A stretch of DNA of 64,000 nucleotides from Trueperaceae bacterium. Its GTDB lineage: Bacteria > Deinococcota > Deinococci > Deinococcales > Trueperaceae. Below are positions 1 to 64,000 of this stretch, piece by piece. The stretch spans positions 160,001 through 224,000 of the forward strand of contig JAXHLW010000001.1 in NCBI GenBank assembly GCA_034521815.1, read 5' to 3'. A program made the translations under genes and the position numbers. The notes under the pieces are model-generated. The model was not told where the DNA came from. It worked only from the letters and a program-made list of their open reading frames with translations, and ran no database searches. Numbering within the stretch: the stretch's first letter is position 1; each line of letters opens with the position of its first letter.

Positions 1-585
1 CGGGCGCACCGGGGTCATGCGATTCCGGCGGACGAGTATCGCTACACCTTGTCGCTCTTCGTGCTGGAACCGCTCCGCTGGAACGAGCGGTTCGGCTGGC
101 GACCCCTGAGCGAGGTCGAGCGGCAGGCCGGGTTCCACTTCTGGCGGGAAGTCGGACGCCGCATGGGCATCCCCGACCTGCCGCCGTCGCTAGCCGCGAT
201 GGAGGACGAGAGCCGGGCGTTCGAGGAGCGCAAGGTGCGGTTCGACCCGGTCAATCGCAGGCTGCTCGACGTCACGATCGACCGCGTGCTGGCGCGCTCG
301 CTTCCAGGTCCGCTGCGCCGGCTGGGCGCTGGGGCGGTGCACGTGCTGTTCGACGACGCCACGCGGGCGGCGTTCGGCGTCGGCACGCCGCCGGCGGCCC
401 TCCGGTGGGCCGTTCTCGGCGGTCTACGAGCGCGAGCGGCGGCGTTGCGGCGCCTCCCTGCGCGGCGCGAGCCGGTCGGGCTGCCGTCGCTGCCCAGCCA
501 TCCCGGCGGCGTCGATTGGGACCGCGTCGGGCCGGACCTGCCCGAACGCGAAGCGTCGGCACGATCGTCGTCGCGGGACGCCTGA
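1..585 (+). CDS. MpaB/DUF2236 oxygenase-family protein, 5'-truncated by window edge
   Basis: Frame is open from base 1 (RAHRGHAIPADEYRYTLSLFVLEPLRW...FWREVGRRMGIPDLP), resembling DUF2236/MpaB proteins. Confidence 0.75.
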   Translation, partial: RAHRGHAIPADEYRYTLSLFVLEPLRWNERFGWRPLSEVERQAGFHFWREVGRRMGIPDLPPSLAAMEDESRAFEERKVRFDPVNRRLLDVTIDRVLARSLPGPLRRLGAGAVHVLFDDATRAAFGVGTPPAALRWAVLGGLRARAAALRRLPARREPVGLPSLPSHPGGVDWDRVGPDLPEREASARSSSRDA

Positions 586-692
586 GCCTGGACCCGGTCG
601 TGCGCGCCGGGCGCCTCCACGACGAGGGCGACACGGTGCGGCTCGCCGGCCGGGGACGGGAAGGGTCGCTCACGTACGGCGTCCGCGCGCCG

Positions 693-701
693 TGCTAGCG
701 T
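693..701 (+). promoter_or_regulatory. Extended -10 promoter (TG-c-TAGCGT)
   Basis: TGCTAGCGT matches the TANNNT -10 pattern used across the window and lies directly before the structured element. Confidence 0.5.
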
Positions 702-704
702 GGT

Positions 705-866
705 GCACGGCAAGCCGAAGGAGCGTGAAAGCCGATCTGACGACCCTGTAGTGCGAGTACGACCGAACGAGCCCTCGCCGCGGCGAGCCGCTCGGAAGGT
801 CCTGCTCTCGCGTGAAGGTTCTGGCGACGGCGCTGACGGTTGGGCCCCTCGCGGCCAACGTCGTGC
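705..866 (+). ncRNA. Candidate rod-shaped structured RNA (6S-RNA-like, or a cis-regulatory leader)
   Basis: Nested hand-paired helices 705-711/860-866, 714-717/852-855, 731-734/828-831, 742-745/817-820, 751-757/807-813, 761-764/798-801, 768-772/790-794, 774-779/782-787; G-U pairs favour the + strand. Confidence 0.5.
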
Positions 867-924
867 TCGCGTTTCCCCTCGCGCATCGCTGAACGTCCTC
901 GCACCCGCGTCACCGGCCGACGTC

Positions 925-1800
925 ATGAGACGTGTCCCCACCCCCAAACGAACCTCCTCGCGTCGCGCATCCGCGACGTTCCGGATCGTCCCGACCGCGC
1001 TTCGTCACACGGCGAGCATCGTGCGCATCGTCCGTCGCGCGCACGCCGTCGACGACGACGAGCTCTGTCTCAGCTGCCCCACCTCCGCGATGGTGCGTCG
1101 GCAGATTCGACGGTTCCCCGAAGGCCAGTTCGTCGCGGTCCGTGGCGAGGGCGACGACGAGCGCGTGCTGGGCGTGGCGGTGCTGATGCGCACCGATCGC
1201 CCGCCCAGCGCCGAGCCGAAGTCGTGGCTCAGCATGATCGGCGGCCTGGGCCTGCGGAATCACGAGCCGAACGGACGCTGGCTGTACGGGGTCGAGACGG
1301 CCGTCGATCCGGACGCTCAGGGCCAGGGCGTGGGCAGCGCGCTGTACCGGCGCCGGCTGGAGCTGGTCCGCGAGCTCGGCGTGGAGGGGATGTACGCGGG
1401 CGGCATGCTCAAGGGCTACCGCCGGTTCCGGGACCGCATGACGCCCCTCGAGTACGCCGAGCGCGTCCGGAGCGGCGAGCTCGTGGATCCCACGGTCACG
1501 ATGCAGCTCCGTCGTGGGTTCCAGGCGGTCGGCGTCATCGAGAACTACGAGGACGACGAAGAGGCGGGGAACTGCGCCATGCTGATCGTCTGGCGGCCGG
1601 AACAGGCGGAGGCGGGCGGTTCCGAGGGACGCGTGGCCGCTGCCCCAGCCGGCTCCGAGCGGCGCTCCACGAGCCCGCTGGGGACGCGGCGCAGCGGCGG
1701 GGCCGTCGGGTCGCGCACCGGGTCGAAGGGGTCGCGCACCGGCGCGAAACGGGTACCCGCCGTGGTGCCCGCACGGTCCGACCCGGACTCGGCGAGCTGA
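925..1800 (+). CDS. GNAT-family N-acetyltransferase (YkwB/YhcX N-terminal type)
   Basis: FPEGQFVA, LYGVETAVDPDAQGQGVGSALY (acetyl-CoA motif A), DPTVTMQLRRGF; start taken at ATG 925. Confidence 0.8.
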   Translation: MRRVPTPKRTSSRRASATFRIVPTALRHTASIVRIVRRAHAVDDDELCLSCPTSAMVRRQIRRFPEGQFVAVRGEGDDERVLGVAVLMRTDRPPSAEPKSWLSMIGGLGLRNHEPNGRWLYGVETAVDPDAQGQGVGSALYRRRLELVRELGVEGMYAGGMLKGYRRFRDRMTPLEYAERVRSGELVDPTVTMQLRRGFQAVGVIENYEDDEEAGNCAMLIVWRPEQAEAGGSEGRVAAAPAGSERRSTSPLGTRRSGGAVGSRTGSKGSRTGAKRVPAVVPARSDPDSAS

Positions 1801-1822
1801 CCGCTCGGTTCCCGACCGCCGT

Positions 1823-2401
1823 TCAGTCGTCGTCCGCCTTGAAGCGCTCGATCGCGACCACGCCGCCTGGGAGAAGCAGGTGCGTCATCCGTACGTCGTG
1901 ACGCTCGCAGGGAAGCTCGTGCGCGACGAGCGCCGGGTGCGCGACGCCGACGCGCGGCGTGCCTGGGCGGAGCAACGGTAGCCAAGCATCGTAGTAGCCG
2001 GCGCCGTGACCCAGCCGAACCCCCGTGCGATCGAACGCCAGGCCGGGGACCAGCACCAGGTCGATCGCCGTCGGATCGACGCGAGGGGCGTCGGCCGCTG
2101 GCTCCATCATGCCCATGGCGTGCTGCCGAAGCGCGCCCCCGATGCGATGGAAGCCGAGAGGCCCCCCGGCAGGATCCACCCGCGGCACCACGAAGACCCG
2201 GTCGTCGCCCAGCAACCGGCCCAGATCGGCTTCGCTCCCGAACGCCAGGTAGCTCGCCACGGTCGAGGCGGCCGCGTACGTCGGCCAGCGTCGGAGGACC
2301 TCGACCAACGCGGTCGACCACGCCCCGGTGTCCAGGTCGCGGCGCGTGCGTCGGGCCCAGCGTCGCCAGGCGGCTTTGTCGGTCGGGGCGTCGCGATGCA
2401 T
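1823..2401 (-). CDS. ygfA: 5-formyltetrahydrofolate cyclo-ligase
   Basis: DLVLVPGLAFDRTGVRLGHGAGYYD signature; N-terminal KAAWRRW helix. Confidence 0.9.
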   Translation of the reverse strand: MHRDAPTDKAAWRRWARRTRRDLDTGAWSTALVEVLRRWPTYAAASTVASYLAFGSEADLGRLLGDDRVFVVPRVDPAGGPLGFHRIGGALRQHAMGMMEPAADAPRVDPTAIDLVLVPGLAFDRTGVRLGHGAGYYDAWLPLLRPGTPRVGVAHPALVAHELPCERHDVRMTHLLLPGGVVAIERFKADDD

Positions 2402-2476
2402 CGACGGCGAGCGTATCGCGCTCGCCTGGTCGTGGGCGCGACCCGTGGCCTGGGCGAAGAGGGTCATCCTCTCGGC

Positions 2477-2935
2477 ATGGCACGAACCACGGAAACGACC
2501 GTCCACCACCTCGTCGACAAGCGATTCGTCGGCATCACGCCCGACGGCATGCGCGTCATGATCGACGGCGAGAACGAAGCGCAGACCGGCATGCGGCCGA
2601 TGCACCTGTTGCTGAACGCGGTCGGCGGCTGCGCGGCGTACGACATCGTGGCGATGCTCGCCAAGCGGCGGCTCGAGGTGCGCTCGTACACGATCGAGCT
2701 CGTCGGCGAACGCGCCGACGAGACGCCGAGCCCGTTCACGAAGATCCGCGCGCTGCATCGCTTCGACGTGCCGGGGCTCGACGAGCGGACCGCTCGCCGC
2801 TTCGCGGAGCTGGGCATGACGAAGTACTGTTCGGTCGCTGCGAGCCTGAAGGCCGAGATCGAGGTCGAGGTCGAGCTGCTGCACGATCAGCTCGAGTCGG
2901 GCGCCGAGCCCGGCAGCGAGTCCGACGACGCCTGA
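2477..2935 (+). CDS. OsmC/YhfA-family protein
   Basis: RPMHLLLNAVGGCAAYD and KYCSVAASL two-Cys pattern. Confidence 0.85.
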   Translation: MARTTETTVHHLVDKRFVGITPDGMRVMIDGENEAQTGMRPMHLLLNAVGGCAAYDIVAMLAKRRLEVRSYTIELVGERADETPSPFTKIRALHRFDVPGLDERTARRFAELGMTKYCSVAASLKAEIEVEVELLHDQLESGAEPGSESDDA

Positions 2936-2971
2936 TCGGCCGGCCCGTCGGACGGCTCGGCTCGCTCGCGC

Positions 2972-3217
2972 TCAGGCCTGCAGCGGGCCGATCTGACCGT
3001 CCGGCTCGCTCTCGCCGGCGTGGCCGGCGGCGTAGCCGTTCTGGAGTCCCATCAGGTAGCCGAGCTTGAGCATGAACAGCAGCGTGTCGGCGTCGCCCTC
3101 GGCGATCCGCTCGGCGACGAACTCCCGAGTGCCCTCGGGAAGCTCCATGGCGTCGATCTGCTGGGCGTTCCGGGCACGCATCTCGTTCAGGAAGGCTCGG
3201 ATCGTCTCTTTGCTCAC
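2972..3217 (-). CDS. ddrH: DdrH-like Deinococcota small protein
   Basis: 81 aa; MELPEG...GDADTLLFMLKLGYLMGLQNGYAAG resembles Deinococcus DdrH as recalled; -10 TAGGGT 6 nt before the GTG. Confidence 0.6.
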   Translation of the reverse strand: MSKETIRAFLNEMRARNAQQIDAMELPEGTREFVAERIAEGDADTLLFMLKLGYLMGLQNGYAAGHAGESEPDGQIGPLQA

Positions 3218-3273
3218 GACGCGACCCTACCGCGGCCCGGGTCGCGCTCGGGTGACCGACGCAGCGCGGCGGC

Positions 3274-3681
3274 TCACGTGGACGGGTCGCCCTCGCTCTC
3301 GATCTGCTCCTCGAGCCACGCCACGACCGCTTGGGCCGTTCCGAGGTTCGTCGCCAGCGGCACGCTGTGCACGTCGCAGATGCGGAGCAGCGCGCTGACG
3401 TCGGGCTCGTGGGGCTGCGACGTGAGCGGATCCCGGAAGAAGATGACGGCCAGCACCTCGTCCTGAGCGATGCGAGCCCCTACCTGCAGATCGCCCCCCT
3501 TGGGGCCTGACTGGAGGAGCTCGATCTTCAGTCCGGCCTTCTTCTGCAGCACGCTTCCCGTGGTGCCGGTCGCGATCAGCCGAAACCGCCCCAAGATGTG
3601 CGCATGGTCGCGCGCGAACATCGCTAGATCGAGCTTCTTGTTGTCGTGAGCGATCAAGGCGAGCTGCCGGGGTGGAGTCAT
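3274..3681 (-). CDS. mgsA: Methylglyoxal synthase
   Basis: LALIAHDNKK, ATGTTG, SGPKGGDLQVG, FFRDPLTSQPHEPD. Confidence 0.95.
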   Translation of the reverse strand: MTPPRQLALIAHDNKKLDLAMFARDHAHILGRFRLIATGTTGSVLQKKAGLKIELLQSGPKGGDLQVGARIAQDEVLAVIFFRDPLTSQPHEPDVSALLRICDVHSVPLATNLGTAQAVVAWLEEQIESEGDPST

Positions 3682-5276
3682 GCTCCGAAGTCTAGCGGCT
3701 CCTCGGCCGCGTCGTCCCGGCGAGCGTCGAGAAGCCAGACCTCGTCGCCCGTCCGTGCCTGGGCCAATCGCCACAGATCCCGGGGGTCGGCGACGGCGGG
3801 CTTGGCGTACCCGCCGGTCCGGCCGCGATCGGCCAGCAGCACGATCGGCTTGCCGTCGGGCGGGATCTGGACCGCTCCGAGCGGGCTGCCGTCGCTGGCG
3901 ATGGAGGGCGTAGGCGCGCGAACGGGCCGGCCGTCCAGTCGGGCTCCGGTCCGATCGACGTCCGCCAGACGAAAGCCTGTGGTGACCAGGGCGTCGAACG
4001 CCTCCGCGTCGTACTGCGGCCCCGGATGGAGTCTCAGCAGCACGCGGGGAGGCGGAAGCGGCCGCCCGGGATGGGCGAGGAGGGGCCGTGCGATCGCCGT
4101 GCCAAGGCCGATCCGGTCGCCGGCCGCCAGCCAGCGCTTGGATCCGCCGGCGCCGGCGCGGACGTCCGTGCTGTCCGAGCCCAGCCAACGCTCGCCGACG
4201 AAGCCGCCTTCGACCGCGAGGAGCACGGTCCGGCCCCGAACGGCGGGGTCGGGAAGCAGCTCCAGCGTCGCGCCCGCGGGCCAGCGAAACGTCGACCAGG
4301 TCCGCACCGGCGTCCCGTTCAGGAGGACCAGCGTCCCGCCTCCGGCGACGGCGGCGAGCCGGTCCTGCTCGACGCGAAGCGTGAGCGCCTGGCCCAGCGC
4401 CTCGAGCGCCAGGGTGTCCGGCGGGTTGCCGACCATCCGGTTCGCAGCCTCGAGCGCCGGTCGGTCGATCGCTCCCGCGTGCGCGGCACCGATGTGGCCG
4501 ACGTCGTGGCGAGGCGCGCCTTGCAGCGAGGCGCTGCCCGGGACCGCCTCGACGACCTCGGCGGCGGGTTCGCCGAGCGACAGGACCGGGGGCGTGGCCG
4601 CGTCGCCGTTCTCGGCCAGAACCGCGGCGTCCAGCTCCTCGGGAGCGACCGCCTCGAACGTGACGCGATCGCCCGCGGCCAGCCAGGCTGGAGGATCACG
4701 GCCGGGGTCGAACAGGCGCGCGTCCGTTCGTCCCAGGACCCACCAGCCTCCTGGGCTGGCGGCGGGGTAGATGCCGCCCATGCCCGCGGCGATCGCGACG
4801 GCGCCGCGAGGGATCCTGGAGCGGGGTGTCTCGCGGCGCGGGATCCGCAACGTCTCGGGAAGCCCCAGAAGGTAGGGGAAGCCGGGCGTGAAGCCGAGGA
4901 AGGCGACGGTCGCCTCGTGCGCTTCGTGCAGCCGGACGATCTCGGCGAACGGGCGTCCGAGGGCGGTTTCGAGCTCGGCCACGTCCGCGTCCGCGCCGTA
5001 CGCGACGCGGACGTGACGGCGGCGGGGGATGGGCGGGGCGACGTCGGCCGACGTCGCTCGGCGCGCCCATGCGTGCAGCGATCTGAGCGTGAGGGTCGGT
5101 CGGTGCTCGACGAGGATGGTCGCGAAGCCGGGAATCAGGTCGCGCACCTCGGGGGGCGCCGTCGCTGCGAGGCGCTCACGGAGCGCGGCCACGCGTCGCG
5201 ACGTCTCGGGCGACGGGTCGGCCGCGAGGTCCAGGACGCTCGCGAACGGTCCGGCACGGCGCAGCTTCATCTCCAT
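3678..5276 (-). CDS. pxpBC: Fused 5-oxoprolinase subunits B+C (carboxyltransferase/allophanate hydrolase-like domains)
   Basis: FLGFTPGFPYL, YPAASPGGWWVLGRT, GAVQIPPDGKPIVLLADRGRTGGYAK. Confidence 0.85.
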   Translation of the reverse strand: MEMKLRRAGPFASVLDLAADPSPETSRRVAALRERLAATAPPEVRDLIPGFATILVEHRPTLTLRSLHAWARRATSADVAPPIPRRRHVRVAYGADADVAELETALGRPFAEIVRLHEAHEATVAFLGFTPGFPYLLGLPETLRIPRRETPRSRIPRGAVAIAAGMGGIYPAASPGGWWVLGRTDARLFDPGRDPPAWLAAGDRVTFEAVAPEELDAAVLAENGDAATPPVLSLGEPAAEVVEAVPGSASLQGAPRHDVGHIGAAHAGAIDRPALEAANRMVGNPPDTLALEALGQALTLRVEQDRLAAVAGGGTLVLLNGTPVRTWSTFRWPAGATLELLPDPAVRGRTVLLAVEGGFVGERWLGSDSTDVRAGAGGSKRWLAAGDRIGLGTAIARPLLAHPGRPLPPPRVLLRLHPGPQYDAEAFDALVTTGFRLADVDRTGARLDGRPVRAPTPSIASDGSPLGAVQIPPDGKPIVLLADRGRTGGYAKPAVADPRDLWRLAQARTGDEVWLLDARRDDAAEEPLDFGA

Positions 5277-5370
5277 CGTCCGGAAAGGGCAGGGAGAACG
5301 CCGTCGCGAATGAACGTGGCGGGTCCGCATGAGCGCGTCGCGTGACAGATCACGTGGCACAGTGTACGGC

Positions 5371-6279
5371 GTGCCCGACCTCGCTCCCATTCGCATCGGC
5401 CCGCTCGCGCTCGCCGGAGATCGTGCCCTCGTCGCGCTGGCCCTGGTCGCCGGCCTGGCCGTCGCCGAGATCGTGGCCCGCCGCCGCGGTCGCGACGCCG
5501 ACTGGGCCTGGTCGTCCGTCGTCGTCGGTCTGCTCGTCGCGCGCGCGGCGTGGGTGGCGCTGCATCCGGCGAGCTACCTCGCGCGACCGCTCGAGGTCGT
5601 GTACGTCTGGCAGGGCGGGTTCGCGGCTTGGGCGGGGGTGCTGGGCGGGGGCGCCTGGGCGGTGATCCAGACGGTCCGGCGCGACGCGTCGATCCGAGAG
5701 CTGCTCGCTCCGGGAGGGGCCGCGCTCGCGATGACCGCAGCGGCGCTGCTGGTGTTTCCGGTCGCACCGCAGCGGCCGTCCCTCGAGGCCATGGACGTGA
5801 CGGTCGCGCGCCTGGACGGATCGACCGTGGACGTCGCAGCGTGGCAGGGGCGACCGACCGTGGTCAACCTGTGGGCGACGTGGTGCGGTCCGTGTCGGCG
5901 CGAGCTGCCGATGCTGATCGAGGTGGTGGGCGGTCGGGACGACGTCCGGCTGGCGCTGGTCTCGCAAGGCGAGGCCGAGGAAACCGTGCGCGACTACCTG
6001 GCGCGCGAGCGACTCGCGGACGGGGACGTGTGGCTCGACCGTGCGGGGGCGCTGGGACGCGCGGTCTCGTTGACGGGCCTGCCGACCACGCTTTTCGTAG
6101 ACGCCTCGGGAGAGGTGCGACAGGTGGCCTTCGGCGAGCTGTCGCGCGCCCGCGTGACCGAGGAGCTGCGGCGGATCACGTCGACCGACGCCGCGCGGGA
6201 GGCGTCTGCGGCGCGCTCCCAGCCTGGCGTTCGGGCGCCTGGGGCCGTCTCGCGACCGGGCTCGTTCGGCGGGGGTTGA
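5371..6279 (+). CDS. Lgt-like membrane domain fused to TlpA-type thioredoxin
   Basis: N-terminal TM segments with VWQGGF; VVNLWATWCGPCRRELP; GLPTTLF; start uncertain (5329 or 5371). Confidence 0.8.
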   Translation: MPDLAPIRIGPLALAGDRALVALALVAGLAVAEIVARRRGRDADWAWSSVVVGLLVARAAWVALHPASYLARPLEVVYVWQGGFAAWAGVLGGGAWAVIQTVRRDASIRELLAPGGAALAMTAAALLVFPVAPQRPSLEAMDVTVARLDGSTVDVAAWQGRPTVVNLWATWCGPCRRELPMLIEVVGGRDDVRLALVSQGEAEETVRDYLARERLADGDVWLDRAGALGRAVSLTGLPTTLFVDASGEVRQVAFGELSRARVTEELRRITSTDAAREASAARSQPGVRAPGAVSRPGSFGGG

Positions 6280-6305
6280 CATGCTCCTGGACCGGGGTAT
6301 ACACT
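6276..6305 (+). promoter_or_regulatory. Sigma70-type promoter of the 23S-5S-tRNA operon
   Basis: TTGACA 6276-6281, 18-bp spacer, TACACT 6300-6305. Confidence 0.8.
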
Positions 6306-6339
6306 TATTTTTGCCGCTCGAGAGAGAGGCGCGAACGAT

Positions 6340-9471
<3,132 letters not shown>

Positions 9472-9479
9472 TATTTATT

Positions 9480-9599
<120 letters not shown>

Positions 9600-9610
9600 T
9601 TATTTTTCCA

Positions 9611-9645
9611 GAAGAGGCACCGGCCCACGGGGTGGGTGCCTCTTC
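9611..9645 (+). other. Hairpin between 5S and tRNA-Gly
   Basis: GAAGAGGCACC...GGTGCCTCTTC inverted repeat. Confidence 0.6.
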
Positions 9646-9651
9646 GCGAAT

Positions 9652-9728
<77 letters not shown>

Positions 9729-9731
9729 GAT

Positions 9732-9757
9732 ACGGCCGCCTTCCGGGGCGGCCGTTC
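9732..9757 (+). terminator. Probable terminator hairpin of the rRNA operon
   Basis: ACGGCCGCC-TTCCGG-GGCGGCCGT directly after the tRNA. Confidence 0.55.
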
Positions 9758-9992
9758 GCATGGTCCGATCGCGGTCGGGCCCCTGGAATCCGCGATGAAC
9801 CGATGCAGGGGGCCGCGACGCGTATGCTTGGCAGGTCGTAGGCGTGCCCCAGCGGGCACGCCGACAGGTGCCCGTCGGCCATGCGGCCTGGAGCCGCACC
9901 CGCACGCCATGCGGACTGACGGGCGGAACCGTCCCAGTCCAAGCGCCCCGGACGCGACGACGCGTCCAGGCGCACTCGTAAGGAGCGATTAC

Positions 9993-11249
<1,257 letters not shown>

Positions 11250-11253
11250 GGAC

Positions 11254-12102
11254 ATGACGACATTCCTGAACGTGTTCGATACGTACACCGTGCCGCTCGA
11301 TCAATGGGTGCAGGCCGGTGTCGATTGGCTGTCCATCAACGCCCGTGGCTTCTTCCAGGCGATCAAGTGGCCGGTGGAGCAGGTGCTCGACGGGATCGAG
11401 ATGCTGCTGCAGGTGGTGCCGCCGACGATCATGCTGGTTCTGATCGCCCTCCTGGCATGGCGCACCGTCGGCTGGAAGATGGGCCTGTTCGCGCTGGCCG
11501 CGATGGGGCTCGTGGGCTTCACCGGCATGTGGGAGCTGACGATGACGACCCTGTCGATGGTGCTGGCGGCGGTCGTGTTCTGCGTGGTGGTCGGCGTGCC
11601 GCTCGGCATCGTGGCGGCGCGCAGCGACACCTTCGCCTCCGGGATCCGGCCCGTGTTGGACGTGATGCAGACGACGCCCGCGTTCGTGTACCTGGTCCCG
11701 GTGGTGATGCTGTTCGGCATCGGCACCGTCGCGGGCGTGCTGGCGACGATCGTGTTCGCGCTGCCACCCATCATCCGGCTCACGAACCTGGGCATCCGCC
11801 AGGTCGAGCCCGAGGCGGTGGAAGCCGCCGTGGCGTTCGGCTCGAGCCCGAGCCAGATCCTGTTCAAGGTCCAGATGCCCCTGGCCATGCCGACCATCAT
11901 GGCCGGCCTGAATCAGACGATCATGCTCTCGCTCTCGATGGTCGTGATCGCGGCGCTCATCGGTGCCGGCGGTCTCGGGACCCCGGTCTTCAGGGGCTTG
12001 AACTCGCTGAACGTCGGGTTGGCAGCCGTGGGCGGTCTCGGCATCGTGCTGCTCGCGATCGTGCTGGACCGCATCACCCAGGGGCTGAGCGAGAACACCT
12101 GA
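11254..12102 (+). CDS. proW: Glycine betaine/proline ABC transporter permease
   Basis: LDVMQTTPAFVYLVP, EAAVAFG (EAA motif), IMAGLNQTIMLSLSMVV. Confidence 0.92.
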   Translation: MTTFLNVFDTYTVPLDQWVQAGVDWLSINARGFFQAIKWPVEQVLDGIEMLLQVVPPTIMLVLIALLAWRTVGWKMGLFALAAMGLVGFTGMWELTMTTLSMVLAAVVFCVVVGVPLGIVAARSDTFASGIRPVLDVMQTTPAFVYLVPVVMLFGIGTVAGVLATIVFALPPIIRLTNLGIRQVEPEAVEAAVAFGSSPSQILFKVQMPLAMPTIMAGLNQTIMLSLSMVVIAALIGAGGLGTPVFRGLNSLNVGLAAVGGLGIVLLAIVLDRITQGLSENT

Positions 12103-12378
12103 CCCTGGCGGCCTTGGCGCGGACGCTGTCAAGTGCTTGGACGACATGCCGACCCCCGGGGGGCGCTGCTACTGTCTGGACACGGGCACGCAGTGCCCGC
12201 GTCGAACGCGTCCCCGCAGCCGGTGACTTCCACCGCACAAGGCCGCCACCGGGCAAGGCCGTCGCGGGACGACGATGGCAGAGCGTACGCCGCCCCGTGC
12301 TGCGCCGTGACGCAGGCACGAGGGTCGCGGACGTACGTGGTCTGCCGACACCACAGCTTCATTCCGAACGGAGACACG

Positions 12379-13413
12379 ATGATGCAACGCAAACTATGGA
12401 TTCCGCTTCTAGCGTCCCTGCTGCTGGCCTTCGGCACCGCCGTCGCCCAGGATCAGGACCGGCCCGGCGAGGGCACCACCGTCCAGCCGGCGGTCGCCAC
12501 CTGGCAGTCGGCTCTGCCGATCGAGGCGATCTTCGCCGAGCTGCTCGGCGAGCTCGGCTACGACGTCGCCCCCGCCCAGTCGGTGTCCAACCCGATCTTC
12601 TACCAGTCGGTCGTCCAGGGCGACGTCGATTACTGGGCCAACGGTTGGTTCCCGCTGCACAACGCCCAGCTTCCCGCCACGTTCGAGGACACCGCCTCGG
12701 TCGTCGGCACGATCGTCGAGAACGGCGCGATCCAGGGCTACCTGGTCGACAAGGCCTCTGCCGAGGAGTACGACATCACCTCGCTCGAGGACTTCAAGCG
12801 GCCCGAGGTCAAGGAGGCGTTCGACTCCAACGGCGACGGCAAGGCCGACATGGTCGCCTGCCCGCCCGGATGGGGCTGCGAGCAGGTCATCTCGCACCAC
12901 ATGAACGTCTACGACCTCGATGATCACATCAACCTGATCACCGCCTCCTACGCCGCCTCGTTCGCGGACGCGCTGGCGCGCTACCGTAACGGCGAGCCCG
13001 TCCTGTACTACACCTGGACCCCGAACTTCACCGTGGTGGAGCTCGAGCCGGGCGAGGACGTCGTCTGGATCAACGTGCCCGAGACCATTCCGTCCGAAGC
13101 GCAGACGGGCCTCGAGGACGCCATGGTCGCGTCCGGCGTGACCGGCGCCGTCACCGACCCGCTGATGTTCGGCTTCGTCGCCAACGACATCCGGCCGGTC
13201 GCCAACAACGACTTCCTGGAAGCGAACCCCGCCGCGGCCGCGCTCTTCGATGCGGTGCAGATCCCGCTCGGCGACATCTCCGAGATGACCCGCCGCATCA
13301 GCGAGGGCGAGGCTAGCGAGGACGCGATCGTGGACATGGCCGCGGAATGGATCGAGAACAACCGCGACACCGTCGACGGCTGGCTCGAGCAGGCGCGCGC
13401 CGCCGCGATGTGA
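12379..13413 (+). CDS. proX: Glycine betaine ABC transporter substrate-binding protein
   Basis: Signal peptide; WFPLH, CPPGWGCE, YYTWTP motifs of the ProX type. Confidence 0.9.
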   Translation: MMQRKLWIPLLASLLLAFGTAVAQDQDRPGEGTTVQPAVATWQSALPIEAIFAELLGELGYDVAPAQSVSNPIFYQSVVQGDVDYWANGWFPLHNAQLPATFEDTASVVGTIVENGAIQGYLVDKASAEEYDITSLEDFKRPEVKEAFDSNGDGKADMVACPPGWGCEQVISHHMNVYDLDDHINLITASYAASFADALARYRNGEPVLYYTWTPNFTVVELEPGEDVVWINVPETIPSEAQTGLEDAMVASGVTGAVTDPLMFGFVANDIRPVANNDFLEANPAAAALFDAVQIPLGDISEMTRRISEGEASEDAIVDMAAEWIENNRDTVDGWLEQARAAAM

Positions 13414-13465
13414 TCCCAACGATCCTGCGATGCGTAGGGGCGCGTCAGCGCCCCCGCCACGCGGT

Positions 13466-13503
13466 CGGGCCGAGGACGCGCAACGCGTCCTCGGCCCGTT
13501 CTC
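13466..13503 (+). terminator. 15-bp-stem hairpin after proX
   Basis: CGGGCCGAGGACGCG-CAA-CGCGTCCTCGGCCCG followed by TTCTC. Confidence 0.65.
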
Positions 13504-13586
13504 GTCGGTCGGGCCGATACACGTTCGACCCGTCGGGCGAGCCGAGCGCGATCGCCTCGCCATCACCCCGCGCCGGGGTGGCTGTC

Positions 13587-14675
13587 GTGAGTCGTCTCGT
13601 CGCGCGACGGCGCTTCATCGCCGGGGCGGCGAGCGTGGTCGCGGCCGCGGCGGGCGGCGGCGGGATCGCGGCGCGGGTCGCACGGGATGGTGGACTCGCC
13701 CACCCGCGACGGGCCCAGAACGACGGAGCGCCTGCCCGCGAGGTCGAGGTCCAGCCCGGCGAGTCCATCCAGGCCGCCGTCGACCGCGCCACCCCCGGCG
13801 CCGTCGTGCGGATCCCTCCAGGCACGTACCAGGAGACCGTGGTGATCGAGAAGCCGCTGGCGCTGATCGGTGCCGGCTACCGCCGCACCACGCTGGTGGC
13901 CGACCGCGGCCGCTTTCGCTGGGCCGGCCTGGCGCGCGAGCGCTACGTCGTCGGCGCCGTCAACGTGCGGAACACGCGCAACGTGCTGATCGCCGGCATG
14001 ACGGTGCAGGGCGCTCTCGAGGGCGTATGGGTGTCCGCCTCGCGCTACGTCACGATCAGCGACTGCATGTCGTGCGCGCACGACTCGTCGGGCTACTACC
14101 TGTGGGGAAGCGTGGCGTGCACGGTGGTGCGCAGCGAGGGGTCCGACTGCGCGGTGGGCATCTACCAGGGGGGCTCGGTCGACATCCGCATCGCTCGGAA
14201 CGTGTTTCGCCGCAACCGCGGCGGGCGCGTCCCGCACCTCGACGACGACGACTACCCGGGCATCGGGCTGCTGATGGGGAACCTCTCGCGGGGCTGCCGC
14301 GTCGAGGGCAACCTGCTGGCCGAGAACACCGACTGGGGGATGGGCGTCTCTCTGGGCGTCCACGAGGTGTCGACGCTGGGCAACACGATCCGCGACAACC
14401 CGACCGGCGTGTTCGTGGGCGAGCGCGGCCTGCGGATGCGTGCCGACAACGTCGCTGGGAACGCCGACTGGGGCGTCGACTCCGCTGCAGAGGTCGACGC
14501 GCGCGAGGTGTGGTGGGGCGCGCCGGACGGCCCGTCCGGCGCCGGACCGGGTCGAGGCGACGCGGTCCGGGCGCCCGTCCTGGTGACGCCGTGGCGGCGA
14601 GCGCCGTCGCGGCTCGCTCAGGTCGGGCCGCGCGCGCGCCCGCCCATGGTCGGCGAGGGCGCGACGGAGGGCTGA
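13587..14675 (+). CDS. Right-handed beta-helix (NosD/pectin-lyase-like) protein, putative Tat substrate
   Basis: RRRFIAGAA twin-Arg-like signal; SIQAAVDRATPGAVVRIPPGTYQE; repeated G-I/V-x beta-helix coils. Confidence 0.7.
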   Translation: MSRLVARRRFIAGAASVVAAAAGGGGIAARVARDGGLAHPRRAQNDGAPAREVEVQPGESIQAAVDRATPGAVVRIPPGTYQETVVIEKPLALIGAGYRRTTLVADRGRFRWAGLARERYVVGAVNVRNTRNVLIAGMTVQGALEGVWVSASRYVTISDCMSCAHDSSGYYLWGSVACTVVRSEGSDCAVGIYQGGSVDIRIARNVFRRNRGGRVPHLDDDDYPGIGLLMGNLSRGCRVEGNLLAENTDWGMGVSLGVHEVSTLGNTIRDNPTGVFVGERGLRMRADNVAGNADWGVDSAAEVDAREVWWGAPDGPSGAGPGRGDAVRAPVLVTPWRRAPSRLAQVGPRARPPMVGEGATEG

Positions 14676-14708
14676 CCCGAGCCTTGCGACCGTAGGGCCG
14701 CGTGCCTC

Positions 14709-14747
14709 TCGGTCGCCGCGATCGGTCGCCGCGATCGGTCGCCACGA
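14709..14747. repeat. 13-bp tandem repeat x3 (TCGGTCGCCGCGA)
   Basis: Two exact copies plus one with a single mismatch, between convergent genes. Confidence 0.8.
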
Positions 14748-14813
14748 CAGGCGAGCGCGCCGGACCCGCGTACAGCGGGTCCGGCGCGCTCTTCGCTCGG
14801 GCGGGGCCGTCGC

Positions 14814-15839
14814 TCAGGCAGGACCGACCTGGTCCTTGCGCATCGGCTCGGGTCGCCAGGTATCCAGCGTCGCCTTGTACTGCGCGCGCGAGAACGCCTC
14901 TTCGTCCCGTGCGCCACGGCGGCTCATCGCGCCGCGCAGCTGGCGGATCGACTCGTACTCGTTCTCCTCGAGCCAGATTCGCATGGCCTGCTCGATCTCG
15001 CCGAAGCGCGCCGGCCCGCGTCGCAGGATCTCCGACGTCATCATCGTCACGGTCGCGCCGGCCGCGACGCCCTTCAGCGCTCCCTGCGCATCGTGCACGC
15101 CGCTGGTCAGCGCCATGTCGGTCGGCACCTGCCCGTAGAGCATGCCGATCCAGCGCACCCCGAGGCGAGCCTCCTCCGGCGTCGACAGCGTCAGGCGGGG
15201 AAGCACCTCGAACTCTTCTAGATCGACGTCCGGCTGGTAGAACCGGTTGAACAGGACCAGGCCGTCCGCACCGATCTCCGACAGGCGCGACGCCATGTGC
15301 ATCGTGGCGCTCCAGAACGGCGAGAGCTTGACGGCGACCGGGATCTTCACGAGCTCGCGGACGTCGCGCAGGACCGCGACGGTCCGGTCCTCGATCTGGG
15401 CTCCCGACACGGAGGGATCGGTCGGCAAGAAGAACACGTTCAACTCCAGCGCGTCCGCGCCGGCCTCCTCGAGCATGGCGGCGTAGCGGGTCCAGCCGCC
15501 GGGCGTTTCCCCGTTCAGGCTCGCGATCACGGGGACGTCGACCGAGGCCTTCGCGGAGCGGAGCAGCTCCAGGTAGCTTTCCGGCCCGGGCGTGGTCTGC
15601 GGGATCGGGACGTAGTCGAGCGCCTCGGCGAACGCCTCGGCGCCGTAGTCCATGAAGTGGTCGTGCGCCGCTTGCTGGCCCTTGATCTCTTCCTCGTAGA
15701 GCGAGTGCATCACGATCGCCGACGCGCCACCGTCCTCGAGGATGCGGAACCCGTCGAGATTCTTCGTGAGGGGCGAGGACGAGGCCACCAGCGGGCTCGC
15801 CAGATCGAGGCCGAGGTAGCGGGTACGGAGGTCGATCAC
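14814..15839 (-). CDS. Dihydroorotate dehydrogenase-like flavoprotein (PFOR-associated)
   Basis: YLGLDLASPLVASSSP, IPVAVKLSP, LVLFNRFYQPD; overlaps the nifJ stop. Confidence 0.85.
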   Translation of the reverse strand: MIDLRTRYLGLDLASPLVASSSPLTKNLDGFRILEDGGASAIVMHSLYEEEIKGQQAAHDHFMDYGAEAFAEALDYVPIPQTTPGPESYLELLRSAKASVDVPVIASLNGETPGGWTRYAAMLEEAGADALELNVFFLPTDPSVSGAQIEDRTVAVLRDVRELVKIPVAVKLSPFWSATMHMASRLSEIGADGLVLFNRFYQPDVDLEEFEVLPRLTLSTPEEARLGVRWIGMLYGQVPTDMALTSGVHDAQGALKGVAAGATVTMMTSEILRRGPARFGEIEQAMRIWLEENEYESIRQLRGAMSRRGARDEEAFSRAQYKATLDTWRPEPMRKDQVGPA

Positions 15840-18800
15840 GACTGGGCTCCCTTCGCGTCGCTCGGCGCTTCGGACTCGGCGGCCGTGGAGGCCGCCTGCG
15901 CCGGCTCGGCGGCCATGCGCTCGAGATCGGCCCAGTGCGCCTCGACGGCGAGCTGGGCGGCGTCCATGACGGCTTCTGCGTCATCGGGCGCGGTGAGGCG
16001 CATCAGGCGGTAGCGGTTCTCCTGGAGCGCGTAGTCGCGGAACGAGATCTTGGGCGGACGCGAGTCGAGCTGAAGCGGGTTCTTGCCCTCCTCGGCGCGG
16101 CGCGGATCGAAGCGGAACAACGGCCAGTAGCCGCTCAGCGTCGCCTTCTTCTGCTGGTCGAGGCCCTTGGACATGTCGATGCCGTGGGCGATGCAGTGCG
16201 AGTAGGCGATCACCAGCGACGGACCGTCGTACGACTCGGCCTCGATCAGCGCTTTGACGGTCTGACCGTCGTTCGCGCCCATCGCGACCTGCGCGATGTA
16301 GATGTTGCCGTACGACATCAGCATCTTCGCGAGGTCCTTCTTCGGGCTGCGCTTGCCTCCCGCCGCGAACTTCGCGACCGCGCCCATGCCCGTCGCCTTG
16401 GACGCCTGGCCACCGGTGTTGCTGTACACCTCGGTATCGAGCACCAGGACGTTCACGTTCGCACCGGAGGCGAGCACGTGATCGAGTCCGCCGTAGCCGA
16501 TGTCGTACGCCCAGCCGTCGCCGCCGACGATCCAGACGTCGGTTCTGACCAGCGCGTCCGCCAAGGCCCTGAGGTCTTTCGCCAGCGGATCGTCGCGGCC
16601 CTCGATGCGCTTCTTGAGGTCGGCGACCAGCTCGCGCTGACGTGCGATCGCCTCTTCGCTGCCGCCTTCGGCCTCGTCGAGCGCGCTCACGAGGTCCGCT
16701 GCGTCCAGCGAGGGATCGGCCAGCAGCTGACGCGCGCGGGAGCGCTGGGCGTCGAGCGCCAGGCGCATGCCCATGCCGAACTCGGCGTTGTCTTCGAACA
16801 GCGAGTTGGACCAGGCCGGACCGAAGCCTTGGGCGTTCTTCGTCCACGGCGTCGTCGGCAGGTTGCCGCCGTAGATCGACGAGCAGCCCGTCGCGTTCGC
16901 GATCACGCTACGGTCGCCGAACAGCTGGCTGAGCAGCCGGACGTACGGCGTCTCGCCACAGCCGGCGCAGGCGCCCGAGAACTCGAACAGCGGCTCGAGC
17001 AGCTGAACGTTCTTGACGTTCGTGAACGCGAGGCCGTCGTACCGCGGTACCTGCGGCAGCGACAGGAAGAAGTCCCAGTCGCGCCGGCCCTTCTCGCGAT
17101 GCGGCAGCTGCGGCTCCATCATCAGCGCCTTGCGGCCGACCTCGGACTTGTCCTTGGCCGGGCACACCTCGTAGCAGAGCGAGCAGCCGGTGCAGTCCTC
17201 GACCGCGACCTGCAGCGTGTAGCGCACGTCGCCGGCGTCCTTGAAGCGCGGCTCGACGTGCACGAAGCCCTCGGGCGCGTCCGCCATCGCCTCTGCGGGC
17301 GCCAAGGTCGAGCGGATCGTCGAGTGAGGGCAGACCATCACGCACTTGCCGCACTGGATGCAGAGATCCTCGTCCCAGACGGGGATCGCCTGCGCCAGAT
17401 TGCGCTTCTCGTACGCGGCCGTGCCCACCGGCCAGGTGCCGTCCTCGGGCATCGCCGAGACGGGCAGCTCGTCACCGCGATCCTCGAGGAGCAGCGAGGT
17501 CACGTCACGCACGAACTCCGGCACGTCCCCACGGACCGCCGGTGGCCGGGCCGCTCCGACCTCGCCTCCGGCCGGGATCTCGACGCGCTCCATGCGACCC
17601 GGTGCTGCGTCGACGGCAGCGAGGTTGCGGCGCACGATCGCTTCGCCCCTCGCGCCGTAGGTGTCGCGGATCGCTTGGCGGACCCGCTCCATCGCCTCGT
17701 CCTTGGGAAGCACGTCGCTCAGCGCGAAGAAGCACGCCTGCATGATCGTGTTGATGCGCGGCCCGAGCTCGAGCTCCTGGGCGAGCCCGTAGGCGTCGAT
17801 CGTCCACAGCTCGGCGTTCTTCTCTCGCAGGATCCGTTGCGCCTCGGCGGGAAGCTCGTCCCACACCGCGTCCGCCGCGTGGGGCGCGTTGATCAGCACC
17901 GTCGCGCCGGGGGCGACGTTCGCGAGCACGTCGTAGCGCTCGAAGAAGCCGAACTGGTGCACGCCGACGAAGCCGGCGTTGCCGATCAGGTACGCGCTGC
18001 GGATCGGCTCGGGTCCGAAGCGCAGGTGACTGATCGTCCGTGCGCCCGACTTCTTCGAGTCGTACACGAACGAGCCTTGCGCCTCGAGGCCAGCGCCCTC
18101 GCCGATGATCTTGATCGTGTTCTTCGCCGCTCCGACGGTCCCGTCGGACCCGAGGCCCCAGAAGACGGCCCTCGTCACGGAGTCCGGTTCGATGTCGAGA
18201 TTCGCGTCCCAGTCGACGCTGCTGTTCGAGACGTCGTCGTGAATGCCCAGCGTCAGGCGCGAGCGCGGACGTTCGGTCGCCATCTCGGCGAACAGACCGA
18301 CCAGCATCGCGGGGGTGAGCTCCTTCGACGACAGGCCGTAACGGACGCCTAGCGCGTGCGGGGGCCTGGCGAAGCGCGGCTCGGCCGCGTGCGCGTCCTC
18401 GTGCAGGGCGCTCAGCACGTCCTGGAGCAGCGGCTCGCCACCGGCGCCCGGCTCCTTGGTGCGGTCCATGACCGCCATCACGCGGGTGGTGGACGGTAGC
18501 GCCGCGAGGAGCCTGGAGGCGTCGAACGGACGGAACAGCCGGACCTTCACCACGCCGACGCGCTCGCCACGGGCGTTGGCCCAGGCGACGGTCTCCTCGG
18601 CGGTGTCGGCGGCCGACCCCATCACGACCAGAACGCGCTCGGCGTCCGGCGCGCCGATGTACTCGAACGGCGCGTAGGCGCGGCCGGTGTGCTCTGCGAA
18701 CGTGTCCATCACGTCCGCGACGATGTCGGGCATGGCGCGGTAGACCGGCTCGATCCGCTCGCGCGCCTGGAAGAACACGTCGGGGTTCTGGGCGGTTCCC

Positions 18801-19447
18801 CGGACGACCGGGTGCGCCGGCGACAGGGCGCGCGCGCGGAAGTCGCGAATGTCGGCCTCGTCGATCAGCGCGTGCAGCACGTCGTCGTCGACCAGGGAGA
18901 TCCGGTGCACCTCGTGCGAGGTCCGGAAACCGTCCATGACGTGCACGAAAGGAATCCGGCCGCGCAGGGTGGCGGCCTGGGCGATCGCCGCGAAGTCGTG
19001 CGCCTCCTGGACCGACGCGGCGAACAGCATGGCCATGCCGGTCTGCCTCGCGGCCATCACGTCGGAGTGGTCGCCGAAGATCGACAGGGCGTGCGTGGCG
19101 ACGGATCTCGCCGCGACGTGGATCACGGCGGGGGTGAGCTCGCCCGCGATCTTGTAGAGGTTCGGGACCATCAGCAGCAGCCCTTGGCTGGCGGTGAAGG
19201 TCGTCGTGAGGGCACCCGCTTGGAGAGAGCCGTGCACGGCGCCGGCGGCGCCGCCCTCGGCCTGCATCTCCTGCACGACGGGCACGGAGCCGAACAGGTT
19301 CGCTTTCTCCCGTTGGGCCCACTCGTCCGCCAGCTCGCCCATCGGCGAGGAAGGGGTGATCGGGTAGATGGCGACGACTTCGTTGAGGGCGTAGGCCACT
19401 CGGGCCACGGCCTCGTTGCCGTCGACGGTCTTGAACGTCGTTCGCAT
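15836..19447 (-). CDS. nifJ: Pyruvate:ferredoxin (flavodoxin) oxidoreductase
   Basis: YPITPSS, two CxxCxxCxxxCP ferredoxin motifs, GACAGCGE, GGDGWAYDIG TPP motif. Confidence 0.97.
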   Translation of the reverse strand: MRTTFKTVDGNEAVARVAYALNEVVAIYPITPSSPMGELADEWAQREKANLFGSVPVVQEMQAEGGAAGAVHGSLQAGALTTTFTASQGLLLMVPNLYKIAGELTPAVIHVAARSVATHALSIFGDHSDVMAARQTGMAMLFAASVQEAHDFAAIAQAATLRGRIPFVHVMDGFRTSHEVHRISLVDDDVLHALIDEADIRDFRARALSPAHPVVRGTAQNPDVFFQARERIEPVYRAMPDIVADVMDTFAEHTGRAYAPFEYIGAPDAERVLVVMGSAADTAEETVAWANARGERVGVVKVRLFRPFDASRLLAALPSTTRVMAVMDRTKEPGAGGEPLLQDVLSALHEDAHAAEPRFARPPHALGVRYGLSSKELTPAMLVGLFAEMATERPRSRLTLGIHDDVSNSSVDWDANLDIEPDSVTRAVFWGLGSDGTVGAAKNTIKIIGEGAGLEAQGSFVYDSKKSGARTISHLRFGPEPIRSAYLIGNAGFVGVHQFGFFERYDVLANVAPGATVLINAPHAADAVWDELPAEAQRILREKNAELWTIDAYGLAQELELGPRINTIMQACFFALSDVLPKDEAMERVRQAIRDTYGARGEAIVRRNLAAVDAAPGRMERVEIPAGGEVGAARPPAVRGDVPEFVRDVTSLLLEDRGDELPVSAMPEDGTWPVGTAAYEKRNLAQAIPVWDEDLCIQCGKCVMVCPHSTIRSTLAPAEAMADAPEGFVHVEPRFKDAGDVRYTLQVAVEDCTGCSLCYEVCPAKDKSEVGRKALMMEPQLPHREKGRRDWDFFLSLPQVPRYDGLAFTNVKNVQLLEPLFEFSGACAGCGETPYVRLLSQLFGDRSVIANATGCSSIYGGNLPTTPWTKNAQGFGPAWSNSLFEDNAEFGMGMRLALDAQRSRARQLLADPSLDAADLVSALDEAEGGSEEAIARQRELVADLKKRIEGRDDPLAKDLRALADALVRTDVWIVGGDGWAYDIGYGGLDHVLASGANVNVLVLDTEVYSNTGGQASKATGMGAVAKFAAGGKRSPKKDLAKMLMSYGNIYIAQVAMGANDGQTVKALIEAESYDGPSLVIAYSHCIAHGIDMSKGLDQQKKATLSGYWPLFRFDPRRAEEGKNPLQLDSRPPKISFRDYALQENRYRLMRLTAPDDAEAVMDAAQLAVEAHWADLERMAAEPAQAASTAAESEAPSDAKGAQS

Positions 19448-19564
19448 CCGGCCTCCCGTCCCCCGGCAGGCTCGTAGTGACGTTCGTAGCGTACGTTCGG
19501 CGCGCCGGCACGGACGTGGGGCAATCTCCGACAGGGGACGGGGGCGGGCTCCGACGAGGCGCCC

Positions 19565-21385
19565 TCAGCGACTGGCCAGGCCGGCCTCGATCTCGGCGAG
19601 CCTGTCGTAGATCCAGCGGGTGACGAGCACGTTCTGAAGGTACTCGCGCGTCTCGAGCGCATCGATGGCGCGGTAGAGATCGTCCTTGTCGCGGCGGACC
19701 TCGTCGCTGTCGTACAGGCGGCGGATGTAGCCCTGCCCGCGGTTGTAGCTGGGCACGACGAGCTCCTCGTCGCCGGAGAAGTACTCCTGCAGCCAGCCGA
19801 GGTAGTGGACGCCGTAGCGGATGTTGTCCGCCACCTCGAACGGGTCGGCCGGGGCCTCGTTCTGGAGCTCGGCGATCCAATCCCACGTGCTCGGCATCAC
19901 CTGCATCAGGCCTTGGGCGCCCGAGCGGGAGATCGCGCCTGGGTAGAACGCCGACTCGCGCCGCATCACGGCCCATACCAGGTGCGGATCCACATCGGCG
20001 CGCTTGGCCTGGACCCGGACCAGGTCGGGCCACGCCTCGGGGTAGGCCAGTCGCCAGGTGCGCAGCTGGGCGCTGCCGTCGCTCAGCAGCGCGGTGGCGG
20101 CACGCTGCGGAATGCGGTACTCGTTCAGCGCCTGCAGCGCTTCGCCCAGGGCCACGATCTCGGCTTCGTCGCTGGCGGTCCGCAACGCGAACGCCAGCAC
20201 CAGCCGTGCGCCCTCTGGGTCGTCGCTCTCGGCCAGCCAGCGAGCCGTCTCCAGCGCTTCCGGCCGGGTGGCGGCAAGGTCGTCGTGCGTCGGCAGTCTC
20301 GGAGCGATCGCTCCGTCGTCGAGCCGCAGGGCGAAGAAGCTCCCCGCCGGGATCGCCTGCTCGGCGCGGGCGACCAGCTCGGTCGCGCCCGTTCGCCGGG
20401 CGAGAACGAGAGCGCGCCAGGCCGCATCGTCGGCGTAGACGGAGTCGCCCGCAGCGAGGTCCAGGTAGACGTCGATCGCCTCGCTCCAGCGCTGGTCGCC
20501 CTCCAGCAGGCTCGTCGCGAGCCACAGACGAGCAGGCACGCCGGTGGCCCGCAGCAGCCGGACGGCTTCGGGCCGGTCGCCGCGCCGGTTCGCGATCAGC
20601 GCGCGCCCGTACAGGGCTTGCGGCCCGTCCAGATCGCGGAACGCCGCTTCGGCGGCCGCGAGGTCGCCGAGGTACCAGTGCGACCAGGCCACGCCGAAAC
20701 GGGCGTCCACGTGTCCCGGAACCTGGTCCAGCCAGGCTCGGTAGGCGTTCAGTGCCTCCTCGTGCCGGTCCAGCGCACGCAGCGCCGGCGCTTCGATGGA
20801 CGGCGCGGCCAGGCCGTCCAAGGCGTCCAGGGCGGCCTGATGGAGGCGGCCCTGCAGGAACGCGTTGGCGAGGCGGTACGGGTCGTCGATCAAGGCGCGG
20901 AGCGCGTCCCTGGCCCGTGGGTCGGGAAGCGCCTCGCGGTAGGCCTCGACCGCGAGGCTCGTGCGGCCCGCGGCGTCGGAGGTCCGTCCCAGCGTGAGGT
21001 GGAGCTCGGTGAGCTCGCGTCGCGCGAGCGGCTCGTCGATTCGGAGCTCGAGCACGCGCCGGGTCGCATCGCTACGCGTAGCGGCGTCCAAGGCGTCGTC
21101 CTCGGCCAGGTCGCGGGCCGCGCGGTACGCCGCGACGTCGTCGCCCCGGCTCAGCTCCAGCAGCGTCTGCTGGTCGCCGCGCGACCGAGCCACGGCGTGC
21201 TCGACCAGGCGCTGTGCGAGCTCGCTGGTGGGCTGCGTCGCGGCCGTCGTCGCGGCCGTCGTCGCTGGGCCCGTCGACCCCGGGGCGTCGCCCGGCGGCA
21301 CGCCGGTCCGGGGAAGACCGACGGCCACGGCCAGCGTGATCGCTGCGAGCAGGAGGACGAGAAGGACGGCACGACGTCGCGTCAT
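19565..21385 (-). CDS. Soluble lytic transglycosylase with TPR-like N-terminus
   Basis: AVMRRESAF, GAQGLMQVMP, SYNRGQG, ETREY; N-terminal signal/TM segment. Confidence 0.88.
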   Translation of the reverse strand: MTRRRAVLLVLLLAAITLAVAVGLPRTGVPPGDAPGSTGPATTAATTAATQPTSELAQRLVEHAVARSRGDQQTLLELSRGDDVAAYRAARDLAEDDALDAATRSDATRRVLELRIDEPLARRELTELHLTLGRTSDAAGRTSLAVEAYREALPDPRARDALRALIDDPYRLANAFLQGRLHQAALDALDGLAAPSIEAPALRALDRHEEALNAYRAWLDQVPGHVDARFGVAWSHWYLGDLAAAEAAFRDLDGPQALYGRALIANRRGDRPEAVRLLRATGVPARLWLATSLLEGDQRWSEAIDVYLDLAAGDSVYADDAAWRALVLARRTGATELVARAEQAIPAGSFFALRLDDGAIAPRLPTHDDLAATRPEALETARWLAESDDPEGARLVLAFALRTASDEAEIVALGEALQALNEYRIPQRAATALLSDGSAQLRTWRLAYPEAWPDLVRVQAKRADVDPHLVWAVMRRESAFYPGAISRSGAQGLMQVMPSTWDWIAELQNEAPADPFEVADNIRYGVHYLGWLQEYFSGDEELVVPSYNRGQGYIRRLYDSDEVRRDKDDLYRAIDALETREYLQNVLVTRWIYDRLAEIEAGLASR

Positions 21386-21477
21386 GGACGCCACTCTACG
21401 GGCGCCTTCGGTGAACGTGGTGAGCGCCAGGAGAGGCCTTCGCGACAGGCCGAGCATCGGTATCGCGGCGTGAAAGT

Positions 21478-21507
21478 TTGCATACGTGTACCTGCGGATG
21501 CTAACTT
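21478..21507 (+). promoter_or_regulatory. Promoter of the osmoprotectant ABC operon
   Basis: TTGCAT, 18 bp, TAACTT with extended TG at 21499-21500. Confidence 0.55.
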
Positions 21508-21562
21508 GAGGGGTGGTCGGCCGCTGCGACCGTTTCGCACGTGGCTTGATTCCGCTTCGCCG

Positions 21563-21635
21563 ACCGTTCGTCGGCAAACCGTTCGTCGGCAAACCGTACG
21601 TCCACAGACCGAACTGTACGTCCGCAGACCGTACG
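21563..21635 (+). repeat. Degenerate 15-bp tandem repeat in the 5' UTR
   Basis: ACCGTTCGTCGGCAA x2, then ACCGTACGTCCACAG, ACTGTACGTCCGCAG, ACCGTACG. Confidence 0.75.
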
Positions 21636-21661
21636 CTTCGCCCTTCACCTAGGAGGACCGT

Positions 21662-22618
21662 GTGAAGAAGTTCCTGACAGTTCTAGCCATCGCCGCCACG
21701 GCGTCGTTCGGCATCAACGCCTTCGCCCAGGCGCCCAACGCCGGCGACCCGATCGTGGTCGGCTCCAAGCAGTTCACCGAGCAGATCGTTCTCGGCCAGG
21801 TCATCATCGCCGCGCTCGAAGACGCCGGCTACGAAGTCACCGACCGCACGAACCTCGGCGGCACCGCCGTCAATCGCGATGCGCTCGAGGCCGGCGAGAT
21901 CGACGTCTACCCGAACTACAACGGCACCGCGATCAGCAACTGGTACCGCGACATCCCGTGGGCCCAGGAGTCGATCTCCGAGGGTGCCTCGGGCGACGCC
22001 TACGCCAGCTACGCCACGGTGTCGTCGCTCGACGCCGCGATCTTCGATCTGGTCTGGCTCCGTCCGGCGCCCGCCAACAACACCTACGCGCTGGCCGTGA
22101 CGCGCGAGTGGTCGGAAGAGAACGGAATCACCACCCTGCCCGAGTTCGCGGCGTACGTGAACGACGGTGGAGAGGTCGTGCTGTCCACGGGTGACGAGTT
22201 CGCGCAGCGCCCCGACGGCCTGCCCGCGTTCTACGAGACGTACGGCTTCGAGCTCGACGAAGACCAGCTGATCATCATCGCGGGCGCGACGCCCGCGCAG
22301 ACCGAACAGGCGCTCGCCTCGGGCCAGAACAACGTGAACGTGGCGATGGCGTACGGGACCGACGGTGCGCTGCTGGCGTACGACTTCGTCGTTCTCGACG
22401 ACCCGAACGGCGCGCAGCCCGTGTTCCAGCCCACCCCGGTGTTCCGCGGCGAAGTGATCCGCGCGTACCCCGAGATCGCGGGGATCCTGAACCCGATCTT
22501 CGCGACGTTCGACAACACCAGCCTGCAGTCGCTGAACGCCGCCGTCGAAGTCGATGGCATCAGCCCAGCGGTCGCAGCGCAGACCTACCTCGTCGACAAC
22601 GGTTTCATCGGAAACTGA
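21662..22618 (+). CDS. Osmoprotectant ABC substrate-binding protein (OsmF/YehZ type)
   Basis: VVGSKQFTEQ, APANNTYALAV, MAYGTDG; AGGAGG RBS. Confidence 0.88.
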   Translation: MKKFLTVLAIAATASFGINAFAQAPNAGDPIVVGSKQFTEQIVLGQVIIAALEDAGYEVTDRTNLGGTAVNRDALEAGEIDVYPNYNGTAISNWYRDIPWAQESISEGASGDAYASYATVSSLDAAIFDLVWLRPAPANNTYALAVTREWSEENGITTLPEFAAYVNDGGEVVLSTGDEFAQRPDGLPAFYETYGFELDEDQLIIIAGATPAQTEQALASGQNNVNVAMAYGTDGALLAYDFVVLDDPNGAQPVFQPTPVFRGEVIRAYPEIAGILNPIFATFDNTSLQSLNAAVEVDGISPAVAAQTYLVDNGFIGN

Positions 22619-22623
22619 CCGAC

Positions 22624-22661
22624 ACGGTCGCCGGTCCGGGACGTCCCGGACCGGCGACCGT
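22624..22661. repeat. Perfect 38-bp palindrome after the binding-protein gene
   Basis: ACGGTCGCCGGTCCGGGAC|GTCCCGGACCGGCGACCGT with no spacer. Confidence 0.85.
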
Positions 22662-22744
22662 TCTCGTCGCGCCGCCGCTCGGGCTTCTCCTGAGCGCTCT
22701 CGTCGACGTCGGGCCCAGCGGGGCCCGGAGGGGGGTTACGCACC

Positions 22745-24379
22745 GTGAACCGCATCGCCATGCTGGGGGGCTTGATCGCAGGTCTGGGGTTCTTCTTCCT
22801 GCCCATTCTCAACCTCAAGCCGAACCGCCTCGCCTCGGGCACGAGCTTCAACCTGCTCGAGTTCCAAGGCGACGATCGTTATCTGATTCTTTTCATCCTC
22901 GCCCTCGTTCCGCTCGCGCTCGCGTTCCGGGACGAGCTCGGAAGTCGTGGCTGGCTCCTCGTCGGCACCGGCTCGATGCTGTTCCTGCTGACGCTGATCC
23001 TGCCGGCCATGGCCGGCAGGATGCTTCTGCTGGACCCCGAGCCGTACCTGTCCGGCGGCGCGTTCATCCGCAACCCCCGGATCCTGCCCTCCGGCGGCTT
23101 CGCCCTGGGCCTGGTCGGCGCGTACGTGACGATCTTCGCCGGCGTGCGCGACCTGGCGCGCGCGGGCGCGCAGTCGTGGCTGCAGACGGTGGCCACCTGG
23201 TTCGCGCCTGCCGTGGCCGTGGTTCTGCTGCTCAACGGCACCTTCGACGTCTACTCGATCCTCGTCGAGTTCTACGCCAACGGCGCTGCGCTGGAGCAGA
23301 AGTTCGTCGAGCACCTCATGTTCGTGGGCATTTCGCTCCTCGTCGGCTTCGTCATCGGCGTCGGCCTGGGCCTCTGGGCGTCGCGTGACGAGCGGGTGGC
23401 GCCGATCATCCTCTACGCGGTCGGCATCATCCAGACGATCCCGTCGCTCGCGCTGTTCGGGGTGTTGCTCGTGCCGCTCGCCACGCTCGGCAGTATGGCG
23501 TTCCTGCCCGTCGCCGCGTTCTTCGGCGTCTCGGCGGTCATCGCGATCGCGATCGGCGCCTCGTACGTGGTCCTGGCCGACCGCGAGCCCGCCCAGCTCC
23601 GCATCGTGCACCTGCTGGCGACCGCGCTGAGCGCGGCCGTGCCGCTGGCGCTGTTCGTCGGCGTGCTGGTCAGCTTCGTGTTCCAGCTCGCCAGCATCGG
23701 CTTCACAAGCGGTGACTACGGCGGCACCACCTCGGCGATCGGCAGCCTGGTGCTCGCCGCGATCGTCGCCTGGGTCGTGGGTCGCTGGATGGTGGCGCCC
23801 GACGGCCGGCTGCGTCGAGTCCTGCGCTGGGCGAACTGGGCCCTGAGCGGGGCGGCGGTCGTCGGCGTGATCGTGCTGTTCGTGCAGGCCTCGGGCTCCA
23901 GCCGCGCGTTGGGCGGGGTCGAGTCGCTCCAGGCCCTCACGATCCGCGATCTGGGCGTGTCGGGCATCGGGGTCGCGCCGGCGCTGATCGCCTTGACGCT
24001 CTACTCCCTCCTGCCGCTGGTCCGAAACACCTACGCCGGCCTGAACAACGTCGACAACGCCATCATCGACTCGGGTCGCGGCATGGGCATGACGCCCTCG
24101 CAGCGGTTCATGCAGATCGAGCTTCCCCTGGCGTTCCCGGTCATCATGGCCGGCGTGCGCAACGCCGGCGTCGCCCTCGTCGGCATCGGAACGGTCGCGA
24201 CGGTCATCGGCGCCGGCGGGCTCGGCGACTTCGTGATCCAGGGCATCGTGAACACGTCCATCGACCAGATTCTGCTCGGCGCCATCCCGGCGATCGGCCT
24301 GGCGCTGGTGCTCGACGCGGGACTCCGTGGCGTCGAGGGCCTGCTGACCTCGCCCGGCATCAAGCAGGTGCAGAGCTGA
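22745..24379 (+). CDS. Osmoprotectant ABC permease (YehY-like, with extra TM insertion)
   Basis: IQTIPSLALFG, LYSLLPLVRNTYAG, GRGMGMT, IELPLAFPVIMAGVR. Confidence 0.85.
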   Translation: MNRIAMLGGLIAGLGFFFLPILNLKPNRLASGTSFNLLEFQGDDRYLILFILALVPLALAFRDELGSRGWLLVGTGSMLFLLTLILPAMAGRMLLLDPEPYLSGGAFIRNPRILPSGGFALGLVGAYVTIFAGVRDLARAGAQSWLQTVATWFAPAVAVVLLLNGTFDVYSILVEFYANGAALEQKFVEHLMFVGISLLVGFVIGVGLGLWASRDERVAPIILYAVGIIQTIPSLALFGVLLVPLATLGSMAFLPVAAFFGVSAVIAIAIGASYVVLADREPAQLRIVHLLATALSAAVPLALFVGVLVSFVFQLASIGFTSGDYGGTTSAIGSLVLAAIVAWVVGRWMVAPDGRLRRVLRWANWALSGAAVVGVIVLFVQASGSSRALGGVESLQALTIRDLGVSGIGVAPALIALTLYSLLPLVRNTYAGLNNVDNAIIDSGRGMGMTPSQRFMQIELPLAFPVIMAGVRNAGVALVGIGTVATVIGAGGLGDFVIQGIVNTSIDQILLGAIPAIGLALVLDAGLRGVEGLLTSPGIKQVQS

Positions 24380-24395
24380 TGCGAAAGGAGTCCTC

Positions 24396-25533
24396 GTGAT
24401 CGAGTTCCAGAACGTCGGCAAGCGGTTCCCCGACGGCTTCCAGGCCGTCAAGGCACTGGACCTCACGGTCCACGACGGCGAGATCTGCGTCTTCATCGGA
24501 CCGTCCGGCTGCGGCAAGACGACCTCGATGCGGATGGTGAACCGGCTCCTGTCGATCACCGAAGGCAAGATCATGGTGGACGGTCGCGACAATCGCGAGT
24601 TTCCCGCCGAGGAGCTGCGCCGAAAGATCGGCTACGCCATCCAGCAGATCGGCCTGTTCCCGCACTTCACCGTGCTGGACAACATCGCCGTCGTTCCCCG
24701 CATGCTGGGGTGGGACGAGACCCGCATCCGCAAGCGGGTCGACGAGCTGCTCGACCTCGTCGGGCTCGATCCCGACATCAACCGCGACAAGTACCCGCGC
24801 CAGCTCTCGGGCGGTCAGCAGCAGCGCGTCGGCGTGGCCCGCGCACTCGGAGCGGACCCGCCCATCATGTTGATGGACGAGCCGTTCGGAGCGATCGACC
24901 CGATCACCCGCGAGGTGCTCCAAGAGGAGTTCCTGCAGATCCAGAAGGAGATCAGCAAGACGATCATCTTCGTCACGCACGACATCGACGAGGCGATCAA
25001 GATGGGCGACCGGATCGCCATCCTGCGCGACGGATCGCTGGAGCAGTACGACACGCCGGACAACATCCTGGCCCACCCGAAGGATCGTTTCGTCCGCGAC
25101 TTCGTCGGGTCGGATCGGTCGCTCAAGCGACTCGGACTCATCCGCGTCCACGAGCTGATGGATCCCGACCTGCTGCCCACCGTGCGTCTGCGCGACAGCG
25201 TCGAGCACGCCAAGAAGGTCATCGCCGAATACAAGGTGCGAAGCGCATTCGTGGTCGACGAGGACGGCATGCTCAAGGGCTGGGTCGACATGGACGGCAT
25301 CCGTCAGAGCCCGAACAGCCTGGTCGACGCGATGATGGAGGCCGATTTCAACGAGATCGGCGTCCGCAAGAACCAGACCGCCCGCGAGGCGCTGTCGGCC
25401 ATGGTCGCCCGCAGCTTCCGCATCACGCCGGTCGTCGACCGCAAGGGCCAGCTTGCTCGGCAGCATCACCCTGAAGTCGCTCCAGGAGCTCGCGGAGCAG
25501 GGCTGGGCCGACGAGGACGCGGGGACGTCGTGA
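24396..25533 (+). CDS. Osmoprotectant ABC ATP-binding subunit with CBS domains (YehX/OpuCA-like), +1 frame break near 25453
   Basis: GPSGCGKTT, LSGGQQQRVG, DEPFGAIDP; removing one base near 25453 gives QLLGSITLKSLQELAEQGWADEDAGTS-stop overlapping the next GTG. Confidence 0.8.
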
Positions 25534-26639
25534 GCTGGACGCGGGTACCGGGCGTCGCCTCGCTGGCCTGGCTGGTGCTGGCGGGCGCGTTGTTCGCGCT
25601 GCAGACGGTGCAGGTCGGCATCACCGACCCCGAGCTCTTCGAAAGGGTGGGCGAGACCGCGCCGCTGATTCCCGACGTGTGGCTGCCGCTGTTCGGGCTC
25701 AGCAGCTCGACGGTCCTGGATATGCAGGCCAGCAACGACATGCGTGTCCTCGGCTTCGGGCTGTTCGACGCCGAGACCGACGCCGAGGCGGCGTTGGGGG
25801 CGACGACGGTGAGCGTCGCGCTCGGCTGGTTCGCCCTGCTCATGGCGGTGCTCGAGGGGTTCTTGGCGTGGGTCTTCCGAAACCGCGAGGAGAAGCTGGT
25901 CCGGCCCCTCGTCCGGGCGGCGGGCATCTTCGTGATGATCTGGTCGTTCTACGGTCACGAGCCGATCTGGGACTGGATGCTCCACGGCCTGTTCCCGACC
26001 AGCCCCGACCTGCTGTACAACTCGAACACCCTGATCAGCCTGGCGGCCCAGCACTTGGAGCTGGTGATCGTCTCGTCGATCATCACCATCACCCTCGGTC
26101 TCGTCCTGGGCATCGCGGTGACGCGCGCCACCTTCCGCGAGTTCCTGCCGCTCGTGAGCGACGTCGTGAACTCCGGACAGACGGTGCCGACGCTGGCGAT
26201 CATCGCGATCATGGCGCCGATCATCGGCTTCGGATTCTGGCCCGCGATCGTGGCGCTGATCCTCTACGGCCTGCTGCCGATCGTGCGCAACACGATCGTC
26301 GGCCTCGAAGGGATCGATCCGGCGCTGATCGACGCGGCCAAGGGAATGGGCATGACGCCCACGCAGGTGCTCTGGCAGATCGAGGTCCCCAACGCCTCGA
26401 GCATCATCCTGGCGGGCGTTCGCACCAGCGTGGTGATCAACGTCGGAACGGCCGCGCTCGGCGCTTACGTGGGGTCTGGCGGTCTGGGCAATCCGATCGC
26501 GTCGGGACTGAACCAGTCGATCAGCCCGTGGGTGCTGCTCGGGGCGCTGGCCGCCGCGCTGCTCGCCATTCTGCTGGACTACATTCTGAGCAGCGTCGAG
26601 TACGTGATGACGCCGAAGGGGCTGCAGATCGAGCAGTGA
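25530..26639 (+). CDS. Osmoprotectant ABC permease (YehW-like)
   Basis: GQTVPTLAIIAI, LYGLLPIVRNT, AAKGMGMT; GTGA overlap with the corrected ATPase stop. Confidence 0.82.
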   Translation: MSWTRVPGVASLAWLVLAGALFALQTVQVGITDPELFERVGETAPLIPDVWLPLFGLSSSTVLDMQASNDMRVLGFGLFDAETDAEAALGATTVSVALGWFALLMAVLEGFLAWVFRNREEKLVRPLVRAAGIFVMIWSFYGHEPIWDWMLHGLFPTSPDLLYNSNTLISLAAQHLELVIVSSIITITLGLVLGIAVTRATFREFLPLVSDVVNSGQTVPTLAIIAIMAPIIGFGFWPAIVALILYGLLPIVRNTIVGLEGIDPALIDAAKGMGMTPTQVLWQIEVPNASSIILAGVRTSVVINVGTAALGAYVGSGGLGNPIASGLNQSISPWVLLGALAAALLAILLDYILSSVEYVMTPKGLQIEQ

Positions 26640-26768
26640 GCCGGGCGTAACGGAACACGCGAAGGCGTGTGCTAGACTTCCTTAAACACCGGAACCGCGC
26701 GCGCTTGCTCCCTTCCGGGAGCAAGCCGCTTCCATACGGCTCATCCGGGCTCTGAAAGGGGTCACGCC

Positions 26769-27237
26769 ATGGCACGGGAAGTCCGCGTCACCAAGGAAGG
26801 CTACGAGCGCCTGCAGCAGCGCGTCACGAACGAACGGGAGCGTCTCGACGAGGCGACCCGCATCTTGCGCGAGCTGTCCGGCACCAGCGACGACTACGAC
26901 GACACCGGCCTCGAAGAGGCCAAGCGAGAGAAGATCGCGATCGAGGACCGGCTCGACGATCTCGAGGACCAGTTCTCCCGCGCCGTGATCATCGAAGACC
27001 ACGACATGGACTCCGTCGAGCTCGGTGCCCTGGTCCGGCTCGAAGGCGAGGACGGCGATGCGTTCGTCGTCCAGGTCGTCGCGCCGGTCGAGGCCGGGCG
27101 TGCTCGACGGCGACGTGCCGCACATCTCCGACGAGTCGCCGATGGGCAAGGCCCTGCTGGGCAGAAAGCCCGGCGAGAAGGTCCAGGTCGTCACGGAGGA
27201 CCGGTCCGCGAGCTACACGATCGTCGCGATCGAGTGA
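26769..27237 (+). CDS. gfh1: Gre-factor homolog Gfh1, +1 frame break at about 27096
   Basis: MAREVRVTKEGYERL...SDDYDDTGLEEAK resembles Thermus Gfh1 with its acidic tip; the C-terminus ISDESPMGKALLG continues in the next frame after GCCGGGCGTG. Confidence 0.8.
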
Positions 27238-27293
27238 GGGCGTCGTGGCTGCCGGACGCGGCTCGGCGTCCGGCAGCCGCTATCCTAGACCGC

Positions 27294-28784
27294 ATGTCGC
27301 AAACGTCCTTAGGGGAACAACGCCAGCAGCGGCTTCGCAACCTCGCGAGCCTGGTCGAGCGCGGGTTCGAGCCGTACCCGTACGGCTATCGCGCGACGCA
27401 TACCGCAGCGGAGCTGCACGACGACCATCCAGGTGCCGCCCCCGGAACGTCGTGGGACGCGCCCGTCGTCACCGTCGCCGGGCGCGCGATGACGATTCGT
27501 GGCATGGGCAAGGTCACGTTCGTGACGATTCAGGACGCCACGGGCCGAATTCAGGCGTACTTCCAGAGGGACTCGCTCGAGCGCTACGCGGCCCTGAAGA
27601 AGGTGGACCTGGGCGACTGGCTCGAGGTCACCGGAACGTTGTTCGTCACGAAGACCGGCGAGCTCACGGTGGACGCGACCGCGTTCCGGCCGCTCGCCAA
27701 GAGTCTGCGCCCCCTTCCCGACAAGTTCCACGGCCTGACCGACAAGGAGCAGCGCTACCGCCAGCGCTACCTGGACCTGATGACCGACCCGGGGGTCCAG
27801 CGGACGTTCGCGCTGCGGAGTCGCATGGTGGCCAGGATCCGGCGCTACCTCGACGAGCTCGGCTTCCTGGAGGTCGAGACGCCGGTGCTGCAGTCCGTTC
27901 CCGGTGGCGCCGAGGCCCGTCCGTTCACGACGCACCACAACGCCCTGGACCACGACTTCCACCTGCGAATCAGCCTGGAGCTGCATCTCAAGCGACTGAT
28001 CGTGGGCGGGTTCGACGCCGTGTTCGAGATCGGACGCAACTTCCGAAACGAAGGGATCAGCCACAAGCACAACCCCGAGTACACGATGCTGGAGCTGTAC
28101 TGGGCGGGACGGGACTACCTGGACGTCCTGGAGCTGGTCGAGGACCTGTACGCGACCGTCGTGCGCGACCTGGTCGGCGGTACGAAGCTCGTCTGGCAGG
28201 GCGTCGAGCTGGACTTCGCGCCGCCGTGGCCGCGGATCGACTACACCGGCGAGCTCGCCGCCCGCTCGGGGATGGACTGCGACCCGCTGGACGAGCCCGC
28301 CCTGCGGGCCTGGGTCGCGCGGGAGCTCGGAGACGCGCGCGACGACGAGGGGCCGTGGAGCGAGAAGCCGCTGAATCAGCTCTACGACAAGCTGTACGAC
28401 CGCTTCGTCGAGCCGCACGTGGTCGGCCCGGCGTTCGTGATGGACCATCCGCTGGCGATCAGCCCGCTCGCGAAGGAGCATCGCACCCGTCCGGGCCTCG
28501 TCGAGCGATTCGAGCCGGTCGCGGTGGGGATGGAGCTCGGCAACGCCTTCAGCGAGCTGAACGATCCGCTGGAGCAGCGTCGCCGCTTCGAGCGTCAGAT
28601 GGAGCTGCGCGCCGACGGTGACGAGGAGGCGATGCGCTTGGACGAGGACTTCCTCACGGCGCTCGAGTACGGCATGCCGCCCACCGGAGGTCTTGGACTG
28701 GGCATCGATCGGTTCGCGATGCTGCTGGCCGACGTGCCCAGCATTCGCGACGTGATCCTCTTCCCGCTTCTGAGGCCCGAGTAG
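27294..28784 (+). CDS. lysS: Lysine--tRNA ligase (class II)
   Basis: RYRQRYLDL, FRNEGISHKHNPEYTMLE, YGMPPTGGLGLGIDR; own -10 TATCCT at 27281. Confidence 0.97.
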   Translation: MSQTSLGEQRQQRLRNLASLVERGFEPYPYGYRATHTAAELHDDHPGAAPGTSWDAPVVTVAGRAMTIRGMGKVTFVTIQDATGRIQAYFQRDSLERYAALKKVDLGDWLEVTGTLFVTKTGELTVDATAFRPLAKSLRPLPDKFHGLTDKEQRYRQRYLDLMTDPGVQRTFALRSRMVARIRRYLDELGFLEVETPVLQSVPGGAEARPFTTHHNALDHDFHLRISLELHLKRLIVGGFDAVFEIGRNFRNEGISHKHNPEYTMLELYWAGRDYLDVLELVEDLYATVVRDLVGGTKLVWQGVELDFAPPWPRIDYTGELAARSGMDCDPLDEPALRAWVARELGDARDDEGPWSEKPLNQLYDKLYDRFVEPHVVGPAFVMDHPLAISPLAKEHRTRPGLVERFEPVAVGMELGNAFSELNDPLEQRRRFERQMELRADGDEEAMRLDEDFLTALEYGMPPTGGLGLGIDRFAMLLADVPSIRDVILFPLLRPE

Positions 28785-28788
28785 AGAC

Positions 28789-28992
28789 TCAGTCGCCCGA
28801 GGGCCCGCCATCCTCTCCGTCGTGATCCTGGCCGTCGTGATCCGCGCCGTGATGGTCCTCGTCGGCGTGGATCCGCGGCTGCGCGCGGTCCCAGATCAGA
28901 TGGTAGAGGCGGTCCTGCAACGCGGCTCGCTGCCGCTCGTCGAGCTCGCGATCCCGATCGATCTCGTGGAGCAGGTCACCGAGGTCCTCCAC
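28789..28992 (-). CDS. Hypothetical small acidic/His-rich protein (67 aa)
   Basis: GTG preceded by a GGAG-like sequence; helical N-terminus and DHDG-repeat tail; not recognised. Confidence 0.4.
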   Translation of the reverse strand: MEDLGDLLHEIDRDRELDERQRAALQDRLYHLIWDRAQPRIHADEDHHGADHDGQDHDGEDGGPSGD

Positions 28993-29142
28993 GCTCCAAG
29001 CCCCGCAGCGCGATACCAGGGTGTCGTACTCCCGAAAGCTCCCCACCGGTTTCCGCTCCCTTCCGCTGCGTGCGGCTCGCGCACAGCATAGGTACGGTCG
29101 GCAGCCGTCCCCCACGGGCAAAGGTCCCGGTAGGCTGACGCC

Positions 29143-30618
29143 ATGACGCGACGCCTTCGTTCGGACGAGCCGCCGGCCTGGATCGGCGACGCCGTGGTCT
29201 ACCAGATCTTCCCTGACCGCTTCGCGCGCAGCGACGCCGTGCCGAAGCCGGCCGGGTTGGAGCGGTGGGACGACGCCCCCACCACGTTCGGGTACAAGGG
29301 GGGCGACCTGATGGGGGTGGTCGAGCGCCTCGACCACCTGGGCGAGCTGGGCGTGAATGTGGTCTACCTCAATCCGATCTTTCAATCCGGAGCGAACCAT
29401 CGCTACCACACGCACGACCACCACCGAGTCGACCCGATGCTGGGCGGCGACGCGGCGTTCCACGCCCTGCGCGACGCGCTGCACGACCGGGGGATGCGGC
29501 TCGTGCTCGACGGCGTGTTCAACCACGCGAGCCGCGGGTTCCTGCAGTTCCACGACGTGCTCGAGAACGGGCGAGACTCGGCCTACCTCGACTGGTGGCA
29601 TATCGAGGGCTTTCCGCTGGACGCCTACGCGGAGGGCGACGCGGAGCACCGGTACGCGTCGTGGTGGGGCATGCCGGCGCTGCCGACGTTCAACGTCGCC
29701 ACGCCGGCCGTGCGGCGCCACCTGTGGGGCGTCGCGACGCGCTGGCTCGAGGAGGGTGCCGACGGCTGGCGACTCGACGTGCCCGAGGAGATCGACGACC
29801 GCTCGTTCTGGCGCGAGTTCCGGCGCCGTTGCCTGGAGGCTCGCAGCGACGCCTGGCTGGTGGGCGAGATCTGGGACGAGGGCGATTCGTGGGTCGGAGG
29901 CGATCCGTTCGACGGGACGAGCTACTATCCGCTGACCCGCGCGATCCTGGGGCTTCTGGGCCGCGCGCTCGACCACGACCTCGCGGCGAAGAGCGGGCTG
30001 GGCCGGATCGCTCCGCTGAGCGAGGCGACGTTCGCCGACCGGCTCCGCCGTCTGGTGACCGATCGCCCCGCGGCGGAGCGCGAGGCTCGCATGACGTTGT
30101 TGGGCTCGCACGACACGGCTCGGGTGCGGACGCTGCTGGGGGACGACCGGGCGGCCGTTCGGCAGGCGTACGGACTGCTGCTGGCGCTCCCGGGTGCGCC
30201 CTGCATCTACTACGGTGACGAGATCGGGTTGCAGGGGGGCCACGACCCGGCGAATCGCGGCACGTTCCCGTGGGACGCGCCGGACCGGTGGGACCGTGAG
30301 CTGCTTGGCGAGCTACGGGACAGGATCGCCGCCAGGAAGCGACACCTCGCGCTTCGCCGCGGCGAGACCGAGGTGCTGTGGGCCCGGGACGGGCTGCTTT
30401 GGCTGGGCCGCGAGGCGGGGGACGAGCAGGCGATCGTGGTGGTACGACTGCCGGACGACGCCGCGCCGCCGGAGGCCGGGTCGGTGGAGCTTCCACCCCG
30501 CCTGCGCGGGCGCTGGTCGTCGGTGCTGGGCGGCGGGGGCTTCGAGGTGGAGCAGGACGGCCGGGTGCGGGGCGATCCGATCGCTGGGCGGAGCACGTCC
30601 TGGTTCGTTCGGCGCTGA
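29143..30618 (+). CDS. GH13 neopullulanase/cyclomaltodextrinase-like glycosidase
   Basis: YQIFPDRF, LDGVFNH, DGWRLDV, VGEIW, LGSHDT, IYYGDEIG. Confidence 0.92.
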   Translation: MTRRLRSDEPPAWIGDAVVYQIFPDRFARSDAVPKPAGLERWDDAPTTFGYKGGDLMGVVERLDHLGELGVNVVYLNPIFQSGANHRYHTHDHHRVDPMLGGDAAFHALRDALHDRGMRLVLDGVFNHASRGFLQFHDVLENGRDSAYLDWWHIEGFPLDAYAEGDAEHRYASWWGMPALPTFNVATPAVRRHLWGVATRWLEEGADGWRLDVPEEIDDRSFWREFRRRCLEARSDAWLVGEIWDEGDSWVGGDPFDGTSYYPLTRAILGLLGRALDHDLAAKSGLGRIAPLSEATFADRLRRLVTDRPAAEREARMTLLGSHDTARVRTLLGDDRAAVRQAYGLLLALPGAPCIYYGDEIGLQGGHDPANRGTFPWDAPDRWDRELLGELRDRIAARKRHLALRRGETEVLWARDGLLWLGREAGDEQAIVVVRLPDDAAPPEAGSVELPPRLRGRWSSVLGGGGFEVEQDGRVRGDPIAGRSTSWFVRR

Positions 30619-30871
30619 GCGACGGGCCGCGTGGCGAGGTGCATTTGCGACGGCACGCCGGCGCCCCTCGCGCTAGGGTGCGGTCAGGGCGCCGGCGTAC
30701 TGCCTCCCAGCAGGGGCCGATGGACGGTCCGTCCGTCGGCATTTCCGAACCGCTCGCCCATCCTCGAACGGATCCGGTACGGTCCCGGCGCCCCTATCTT
30801 GATCCGTCGCGCTCGAAGACGATGCGAACCATTTCCCACTCGGGGCCGAGGGGGTCGCCACGGCGGCCTCC

Positions 30872-31225
30872 TCAGCCGCCGACGGGGGTGAGCGCCTCCG
30901 CGTCCTGCTCGCCGGTTCGGATGCGGACGACCCGCTCGAGCGGCTGGATGAAGATCTTTCCGTCGCCGACGTTCCCTGTCCGGGCCGCCTTGACCAGCGC
31001 CTCGACGGCGGGATCGACGAACGGCTCGGACACCGCGATCTGGATCTGGACCTTCTCGTGGAACTCGACGACGTACGGGCTGCCGCGGTAGGTCTCGACG
31101 ATGCCGCCTTGGCCGCCGTGACCGCTGACGCGCGAGATGGTGATGCCGCGCACGCCGGCTGCGAACAGCGACTCCTTCACGGCGGGAAGGCGTTCGGGAC
31201 GGATGACGGCGGTGATCAGCTTCAT
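30872..31225 (-). CDS. glnK: P-II nitrogen regulator
   Basis: MKLITAVIRP, ETYRGSPY T-loop, RTGNVGDGKIF; downstream of amtB. Confidence 0.95.
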   Translation of the reverse strand: MKLITAVIRPERLPAVKESLFAAGVRGITISRVSGHGGQGGIVETYRGSPYVVEFHEKVQIQIAVSEPFVDPAVEALVKAARTGNVGDGKIFIQPLERVVRIRTGEQDAEALTPVGG

Positions 31226-31236
31226 CACGATGCTCC

Positions 31237-32517
31237 TCAGTCGCCCGCGCCGACCACGATGGGATCGCGCAGGCGGTCTTCGCTGCTGTAGCCGGGCAGG
31301 CCGTGCTCGACGATGTCGAGGCCCTGCACCTCTTCGTTGGGACTCACGCGGATACCGATCGTGACCTTCAGGGCGAGGAAGACGAGGTAGCCGGCGACGA
31401 ACGCGCCGGCGCCGTACGACAACGCGCCGAGCAGCTGCACGCCGAGGTTCGCGCCGCCGAACACGCCGACGGCGGCGGTGCCCCACAGGCCCGCGACGCC
31501 GTGGACGCTGATCGCGCCGACCGGATCGTCGACGTGCAGGCGGTCGAACATCACGACGCTGCCGACGACCAGGGCGCCCCCGATCGCCCCGGCCGCCACG
31601 GCGGACAGGCCGGTGACGACGTCGGGGCCGGCGGTGATCGACACCAGCCCGCCCAGCACCCCGTTGATCGTCATCGAGATGTCGGGCTTCTTGAACAGCC
31701 CCCAGCTCACCAGCAGGGCGGCGACGCCGCCGGCGGCCGCGGCGAGGTTGGTATGGAGGAAGATGTCGGCCACCGCGGTGGCGTCGGCCTGGCTGGAGAA
31801 CGCCAGCTGCGAGCCGCCGTTGAAGCCGAACCAGCCGATCCAGAGCAGGAACAGGCCCAGCCCGGCGTACGCCAGGTTGTGTCCGGGCATGGCGATCGCG
31901 CGTCCACCAGCGTAGCGGCCCAGCCGCGGACCGATGGCCAGAACGGCGCCCAGCGCGGCGAACCCTCCGACCGCGTGCACGACCGACGAGCCGGCGAAGT
32001 CGGCGAAGCCGAGCTGCGACAGCCAGCCGCCTCCCCACTGCCAGGCCCCCATGACGGGGTAGATGAGCGCGGTCATCACCACCGAGAAGATCAGGTAGGC
32101 GCCGAACTTCATCCGTCCGCCGATCGCGCCGGACACGATCGTGGCGGCCGTGGCGGCGAAGACCATCTGGAAGAAGAAGTCGGCGGAGTTCGGGACGTTC
32201 ATGCCGGTGACGTAGTTTTGGAGGAACAGCCCACCGCCGTACATGATCCCGAAGCCGACCGCCCAGTACGCCAGGCCGGCGACGGCGAAGTCGGCGATGT
32301 TCTTCATGAAGATGTTGATCACGTTCTTGGAGCTGTGCAGGCCGGCCTCGAGCAGCGCGAAGCCGGGCTGCATCAGGGCGACCAGGAGCGCGCTGACGAG
32401 CAGCACGACGGTGTCGAGCGCGAACGCGACGTCGGCGACGGACTCGCCCTGGGCGACGGCGAGCGTGACCGAAGATAGGACGGCCGTGGCCGAAACGAGC
32501 CTTGGGAACGTCTTCAC
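31237..32517 (-). CDS. amtB: Ammonium transporter
   Basis: FFQMVFAATAATIVSG, DFAGSSVVH, WFGFNGGS, DDPVGAISVHG; GAGGAGG RBS. Confidence 0.95.
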   Translation of the reverse strand: MKTFPRLVSATAVLSSVTLAVAQGESVADVAFALDTVVLLVSALLVALMQPGFALLEAGLHSSKNVINIFMKNIADFAVAGLAYWAVGFGIMYGGGLFLQNYVTGMNVPNSADFFFQMVFAATAATIVSGAIGGRMKFGAYLIFSVVMTALIYPVMGAWQWGGGWLSQLGFADFAGSSVVHAVGGFAALGAVLAIGPRLGRYAGGRAIAMPGHNLAYAGLGLFLLWIGWFGFNGGSQLAFSSQADATAVADIFLHTNLAAAAGGVAALLVSWGLFKKPDISMTINGVLGGLVSITAGPDVVTGLSAVAAGAIGGALVVGSVVMFDRLHVDDPVGAISVHGVAGLWGTAAVGVFGGANLGVQLLGALSYGAGAFVAGYLVFLALKVTIGIRVSPNEEVQGLDIVEHGLPGYSSEDRLRDPIVVGAGD

Positions 32518-32568
32518 GTGGACCTCCTCGGGGACAGCGCGACCGGGCCGGTCGCGGCTTGAGGCCAC

Positions 32569-32597
32569 AGCATAGTGTCGAGCGTGCACACTGTCAA
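32569..32597 (-). promoter_or_regulatory. amtB-glnK promoter
   Basis: Minus strand TTGACA (32597-32592), 17 bp, TATGCT (32574-32569). Confidence 0.75.
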
Positions 32598-32627
32598 GAA
32601 AGAAGCGGTCAATCAGCCAAATATGCA

Positions 32628-32640
32628 TGCACACTGTGCA
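32628..32640. promoter_or_regulatory. Palindromic operator candidate TGCACA-C-TGTGCA
   Basis: Perfect 6-1-6 palindrome; a degenerate second copy at 32585-32597 overlaps the -35 box. Confidence 0.5.
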
Positions 32641-32709
32641 GGAAATGACAAGAGTTGAAAGTAGAGGACGATCAATGATGGACAAATGGCAACGAAACGC
32701 TGCACAAAG

Positions 32710-32746
32710 CGACTGCTCGACCTCGCCAGGCGAGGTCGAGCAGTCG
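32710..32746. terminator. 18-bp-arm inverted repeat downstream of the nucleotidyltransferase gene
   Basis: CGACTGCTCGACCTCGCC-A-GGCGAGGTCGAGCAGTCG. Confidence 0.6.
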
Positions 32747-32808
32747 ATGGATGGACCGACGGAACGTGCGGATGGACGGCCGAACCGCTCAGGGCGCGGC
32801 GATGTGCG

Positions 32809-33879
32809 TCAGGACTCGGACAGCACCAGACGGCTCTTGTCGCCCACGGTGAACTGGTGGGTGCTCGGCCGGCGGCCGGCGTTCGTGATCTCGACCTCCT
32901 CGCCGATCAGGCTGGCCTGGATACGGGCTCCGACGTGATGGACCTGGCTCCGCGCGCCGACGACCGCGTACTCGATCTCGGCGTTCTCGAGTCGGACGTC
33001 GTTCCCGAGCGTCGTGAACGGACCGATGTACGCGTCCTGGACCACACAGCCCGCCGCGATCAGGACCGGCCCGAACACGGTGCTGTTCCGGACCGTCGCG
33101 CCCTCCTCGACCACCACGTCACCGACGAGCCGCGCGTCCTCGATGGTCCCCGCGACGTCGCGCCGCAGGCGCAGGAGCTCCAAGCGGTTCGCGTCGAGGA
33201 TGTCCTCCGGCTTGCCGGTGTCCTTCCACCAGCCCTGGACCTCGACCGGCGCGACCAGGAAATCGCGCTCGATCAGGCGCTGGATCGCGTCGGTGATCTG
33301 GTACTCGCCCTTCGCGCCCGGCTCCAAGCCACGGATCGCGTCGTGCACGTTGGCGTCGAAGACGTACACGCCCGCCACCGCGAGGTTGGACGGCGGGTCG
33401 GACGGCTTCTCGACCAGGCCCACCACCCGGCCGCCGTCGAGCTTCGCGACCCCGAAGGCGCGGGGGTCGTCCACGGGCACGAGCGCCAAGACGGCGTTCA
33501 CGCCCTCGTCGGGACGAAACGCGTCGACGAACGGCCGAATGCCGTGCTCGAACAGGTTGTCCGAGAGGTACATCACGAACGGATCGTCGGCCAGGAACTC
33601 GCGCGAGACCTCGACGGCGTGAGCGAGACCCTTCGGGGGGTCCTGCAGCACGTACGTGAACGTCGCTCGGTCGTCGTACGGCTCCAAGGTGCGCTCCAGG
33701 TCGGCATGCGTGTCCGTGGACACCACCACGCCGATCTCGTGCACACCCACGTCCAACAGGTTGTCGACGGCGTAGTGGATCAGCGGACGATTGGCGACGT
33801 TGATGATCGGCTTCGGCCGCAAGCTGGTGATCGGGCGGAGCCGCGTCCCCAGGCCGGCGGCGAGTATCAGACCTTTCAT
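32809..33879 (-). CDS. Glucose-1-phosphate thymidylyltransferase (long form)
   Basis: MKGLILAAGLGTRLRP, GLAHAV, VEKP, WWKDTGKPEDIL, C-terminal beta-helix. Confidence 0.88.
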   Translation of the reverse strand: MKGLILAAGLGTRLRPITSLRPKPIINVANRPLIHYAVDNLLDVGVHEIGVVVSTDTHADLERTLEPYDDRATFTYVLQDPPKGLAHAVEVSREFLADDPFVMYLSDNLFEHGIRPFVDAFRPDEGVNAVLALVPVDDPRAFGVAKLDGGRVVGLVEKPSDPPSNLAVAGVYVFDANVHDAIRGLEPGAKGEYQITDAIQRLIERDFLVAPVEVQGWWKDTGKPEDILDANRLELLRLRRDVAGTIEDARLVGDVVVEEGATVRNSTVFGPVLIAAGCVVQDAYIGPFTTLGNDVRLENAEIEYAVVGARSQVHHVGARIQASLIGEEVEITNAGRRPSTHQFTVGDKSRLVLSES

Positions 33880-33959
33880 GCACCACGCTCCCTCGCCCGA
33901 CGATACCGCAGCGCATCGCCCCGACCGGACGCACGGCCCGCCTCGGATAGCATGCCGAC

Positions 33960-34319
33960 ATGAGCCGCACACGAAGCGACATCCGGCTCTCCGTCGCCAT
34001 GGACGACGGGGGCGTGACCGACATCGAGTGGGAGGCGGACGACGCACCCGACCCCGGCCTTCAGAAGGCGAAGGCGATGCTGCTTTCGTTGTGGGACGCC
34101 GAGGCGCGCAACGCGCTGCGTATCGACCTGTGGACGCAGGACATGACCGTCGAGGACATGAACGACTTCGTGTTCCAGACGCTGCTCACCTTGGGCGACA
34201 CCTACAAGGGCGCGACCGGCGACGCCGAGCTGATGGCCGAGATCAAGCTGTTCGCTCGGGACTTCGCCGAGAAGGCGTCCACCCGCGAACGCGAGCGGCA
34301 GCGGTCGGGCCCGACGTGA
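33960..34319 (+). CDS. gldC: GldC-family protein
   Basis: AKAMLLSLWD...LRIDLWTQDMTVEDM...FQTL...ATGD resembles Bacteroidota GldC as recalled. Confidence 0.75.
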   Translation: MSRTRSDIRLSVAMDDGGVTDIEWEADDAPDPGLQKAKAMLLSLWDAEARNALRIDLWTQDMTVEDMNDFVFQTLLTLGDTYKGATGDAELMAEIKLFARDFAEKASTRERERQRSGPT

Positions 34320-35131
34320 AAATCGCCGTGATCGGGTGCGGCTGGCTGGGGTTGCCGCTGGCCGCCTCGCTGGCGGCAGCGGGCCACGAGGTGAGCGGAA
34401 CGACCACGCGCCCGGGGCGCCTCGCCGAGATCCGGAAGCGCGGCGTCCGCCCGAAGCGGTTGCTGCTGGCCCCCGACGCGGACGGCGTCGTACGGATCAT
34501 TGGGGAGACGGGGATCTCGGACGGCGTCGACCGCGTCGTCGTCGCCGTGTCTCCGTCCGGCGACTACGAGGCGTACCCGAAGGCCATCGCGGCGCTGGCC
34601 GGCGAAGCCGCCCGGCGCGAAGCGGCGCACCTGACGCTCTGTTCGTCCACGGGCGTCTACCCGGGATCGCCAGCGCATCCGTTGGTGCGGGAGGAGGACG
34701 CCTCGCCGTCCGCGTCGGCGCGCGCGGGGCACCTGCTGGCTGCCGAGAAGGCCGTCCGCGACGGCCCTGTCGACGCCACGATCGTCAGGCTGGCGGGCCT
34801 GTGGGGCTACGGACGACACCCAGCGCGAAGTCTGGCGGGACGGACGCTGGACGGTCCGGGGCTGCCCGTCAACCTTCTCCACCGCGACGACGCGATCGCG
34901 GCGATCACGGCCCTGATCCTGCCGACGCCCACCACCGGCACCTTTTCGGTGGCCGCCGAGGAGCACCCGCCCCGCGGCCCCTTCTATACGAGCGAAGCGC
35001 GCCGCCTGGGCCTTGCCGCGCCGACCTTCTCGGGCGCCGCGCGGCCGGGCAAGCGCGTGTCCGCGCAAAAGTTGGCCGATGCCACCGGGTTCCGGGCTCG
35101 CTGGATGCCTGGCGACGCGGACGCGCCCTGA
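34316..35131 (+). CDS. NAD(P)-binding epimerase/dehydratase-like protein (YeeZ-like)
   Basis: IAVIGCGWLGLPLA, SSTGVY, RLAGLWG, PVNLLHRDD; GTGA overlap with gldC. Confidence 0.85.
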   Translation: MKIAVIGCGWLGLPLAASLAAAGHEVSGTTTRPGRLAEIRKRGVRPKRLLLAPDADGVVRIIGETGISDGVDRVVVAVSPSGDYEAYPKAIAALAGEAARREAAHLTLCSSTGVYPGSPAHPLVREEDASPSASARAGHLLAAEKAVRDGPVDATIVRLAGLWGYGRHPARSLAGRTLDGPGLPVNLLHRDDAIAAITALILPTPTTGTFSVAAEEHPPRGPFYTSEARRLGLAAPTFSGAARPGKRVSAQKLADATGFRARWMPGDADAP

Positions 35132-35249
35132 CGCTCGGCCGACGCCTGATCGCCGGACGCTCGCGCGCTCCGGCCCGCGAGGGTCCGTGGCGTCGCCGAG
35201 CGTGGGCCGGCCAGCGGTCCGGTCGACGCCACGACGCTACATTCGGGTC

Positions 35250-36691
35250 ATGCCACCTGTCGTCCGCATCGTCGCGTCGATCCTCGTCCTGGTGTCGCTC
35301 GGCAGCGTCTGGACCGGCGCAGGGGCGCAAGGCGAGCCGGACGCCGGCGCGACGACGCTCGCGAGCGACCTCGCCTTCGTCGCGCCCGACGGACGCCTGG
35401 CGTGGCTGCCCGCGGGAGCGGAGCGGATCCGCCGGCTAGGGTCCGAGGCGGACCGCCACGCGTTCCCCGCCTTCTCCCCGGACGGACGACGCCTGGCCGT
35501 GATCGTGCAGCACGCTTCCGGCGCACGGGCCGTGGTGATGGACCTGGGCCAGGTCGCAGCTGGCGAGCGCGCCAGGCCGTCGGAAGCGGTCTGGTTCGAC
35601 GAGCCGGACGCGCCGGTGATCTACCTGGACTGGGCGGACGACGGCGAATCGCTCCTCCTCCTGGTCGCGGACGCCGGCTCCGGGTTCCGGCTGGTGCGCG
35701 CCGACGAGGACGACCGTCGGACCCTCGCCCGAGGGGCGCCGCTGTATTGGGACCAGCTCTGGGACGGCGGTGTCGTCGTGCACACCGGCGGGCCGAGCGG
35801 GTCACGGCTCACGACGGTGGACGAGGCCGGTCGCGAGACCGGGGAGCTTCCGAGACCGGGAGCGTTCAGGAGCCCGGCGATCTCCCCCAGCGGTCGCTGG
35901 CTCGCGTACGGCAGCGTGGACCTCGGCGGCCGGCGACGCGCCGTCGTCGTTCCGGCGCCGGGCGTCGGGCGCACGGGACCTGGGAGCCCGGGGCTCGGAC
36001 GCCCGGGGTCTGGAAGCCCGGACGTCCTGAGCGCGCTGGGCCACCGCGGGGTCACCGCCTTCGCGTGGCATCCGACGCGTGATCTCCTGGCGCTGACGCG
36101 GCCCCTGAGCGACGTCCCCCACTCGTTCGGACCCCTGGGCGGCCTCGATGCGAGCAGCGGCCGGTTCGAGCCGTGGATCGACGAGCCGGTGGTCGCGTTC
36201 TGGTGGTCGCCGGACGGCCGGCGCATCGCCGTGCTGACCGTCGACGCGCCCGGGGGCGGCACCGTGGCCCGGAGCGACGCCGCACGTCGGGCGACGGTCC
36301 TCGCGTCGACCGGCGCGTCGACCGGCGCGTCGATCCGCACGTCGATCCGCACGTCGGCCCGCGAGCCCGATCTGCCCGGACGCGCCCCGTCGCGACGCCT
36401 CCAGGGCGACGGGGCGCGCTTCCGGCTGGGCATTCTGGACGTCGAGAGCGACGTCACCCGCTGGCTGGCCACGGTGACGCCCAGCCGCACCTTCTTGACC
36501 CAGGAGCTCCCGTTCTTCGATCAGTACGCCAGGAGTCACGCCCGCTGGTCGCCCGACGGCACGCTGTTGGCGCTGTCCGTCCAGAACGCCTCGGGGCGAG
36601 AGTCGGTCTGGATCGTGGACGTCGCGACCGGCACGGTGCGCGACCTGGCGCCCGGGGCCATGCCCGCCTGGCCGCCCGGCCAGCCGCCCGG

Positions 36692-36695
<4 letters not shown>
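35250..36695 (+). CDS. Secreted TolB-like beta-propeller (PD40 repeats)
   Basis: Signal peptide; PAFSPDGRRLA, PAISPSGRWLAY, WWSPDGRRIA, WSPDGTLLA. Confidence 0.75.
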
Positions 36696-37593
<898 letters not shown>

Positions 37594-37597
<4 letters not shown>

Positions 37598-38652
37598 GAG
37601 GGGGTCTCCGCCTCGGGCTGGTGCTGCGTGGCGCAGTGGAACGCCCCGCCTCCGGTGATCAACCCGGTCGCGGGGACGCCGACGACCTCGCGCTCCGTGA
37701 AGACGCCGCGCAGGATCTCCAACGCCTCCGCGTCGCGAGGGTCGTCGTAGGTCGGTACGATCACGCCGCCGTTCACGAGGCAGAAGTTCGCGTAGCTGCG
37801 GGGCGGTCGCACGCCGTTCAGGCGCGAGCGGTCGCTCGGCAACGGTAGATCGACGATCCGGTAGGCCGATCCGTCCACGCGCCGCAGCGCCTCGAGCGTG
37901 GCGCGGTTCGCCCTGAGCGAGGCGAGGTTCTCGGTGTCGTCGGCGTCGGGGCGGACGCAGACGATCGTGTCTTCCGCCGCGAAACGGACCACCGTGTCGA
38001 CGTGCCCGTCGGTGTGGTCGTCGACCAGGCCGCCGACCAGCCAGACGATCCGCGTCGCGCCCAAGCCGTCGCGCATGAGCGAGGTGTAGCCGATCTCGTC
38101 CATGCCACGGTTCCGCACGCCGTCCAGCAGGCAGCTGCGCGTGGTGAGGACGGTTCCGTCGTCGCCCATCTCGATCGCGCCGCCTTCGAGCACCTCGTCG
38201 AACGCGAACCGCCGGACGCCCAGCGCCGCCGCGATCTCGGCGGGGACCCGGTCGTCGAGGTCCGATGCGTACTTGCCGGCCCAGCCGTCGAAGCGCCAGT
38301 CCGTCAGCGCCAGCTTGCCATCGTTTCCGACGACGAACAGGGGACCGTTGTCGCGCAGCCAGACGTCGTTCGAGGGCACGGGGTGGAAACGGACCGCCTC
38401 GTTGGGAACGCCGGCCTGGCGGAGCCGCGTCTCGGCGTCGGTGCGCGCCTCCGCGTCGCGCACGTTCACGACGACCGGCTCGAACCGCGCGATGGCGGCG
38501 ACCATGGCCGTCATGTCGTCGCGGGCGGGCTCCAGCTGGCCTTCCCAGAGCACGTCGTCCGCGGGCCAGGTGGTCCAGGTCGCGGCGTGACGGGCGCGTT
38601 CGACCGGCATGCGGAAGCCCAGCTCGCGAGGGGTGGGGGAGGGTCGGGACAC
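37594..38652 (-). CDS. aguA: Agmatine deiminase
   Basis: DVWLRDNGP, LEGGAIE, DHTDGHVD, SYANF, GGGAFHCATQHQP; AAGGAGG RBS. Confidence 0.92.
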
Positions 38653-38813
38653 GCGGGCCTCCTTCGCTCGGGGCATGCTAGCAGAGCGCCGACGACGGGC
38701 GTCCTTTCGGCGTGCTACCTTGACGCGCCGGTCGGAGTTCGAGCCGGTGCTTCGTCCCCAACTCCTGGCGCGTCCGCGAGAGCCGGACCGTTGCGCCCCC
38801 GCCGAGGTGCCCC

Positions 38814-40724
38814 GTGGCCAAGACTCCATCCCTCGAACCGTTCAGCCCCGCCGACGCCACCGAGCTGTACAACGTCGACGCCTGGTCCAGCGGCTACCTG
38901 CGCGTCGGCGACGACGGCAACCTCCGCGTCCGCGTCGACGGCGCGGAGGCGGCGCTGACCGACATCGTCGCGAGGATCCAGGCGGAGGGCCGTCCGCTCC
39001 CGACGATCCTGCGGTTTCCGCAGATCCTCGAGGATCGCCTGGCTCGCGTCAACGGCGCGTTCGAGAGGGTCATCGCCGAAGCCGGCTACCGCGGCAGCTA
39101 CCAGGGCGTGTACCCGATCAAGGTGAATCAGCGACGGGTCGTCGTGGAGACGCTGGCCGAGGCCGGCGCCCGCTGGCGTACCGGCCTCGAGGCCGGCAGC
39201 AAGGCCGAGCTGGCGCTGATCCTGGTGCAGGACACGCACCCCGCCGCGCTGATCCAGTGCAACGGCTTCAAGGACGACGACTTCGTGCGACTGGCGCTGT
39301 GGGGTCGCAAGCTCGGAAAGAACGTCACGCTGACGCTCGAGAAGGTCGGCGAGCTGGAGCGCGTTCTCCGCATCGCGCGCGAGCTGGACGTCGAGCCCGC
39401 CATCGGCGTGCGCTTCAAGCTGCATGCGCGCGGCAGCGGAGCGTGGGAGTCGTCGGGAGGCGACGACGCCAAGTTCGGTCTCACCGCCAGCGAGCTGCTC
39501 GCGGTCGCCGGTCGCCTTCGGCGCGAGGGGCTGGGCCACACCCTCACCATGCTGCACACGCACGTCGGCAGCCAGGTCACCGACGTGCGCAAGATCCGTG
39601 TCGCCGTGCGCGAGGCGGCCCAGACCTACGTCGAGCTGGTCGAGGCGGGGGTGGCGCCCGTCTACCTGAACCTGGGGGGCGGCCTGGCGGTCGACTACGA
39701 CGGCTCCAAGACGACCTTCCACGCCTCGGCGAACTACGGCCTGCGCGAGTACGCCGAGGCGCTCGTCTATACCGTGATGGAGGTGTGCGACGAGGCGGGG
39801 ACGCCCCATCCCACCTTGGTCACCGAGTCCGGCCGGGCGCTCACCGCGCATCACTCCGTGGTGGTGGCGCCGGTCATCGACGCGATCGGTCGCACGCGCG
39901 ACCCGGTCGAGCTGCCGCCGCTTCCGGACGACCCGCACGCCCTGGTCGGAGACATGGAGGAGCTGCTCGGCGACGTGACCGTCAAGACCTACCGGCAGAC
40001 GTACAACGAGGCGGTCTCGAACAAGGACACCATGCACCAGCTGTTCGACCTCGGCTACCTGAGCCTGGTCGAGCGTGCGCACATCGAGCGCCTGTACAAC
40101 CGCATCCTGGAGCGGATCGCCAAGGTGATCGCCGGGCTGGACTACGTGCCCGAGGAGCTCGAGGACCTTTCGACCTGGCTGGCGGACACCTACGTCGTGA
40201 ACTTCAGCGTGTTCCAGACGTTGCCCGACCACTGGGCGATCGGCGCGCTGTTCCCGGTCATGCCCCTGGCCCGGCTGAACGAGCGGCCCACGCGGCGGGC
40301 CACCCTGGCGGACATCAGCTGCGACAGCGACGGCAAGATCACCAAGTTCATCGACCTGCGCGACGTCGCGGCCACCTTGCCGGTCCACGAGATCCGCGAG
40401 GGCGAGCCGTACCTGCTGGGCTTCTTCCTCACCGGCGCGTACCAGGACGTGCTCGCGAACGCCCACAACCTGTTCGGACGGGTCGCCGAGGCGCACGTGC
40501 GGATCGGCGCGGACGGCGAGATCGTGATCGAGCGCTTCGTCGGCGGGCAGAAAGCCAGGCGCGTGATCGAGAACATGGGCTACGAGACCGAGGAGCTTTT
40601 GGCCTGGCTGGGACAGGAGATCGGCGAGGCCGAGGCGGCGGGCGCCCCGCTGCGCCCGGACGAGGAGGCCGCGCTTCGCGAGCTGTACGGACACGAGCTC
40701 GTCGGCTACACCTACTTCGAATAG
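38814..40724 (+). CDS. speA: Biosynthetic arginine decarboxylase
   Basis: VYPIKVNQ, GLEAGSKAEL, HVGSQ, ESGRAL, ADISCDSDG, GAYQD. Confidence 0.96.
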   Translation: MAKTPSLEPFSPADATELYNVDAWSSGYLRVGDDGNLRVRVDGAEAALTDIVARIQAEGRPLPTILRFPQILEDRLARVNGAFERVIAEAGYRGSYQGVYPIKVNQRRVVVETLAEAGARWRTGLEAGSKAELALILVQDTHPAALIQCNGFKDDDFVRLALWGRKLGKNVTLTLEKVGELERVLRIARELDVEPAIGVRFKLHARGSGAWESSGGDDAKFGLTASELLAVAGRLRREGLGHTLTMLHTHVGSQVTDVRKIRVAVREAAQTYVELVEAGVAPVYLNLGGGLAVDYDGSKTTFHASANYGLREYAEALVYTVMEVCDEAGTPHPTLVTESGRALTAHHSVVVAPVIDAIGRTRDPVELPPLPDDPHALVGDMEELLGDVTVKTYRQTYNEAVSNKDTMHQLFDLGYLSLVERAHIERLYNRILERIAKVIAGLDYVPEELEDLSTWLADTYVVNFSVFQTLPDHWAIGALFPVMPLARLNERPTRRATLADISCDSDGKITKFIDLRDVAATLPVHEIREGEPYLLGFFLTGAYQDVLANAHNLFGRVAEAHVRIGADGEIVIERFVGGQKARRVIENMGYETEELLAWLGQEIGEAEAAGAPLRPDEEAALRELYGHELVGYTYFE

Positions 40725-40757
40725 CGCTCGGCCAGGAGTACGCTGGTGGTGGAGGTG

Positions 40758-41459
40758 ATGCGTGTGAGCGAGGAGCCAGGCACGTCGGAGGCGAAGAACG
40801 TGGAGATCGCTGCAGCCTCGACCGTTTCGCTGCAGGTGTACGGAGAGCTGGTGCTTAGGCAGGGGCCGGCGCCGTCGCTGCGCATCGTCGGCGATCCGGA
40901 GCTGGTCGCCAAGGCGCAGGCCGAGGTGCGCGGCGATACGCTGGAGCTCACGTTGGGCCGCGACTGGATGGACCGGCTCGCGAGCGGCCTGGCGATGCTG
41001 GGCAACCGCACGCTTCGCTACGAGGTCACGCTCCCGGCGCTGCGCCGGATCGAGGTGGCGGGCCGTGGACGGCTGGACCTCGACGGGCTCGACGGGGAGG
41101 CTCTGACCGTGCGGGTCTCGGGACTGGCGGACGGGACGCTGCGCGGGCTCACGCTGGCCTCGCTCGATGTCGAGATCGCCGGCAGGGCCGAGCTGACGCT
41201 GGCGGGTCGCGTGGGCAGCGAGCGTCTGCGCGTGTCCGGCTCTGCGCAGCTGGACGCGTGGGGGCTGAGCGCCGAACGCGCCGAGGTCCGCATCTCCGGT
41301 CACGGCGAGGTGGGGCTCGCGGTCGCGGAGCGGCTCGAAGCGCGCATCACCGGCTACGGGAACGTCACGTACGACGGAGACCCCGTCGTGGATCAGACGG
41401 TCTCCGGCGGGGGGACCGTCCGGCGCGGTGCACGGCCCGACGAGGCTCAGAACCGGTAG
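40758..41459 (+). CDS. GIN/DUF2807 domain protein
   Basis: Repeated V-S-G-x-G beta-helix units ending in ITGYGNVTYDGDP. Confidence 0.75.
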   Translation: MRVSEEPGTSEAKNVEIAAASTVSLQVYGELVLRQGPAPSLRIVGDPELVAKAQAEVRGDTLELTLGRDWMDRLASGLAMLGNRTLRYEVTLPALRRIEVAGRGRLDLDGLDGEALTVRVSGLADGTLRGLTLASLDVEIAGRAELTLAGRVGSERLRVSGSAQLDAWGLSAERAEVRISGHGEVGLAVAERLEARITGYGNVTYDGDPVVDQTVSGGGTVRRGARPDEAQNR

Positions 41460-42196
41460 CGGCCCAGCTCCTCGCCGATGTCGAGCGCGGGCCGGATCCG
41501 GCGAGCGGCCGGGAGCTCGCGAGCCAACGCCTCCGTTCGAGGCAGGTGCACCAGGACCAGACGCTTGGCGTTCGCGCTCCGGGCGGTCTGGGCGGCCTGT
41601 TCGGCGCTGCTGTGGACCGGGCCCTCGCCGGTCGCCTCGTGCAGCAGGAGGTCGGCGTCCCTGGCCAGCTCCGTGATCATGGGCGTCGGCGCCGTATCGC
41701 AGCTGTAGCTCGCGACCCGGCCGCTGGCGCGATCCTCGAACCGCAGCCCGACGACCGGCACGGCGTGCCGGCCTGGCGAGGCCGATACGCGCCAGCCGTG
41801 AGCGTCGAGCACCGTGGCCCCTGGCGCGTGAACGATCTCGTGCTCGGTCCAGCCGGGGTAGCCCTCCCAGCCCGATACGTCGAAGGCGTCGTGGACGCGT
41901 CGAACCTGATCGAGGACCGCTGCGATGGCGTACACCGGGAGCGGGTCGCGGCGGCCCATCAGCCAGAGCCGCTCCATCATCAGCGGGAATCCCGCCACGT
42001 GATCGGCGTGTTCGTGCGTGATCACGACGGCCGCCAACGCGGTCGGGTCGAGCCCCGTCGCTTCCAAGCGCGGGACCACGTCACCGCCGCAGTCCACCAG
42101 CAGCACGCCTCGACCGTTGTCGAGCGCCATCATCGTGGTCGTGCGATCCGGGTCGCTGACGACCGCGCCTGCGCCGAGCAGGTGAAGCGTGGGCAT
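41447..42196 (-). CDS. Metallo-beta-lactamase-fold hydrolase (RNase Z-like)
   Basis: LVDCG, THEHADH, YSCDT, LLHEAT, LVLVH. Confidence 0.85.
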   Translation of the reverse strand: MPTLHLLGAGAVVSDPDRTTTMMALDNGRGVLLVDCGGDVVPRLEATGLDPTALAAVVITHEHADHVAGFPLMMERLWLMGRRDPLPVYAIAAVLDQVRRVHDAFDVSGWEGYPGWTEHEIVHAPGATVLDAHGWRVSASPGRHAVPVVGLRFEDRASGRVASYSCDTAPTPMITELARDADLLLHEATGEGPVHSSAEQAAQTARSANAKRLVLVHLPRTEALARELPAARRIRPALDIGEELGRYRF

Positions 42197-42248
42197 GTGG
42201 ACAGGATAGGGCGTCCCCGCCGCAGATGGCGGACAGGCGTCACGCCGG

Positions 42249-42285
42249 CAGGCGGTGTCAGTACAGGCGGTGTCAGTACAGGCGG
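42249..42285. repeat. 15-bp tandem duplication spanning the csaA stop codon
   Basis: CAGGCGGTGTCAGTA x2 plus a partial copy. Confidence 0.8.
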
Positions 42286-42635
42286 GCGCCGTTCGGCACC
42301 GGTCGCTCGACCGTCGTCAGCACCACGCCGTGCGGCGTGTCGAACCCGGTGATCAGACACTCCGACACGAACGGACCGATCCGACGCGGCGGTACGTTCA
42401 CGAGCGCCACGACCTGCCGGCCGTGAAGGTCCTCGGCGCGATAGAGCTCGGTCAGGCGCGCGCTGGAGGCGCGCACGCCGATCGCGGCCCCGAAGTCCAC
42501 CCACAGCTTCCAGGCGGGCGTGCGGGCCTCGGGGAACGCCTCGACCCGAACGATCGTGCCGACGCGCAGGTCGGCACGGAAGAAGGTGTCCACGTCGGTG
42601 GTCGGAGCCAGCGGGGGGTGGGCGGCGTCGTCCAC
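42273..42635 (-). CDS. csaA: tRNA-binding/chaperone protein CsaA
   Basis: DLRVGTIV, SSARLT, VNVPPRRIGPFVSECLITG, VPNGARL. Confidence 0.88.
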   Translation of the reverse strand: MDDAAHPPLAPTTDVDTFFRADLRVGTIVRVEAFPEARTPAWKLWVDFGAAIGVRASSARLTELYRAEDLHGRQVVALVNVPPRRIGPFVSECLITGFDTPHGVVLTTVERPVPNGARLY

Positions 42636-42639
42636 GGGG

Positions 42640-44487
42640 TCAGTCCCGCCGGCCGGTGCGGGCCCGCGACGGCGCGCGGTCTCGGGGCGTGGATGGGCCG
42701 GGGGAGGCGCCTACGGCACGCTCGCCGGTCTGGACGCGCCAGAGGCCCGCGTACACGCCGTTCCGGTCGAGCAGCTCCTCGTGTCGGCCCGACTCGACCC
42801 GCCGGCCGTGCTCGAGCACGTGGATCACGTCGGCATGGCGGATCGTCGACAGCCTGTGCGCGATGACGACCGTCGTCCGGCCCGCGGTGATGCGCTCCAG
42901 CGAGCGTTGGATGGCCGCCTCGGTCTCGTTGTCGACCGCGCTGGTCGCCTCGTCGAGGATCATGATCGGCGGGTCCTTCAGCAGCGCCCGGGCGATCGAC
43001 AGCCGCTGACGCTGTCCGCCGGACAGCTTCTGTCCCCGCTCGCCGACGACGGTGTCGAACCCGTCCGGCAGCGCACGGACGAACTCCAGCGCCTCCGCGG
43101 CGGCCGCTGCGCGCTCGAGCTCGTCGTCGCTGGCGCCCGGCCGACCCAGCAGCAGGTTGTCGCGCACGGTGCCGTGGAACAGGTAGACGTCCTGGGAGAC
43201 CAGGCCGATCGCGGCCCTCAGCTCGTCGCGCCGGAGATCACGCAGGTCGGTCCCGTCCAACGTCACCGTGCCGGCCTGCGGGTCGTGGAACCGCAGCATC
43301 AGCTTGACCAGCGTCGACTTGCCGGCCCCCGTCGACCCCACCACGGCCGTGGTCCGCCCGGCGGGAACCTCGAGGTCGAGGTCGTGGAGCACGGTGCTCG
43401 AGTCCGGGTAGGCGAAGGTCACGCCGCCGAAGTGGAGCTCGCCGCGCGGGCCTTCGGGCGGCATCGCCACCTGCCCGTCGTGCATCTCGGGTCGCGTGTC
43501 CAGCACCGCGAAGATCCGGCGGGTGGACGCCATCGCTCGCTGGTAGAGGTCGAACGTCTGTCCCAGACGCGTCAGCGGCCAGAGGAGACGCTGCGTCATG
43601 AACACCAGCGTGCTGTAGATGCCGACCGAGATCGTGCCCGCCAGCGCCAAGCGGCCTCCCCACACCAGCGTGGCCATGAACCCCAGCACGATCGCCATCC
43701 GGATCAGCGGCACGAACGCGGACGACAATCGGATCGCGTGCCGGTTGGCGTCCAGGTAGCGGCGGCTCGCCTCGGCGATGCGTCCGGCCTCGCGATCCTC
43801 GGCGGTGAAGCTCTTGATCGCCACGATCCCGCCGAGGTTGTTCGAGAGATCGGCGTTGATCGCGCCGACCTCCTCGCGCACCGCGGCGTAGCGGGGCGCC
43901 ATCCTGCGCTGGAAGCGGAGCGAGCCCCACAGGATCAGCGGGATCGGCAGGAACGCCAGCCAGGCGACGCCGGGCGCGGCGACGAAGAAGAACGCGCCCA
44001 ACAGCACCACGGTCGTGACGAGCTGCAGGATGTCGTTCGCGCCGATGTCCAGGAACCGCTCGAGCTGGTTCACGTCGTCGTTCAGCACGCTCATCAGCCC
44101 ACCCGTGGCGCGCGACTCGAAGAAGCTCATGTCCAGACGCTGGACGTGATCGTACGCTTCGCAACGAAGCTCGTGCTCGAGCGCCTGCGCCAGCTCGCGC
44201 CACTGCACCTGGAACAGGTACTCGGTGATCGACTCCAGCGCCCACACCGCGAACGTCGCCGCGGCCAGCACCCAGAGCTGGCCCGGAGCGTCCAGCCCCA
44301 GCCAGCGCCCCAGCGCCGAGCCGTCGCCGGCGACCACGCTGTCGACCGCCACGCCGATCAGGAACGGGGGCGCAAGGTCGAAGGTCTTGTTCAGAACGCT
44401 GAACAGGGCGGCGCGCACGATCCTGGGGCGGAACCGTCCGGCGTAGCGCCAGAGGCGAAGGAGAGGCGGCACGGAAGCGCTATCCAC
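42640..44487 (-). CDS. ABC exporter (fused permease + ATPase)
   Basis: N-terminal TM domain, [27 protein letters not shown]. Confidence 0.92.
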
Positions 44488-44621
44488 CCGCCGAGCCTAC
44501 CGCGCGGCCGCGGGTGGCGCCCCGCCGACAGGAGCGCGGTCGGCGTCCGGGACCACACGCGCAGCGACCGTGGAACGGTACCTTGACGCCGACGCGGACC
44601 GAACCGCCGCTTGGAGGCTCC

Positions 44622-45086
44622 ATGATCGATGCAAACACGTTTCGTGACGCACTCGGACGTTTCGCCAGCGGCGTCACGGTGGTCTCGATGGACACCGACG
44701 GCGGGCCCCGCGGCATCACCGTCAACGCGTTCTCGTCTTTGTCGCTCGATCCGCCGCTCGTGGGCGTGGCCATCGACCACCGCGCCGGCGCGCACGGCTC
44801 GCTGGCCCAGGCCGCCCGCTACGGCGTCTCGGTCCTGGCGCGTTCGCAGCAGATTCTGTCCGACCGCTTCGCGGGCCGCGACGTCGAGGTCGAGGTCGGT
44901 TGGGAGCGGCTGGCGGAGGCTCCGGTCGTGCGCGGCGCGCTGGTCCAGCTGTCGTGCGAGATCGTGCAGCGCGTCGTGGTCGGCGATCACACGCTGTTCG
45001 TGGGGCAGGTCGAATCGGCGCTCACGCGGGACGGCGTGCCGCTGCTCTACCACCGCGGAGGCTACGAGGTCGACGGCTGGCGCTGA
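44622..45086 (+). CDS. Flavin reductase family protein
   Basis: FRDALGRFASGVTVV, SLSLDPPLV, GDHTLFVG; GGAGG RBS. Confidence 0.9.
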   Translation: MIDANTFRDALGRFASGVTVVSMDTDGGPRGITVNAFSSLSLDPPLVGVAIDHRAGAHGSLAQAARYGVSVLARSQQILSDRFAGRDVEVEVGWERLAEAPVVRGALVQLSCEIVQRVVVGDHTLFVGQVESALTRDGVPLLYHRGGYEVDGWR

Positions 45087-45168
45087 GCGGGCCGGCCCTA
45101 CCCCTCGCCGGGCCGGACGGCGACGGCGTCACGACGCGAGCCCTCGGCGGCGCGACCCCGAGCGCGCC

Positions 45169-46020
45169 TCAGGCCGTCCCGGCCAGCGAGCGGAGCGTCG
45201 CCAGGTCGCGGGCGTGCCCTTGGTCGTCGTCGCCCAGCGGCGTCTCGAGGATCATCGCTAGCCGGGCGAAGCGCTCGTCGTTCAGCAGCCGCGCGAACGG
45301 CTCGAGTCCGATCTCGCCGTCGCCGATGTTGGCGTGTCGATCCTTGCGCTTGCCGAGCGGGAACTTCGAGTCGTTCAGGTGCCAGCACGCCAGCACCGAC
45401 AGGCCGGGACCCTCGGCCAGCTCGGAGACGAGGCGCTCGTAGCCGTCCGCGTCCGTCAGGTCGTACCCCGCCGCGAAGGCGTGGCAGGTGTCCAGACAGA
45501 TGCCCAGCTCGGCGGCGTGCTCGGCGCGGGAGCGGATCGCCTGGAGCTCGGCGATATCGACGCCCAGGGTGCTTCCCTGGCCCGCCGTGTTCTCGAGCAG
45601 GACCTTCACCCGGTCGTGGCCGAGCTCGTCCAGAACGGCGTCCAGACCCTTCGCGACGCGGTCGATCCCGACGTCGCGACCGTCGTCCTGAGGCGCGCCG
45701 GGGTGGAGCACCAGGCCCGGCACGCCCAGCGCGTCGCAGCGCTGGAGCTCGTCGAGGAGCGCGGCGCGCGATTTCCGGGCCACCTCGGGCTTCGGGCTCG
45801 CCAGGTTCACCAGGTAGCCGGCGTGCGCCACGACCGGCATGCCGGCGTCCTCCCGGTCCCCGCGGAAGGTCCGCGTCTCGTCGGCGGACCGGCTTGCGCC
45901 GGACCAGCGGTTCGGACTCTTGACGAAGATCTGAAAGGCGTCGCAGCCGAGGGCGACGGCTCGCGCCACCGCCTTGTCGGCGCCGCCGGCGACCGATACG
46001 TGCGCTCCAGGCAGTCCCAT
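45169..46020 (-). CDS. nfo: Endonuclease IV
   Basis: GAHVS, HAGYLVNL, LLENTAGQG, CLDTCHAFAAG, HLNDSK, DRHANIG, ILETP. Confidence 0.95.
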   Translation of the reverse strand: MGLPGAHVSVAGGADKAVARAVALGCDAFQIFVKSPNRWSGASRSADETRTFRGDREDAGMPVVAHAGYLVNLASPKPEVARKSRAALLDELQRCDALGVPGLVLHPGAPQDDGRDVGIDRVAKGLDAVLDELGHDRVKVLLENTAGQGSTLGVDIAELQAIRSRAEHAAELGICLDTCHAFAAGYDLTDADGYERLVSELAEGPGLSVLACWHLNDSKFPLGKRKDRHANIGDGEIGLEPFARLLNDERFARLAMILETPLGDDDQGHARDLATLRSLAGTA

Positions 46021-46075
46021 GAGCGCATGCTACCGGTCGCCGGCGCCGGACGGGCCCGGTGGTAGCATCCTGGCC

Positions 46076-46873
46076 GTGATCGCAGCCCGGTTGTTCGACC
46101 CCGGCACCGACGAGCTGCTCGCGTTCCTGCGCGAGCAGCTCGCCGAGCCGGGCCGTTGGCTCCAGATCGGGGGCGAGATGGAGGTCGTCTACCACGGCCG
46201 CGCGGCCAGCACCGCCGACGCCGGCGACTACCTGCTGCTGCTCAAGCCGGACCGCAGCCTGCAGGTGCACGCCTCGCGCGGGATCAAGCCGCTGAACTGG
46301 CAGCCGCGGGTCGACGCCGTGGAGCTGCTCGAGGATGCCGGGCGCGCCGTGCTCGTGGCGGAACGCGCCTCGCCGTCCGAGCTGGTGCGCGTGGCGTTCC
46401 TGGCGTGCTCGTTCGCGCTGGCGCTGGCCCCGAGGGACGAAGGGGGCCTGCTGCTCCACGGCAGCGAGGCCCAGATGCAGCAGGCGCTGGCCAGGCGGCC
46501 GGAGCTGATCGAAGAAGGCCTCGTCCTGCTCGAGGTCGAGCTTCCCGTCGGCGTCGGCGGCATCGACCTGTACGCCCGCGACCGCGACGGACGCCTGGTC
46601 GTCGTCGAGCTGAAGCGGGGTCGCGCCAGTCACGAGGCCGTCCATCAGCTCGACAGGTACGTGCGGCGCGTCCGCGAGGCGACCGGGTCGACGGTGCGCG
46701 GCATCCTGGCCGCGCCCGAGGTCACGGCTCCCGCTCGGACCCGGCTGGCGGAGCTCGGTCTCGAATACCGTGAAGTCACGGCGCTCCCGGCGGTGGACGA
46801 CGTAGGTCCCGAACAGCCATCGCTGTTCGGCCCGCTCAGCGGCGGCGCCGTCAGAACGTCGGGGTCGTCGTGA
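46076..46873 (+). CDS. nucS: Endonuclease NucS/EndoMS
   Basis: YHGRA, LLLKPDRSLQVH, KPLNWQP, IDLYARD...VVELKR...QLDRY. Confidence 0.88.
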   Translation: MIAARLFDPGTDELLAFLREQLAEPGRWLQIGGEMEVVYHGRAASTADAGDYLLLLKPDRSLQVHASRGIKPLNWQPRVDAVELLEDAGRAVLVAERASPSELVRVAFLACSFALALAPRDEGGLLLHGSEAQMQQALARRPELIEEGLVLLEVELPVGVGGIDLYARDRDGRLVVVELKRGRASHEAVHQLDRYVRRVREATGSTVRGILAAPEVTAPARTRLAELGLEYREVTALPAVDDVGPEQPSLFGPLSGGAVRTSGSS

Positions 46874-47978
46874 ACGCCGGGCCGACGGCCCGGCCGTTCT
46901 CCGAGTCCTCTCGCGATTCGCGCTCCAGCCGTTCGAGCAGCTCGGGCTGGTCGGCCAGCACCTTCAGGAACGCCTCGACGATGCGCGGCGAGAACCAGCG
47001 GCCGCTCTTGCGGCGGATCTCGGTGATCGCGGTCTCGATCGGCCAGGCGGGCTTGTAGGGACGCTCGTTGATCAGGGTGTCGAACACGTCGGCGACGGCG
47101 ACGATCTGACCGACCAGCGGAATGTCGTCGCCGCGCAGTCCGCGTGGGTAGCCGCTGCCGTCCCAACGCTCGTGGTGGGTGAGCGCGACCTTCTCGGCCA
47201 GCACCATCAGGTCCGATTGTCCTTGCGCCAACAGCTTGACGCCCACGTCGACGTGTTCGCGCATCGTGTCGAACTCGTCGTCGTCCAGACGGCCCGGCTT
47301 CAGCAGGATGGCGTCGGGGATGCCGATCTTGCCGACGTCGTGCAGCGGCGCAGCGCGGCGCAGCAGCTCCACCTCCGCCGCGGGAAGCCCCAGCTGGCGG
47401 GCCAGCAGGCCGCACAGCTCGCCGACGCGTTGCGTGTGGCGCCCGGTGACGTAGTCGCGGAACTCCGCGGCCAGAGCCAGGCGCTCGAGCAGGTCCAGTC
47501 GGGCGGTCTCGAGTTCCAGCGTGCGCTCCTGGACGAGCTCCTCGAGATGATTCACGTGGCGCCGCAACGCCTCGTACAGGAAGCGCGTACGAAGCAGGTT
47601 CTCGACACGCAGCTGGATCTGACTGGCCCTGAACGGCTTGGTGATGAAGTCCTTGGCGCCGCGGGACAACGCCTCGCGCTCGGCGTCGGACGAGACGTCG
47701 GCGGTGATCACCGCGATCGGGAACCAGTCGTCCTCGGACCGCGTCTCGGTCACGACCGAGATCAGCTCCAGGCCGTCCATCTCGGGCATGTGCAGGTCGG
47801 TGATCAGGAGATCGGCGTCGTGCTCGGCGAGCAGCGCGGGAACCGCGCGTGGATCGGAGCACGGCACCAGTCGACGGTACCCCGCTCGGTCCAGGATCCT
47901 GCCCAGCAGGGTGAGGTTCACCGGTTCGTCGTCGACGAAGACGATCGTCGCGTCCAGCGGATCTCTCAGTTCGTCCAT
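46851..47978 (-). CDS. Response regulator with HD-GYP c-di-GMP phosphodiesterase domain
   Basis: REC domain (VDDE, TDLHMP, KPF), LHDVGKIG, HHERWDGSGYP. Confidence 0.92.
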   Translation of the reverse strand: MDELRDPLDATIVFVDDEPVNLTLLGRILDRAGYRRLVPCSDPRAVPALLAEHDADLLITDLHMPEMDGLELISVVTETRSEDDWFPIAVITADVSSDAEREALSRGAKDFITKPFRASQIQLRVENLLRTRFLYEALRRHVNHLEELVQERTLELETARLDLLERLALAAEFRDYVTGRHTQRVGELCGLLARQLGLPAAEVELLRRAAPLHDVGKIGIPDAILLKPGRLDDDEFDTMREHVDVGVKLLAQGQSDLMVLAEKVALTHHERWDGSGYPRGLRGDDIPLVGQIVAVADVFDTLINERPYKPAWPIETAITEIRRKSGRWFSPRIVEAFLKVLADQPELLERLERESREDSENGRAVGPAFTTTPTF

Positions 47979-48113
47979 CCGTGCCTCCGAGTCGACCTAC
48001 GGTGCCGGGACCCTCGTCAGCATGCTGGACCGACGCGCGTGATCGGGTGCCAAAGGTCACACCGGCGGGGCTTGCTACACTCCTGGCATGTCCGACGATC
48101 TCCGTGGCGCGCC

Positions 48114-48416
48114 GTGAACGCTGCCGACGCGCCGACCCGCCGAGCGCTTCGGCTTCTCGGCGTCGTCGCGCTGATCGGGATCCTGCAGGTCGGCTTCCTG
48201 ACCTTCGTGGAGCTCGACCGGACGATCCGTCATCGTGCCGCGATCGCCTCGCTGGAGGAGGAGCTCGAAGGGGCCCGTGCCGAGGCCGAGGGGCTGCGAG
48301 CCATCGCCGATCGAGCGGACGACGCTTCGTTCCGGGAGCAGCTGGCCAGGCGGCAGGGATTCGTGTACGCCGACGAGGTCCGAGTGGTGGTCCTGGACGG
48401 CGACCAAGCGCCCTGA
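48114..48416 (+). CDS. FtsB/DivIC-like septum formation initiator
   Basis: Single TM, coiled coil, EQLARRQGFVYADE; start uncertain (out-of-frame ATG at 48088 follows a -10 box). Confidence 0.65.
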   Translation: MNAADAPTRRALRLLGVVALIGILQVGFLTFVELDRTIRHRAAIASLEEELEGARAEAEGLRAIADRADDASFREQLARRQGFVYADEVRVVVLDGDQAP

Positions 48417-48468
48417 GGCCACCTTGGAAGGCGGATCCCGGTTCGCACGCCGCGGGGTATCCTCCGAT

Positions 48469-50028
48469 ATGGACGAGGGTGGCGAGGCACGCATCCAGGA
48501 GCTCACGGCCGAGATGGAGGAGCGGCGCAAGCGCATCGCGCGCGGCGGCGGTCAGGAGCGTATCGACCGTCAACACGACGCGGGCAAGGCGACCGCGCGC
48601 GAGCGCATCGCGCTGCTGCTCGACGAGGGCAGCTTCCACGAGCTGGGCGTGTTCGTCGAAGCGATCGACGGCGACGGGCACGTCGACGCGCCGGGCGAGG
48701 GGGTCGTCACCGGCCACGGTCGCATCGACGGACGGCCGGTGTACGTGTTCAGCCAGGACTTCACCGTGGCCGGTGGGAGTCTGGGCAAGATGCACGCCCG
48801 CAAGATCGCCCAGGCGATGGACCTCGCGGCGCGGAGCGGCACGCCGATCGTCGGCCTGAACGACTCCGCCGGCGCGCGCATCCAGGAGGGCGTCGACTCG
48901 CTGTCGGGCTACGGCGAGGTGTTCTACCGCAACGCGATCTACAGCGGGGTCGTGCCGCAGATCAGCGCCGTCCTCGGACCGTGCGCGGGCGGTGCGGTGT
49001 ACAGCCCCGCGCTGACCGACTTCGTGCTGATGGCGGAGGGCACGTCGTACATGTTCATCACCGGACCGGACGTGATCCGGTCGGTGACGAAGGAAGAGGT
49101 CGGCTTCGAGGAGCTGGGCGGGGCGACGGTGCACACCCGACGCTCGGGCGTGGCGCACCTTTCGGGCGAGAACGACGCGGACGTGCTCCGCAAGATCCGA
49201 CAGCTGCTGGCCTATCTGCCGTCGTCCGCGCGCGACGCGCCGCCCAGCCGCCCGACGCGCGATCCGGACGATCGGGAGACGCCCGAGCTTCTCCGCATCG
49301 TGCCGCCCGATCCGAAGCGGCCGTACCCGATGCGGGAGGTGATCCGCGCCCTGGTCGACGAGCGGGCGTTCCTGGAGATCCAGCCGGACTGGGCGCGCAA
49401 CATTCGCGTCGGCTTCGCGCACCTCGGCGGCACGGCGATCGGCATCGTCGCGAACGAGCCGAGCCACATGGCGGGAACGTTGGACATCGACGCCAGCGAC
49501 AAGGCGGCACGGTTCATCCGTACCTGCGACGCCTTCAACGTGCCGCTGCTGACGCTGGTGGACGTCAGCGGTTTCCTGCCGGGGGTAGGCCAGGAGCACG
49601 CCGGCATCATCCGGCACGGTGCCAAGATGCTCTACGCCTACGCCGAGGCGACGGTGCCGAAGCTGACGCTGATCACCCGGAAGAGCTACGGCGGTGCGTA
49701 CCTGGCGATGAACTCGCGCGACATGGGCGCCGACGTGGTGCTGGCCTGGCCCACCGCCTCCGTCGCGGTCATGGGCGCCGAGGGAGCCGCGGCGGTGCTG
49801 CACCGCCGCGAGATCCTGAACGCTGCCGATCCGGCGGCGGTCCGGTCCGCACGCATCGCGCAGTACCGCGAGCGGTACGACAATCCGTGGCGCGCCGCGG
49901 CGCGCGGCTACATCGACGACGTCGTCGATCCGGTGCGGACGCGTCGTGCCCTGATCGGTCACCTGCGCGTCCTGCACGGCAAGACCGAGAACCGTCCGTT
50001 CCGAAAGCACGGCAACCTGCCGCTCTGA
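48469..50028 (+). CDS. Acyl-CoA carboxylase beta subunit (PccB-like)
   Basis: TARERIALLLD, DSAGARIQEG, GPCAGGAVYSPA, RKSYGGAY, RKHGNLPL. Confidence 0.93.
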   Translation: MDEGGEARIQELTAEMEERRKRIARGGGQERIDRQHDAGKATARERIALLLDEGSFHELGVFVEAIDGDGHVDAPGEGVVTGHGRIDGRPVYVFSQDFTVAGGSLGKMHARKIAQAMDLAARSGTPIVGLNDSAGARIQEGVDSLSGYGEVFYRNAIYSGVVPQISAVLGPCAGGAVYSPALTDFVLMAEGTSYMFITGPDVIRSVTKEEVGFEELGGATVHTRRSGVAHLSGENDADVLRKIRQLLAYLPSSARDAPPSRPTRDPDDRETPELLRIVPPDPKRPYPMREVIRALVDERAFLEIQPDWARNIRVGFAHLGGTAIGIVANEPSHMAGTLDIDASDKAARFIRTCDAFNVPLLTLVDVSGFLPGVGQEHAGIIRHGAKMLYAYAEATVPKLTLITRKSYGGAYLAMNSRDMGADVVLAWPTASVAVMGAEGAAAVLHRREILNAADPAAVRSARIAQYRERYDNPWRAAARGYIDDVVDPVRTRRALIGHLRVLHGKTENRPFRKHGNLPL

Positions 50029-50161
50029 GAGGTGTCACGGAGAGGCGCCGCCTGCGGGTATGCTCGTGCGGCTCGCCCACCGTCCCGAATCGCCGCGCCG
50101 ATGCGCGCCGAGGGCCGAGATCCCGCGATTCGACCCTGAAGGTCGTTACGAAGGAGACGTC

Positions 50162-50992
50162 ATGAACTTGGACGATATCGGAAGCCTGGCCCTTGGGCTC
50201 GCTGTCGACGTGCTGGCCGGCATCGCCACCCTGGTCGTCGGCTGGATCGTCGCCAACTGGGCGTCCGGCACGATCCGTCGCGCCGGAGAGCGCAGCGAGC
50301 GGTTCGATCGCACGCTCACCAGCGTGTTCGTGCGCATCGTGCGCTGGACGATCGTGGCGGTCACGCTCGTCGCCGTGTTGGGCCGCTTCGGCGTGCAGAC
50401 CACCAGCATCATCGCCGTCCTCGGCGCCGCCGGCCTGGCGATCGGGCTCGCGCTCCAAGGTGCGCTGGCGAACGTCGCGGCCGGCGTGATGATCCTCGGA
50501 CTCAGGCCGTTCAGGCTGGGCGACGCGGTGGACATCGGCGGCACGATGGGCGTCGTGGAGGACATCGGGCTGTTCGTCACCAAGCTCAAGGCGTTCGACG
50601 GCGTGATCATCCATCAGCCGAACTCGAACATCTTCGGAACGGAGATCAAGAACTTCTCCCAAGCCGAGATGCGCCGGGTCGACCTGATCGTCGGCATCGG
50701 CTACGACGACGACGTCCGAAAGGCCATCGAGGTGGCGCAACGGGTTCTGGACGCCGACGAGCGCATCGTCGAGGAGCCGGCGACGCTGATCGCCGTCGAT
50801 TCGCTGGGCGACAGCTCGGTGAACCTGATGATCCGCGGCTGGACGAAGGCGGGCGACTTCTTCATGACGAAGCTCGATCTCACGCGCGCCGTCAAGGAGG
50901 CGTTCGACGAGGCGGGCATCGCCATTCCGTTCCCCCAGCGGGACCTGCACATCGTTCAGGACGTTCCGGTCGAGGTGAAGCAGCTCGGCTGA
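50162..50992 (+). CDS. mscS: Small-conductance mechanosensitive channel
   Basis: GAAGLAIGLALQG, RPFRLGD, RRVDLIVGIGYDDD, IPFPQRD. Confidence 0.92.
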   Translation: MNLDDIGSLALGLAVDVLAGIATLVVGWIVANWASGTIRRAGERSERFDRTLTSVFVRIVRWTIVAVTLVAVLGRFGVQTTSIIAVLGAAGLAIGLALQGALANVAAGVMILGLRPFRLGDAVDIGGTMGVVEDIGLFVTKLKAFDGVIIHQPNSNIFGTEIKNFSQAEMRRVDLIVGIGYDDDVRKAIEVAQRVLDADERIVEEPATLIAVDSLGDSSVNLMIRGWTKAGDFFMTKLDLTRAVKEAFDEAGIAIPFPQRDLHIVQDVPVEVKQLG

Positions 50993-51003
50993 AGCGCGCC
51001 GGC

Positions 51004-52185
51004 TCACTCAGAGCTCGCGCGGCGCATCTCCGGGACGAACGCCGCCACCGCCACGACGCCCATCGCCGCGGTCAGGGCGAAGAGCGATCCGTGCCCGCCG
51101 ATTCCGGCGTCGAGCCAAAGGCCGAGGCCCCACTGCAGAGCGAACCCACCGGTGAACATGAACAGGTTCACCGCGGTGACCGCGCGGCCGGTGAGGGCCA
51201 GCGGGAAGGCGTTCCGCGCCAAGGCGAACAGCAGGGCCGAGGTCGCTCCCGATACGCCCAGCACGGCGAACGTGCTCGCCAATACGCCCTCGCCGGCCGC
51301 GGGGACGGTCGCGAGCACCGTTTGGGCCGCCACGAAGGCGACGCCGGCGCCGAACAGGGTCCGGCCGACGCCGAGCCGTTCTCCTAGCGCGCCCAGGATC
51401 AGGTAGCCGACCGACACGCCGACGCCGAACGCCAACAGGACGTTGCCGGTCGCGAGCGGTCCAAGGCCGATCCCGTCCGCCAGGTACGGCCCGGCCCAGA
51501 GGCTCTGGAAGGCGAACGTCACCCCGGTGGTCGCCAGCGCCATGCCGGCCATGCGCCAGAGGCGGGGCGAGCGGAACACGGCACCGAAGCCGGCCTCGGA
51601 ACGGTCTTGGGCATGGACGACGCCGGGAGCCGAGCGTGCCCAGACGGCCACGGCGCCTGCCGAGAGCGCCAGCAGCGCCGCCCCCACGACGAACACGGCG
51701 CGCCAGCCGAACGCCTGCGCCATCCAGGCCAGCGGGGTGGAGGCGAGCAGCGAGCCCGACGAGCCGATCGCGACCAGCGTGCCCGACACCGCGGCGAACC
51801 GTAACGGGGCGAACCAGCCGGACAGCGCCTTCAGCCCGCCCATCAGGATGCCGGCCGTGCCCACCCCCATCAGCGCACGCCCGATCGCCAACGTCGCCAG
51901 ATCTCGGCCCAGCCCGAACGCCAAGCTGCCGGCGACCGCGGCGAGCATCAGGACGGGCGTCACGATGCGGGCGCCGTAGCGGTCCAAGGCCGCTCCGAGC
52001 GGTAGCTGAGCGGCCGCGAACCCCAGGAAGTAGAGGCTGGTCATGAGTCCGAGGTCGGCCGGTCCGATCCCCACGTCGCGGACCAGGTCGCCCGCGATCA
52101 CCGCATTGGCGCTGCGCACGAAGTTGGAAAGGAAATGGGCCACCGCGAACACCGCGAACACCCCGAACACCGCCGAGCGCGTCAT
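51004..52185 (-). CDS. MFS transporter
   Basis: About 12 TM segments; GAALDRYGAR and GALGERLG loop motifs. Confidence 0.88.
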   Translation of the reverse strand: MTRSAVFGVFAVFAVAHFLSNFVRSANAVIAGDLVRDVGIGPADLGLMTSLYFLGFAAAQLPLGAALDRYGARIVTPVLMLAAVAGSLAFGLGRDLATLAIGRALMGVGTAGILMGGLKALSGWFAPLRFAAVSGTLVAIGSSGSLLASTPLAWMAQAFGWRAVFVVGAALLALSAGAVAVWARSAPGVVHAQDRSEAGFGAVFRSPRLWRMAGMALATTGVTFAFQSLWAGPYLADGIGLGPLATGNVLLAFGVGVSVGYLILGALGERLGVGRTLFGAGVAFVAAQTVLATVPAAGEGVLASTFAVLGVSGATSALLFALARNAFPLALTGRAVTAVNLFMFTGGFALQWGLGLWLDAGIGGHGSLFALTAAMGVVAVAAFVPEMRRASSE

Positions 52186-52384
52186 GGCGACGAGCCTAGC
52201 AGCAAGCAGGCGTGCCCCTGCACGACCGCAGCGCGCGTCCCGGTCGTGCGCACGGCGAGGAGGAGCGACCTCTAGGCTGCTTCCCACGCCGCCCCCGACC
52301 CGGTCGTCGGGAGGGGACGACGCGACCGGGCTCCGTGGCCGCTCGCGTCGGCGCCGGCCCGCCCGCGGACGCGAGGAGACACCC

Positions 52385-53254
52385 ATGGCCCTCGGACTCA
52401 ACCACGCCCTCCTTATCGGCACGCTCGTACGAGAGCCCGACCTTCGCTACACGCCGGCAGGCCTGGCGGTGCTGCGCCTCGACCTCGGCGGCGACGATCA
52501 CCTCCACGACGAGGACGGCACCCTCAGGGCCCGCCCCTGGTACCAGCGGGCCACCGTGTTCGGGGCGCAGGCGGAGCGCGTGGTCGATCACGTCCGCACC
52601 GGCACGCCGATCTGGCTCGAAGGCCACGTCGAGCAGCGCAGCTGGGAGACGGAGGAGGGCGCCGTCCGCTCCGCGCTGGACGTGGTCGGACGCCGGGTGG
52701 AGGTCCTCGGCCTGGGTGCGCGCGACCCCGACGACGCGTTCGCGGTCGATGCCCGAGACCAGCCTCGCCTCAGGGACGCCGTCAATCGCGTTCGCATGAT
52801 CGGCAACCTGGTCCGGGACGTCGAGCTCCGCCGCAGCGAGGCGGGCGTCGCGCTGGCGCGCTTCACGGTCGCCGTCCGAGAGCGTGACTCGGGTCGCGGT
52901 GAACGCGGCCGGGGCGAGACGGCCCGGCGCGACGCGACCCGTGGCGACGAGGACACCAAGCCGAACTTCGTCGAGGTGCGGGCCTGGCGGGACACGGCCA
53001 TCGCCGCGGACGGTCTCGAGAAGGGCACACCGGTGTACCTGGACGGCCGGCTGGTGACCGACGCGTGGACCGACGGCGAAGGATCGCGGCGTTGGGCGAC
53101 CCGTGTCGAGGCGTTGCGGATCGAGACGATCGAGCGGCTCTCACGGAGCTCGGAGGTCGCGACGCTGCCGCGGTCCGATCCGACGACCGCAGAGGAGACG
53201 GGCGCGGCGCTCGAAGCCGCTCCCTCGGGCGCCCAGGCGGGACCGCCGTTCTGA
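52385..53254 (+). CDS. ssb: Deinococcota-type double-OB-fold ssDNA-binding protein (divergent paralog)
   Basis: LNHALLIGTLVREPDLRYTPAG and VNRVRMIGNLVRDVELR tandem OB folds; ends GPPF. Confidence 0.85.
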   Translation: MALGLNHALLIGTLVREPDLRYTPAGLAVLRLDLGGDDHLHDEDGTLRARPWYQRATVFGAQAERVVDHVRTGTPIWLEGHVEQRSWETEEGAVRSALDVVGRRVEVLGLGARDPDDAFAVDARDQPRLRDAVNRVRMIGNLVRDVELRRSEAGVALARFTVAVRERDSGRGERGRGETARRDATRGDEDTKPNFVEVRAWRDTAIAADGLEKGTPVYLDGRLVTDAWTDGEGSRRWATRVEALRIETIERLSRSSEVATLPRSDPTTAEETGAALEAAPSGAQAGPPF

Positions 53255-53387
53255 GCGAACCGCACGGTGCGCACCGCGCGCGATGCGGATCGCATCGTCG
53301 ACGGAGCGCCGAGATCGCTACCGCTACCGGCCGGGGACGTTGGTGACACGGCGTCCCCGGCCGTCCCCGCCGACGTACCATCGGCAC

Positions 53388-54200
53388 ATGGATGAGATCG
53401 TTCTGGTGCTGGGAGGGGGCGGAGCTCGGGGACTGGCGCACATCGGGGTCCTGCGGGCCCTCGAGGAGGCCGACGCGCGCGTGCGCGCCATCGCCGGCTG
53501 CTCGATGGGAGGCATCGTCGGGGCGTTCTACGCCGCGGGGTTCACGCCCGACGAGATGGAAGAGGTCGCGCGCGGCATCCGCTACGAGTCGCTACTGTCG
53601 TTCGGCGAGCTCGGCGGCATCGTCGGTGGCGACGGCCTCGCGAGCCTGTTGGCGGAGCATCTACCAGGGCGCTTCGACGACCTCGGGCTGCCGATGCTGA
53701 TGACCGCCGTCGACGTCCAGAAGGGCGACCTGGTGGTGCTGAACGACGGTGATCTCGTCCAGGCCCTGCGCGCGACCAGCGCGCTGCCGGGACTGATCTC
53801 GCCTGTCCGCTTGGGTGACCGCGTTCTGGTGGACGGTGGGCTTCTGAACAACCTTCCCGTGGACCTGGCGCGCACGATGGGCGACCATCCGGTCGTGGCC
53901 GTCGACGTCGCTGCACCGCCGGATCGCCGCCTGCGGTTCGAGGACGACCGGAGCTTCTGGGAGCGTCTGAAGCACGTGGTACAGCCGCAGCGTGCCCTGA
54001 CCGTGGAGCTGTTCATGAAGTCGTTCGACGTGCCGCAGGCGCTGGTGACGCAGATGCGCCTGGCGATCTCTCCGCCCGACCTGCTGATCCGTCCCGACGT
54101 GGCGCGCGACTTCGGCGTCGAGCAGTTCGGTCGGATCGACGAGGCGCTGGAGAAGGGCTACGAGGCCGGCCGCGCCGCCGTCGCGTCGTGGAGCCCGTAG
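53388..54200 (+). CDS. Patatin-like phospholipase (RssA-like)
   Basis: GGGGARG, GCSMG, LVDGG. Confidence 0.92.
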   Translation: MDEIVLVLGGGGARGLAHIGVLRALEEADARVRAIAGCSMGGIVGAFYAAGFTPDEMEEVARGIRYESLLSFGELGGIVGGDGLASLLAEHLPGRFDDLGLPMLMTAVDVQKGDLVVLNDGDLVQALRATSALPGLISPVRLGDRVLVDGGLLNNLPVDLARTMGDHPVVAVDVAAPPDRRLRFEDDRSFWERLKHVVQPQRALTVELFMKSFDVPQALVTQMRLAISPPDLLIRPDVARDFGVEQFGRIDEALEKGYEAGRAAVASWSP

Positions 54201-54216
54201 GGCGCAGCGGCGCCAG

Positions 54217-54278
54217 GCGTTGCGGGCGTTGCGGGCGTGCGGGCGTGCGGGCGTGCGGGTGTGCGGACGCGCGGGCGC
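54217..54278. repeat. 8-9-bp GC-rich tandem repeat (GCGGGCGT) between convergent genes
   Basis: About seven degenerate copies. Confidence 0.75.
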
Positions 54279-54282
54279 TCGC

Positions 54283-55968
54283 CTACGCCCCTCGGACCGT
54301 CCGGCCCACACGTTCGACACGCTCGTCCAGCGGCGCCAGCAGCTCGCGTAGATCGTCGTTCGTGCGAGCCAGGCTCAGCCTGCGGCGAGCGCGCGTCACG
54401 GCTACGTACAGCAGGTTCAGCTCGGCACGCGCGGCCTCCGGATCGGGCGCGCGCGCCAGGGCGTCTGCGTCCATCGCCACGCGCGGAAGGTCGCTCCATA
54501 GCTCGACGTGATCCCACTCCCTGCCCTTGGCGCGGTGCACGGTGGAGAGGACGATCGGCGCGTCGCGCTCGCTCGGTCGACTGGCGTCCAGCAGCGAGCT
54601 GCACAGGCCCGGAACGTCGTTTCCGTGGGTGTCGACCAGGCGTCGCAAGGTACGCAGCGCGCCCCCCTGGACCTCCGCCGCTTCGACCAGCTCGTCCCAG
54701 CTGGCGAAGCCGGTCGATGGGGCCCTGTCCGCAGGCCCACCTTGCGCGGGCGTGCGGTCACGAGCCGGGGGTGCGCCCCGGCCACCCCGGCCACCCCGGC
54801 CGCGCCCGCCGCCGGGGGCACCCCGGACCCCCCTTCGCGCCCAGAGCGCGTGCGCGGCTCGCAGCGACGCGACCGTGGCGTCCAACCCGCCGACGACGTG
54901 CACGCCTTCGTCGGCGAACGCGAGCGTCGCCTCGATCACCCCGAGATTCGTTCGGCAAAGCACGGCCCTCGCGTCGCCACGGTCGATCGGCTCGAGCGAC
55001 ACGTCGCCCGACGGCCCGACGCCCGCCAGCCGGGCCCCTGGCGCCAACGCGTGCAGGACGCGGCGGGCCACGTCGGCGATCTCGGGACCGAAGCGAAACG
55101 ATCGTGTCAGTCGCACCTCGGGGTAGCCGGACGCCGCCATCGCGTCGACGGCGCCTCGCCATCCGTAGATCCGCTGAGCCGGATCGCCGACCAGCAGACG
55201 GGCGCCAGCCTGACGCTGGAGGGTGGACAGCATGACCGGAGCGAGGTCTTGGGCCTCGTCGACGAGGAGAAGCTCCGCGTCGATCCGGGTCCCGCGGAGG
55301 TCGAACAGCTTCAGGTAGCCGTCGTGATCGAGGGCCGCGGGATCGTCCGGGTCGACCATGCGCTCCCACGCCCTGCGGACGCGACGCACCAGCCAGCGGG
55401 TCCGCTCCGCGGCGCGCTCCGTGCCCAGCGTCATGACGAGGCGAGCCCGAAGCGCGGCTGGAAGGTGGCCGTCGTTCGGCGTGTCGTCGGCGCTGGCGGT
55501 GAATCGGCTCAGCAACGCGCGCAGCGCTTCGACATGCCCGTTCGCGCCCGGGTCGTGCGGATCGAGGCCGGCCAGCTCGGTCCACGCCGTCCGCGTGCGG
55601 CCACCCGAAGCGGCGGCGAGCTTCGCCCGCATCCGAGCGTCGGGCGCCACCACCGACCGGAACGCCAGGGCGTGCAAGGTGGTCGTCCGCACGTGCGCGG
55701 GGAACGAGCCGCGCGCCTCGTCGGCGATCGCCCGGTTGAACGCCAGGAGGACCGTGGGCCGTGGCGCGGTGCGCTGGGCGACGGCGCGAAGCGTATAGGT
55801 CTTGCCGCTCCCCGCCCGAGCGACGATGGCGCCGTCGTGACCGCCCGCCGCGAGGTCCACCGCCCGTCGCTGCTCGTCCGACAGGACGGGCGCGATCGGC
55901 GGGTCGTCCGCACTCGCGGCCGCGGACGAACGGGAACGGAGGACGGCGTCGCGCCGGGAAGCGGTCAC
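54283..55968 (-). CDS. UvrD/Rep-like superfamily 1 helicase
   Basis: LSDEQ, ARAGSGKT, VDEAQD, VGDPAQRIYGWRGA, LTRSFRFG, TVHRAKGREWD, YVAVTRAR; -10 TAGCGT 5 nt before GTG 55968. Confidence 0.85.
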   Translation of the reverse strand: MTASRRDAVLRSRSSAAASADDPPIAPVLSDEQRRAVDLAAGGHDGAIVARAGSGKTYTLRAVAQRTAPRPTVLLAFNRAIADEARGSFPAHVRTTTLHALAFRSVVAPDARMRAKLAAASGGRTRTAWTELAGLDPHDPGANGHVEALRALLSRFTASADDTPNDGHLPAALRARLVMTLGTERAAERTRWLVRRVRRAWERMVDPDDPAALDHDGYLKLFDLRGTRIDAELLLVDEAQDLAPVMLSTLQRQAGARLLVGDPAQRIYGWRGAVDAMAASGYPEVRLTRSFRFGPEIADVARRVLHALAPGARLAGVGPSGDVSLEPIDRGDARAVLCRTNLGVIEATLAFADEGVHVVGGLDATVASLRAAHALWARRGVRGAPGGGRGRGGRGGRGAPPARDRTPAQGGPADRAPSTGFASWDELVEAAEVQGGALRTLRRLVDTHGNDVPGLCSSLLDASRPSERDAPIVLSTVHRAKGREWDHVELWSDLPRVAMDADALARAPDPEAARAELNLLYVAVTRARRRLSLARTNDDLRELLAPLDERVERVGRTVRGA

Positions 55969-56202
55969 GCCGAACGCTAGCGAACCGACCGGAGGGCGAA
56001 CGGCTGCGTCAGGGTTCGGACCGGTGGTCGCCCGGCCGCCGCCCAACACTGCCGGGCGTACGGGCCGACCCGGTCGCCGAGCCGGTCGCCGAGCCGGTGT
56101 CCCGGACGGCGTCGCGGATCGGCCATGCGCCCCCCGTCGCTGAGGCATCGTGAGCGCAGCCACGCGGGTACGATCGCGAGCCCGGCTCGAGGAGGAACCA
56201 AG

Positions 56203-57748
56203 GTGAGAAAGGTCACAGATCCAGGTAGCGGAACCGCACACGTTCGAAGCGGACACGGTCGTGGTGGTGCTGGTCGGCGCGTCGCGTCGACCGTCATCGC
56301 AGCTTCGGGCGCTCGACACCGCGCTGGGCGGCGAGATCGCCGCGCGCCAGGACCTCGGCGAGCTCGGTATCGACGGGGGAGGGCCCGCGTCGATACCGGG
56401 ATTGGACCGGGTCGGTGCGGCCCGGCTGGTGGTCGTGGCGTCGGGAGCGGACGCCACGCCGGACCAGGTCCGTGGCGCCGCGGCCGCTGCCGGACGCGCG
56501 GTCGCACGGAACGGCGCGGAGCACGTCGCGATCTGGGTCGAGCATGCCTCCGACACCGACACCGACACCGACACCGGGATCGACACCGACGCCCTGCCGG
56601 GCCCGGATCGGCACGTCGTCTTGGGGCTGGTCACGGAGGGGTTCCTGCTGGGGGCGCACCGCGTCCGCAGCTACGCTCGGGACGACGATCGTCCCGCGGT
56701 GCCGGACCGGCTCACGGTGCTCGTTTCCGATCAGGCCGATCACGAGGCGTCGGAGCGGGCTGCCCAGGAGGCGGCGATCGTCGCCGAGTCGGTGGGCTGG
56801 AGCCGCGATCTGGTGGACGCGCCGCCCAACCGGCTCACCCCTGTGGCGCTGGCCGAGGCGGCGGCCGCAGCGGGACGCGAAGCCGGCATGCGCGTCACGG
56901 TGCACGACGAGGCGTGGATGGAGACGCAAGGCATGGGCGCCCTGCTGGCCGTCGCGCAAGGATCGGCGAACCCGCCCCGCATCGTGGTGCTCGAGCATCG
57001 GCCAGGCGAGAGCGAGCTACCCAGCGTCGCCTGGGTCGGCAAAGGGGTCACGTTCGACTCGGGTGGCCTGTCGCTCAAGGACCGAACCTCGATGCCGGAC
57101 ATGAAGGGCGACATGGCGGGCGCCGCCGCCGTCCTGGGCGCGGCGCTGGCGGTCGCTCGAATGGATCTGCCGGTGCGGATGGTGACGGTGGCGGTGTGCG
57201 TCGAGAACATGCCGGACGGCGGCGCCTACCGACCCGCCGACGTGGTGATCGCGGGGGACGGCACGGCGATCGAGATCGTCTCGACCGACGCGGAGGGACG
57301 GCTGGCGCTGGCCGACGCGCTGCTCCTGGCGCAGCGCTTCGGCACCGATGTCGTCGCGGACGTCGCCACCCTGACCGGTGGAGCGATCGTGGCGCTGGGC
57401 AAGGGAACGGCGGCTGCTGCGTTCGCGACGGACGATCGTTGGCTCGACACGCTGAAGGAGGCGGCCCGTTCGAGCGGCGACGCCATCTGGCCCATGCCCA
57501 TCTACGACGACTACCTGCGCGCCATCGCCAGCCGCGTGGCGGACCTCAAGAACGGCGGGGTCCGCGAAGGATCGGCCGGTATCGGCGCGGTCTTCCTGCG
57601 GCGCTTCGCGCCGCCTCGCTGGGCGCACCTCGACATCGCCGGGGTCGCCTGGACCGACGAGCCCAAAGGCGTGTGGAACGCCGGAGCGACCGGGTTCGGG
57701 GTGCGGCTGGCGGTCGATGCGACGCGGCGGCTGGCGAGCGACGCTTGA
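56203..57748 (+). CDS. pepA: Leucyl aminopeptidase (M17), probable +1 frame break at about 56208
   Basis: VGKGVTFDSGG, MKGDMAG, STDAEGRL, ATLTG; GGAGG RBS plus GTG 56203 is one base out of frame with the body. Confidence 0.88.
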
Positions 57749-57763
57749 CGCCAAGCCGCCTGC

Positions 57764-58105
57764 TCACTCGATCGGCCGGAGGTCCTCCATGATCTGCCAG
57801 CCGACGCCCTCGGGGGTGTCCTCGAGAGCGGCCTGGAGCGTTTCGGCCAGCCACGGCACCAGCCTGCCGGCGCTCTCCTCGTCGTCGGCGAACGTCAGGA
57901 CGGTGAGCTGGTACACGCGCTGCGTGGCGGCCATCGTGCCGTCGTCGAAGAACGAGAACGGCGGACGTGGCAGCTCGTCCCACAGCACGTGAACGTCCGG
58001 CTCGAGCCGTTCCGGCAAGTAGCGGGCGAGGTCGACGTCGAGCTCGCCCGGAAACCACAGGTAGCCCTGCAGCAGCTTGATCGGTCGCTGGGCGTCGTCG
58101 TTCAC
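57764..58105 (-). CDS. DUF3208-like Deinococcota protein
   Basis: IKLLQGYLW, PPFSFFDDGT...YQLTV, TPEGVGWQIMEDLR. Confidence 0.6.
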   Translation of the reverse strand: MNDDAQRPIKLLQGYLWFPGELDVDLARYLPERLEPDVHVLWDELPRPPFSFFDDGTMAATQRVYQLTVLTFADDEESAGRLVPWLAETLQAALEDTPEGVGWQIMEDLRPIE

Positions 58106-58722
58106 GCCTCGGGGTCGATCCCGGTCGGTACGTCGGGAAGCAGCGCGCGCCAGTCGGCGAGGAATGCGTCGAGATCCACGATGTGGATCGCGGCGTAGCC
58201 CAAGGCGCGGGCGGCCACGACGTTGCGCTCCGCGTCGTCGATGAACACGGTGGCCTCTGGAGGCACCTCCAGGGCTTCGGTCAACGCCGCGAACGCGGCC
58301 GCATCGGGCTTGCGCACACCGATCTCGTTGCTGAACACGAACCGCTCGATGCGCTGCATGCGAGGGTCGTGCCGCACGCGGTCGCACAGCACCGGGACGT
58401 TGTTCGACAGCATGCCCACCGTGTAGTCGGCCGGAATGGCGCCCAGGATGGCGAACATCGCCGTCCGTTCGCGCACGGCGCCGAGGAACGTCTCGGTGAA
58501 CGTCGGCTCGTCCAGCTCGGTGCCCGTCGTCTCGACGAACCTCGCGTGGAAGCCGGTCATGTCGAACGCGCCCGTCTCGAAGTCGGCCATCAGGTCCAGG
58601 TAGGGACGCTCGATCGAGGTGGGCTCGACGCCCGCCCGTCGGGCGAGCGCGACGATGGCGCTCTGGTCGAAGGTGCCTTCGGTGAACACGCCACCCCAGT
58701 CGAACGCGACGGCGCGGATCAT
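58102..58722 (-). CDS. HAD-family phosphatase
   Basis: FDWGGV, LSNN, KPD, FIDD. Confidence 0.9.
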   Translation of the reverse strand: MIRAVAFDWGGVFTEGTFDQSAIVALARRAGVEPTSIERPYLDLMADFETGAFDMTGFHARFVETTGTELDEPTFTETFLGAVRERTAMFAILGAIPADYTVGMLSNNVPVLCDRVRHDPRMQRIERFVFSNEIGVRKPDAAAFAALTEALEVPPEATVFIDDAERNVVAARALGYAAIHIVDLDAFLADWRALLPDVPTGIDPEA

Positions 58723-59591
58723 GGTGCCCTCACGACGTCGCGGGGCGACTGCAGGTCGGGAGCAGGACCCGGTCCCGCCTCGACCGGCGGTGCACGCCGC
58801 TTCGTGGGGCGGGGGCCCACCTCCTCGCGGTACCAGGCGAAGAAGATCACGACGAACGGGATCCCGAACGCGACCAGCCCGCCGACCTTCATGATCGCGC
58901 CCGCCAGCGCCTGCTCGGAAAGCGCGTCCATTCCGAGGGTCCAGGGCGCACTCCCGTACGTCGGGTAGAGCACCGCGTCGGCGAACGTGATCGTGCCGAA
59001 CACGGGGATCTGGAACACCGGAAGCAGGAACAGGTAGATGAGACGAAGCATGTGCGAGAGCCGCGGAAACTCAGGGACCCGGCTCATCAGCGGCCACCAC
59101 ATCAGCAGCGCGGTGGCGAGGAAGAGGAGGTGCTCGGCGTGGTGCAGGCTCGGGTTCCTGAGCGCGGCTTCGTAGATCGCGGGCACGTGCCAGGCGGAGA
59201 AGAAGAAGGTGAACAGGCCGATCGCGACGATCGGATTGGTGAGCACGCGCGCCACGGGCGCGATGCCGGGCCGCAGGAGCCAGGGCCTGAGCATCCAGAC
59301 CGGAACGCTGGCCAGCAGCAGCGGCGCCGCGAGGTACGCGATCCCGAGGTGCTGAACCATGTGGGCGGTCAGGCTGTAGCGCTCGGCGAGGTCGTGAAGA
59401 GGCGATCCCTCGAACAGGTAGAGCAGGGCCAGGGCGGCGTAGTAGCCGAGCGCCGAGCGGACCGGGAACGGTCGACCGGGCGCGAGGCGCTGACGGAGCG
59501 GCCCCGCCGCGAGCGCGAAGAGCGTCGCGAGGGTGATCAGCCCCCCGAGGAGGACGGGATCGGCTTGCCAACCGAGATACAGCTCAGGCAT
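58719..59591 (-). CDS. ctaG: Cytochrome c oxidase assembly factor (caa3_CtaG family)
   Basis: SPLH, AHMVQHL, WHVPAIYE, HHAEH, EQALAGAIMK. Confidence 0.88.
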   Translation of the reverse strand: MPELYLGWQADPVLLGGLITLATLFALAAGPLRQRLAPGRPFPVRSALGYYAALALLYLFEGSPLHDLAERYSLTAHMVQHLGIAYLAAPLLLASVPVWMLRPWLLRPGIAPVARVLTNPIVAIGLFTFFFSAWHVPAIYEAALRNPSLHHAEHLLFLATALLMWWPLMSRVPEFPRLSHMLRLIYLFLLPVFQIPVFGTITFADAVLYPTYGSAPWTLGMDALSEQALAGAIMKVGGLVAFGIPFVVIFFAWYREEVGPRPTKRRAPPVEAGPGPAPDLQSPRDVVRAP

Positions 59592-59671
59592 CGGACCTCC
59601 ATGCTACGTCGCGGACCGAGGCGCACGCCCCGGCCCGCGAACACGATTTCACGCGCAGCCGGCGTCGCCGG

Positions 59672-60742
59672 TCAGGGAAGCGCCAGCTCGTCCCGCAGGT
59701 CGTGCACGTCGCTTCCGGCGAGGCCTTTGCCGCGTTCGGATGCGACCTCGTCGGTGTCGAACGGCGTGAACCCGTCTGGCAGGTTCGCTGCGTTGTCCCA
59801 TTCGTGCGACACGTAGTTCGTGACGGCTGCGATCTGCTCGTCGTCGAGCTGGCTCCATGCGGGCATGACGCCGTTGTAGGTCTGGCCCGAGACGCGGATC
59901 TGGCCTTGCAGTCCGTAGAGGAGGGTGTCGATCAGGTAGGTTCGGCCGCCGTCGGGTGTCAGCAGGTCGGGCACGTGGTCGGCCAGTGGCGGGAACGCTC
60001 CGGGGATGCCCTGTCCGTTGGCCTGGTGGCATGATGCGCAGTTCGCTCCGTACACCTGGGCTCCGAGCTCCTCGTCCCAAACGCCATCAGCGGCCTGCGC
60101 GGCCGTCGCCTCGTCGCCAGCCGCTTCGCCGTCGTCACCTACGGCCCCCGCGCCGTCGGCCTCCACAGGAGCCTCGTCGGACTCGGTCTGTGCCGCTGGA
60201 GGAGCGGCGGTCGTCAGCGTCCAGCCTTCGGTCTGCGCCGCGGGCGGTGCGACGGACCACGACAGGTTCTTCGGCCGTGCGTCGCCCAGCACGGACGACA
60301 GCTCGCGAGCGTAGCCGTCCGATTCGATCAGCTCGAGCGTTCGCTCGTCCAGGCCCTCGTCGCCATGGTCGTCCTCTGCGGCTTCGCCGTGCAGGAACTG
60401 GCCTTCCGGCGCGACCTGCGAGCGGACGAAGCTGAGGGAGCTGGGCGCCGTCATCAGGAACACGAAGGCGACGAAGGTACCGAGGCCCATCACCATGCCG
60501 CTTGCGAAGAAGCCGGAGTAGGTGACGTCATCGTCCTTGAGGTGCATGAAGAACAGGATCACCATCACGAACTTGACGACCGAGAGGATCATCAGCAACC
60601 AGAGCGTGGCCGTGTCGCCCAGCCAGGCGATCTCGTACTCGACGATCGCGAACTCGACGTAGGTGATGACGCCCAGGATCAGAGCGACGACGATGTACTC
60701 GCCGACGCCGTGCTTCTTGTGTTCGTTTGCGCCGTGTGCCAT
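59672..60742 (-). CDS. Cytochrome c oxidase subunit IV fused to a C-terminal class I cytochrome c
   Basis: ITYVEF, KFVMVILFFMHLK (subunit IV); acidic linker; CASCH...GAFPPL...YNGVMP. Confidence 0.8.
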   Translation of the reverse strand: MAHGANEHKKHGVGEYIVVALILGVITYVEFAIVEYEIAWLGDTATLWLLMILSVVKFVMVILFFMHLKDDDVTYSGFFASGMVMGLGTFVAFVFLMTAPSSLSFVRSQVAPEGQFLHGEAAEDDHGDEGLDERTLELIESDGYARELSSVLGDARPKNLSWSVAPPAAQTEGWTLTTAAPPAAQTESDEAPVEADGAGAVGDDGEAAGDEATAAQAADGVWDEELGAQVYGANCASCHQANGQGIPGAFPPLADHVPDLLTPDGGRTYLIDTLLYGLQGQIRVSGQTYNGVMPAWSQLDDEQIAAVTNYVSHEWDNAANLPDGFTPFDTDEVASERGKGLAGSDVHDLRDELALP

Positions 60743-60749
60743 GACCGCC

Positions 60750-61370
60750 TTAAATGAAGTCCACGAGGTAGACGAGCGTGAAGATGACGATCCAGACGAT
60801 GTCGACGAAGTGCCAGTACAGGCCGGCGACCTCGAGGTAGGTCGCGTCCTTCGCACGCATCGGCCGGACGTAGCTCGCCACCACGATCGAGAGGAGCCAG
60901 AGCACGCCGATGGCCACGTGGACGCCGTGCGTGCCCGTCAGGACGAAGAAGGTGCTGCCGAACAGATTGCGGTCCAGGGTGAGGCCGAGCTCGACGAAGT
61001 GCGAGAACTCGTACACCTGGAAGCCCAGGAAGATCGCGCCGAAGAACGCGACGCCGAACGTCCACAGCCGGAAGCGGGGGATGTCGTCCTGGCGCAGCGA
61101 GTTGAGCGCGAGCACCATCAGGAACGAGCTCATCAGCAGCACGAAGGTGCTGACCGTGGTGAGGGGGATGTCGAGCACGTCGAGCGGGTAGGGGCCGACG
61201 ATGCTGCGCCCCTTGTAGATCAGGTACGTCCCGATCAGCGTTCCGAAGAACATCACGTCGGAGGCCAGGAAGATCCACATCAGCAGCTTCGTGTCGGGAA
61301 GCGTGCTGCTCCGCCAGCCGTGGCTCTGAGTCTCCGCGGGCACGCCCGCGGACGGGGCTTGGCCGGCCAT
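60750..61370 (-). CDS. ctaE: Cytochrome c oxidase subunit III
   Basis: WIFLASDVMFF, TGTHGVHV, GLYWHFVDIVWIVIF. Confidence 0.92.
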   Translation of the reverse strand: MAGQAPSAGVPAETQSHGWRSSTLPDTKLLMWIFLASDVMFFGTLIGTYLIYKGRSIVGPYPLDVLDIPLTTVSTFVLLMSSFLMVLALNSLRQDDIPRFRLWTFGVAFFGAIFLGFQVYEFSHFVELGLTLDRNLFGSTFFVLTGTHGVHVAIGVLWLLSIVVASYVRPMRAKDATYLEVAGLYWHFVDIVWIVIFTLVYLVDFI

Positions 61371-63274
61371 CAGTCTCCCGCTCCTTCCTGCGCCGAGGAG
61401 CGCGGGTGAACGTGATGCCCGCCGACCCCTTCGAACGCCCAACCGTAGGTCGAGGCGACGACGACGACCCCCATCAGGATCGCGAGCGGCCAGTTCGCGT
61501 ACATCACGCCGTAGCCGCCGATGAACACGGCCAGGGAGAGGAGGAACGGGTACCAGCTCTGTCCAGGCATGTGGATGCCGCCGGCGTCGAAGTCGACCCC
61601 TTCGTACTCGCTGCCCTCGTCGGCGTGCGCCAGGTCGGGGTACTTCTTCGCCCACCAGGCGTCACGGTCGGTCGCGATCGGCTGCTCGTCGAAGTTGTGG
61701 TGCGGGGGCGGGCTGCTGGTGCTCCACTCGAGCGTTCGGGCGTCCCACGGATCGTCGCCGGCCGGCTGGCCGCTACGGAACGCGTGGATGAAGCCCAGCA
61801 CGGCCATGATCAGGCCCGTGCCCATCACGAACGTACCGGCGGTGGAGACCAGGTTCCAGATCTCCAGGCCCAGGCCGGCGTCGTACGTCTGGACCCGACG
61901 CGGCATACCCAACAGGCCAGCGAAGTGCTGGGGCATGAAGATCATGTTGAAGCCGACGAAGGTGAACCAGAACGACGCCAGCGCCCAGCGATCGGAGAAC
62001 ATCTTGCCGGTCAGCTTCGGGAACCAGTAGTACAGGCCGGCGAAGAACGCGAACAGGGCGCCGCCACCCATCACGTAGTGGAAGTGCGCGACCACGAAGT
62101 AGGTGCTGTTGGCCTGCGCGTCGAACGGGGGCATGGCCAGCATGATGCCGGTGATCCCGCCGATGACGAACATGAACAGGAACGCGAGGGCGTACACCAT
62201 CGGGGTCGCGAAGCGGATCGATCCGCCCCACATCGTGCCCAGCCAGTTGAAGATCTTGACGCCGGTCGGGATGCCGATCACGAAGCTCGTCAGGCTGAAC
62301 GCGGTGTTCGCGACGGGACCGAGGCCGGTCGTGAACATGTGGTGGCTCCACACCGCGAACCCCATGAAGGCGATGAAGATGCCCGACAGAATCATGACCG
62401 GGTACCCGAACAGCGGCTTGCGCGAGAAGGTCGGGATGACCTCGGAGATCACGCCGAACGCTGGGAGGATGATGATGTACACCTCGGGATGCCCGAAGAT
62501 CCAGAAGAGGTGCTGCCAGAGGATGGGAAGCCCGCCGGCGGCCGGCACGTAGAACAGCGTCCCGAAGGTGCGGTCCATGATCACCTGGAACAGCGCGATG
62601 GTGAGGGGCGGGAACGCGAAGATGATCATGAACGCGGTGACCAGCACCATCCACACGAACACCGGCATGCGCATCATCGTCATGCCGGGCGCGCGCATGC
62701 TGAAGATCGTCACGATCAGGTTCATCGCGGTCACCAGGGTTCCGATACCGCCGATGAACAGGCCGATCATGTAGAAGTCGATACCGTTTCCCGGGTTGTT
62801 GCTGAGCGACGTCAGCGGCGCGTAAGCGAACCAGCCGGCGTCGGGCGCGCCGCCGAGGAAGAAGCTCGTATAGACGAACAGTCCCCCCAAGGCGTAGATC
62901 CAGTAGCCGAACGCGTTCAGCCTGGGGAACGCCAGGTCGCGCGCGCCGATCATGAGCGGCACGAAGTAGTTCGCGAAGCCCGTGCCGAGCGGCATGATCG
63001 CGAGGAACACCATCGTCAGGCCGTGCATCGTGAACAGCTGGTTGTACACGTCGGGGCTGACGAGCTGCTGGTTCGGAGCGGCGAGCTGCAGGCGGATCAC
63101 GAACGCCTCGATGCTGGCCAAGGCCAGGAACGTTCCCGAGGTCAGCATGTACAGGATGCCGAGCCGCTTGTGATCGACCGTCGTGAGCCAGCTCGCGATG
63201 CCCGACGACCCGTGGGGTCGTTGCAGCAAGCCCGCGTCGGCCGACGAGCCGGTGGAGCGTCTACCGATCGCCAT
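61370..63274 (-). CDS. ctaD: Cytochrome c oxidase subunit I (A1 type)
   Basis: DHKRLG, FTMHG, WIFGHPEVY, WSHHMF, VVAHFHY, GMPRR. Confidence 0.97.
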   Translation of the reverse strand: MAIGRRSTGSSADAGLLQRPHGSSGIASWLTTVDHKRLGILYMLTSGTFLALASIEAFVIRLQLAAPNQQLVSPDVYNQLFTMHGLTMVFLAIMPLGTGFANYFVPLMIGARDLAFPRLNAFGYWIYALGGLFVYTSFFLGGAPDAGWFAYAPLTSLSNNPGNGIDFYMIGLFIGGIGTLVTAMNLIVTIFSMRAPGMTMMRMPVFVWMVLVTAFMIIFAFPPLTIALFQVIMDRTFGTLFYVPAAGGLPILWQHLFWIFGHPEVYIIILPAFGVISEVIPTFSRKPLFGYPVMILSGIFIAFMGFAVWSHHMFTTGLGPVANTAFSLTSFVIGIPTGVKIFNWLGTMWGGSIRFATPMVYALAFLFMFVIGGITGIMLAMPPFDAQANSTYFVVAHFHYVMGGGALFAFFAGLYYWFPKLTGKMFSDRWALASFWFTFVGFNMIFMPQHFAGLLGMPRRVQTYDAGLGLEIWNLVSTAGTFVMGTGLIMAVLGFIHAFRSGQPAGDDPWDARTLEWSTSSPPPHHNFDEQPIATDRDAWWAKKYPDLAHADEGSEYEGVDFDAGGIHMPGQSWYPFLLSLAVFIGGYGVMYANWPLAILMGVVVVASTYGWAFEGVGGHHVHPRSSAQEGAGD

Positions 63275-64000
63275 GGCTACCTCCGAGCGAGGCTTGCGCC
63301 TCTGGACTGGACTGCGTACCGAGGCTGAGCAGGTAGCTCGCGACCGCGGCGATCTCCTCGTCGGCGTTCGGATCGTTTTCCTGCCAGAGCTGCGGCATGT
63401 AGTTGCCCGGCTTGATCGCTTGGGGGTCGCGCAGCCAGGCTTCGAGGTTCTCGCGGTCGTTCGGGAGGACGCCGGCCGCGAGGGTGTTTCGAAGACCGAA
63501 GTTCGTCAGGTTGGGGAAGTCGGGGGTGCCGATGGGGGCCCCGTCGCGGTAGCCCTGGACGGCGTGGCAGTTCGCGCAGCCTTTCGAGGTGAAGAGCTGG
63601 TAGCCGCGCTGAACCTCCGGATCGCCCTGGACGGCCCGTGAGTCCACGGTCTGGAACGTGTCCACCCACGCCTCGAACTCGGCGTCGGTCTCGGCGATCA
63701 CCCGGAACTTCATGTAGGCGTGCGCGCCCAAGCACAGCTCGGCGCACTGGCCGTAGTACATGCCGGGGTCGGGAGCCTCGATCCAGAGCTGGTTGTTCTG
63801 GTTCGGGATCAGGTCGCGCTTGCCGGCGAGGCGAGGAACCCAGAAGCTGTGGAGCACGTCGGCCGAGTCGAGGTTCAGGATCACACGACGGCCGGCGGGG
63901 ATGTGGAGCTCGTTGGCCGTGACGACGCCCAGCTCGGGGTACTCGAACCGCCACCACCACTGATAGCCGGTGACGTTCACGATCACGTCGCCCGCTTCGG
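63261..64000 (-). CDS. ctaC: Cytochrome c oxidase subunit II with fused cytochrome c (caa3 type), 5'-truncated
   Basis: DVLHSFWVP, CAELCLGAHAYM CuA site, CANCH...NYMP heme c. Confidence 0.95.
   Translation of the reverse strand, partial: EAGDVIVNVTGYQWWWRFEYPELGVVTANELHIPAGRRVILNLDSADVLHSFWVPRLAGKRDLIPNQNNQLWIEAPDPGMYYGQCAELCLGAHAYMKFRVIAETDAEFEAWVDTFQTVDSRAVQGDPEVQRGYQLFTSKGCANCHAVQGYRDGAPIGTPDFPNLTNFGLRNTLAAGVLPNDRENLEAWLRDPQAIKPGNYMPQLWQENDPNADEEIAAVASYLLSLGTQSSPEAQASLGGSHGDR

Follow-up and report, generated by a model that had tools for sequence, protein, structure and literature searches.

The stretch of DNA analyzed here (the window, 64,000 nucleotides from a Trueperaceae bacterium, with a G+C content of about 70%) has an MpaB/Lcp-like gene ending at 585, then a gap (586–924), and then a gene for a GNAT-family protein. 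Read in the direction of that gene, the gap holds an extended −10 box, a three-way junction with its closing stem, a C-rich tract, and a hairpin that includes the start codon (Table 1). The AF2 model of the GNAT protein (pLDDT 93.3) has as its nearest solved folds the GNAT-like domains of CurA, GphF and SxtA (TM ~0.67), followed by arylalkylamine N-acetyltransferases. None of the NCBIfam models matched the protein.

Table 1. Features of the region upstream of the GNAT gene and of the gene itself (positions in the window).
Feature	Position	Strand	Basis
Extended −10 promoter element, TGCTAGCGT	693–701	+	Read directly in the sequence
P0, 5' strand, GCACGGC, pairs with 860–866	705–711	+	MFE fold
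Conserved aptamer-like rod	714–842	+	Span of covariance model R1, 141.9 bits
Invariant GGAGCGUGA	720–728	+	Conserved sequence
P2	732–734/828–830	+	Mapped from model R1
P3	740–745/817–822	+	Mapped from model R1
5x5 internal loop	746–750/812–816	+	Mapped from model R1
P4	751–758/804–811	+	Mapped from model R1
P5	762–764/798–800	+	Mapped from model R1
Loop GAA/GGAA	765–767/794–797	+	Mapped from model R1
P6 with variable terminal hairpin	768–794	+	Mapped from model R1
Variable hairpin arm of the three-way junction (MFE core 843–846/853–856)	835–862	+	MFE fold
P0, 3' strand, GUCGUGC, pairs with 705–711	860–866	+	MFE fold; MAFFT helix 1
H, pyrimidine-rich block; 876–883 can pair with 811–818	873–883	+	Listed; forced folds
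I, CUCGCAC, complementary to 751–757 (GUGCGAG, 5' strand of P4)	898–904	+	Seven standard pairs
Hairpin J, inner stem 907–911 with 919–923, just before the start codon	907–923	+	Mapped
GNAT-family gene, start ATG 925	925–1800	+	Pfam PF00583, E 2.9e-06

An earlier note on this DNA had paired the region by hand into a long irregular rod. RNAfold of 700–870 (+) also returned one long irregular rod (−77.0 kcal/mol, 0.19 of the ensemble), and its minimum free energy (MFE) pairs reproduced the closing stems, the loop of the GUA/GAA type, the GAA/GGAA loop and the terminal hairpin of the drawing. The closing stems in this fold are 700–711/860–870, 713–717/837–841 and 722–726/830–834. They are followed by an inner stem (751–759/803–811) flanked by CUGUA (746–750) opposite GUGAA (812–816), by GAA (765–767) facing GGAA (794–797) and by a terminal hairpin at 768–794, with a small hairpin at 843–846/853–856. 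The note had set a fold-energy advantage over shuffled sequence as one check, and this advantage was absent: shuffles of 700–870 had a mean of −73.6 kcal/mol (sd 4.6), which places the native sequence at z −0.73, and 46 of 200 shuffles folded at least as well. The minus strand gave z −0.37 against its shuffles. Because the folding energy of the window is ordinary, the case for a leader RNA rests on the comparison between genomes. There the note's other check, conserved homologs with covariation, had a positive outcome, with 90 sequences recovered.

In a DNA search of 41 relatives, two congeneric species matched the region and two further genera did so more weakly; the similarity in these relatives spans from near the proposed promoter to the GNAT start. 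A search with the single GNAT protein over genome contigs yielded eight loci, with one close relative only. A covariance model (R1) was built from five sequences over the span 714–842. The window scored 141.9 bits with R1 on the + strand versus 28.4 bits on the minus strand, and G-U pairs are conserved (one pair in P4 is U-G in 72 of 73 distinct rows), which bears out the assignment in the note of a + strand RNA with G-U wobbles. R1 matched 74 of 128 Trueperaceae genomes, at about one copy each and in 22 of 36 genera; among the good-quality Trueperaceae genomes the count was 52 of 79. When the phylum was sampled evenly, 8 of 12 Trueperaceae genomes had a match, and the other three families had 1 of 82, 0 of 48 and 0 of 8. 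The lone match outside Trueperaceae (77 nt, 24.7 bits, E 0.007) was taken as chance. Among 138 other Deinococcota, no convincing match to R1 was found. Scanning of metagenome contigs with a 17-base pattern led to 80 fetched loci, 17 of which contained the RNA by R1; the remaining loci were chance matches to the pattern. As far as the searches reached, the leader RNA appears to be limited to Trueperaceae.

The linkage to the GNAT gene is tight. In 72 of 75 copies the gene follows the RNA in the same orientation, and the other three loci (260–488 nt) are cut by contig ends. A match to the GNAT protein was present in 84 of 128 Trueperaceae genomes, among them all 74 carriers of the RNA, and the RNA was found in 0 of the 44 Trueperaceae genomes that lack a GNAT match. 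A GNAT match with no RNA match occurs in ten genomes. Two of these have the gene at the start of a contig, two have only a weaker, paralog-like GNAT match, three keep decayed remnants of the leader (G005, G002 and G067), and three, all of one genus, have an unrelated upstream region. For the genus of the window itself, 7 of the 10 other genomes lack the RNA and 6 lack both RNA and GNAT.

The extended −10 element that the note had read in the window is conserved: a TG[C/G]TAnnnT box precedes the model match in 85 of 91 copies, with a spacing of 21–26 nt in 83. Transcription is predicted to start at about 705–709, a few bases 3' of this box. A consensus two-hexamer scan of 400–1200 revealed no full sigma-70 site and no terminator. 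Contigs from RNA libraries (metatranscriptomes) cover 723–840, 811–937 and 719–1060. RNA-library contigs begin at 719–723, and 600–692 is without RNA cover, though DNA runs do cover 600–692. These contigs weakly hint that transcription starts near 700–720 and reads into the GNAT gene; since they are contigs from one study, they do not define transcript ends or levels. One RNA-library contig has a joint that connects 773 to 874.

We next consider the support for the secondary structure. In the core alignment (90 copies and 73 distinct rows, fitted to the model), 88.0% of cells were paired versus 30–45% when the partners were slid, and changes on both sides of a pair were seen in 119 cells versus a shuffle mean of 47.3, with 0 of 500 shuffles reaching 119. 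A MAFFT alignment of the full leader, which comprised 65 distinct short leaders with 13 longer ones left out, had 89.6% of cells paired versus 37–47% when slid, and 15 pairs with both-side changes versus a shuffle mean of 8.8 (1 of 500 shuffles reached 15). The covariation counts are inflated both by the kinship of the sequences and by the partial fitting of the alignments to the model. Most of the covariation falls in the closing stem (P0), in P2, at the base of P4 and in the terminal hairpin, and for these elements the alignments support the predicted secondary structure strongly. P3 and P4 are nearly invariant and therefore show little covariation, which is no evidence either way. In 54 columns, conservation reaches at least 95% across the 70 distinct rows that come from other genera, and many of these columns are in loops.

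Pairing of the 5' end of the RNA with bases some 150 nt further on closes a three-way junction of the rod and a variable hairpin. In relatives this closing stem reads AAACGG/CCGUUU, AAGACGA/UCGUCUU or AAACGA/UCGUUU, and 5 of its 6 pairs in the MAFFT alignment have both-side changes (the window is offset by about three columns at P0 in that alignment). Judged by eye, the three-way junction is present in the MFE structure of 7 of 10 regions folded separately, from several genera. The conserved form is a three-way junction and not the plain rod of the earlier note. A hairpin of varying sequence occupies the position equivalent to 835–862 in the folds of relatives, where the alignment is too poor for pair counts. 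At the other end of the leader, the inner stem of hairpin J (helix 8) is paired in 96.2% of cells across 65 leaders and formed in 9 of 9 whole-leader folds. A conserved hairpin, with its helices paired in 89% and 96% of cells, contains the start codon in an internal loop. No Shine-Dalgarno (SD) sequence was seen 5' of the GNAT start in the leaders inspected. Three other readings of conserved segments were discarded by eye. An upstream open reading frame from the GUG in GGAGCGUGA was rejected since it does not keep one reading frame across genera with respect to the conserved blocks. Pairing of GGGAGG in the 3' loop with UUUCCC in the pyrimidine block was rejected since sequences with GGCUGG or GGCCGC lack a compensating change. 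A kink-turn reading of the GAA/GGGA loop was set aside on comparison with the kink-turn consensus.

The C-rich tract that contains blocks H and I can base-pair with either strand of the rod core. Its 3' half can pair with the 5' strand of P4, and its 5' half with the 3' side of the 5x5 loop and the start of the 3' strand of P3; in the window these alternative pairs are 751–757/898–904 and 811–818/876–883. The earlier note had suggested an alternative hairpin at 835–843/855–862. The conserved alternative is instead formed by 876–883 and 898–904 of the tract, both beyond the region that the note had described. Across relatives, the 16 pairs of this anti-aptamer are formed in 94.5% of cells versus 23–60% when slid. 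The H helix (alignment columns 155–161/262–268) is paired in 90.8% of cells and the I helix in 97.1%, versus 7–52% for the latter when slid, and the I side varies only in ways that keep the pairs. Almost all variation on the side of the tract is likewise pair-keeping (G-C to G-U, U-A to U-G, and, at one pair of the H helix in six sequences, A-U to G-C). The both-side changes of the anti-aptamer are not above those of shuffles (305 of 500), and much of its support consists of one-sided changes from G-C to G-U.

Folding was then forced into either state. The median difference between the alternative and the rod was −1.4 kcal/mol, and 51 of 65 leaders were within 4 kcal/mol; MAFFT misplaces the I block of the window and of L025, which were hence folded in the wrong register in this set of 65. 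For window positions 703–945, the forced rod had −93.3, the forced alternative −92.9 and the unconstrained fold −94.1 kcal/mol. Without constraints, 5 of 9 whole leaders chose the alternative. With so small a gap in energy, binding of an effector that contributes a few kcal/mol could tip the balance towards either fold. The folding models and alignments support a predicted expression platform based on mutually exclusive pairing. Together with the position of the RNA upstream of and on the same strand as GNAT in all 72 loci that could be judged, this conserved and nearly isoenergetic alternative supports the suggestion, also made in the earlier note, of a switching leader for the GNAT gene.

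How the two states might be read out was also considered. The predicted accessibility of the start region was 0.41 versus 0.40 in the two forced states, and hiding of the start region was rejected as the readout on this ground; by this prediction, the output step is not explained by folding alone. An intrinsic terminator was rejected as the platform since only 9 of 71 leaders passed a lax test for a hairpin followed by a U-run. The clearest difference between the two states is whether the H–I tract is single-stranded. This tract has a median length of 37 nt and contains 39% C and 11% G, versus 29% G for the whole leader. Such a C-rich tract could let ribosomes land with the help of protein S1 where an mRNA has no Shine-Dalgarno sequence, or it could let Rho enter. 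Precedents for riboswitches under Rho control are the Mg2+-responsive leader of mgtA and the FMN-responsive leader of ribB.

These observations can be assembled into a candidate mechanism. Transcription would start just after the extended −10 box, and the first ~165 nt would fold into the three-way junction, composed of the closing stem at the 5' end, the rod and the variable hairpin. The rod, with its near-invariant loops and P3/P4, is the presumed sensor, and the H–I tract could pull it apart into the alternative long helix. The effector would be a small molecule. The regulated step may be the exposure or burial of the single-stranded pyrimidine tract as a site for ribosome loading or for Rho entry. 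A conserved structured domain in the 5' UTR, a general feature of riboswitches, is present. We consider it probable, with appreciable doubt, that the GNAT mRNA has its promoter and 5' leader at 693–927 and that this leader is a cis-acting, two-state candidate RNA of the riboswitch type. GNAT orthologs with decayed or missing leaders (in G002, G005, G067, G017, G132 and G134) argue against a riboswitch leader.

Two alternatives place the function of the region elsewhere. The earlier note had favored a divergent 6S-like RNA as one possibility, and an independent small RNA that merely lies upstream of GNAT, such as a 6S-like decoy for RNA polymerase, would agree with the conserved promoter of its own, the rod-like shape and an RNA-library contig that covers just 723–840. 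With 6S RNA (RF00013) the element shares a length of ~160–180 nt, a rod with internal loops, its own promoter and the single copy per genome. The hallmark of 6S RNA is a large central bubble resembling an open promoter, with a long closing stem on one side and a terminal stem on the other, whereas the conserved loops here are a 3x4 loop and, as the largest, the 5x5 internal loop and a one-sided bulge of 6–9 nt. A cmscan search (Rfam, E-value mode) of window positions 1–3000 returned no 6S family at E ≤ 10. RF00013 likewise had no match at E ≤ 1 across the genome of the window, while control genomes did match; as this genome is 83.5% complete, its 6S slot is formally open, which is a point in favor of the independent RNA. 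The spread expected of a housekeeping RNA was not observed: presence tracks the GNAT gene, with all 74 of the 128 genomes that have the RNA also having a GNAT match, and most species of the genus of the window do without the RNA. There is also no conserved terminator between RNA and gene. Conservation is continuous from the RNA to the GNAT start codon, pairing reaches equally far, and one RNA-library contig bridges leader and coding sequence. The 6S reading was consequently abandoned and an independent RNA of any kind is regarded as very improbable; the comparison between genomes indicates that the RNA is the leader of the GNAT mRNA and not a free-standing RNA. The other alternative is a coding one, in which the region would extend the GNAT protein at its N-terminus, as a frame from GTG 700 is open to 1800 (366 aa) and in frame with GNAT. 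This extension is not conserved, with the open frames of relatives often being 241–248 aa and corresponding to GNAT alone. Furthermore, the length of the element ranges from 116 to 167 nt in steps that are not multiples of three, and base pairs are conserved rather than codons. The start itself (ACGTYATGAGRGG) is conserved, with both ATGAGRGG and a preceding ACGTY maintained among leaders and the protein N-termini diverging past the third codon. A coding extension has next to no chance of being correct. By this conservation the true GNAT start is ATG 925, and annotation should not extend the frame to GTG 700.

The genes that accompany the leader provide clues regarding the effector. In the genus of the window, GNAT stands alone and the next gene is a convergent 5-formyltetrahydrofolate cyclo-ligase. 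No amine oxidase was found in the genome of the window (83.5% complete), and the link to polyamines is therefore borrowed from other genera. In those, the leader stands at the head of an operon that combines GNAT with a polyamine-oxidase-like enzyme and aminotransferases, beside PotBC-like permeases. A flavin amine oxidase gene directly follows GNAT in 56 of 75 loci, and in one more when a longer flank was used. The nearest solved relatives of this oxidase include LSD1/2, spermine oxidase, plant polyamine oxidase, N1-acetylpolyamine oxidase and putrescine oxidase. In two annotated neighborhoods, class-III aminotransferases come next (one of the aminotransferases scoring above the NCBIfam cut-off for GABA transaminase), a cupin is found in one of the two, and genes for PotB- and PotC-like permeases are divergent with a PotA-like ATPase nearby. 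Of 32 loci with a sufficient flank, 26 have a divergent PotB-like gene upstream. The R1 model serves as a marker for the operon of this leader in genomes and metagenomes of Trueperaceae. Judged by its genes, the locus looks like one for polyamine uptake and catabolism, and a polyamine or related amine is therefore the best guess for the effector, a suggestion drawn from the neighboring genes.

Whether the leader responds to such a metabolite has to be weighed against other effectors. In its most specific form, our proposal would be a second polyamine-sensing riboswitch class, with a structure unlike that of the first, that sits over a catabolic operon for acetylation and oxidation and has an unusual readout in which a ligand-locked three-way-junction aptamer frees a C-rich ribosome or Rho site for a start codon without a Shine-Dalgarno sequence. 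We put this forward tentatively and think it rather unlikely to be right in every part; the closer similarity of GNAT to CurA-type GNAT-like decarboxylases than to known polyamine acetyltransferases argues against a polyamine riboswitch. The same leader with the same two folds could instead respond to a protein or other macromolecule, such as an RNA-binding regulator, GNAT itself or a ribosomal component, that binds the invariant loops. Invariant stretches like those in helices P3 and P4 and in GGAGCGUGA are also typical of protein-binding leaders, and the distribution covers a single family. In the two annotated neighborhoods, however, no candidate gene for an RNA-binding protein travels with the leader, and metabolite riboswitches are usually built like this leader, with a three-way junction that has conserved internal loops and with an anti-aptamer. 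A macromolecular effector is a possibility we take seriously while doubting it. The leader might also sense a general condition (temperature, Mg2+ or the bulk level of polycations) that shifts the balance between near-equal folds. The two folds are indeed nearly isoenergetic, and polyamines and Mg2+ alter RNA folding broadly, as the report on the spermidine riboswitch stresses (PMC10853860). Such a sensor is improbable given that the 54 near-invariant positions, many of them in loops, exceed the needs of a thermometer or charge sensor and that the association with the gene is specific.

Comparison with known systems sets the metabolite-responsive leader apart from described families. When the window and 12 diverse homologous loci were searched against Rfam (4227 families) at permissive thresholds, no family matched, including those of the SAM clan. 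The only overlapping match, Bp1_684, was noise (18.1 bits versus a gathering score of 44, E 0.82). The RNA resembles metabolite riboswitches with a translational or Rho-dependent platform in its location in a 5' UTR, a multi-helix sensor closed by the 5' end, invariant loops and a downstream competitor. It differs in that the competitor pairs with both strands of the sensor core and not with one strand of a closing stem, in the lack of a match in Rfam, and in having a start codon without a Shine-Dalgarno sequence to hide. The validated spermidine riboswitch is described in its report as a variant of SAM-I that keeps the four-stem architecture and controls the biosynthesis genes speE, speB and ldcC as an off switch via transcription termination (Salvail et al., 2023; PMC10853860). 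Only this one class of polyamine riboswitch has been validated, and the authors write that additional classes "remain to be discovered" (PMC10853860). Both RNAs are bacterial cis leaders tied to polyamine metabolism and would have a ligand family in common if our proposal regarding the effector is right, whereas the Trueperaceae leader has an unrelated fold, is associated with uptake and catabolism genes and has no conserved terminator (9 of 71 leaders). The ldcC, potE and odc1 motifs are candidate cis-regulatory RNAs beside polyamine genes; they are described as occurring in other phyla with decarboxylase or transporter partners, which sets them apart from the leader (PMC5737381, PMC8632094). 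No description of the leader was found in searches of the riboswitch and structured-RNA literature or by term look-ups in the main texts of PMC5737381, PMC11109978 and PMC8632094, whose supplementary motif lists could hold one. From these comparisons, the RNA looks like a candidate for a new class of riboswitch-type leader with a ligand that is possibly a polyamine.

If a leader of this kind does govern a locus for polyamine uptake and catabolism, it would be the natural counterpart of the spermidine riboswitch that turns biosynthesis off, and it would open a test of how an RNA tells a polyamine from the general background of polycations. Whatever its ligand, about 90 examples, 54 near-invariant positions and a clear two-state design make it a well-defined orphan among structured RNAs, and libraries of RNA families cover its phylum poorly.

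The copy in the window departs from the other members. It differs at 6 of the 54 near-invariant positions, one of the differences being a C-C mismatch in P3, and 51 of 70 other distinct rows differ at none. Two sister species within the genus have decayed leaders, and the genus has lost the rest of the operon. Given these departures, the decayed leaders of the sister species and the absence of the gene from 6 of the 10 other genomes of the genus, the window copy is a real but atypical member of the family, and it is possibly eroding.

In some genera the leader is longer. Leaders at the loci L066, L054, L070, L055, L078, L090 and L098 carry 100-400 extra nt, which lie either within the variable hairpin arm, the third arm of the three-way junction, or between the I block (one half of the anti-aptamer) and the start hairpin that holds the GNAT start codon. 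The conserved blocks are retained in these long leaders. At L098 the motif is separated from the GNAT gene by about 680 nt and its usual inner part is missing. Degenerate versions of the leader were found in three genomes, G005, G002 and G067 (loci L217, L218 and L219, respectively). In the G005 leader the promoter survives together with about 45 nt at the start of the motif, and the sequence diverges beyond that point; the covariance model aligned only the two ends of this leader, with 94 nt replaced by 4 nt. From their sequences, these decayed leaders suggest that the RNA element is in the process of being lost in the window's genus.

Most genomes encode a second GNAT a few kb from the first, to which it is about 40% identical. 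Because the model matches approximately once per genome, this second gene is without a copy of the leader RNA. In genome G013 it is flanked on one side by PotBC-like permease genes and on the other by genes for a Uma2-family protein, a C45-family acyltransferase/hydrolase and a PotA-like ATPase. In the window, the gene that follows the first GNAT is a 5-formyltetrahydrofolate cyclo-ligase gene (PF01812). Since the PF01812 domain is confined to residues 174-338 of the product, the real gene is probably shorter than the long ORF. In proteobacteria the classic position of the 6S RNA gene is immediately upstream of the cyclo-ligase gene; here, neither the sequence upstream of this gene in the window nor any other part of the genome gave a 6S match.

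Coordinates of the second GNAT at two loci and of reading frames in the window
Feature	Location	Strand	Remark
Second GNAT	L224:8583-9209	-	
Second GNAT	L223:18617-19408	-	
5-Formyltetrahydrofolate cyclo-ligase gene (PF01812)	window 1823-2884	-	convergent with GNAT
Open GNAT frame	window 700-1800	+	from GTG 700; 366 aa

The GNAT frame stays open upstream across the entire RNA element. As a result, automated annotation may give the GNAT a spurious N-terminal extension that masks the leader. In RNA-library run X18, one contig (depth 133.6) joins position 773 to 874, skipping 100 nt, with only 23 letters on its shorter side; it may represent a relative's sequence or an assembly artefact. Inspection of 70 nt of upstream sequence at L058, L092 and L094, all from a single genus, revealed a perfect palindrome of the C5-G6 type, CCCCCGGGGGG, in the spacer of the leader promoter, which separates the extended -10 box from a TTGCC-like -35 box. 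This palindrome is a candidate operator that could bind a DNA-binding regulator, adding a layer of control above the RNA switch.
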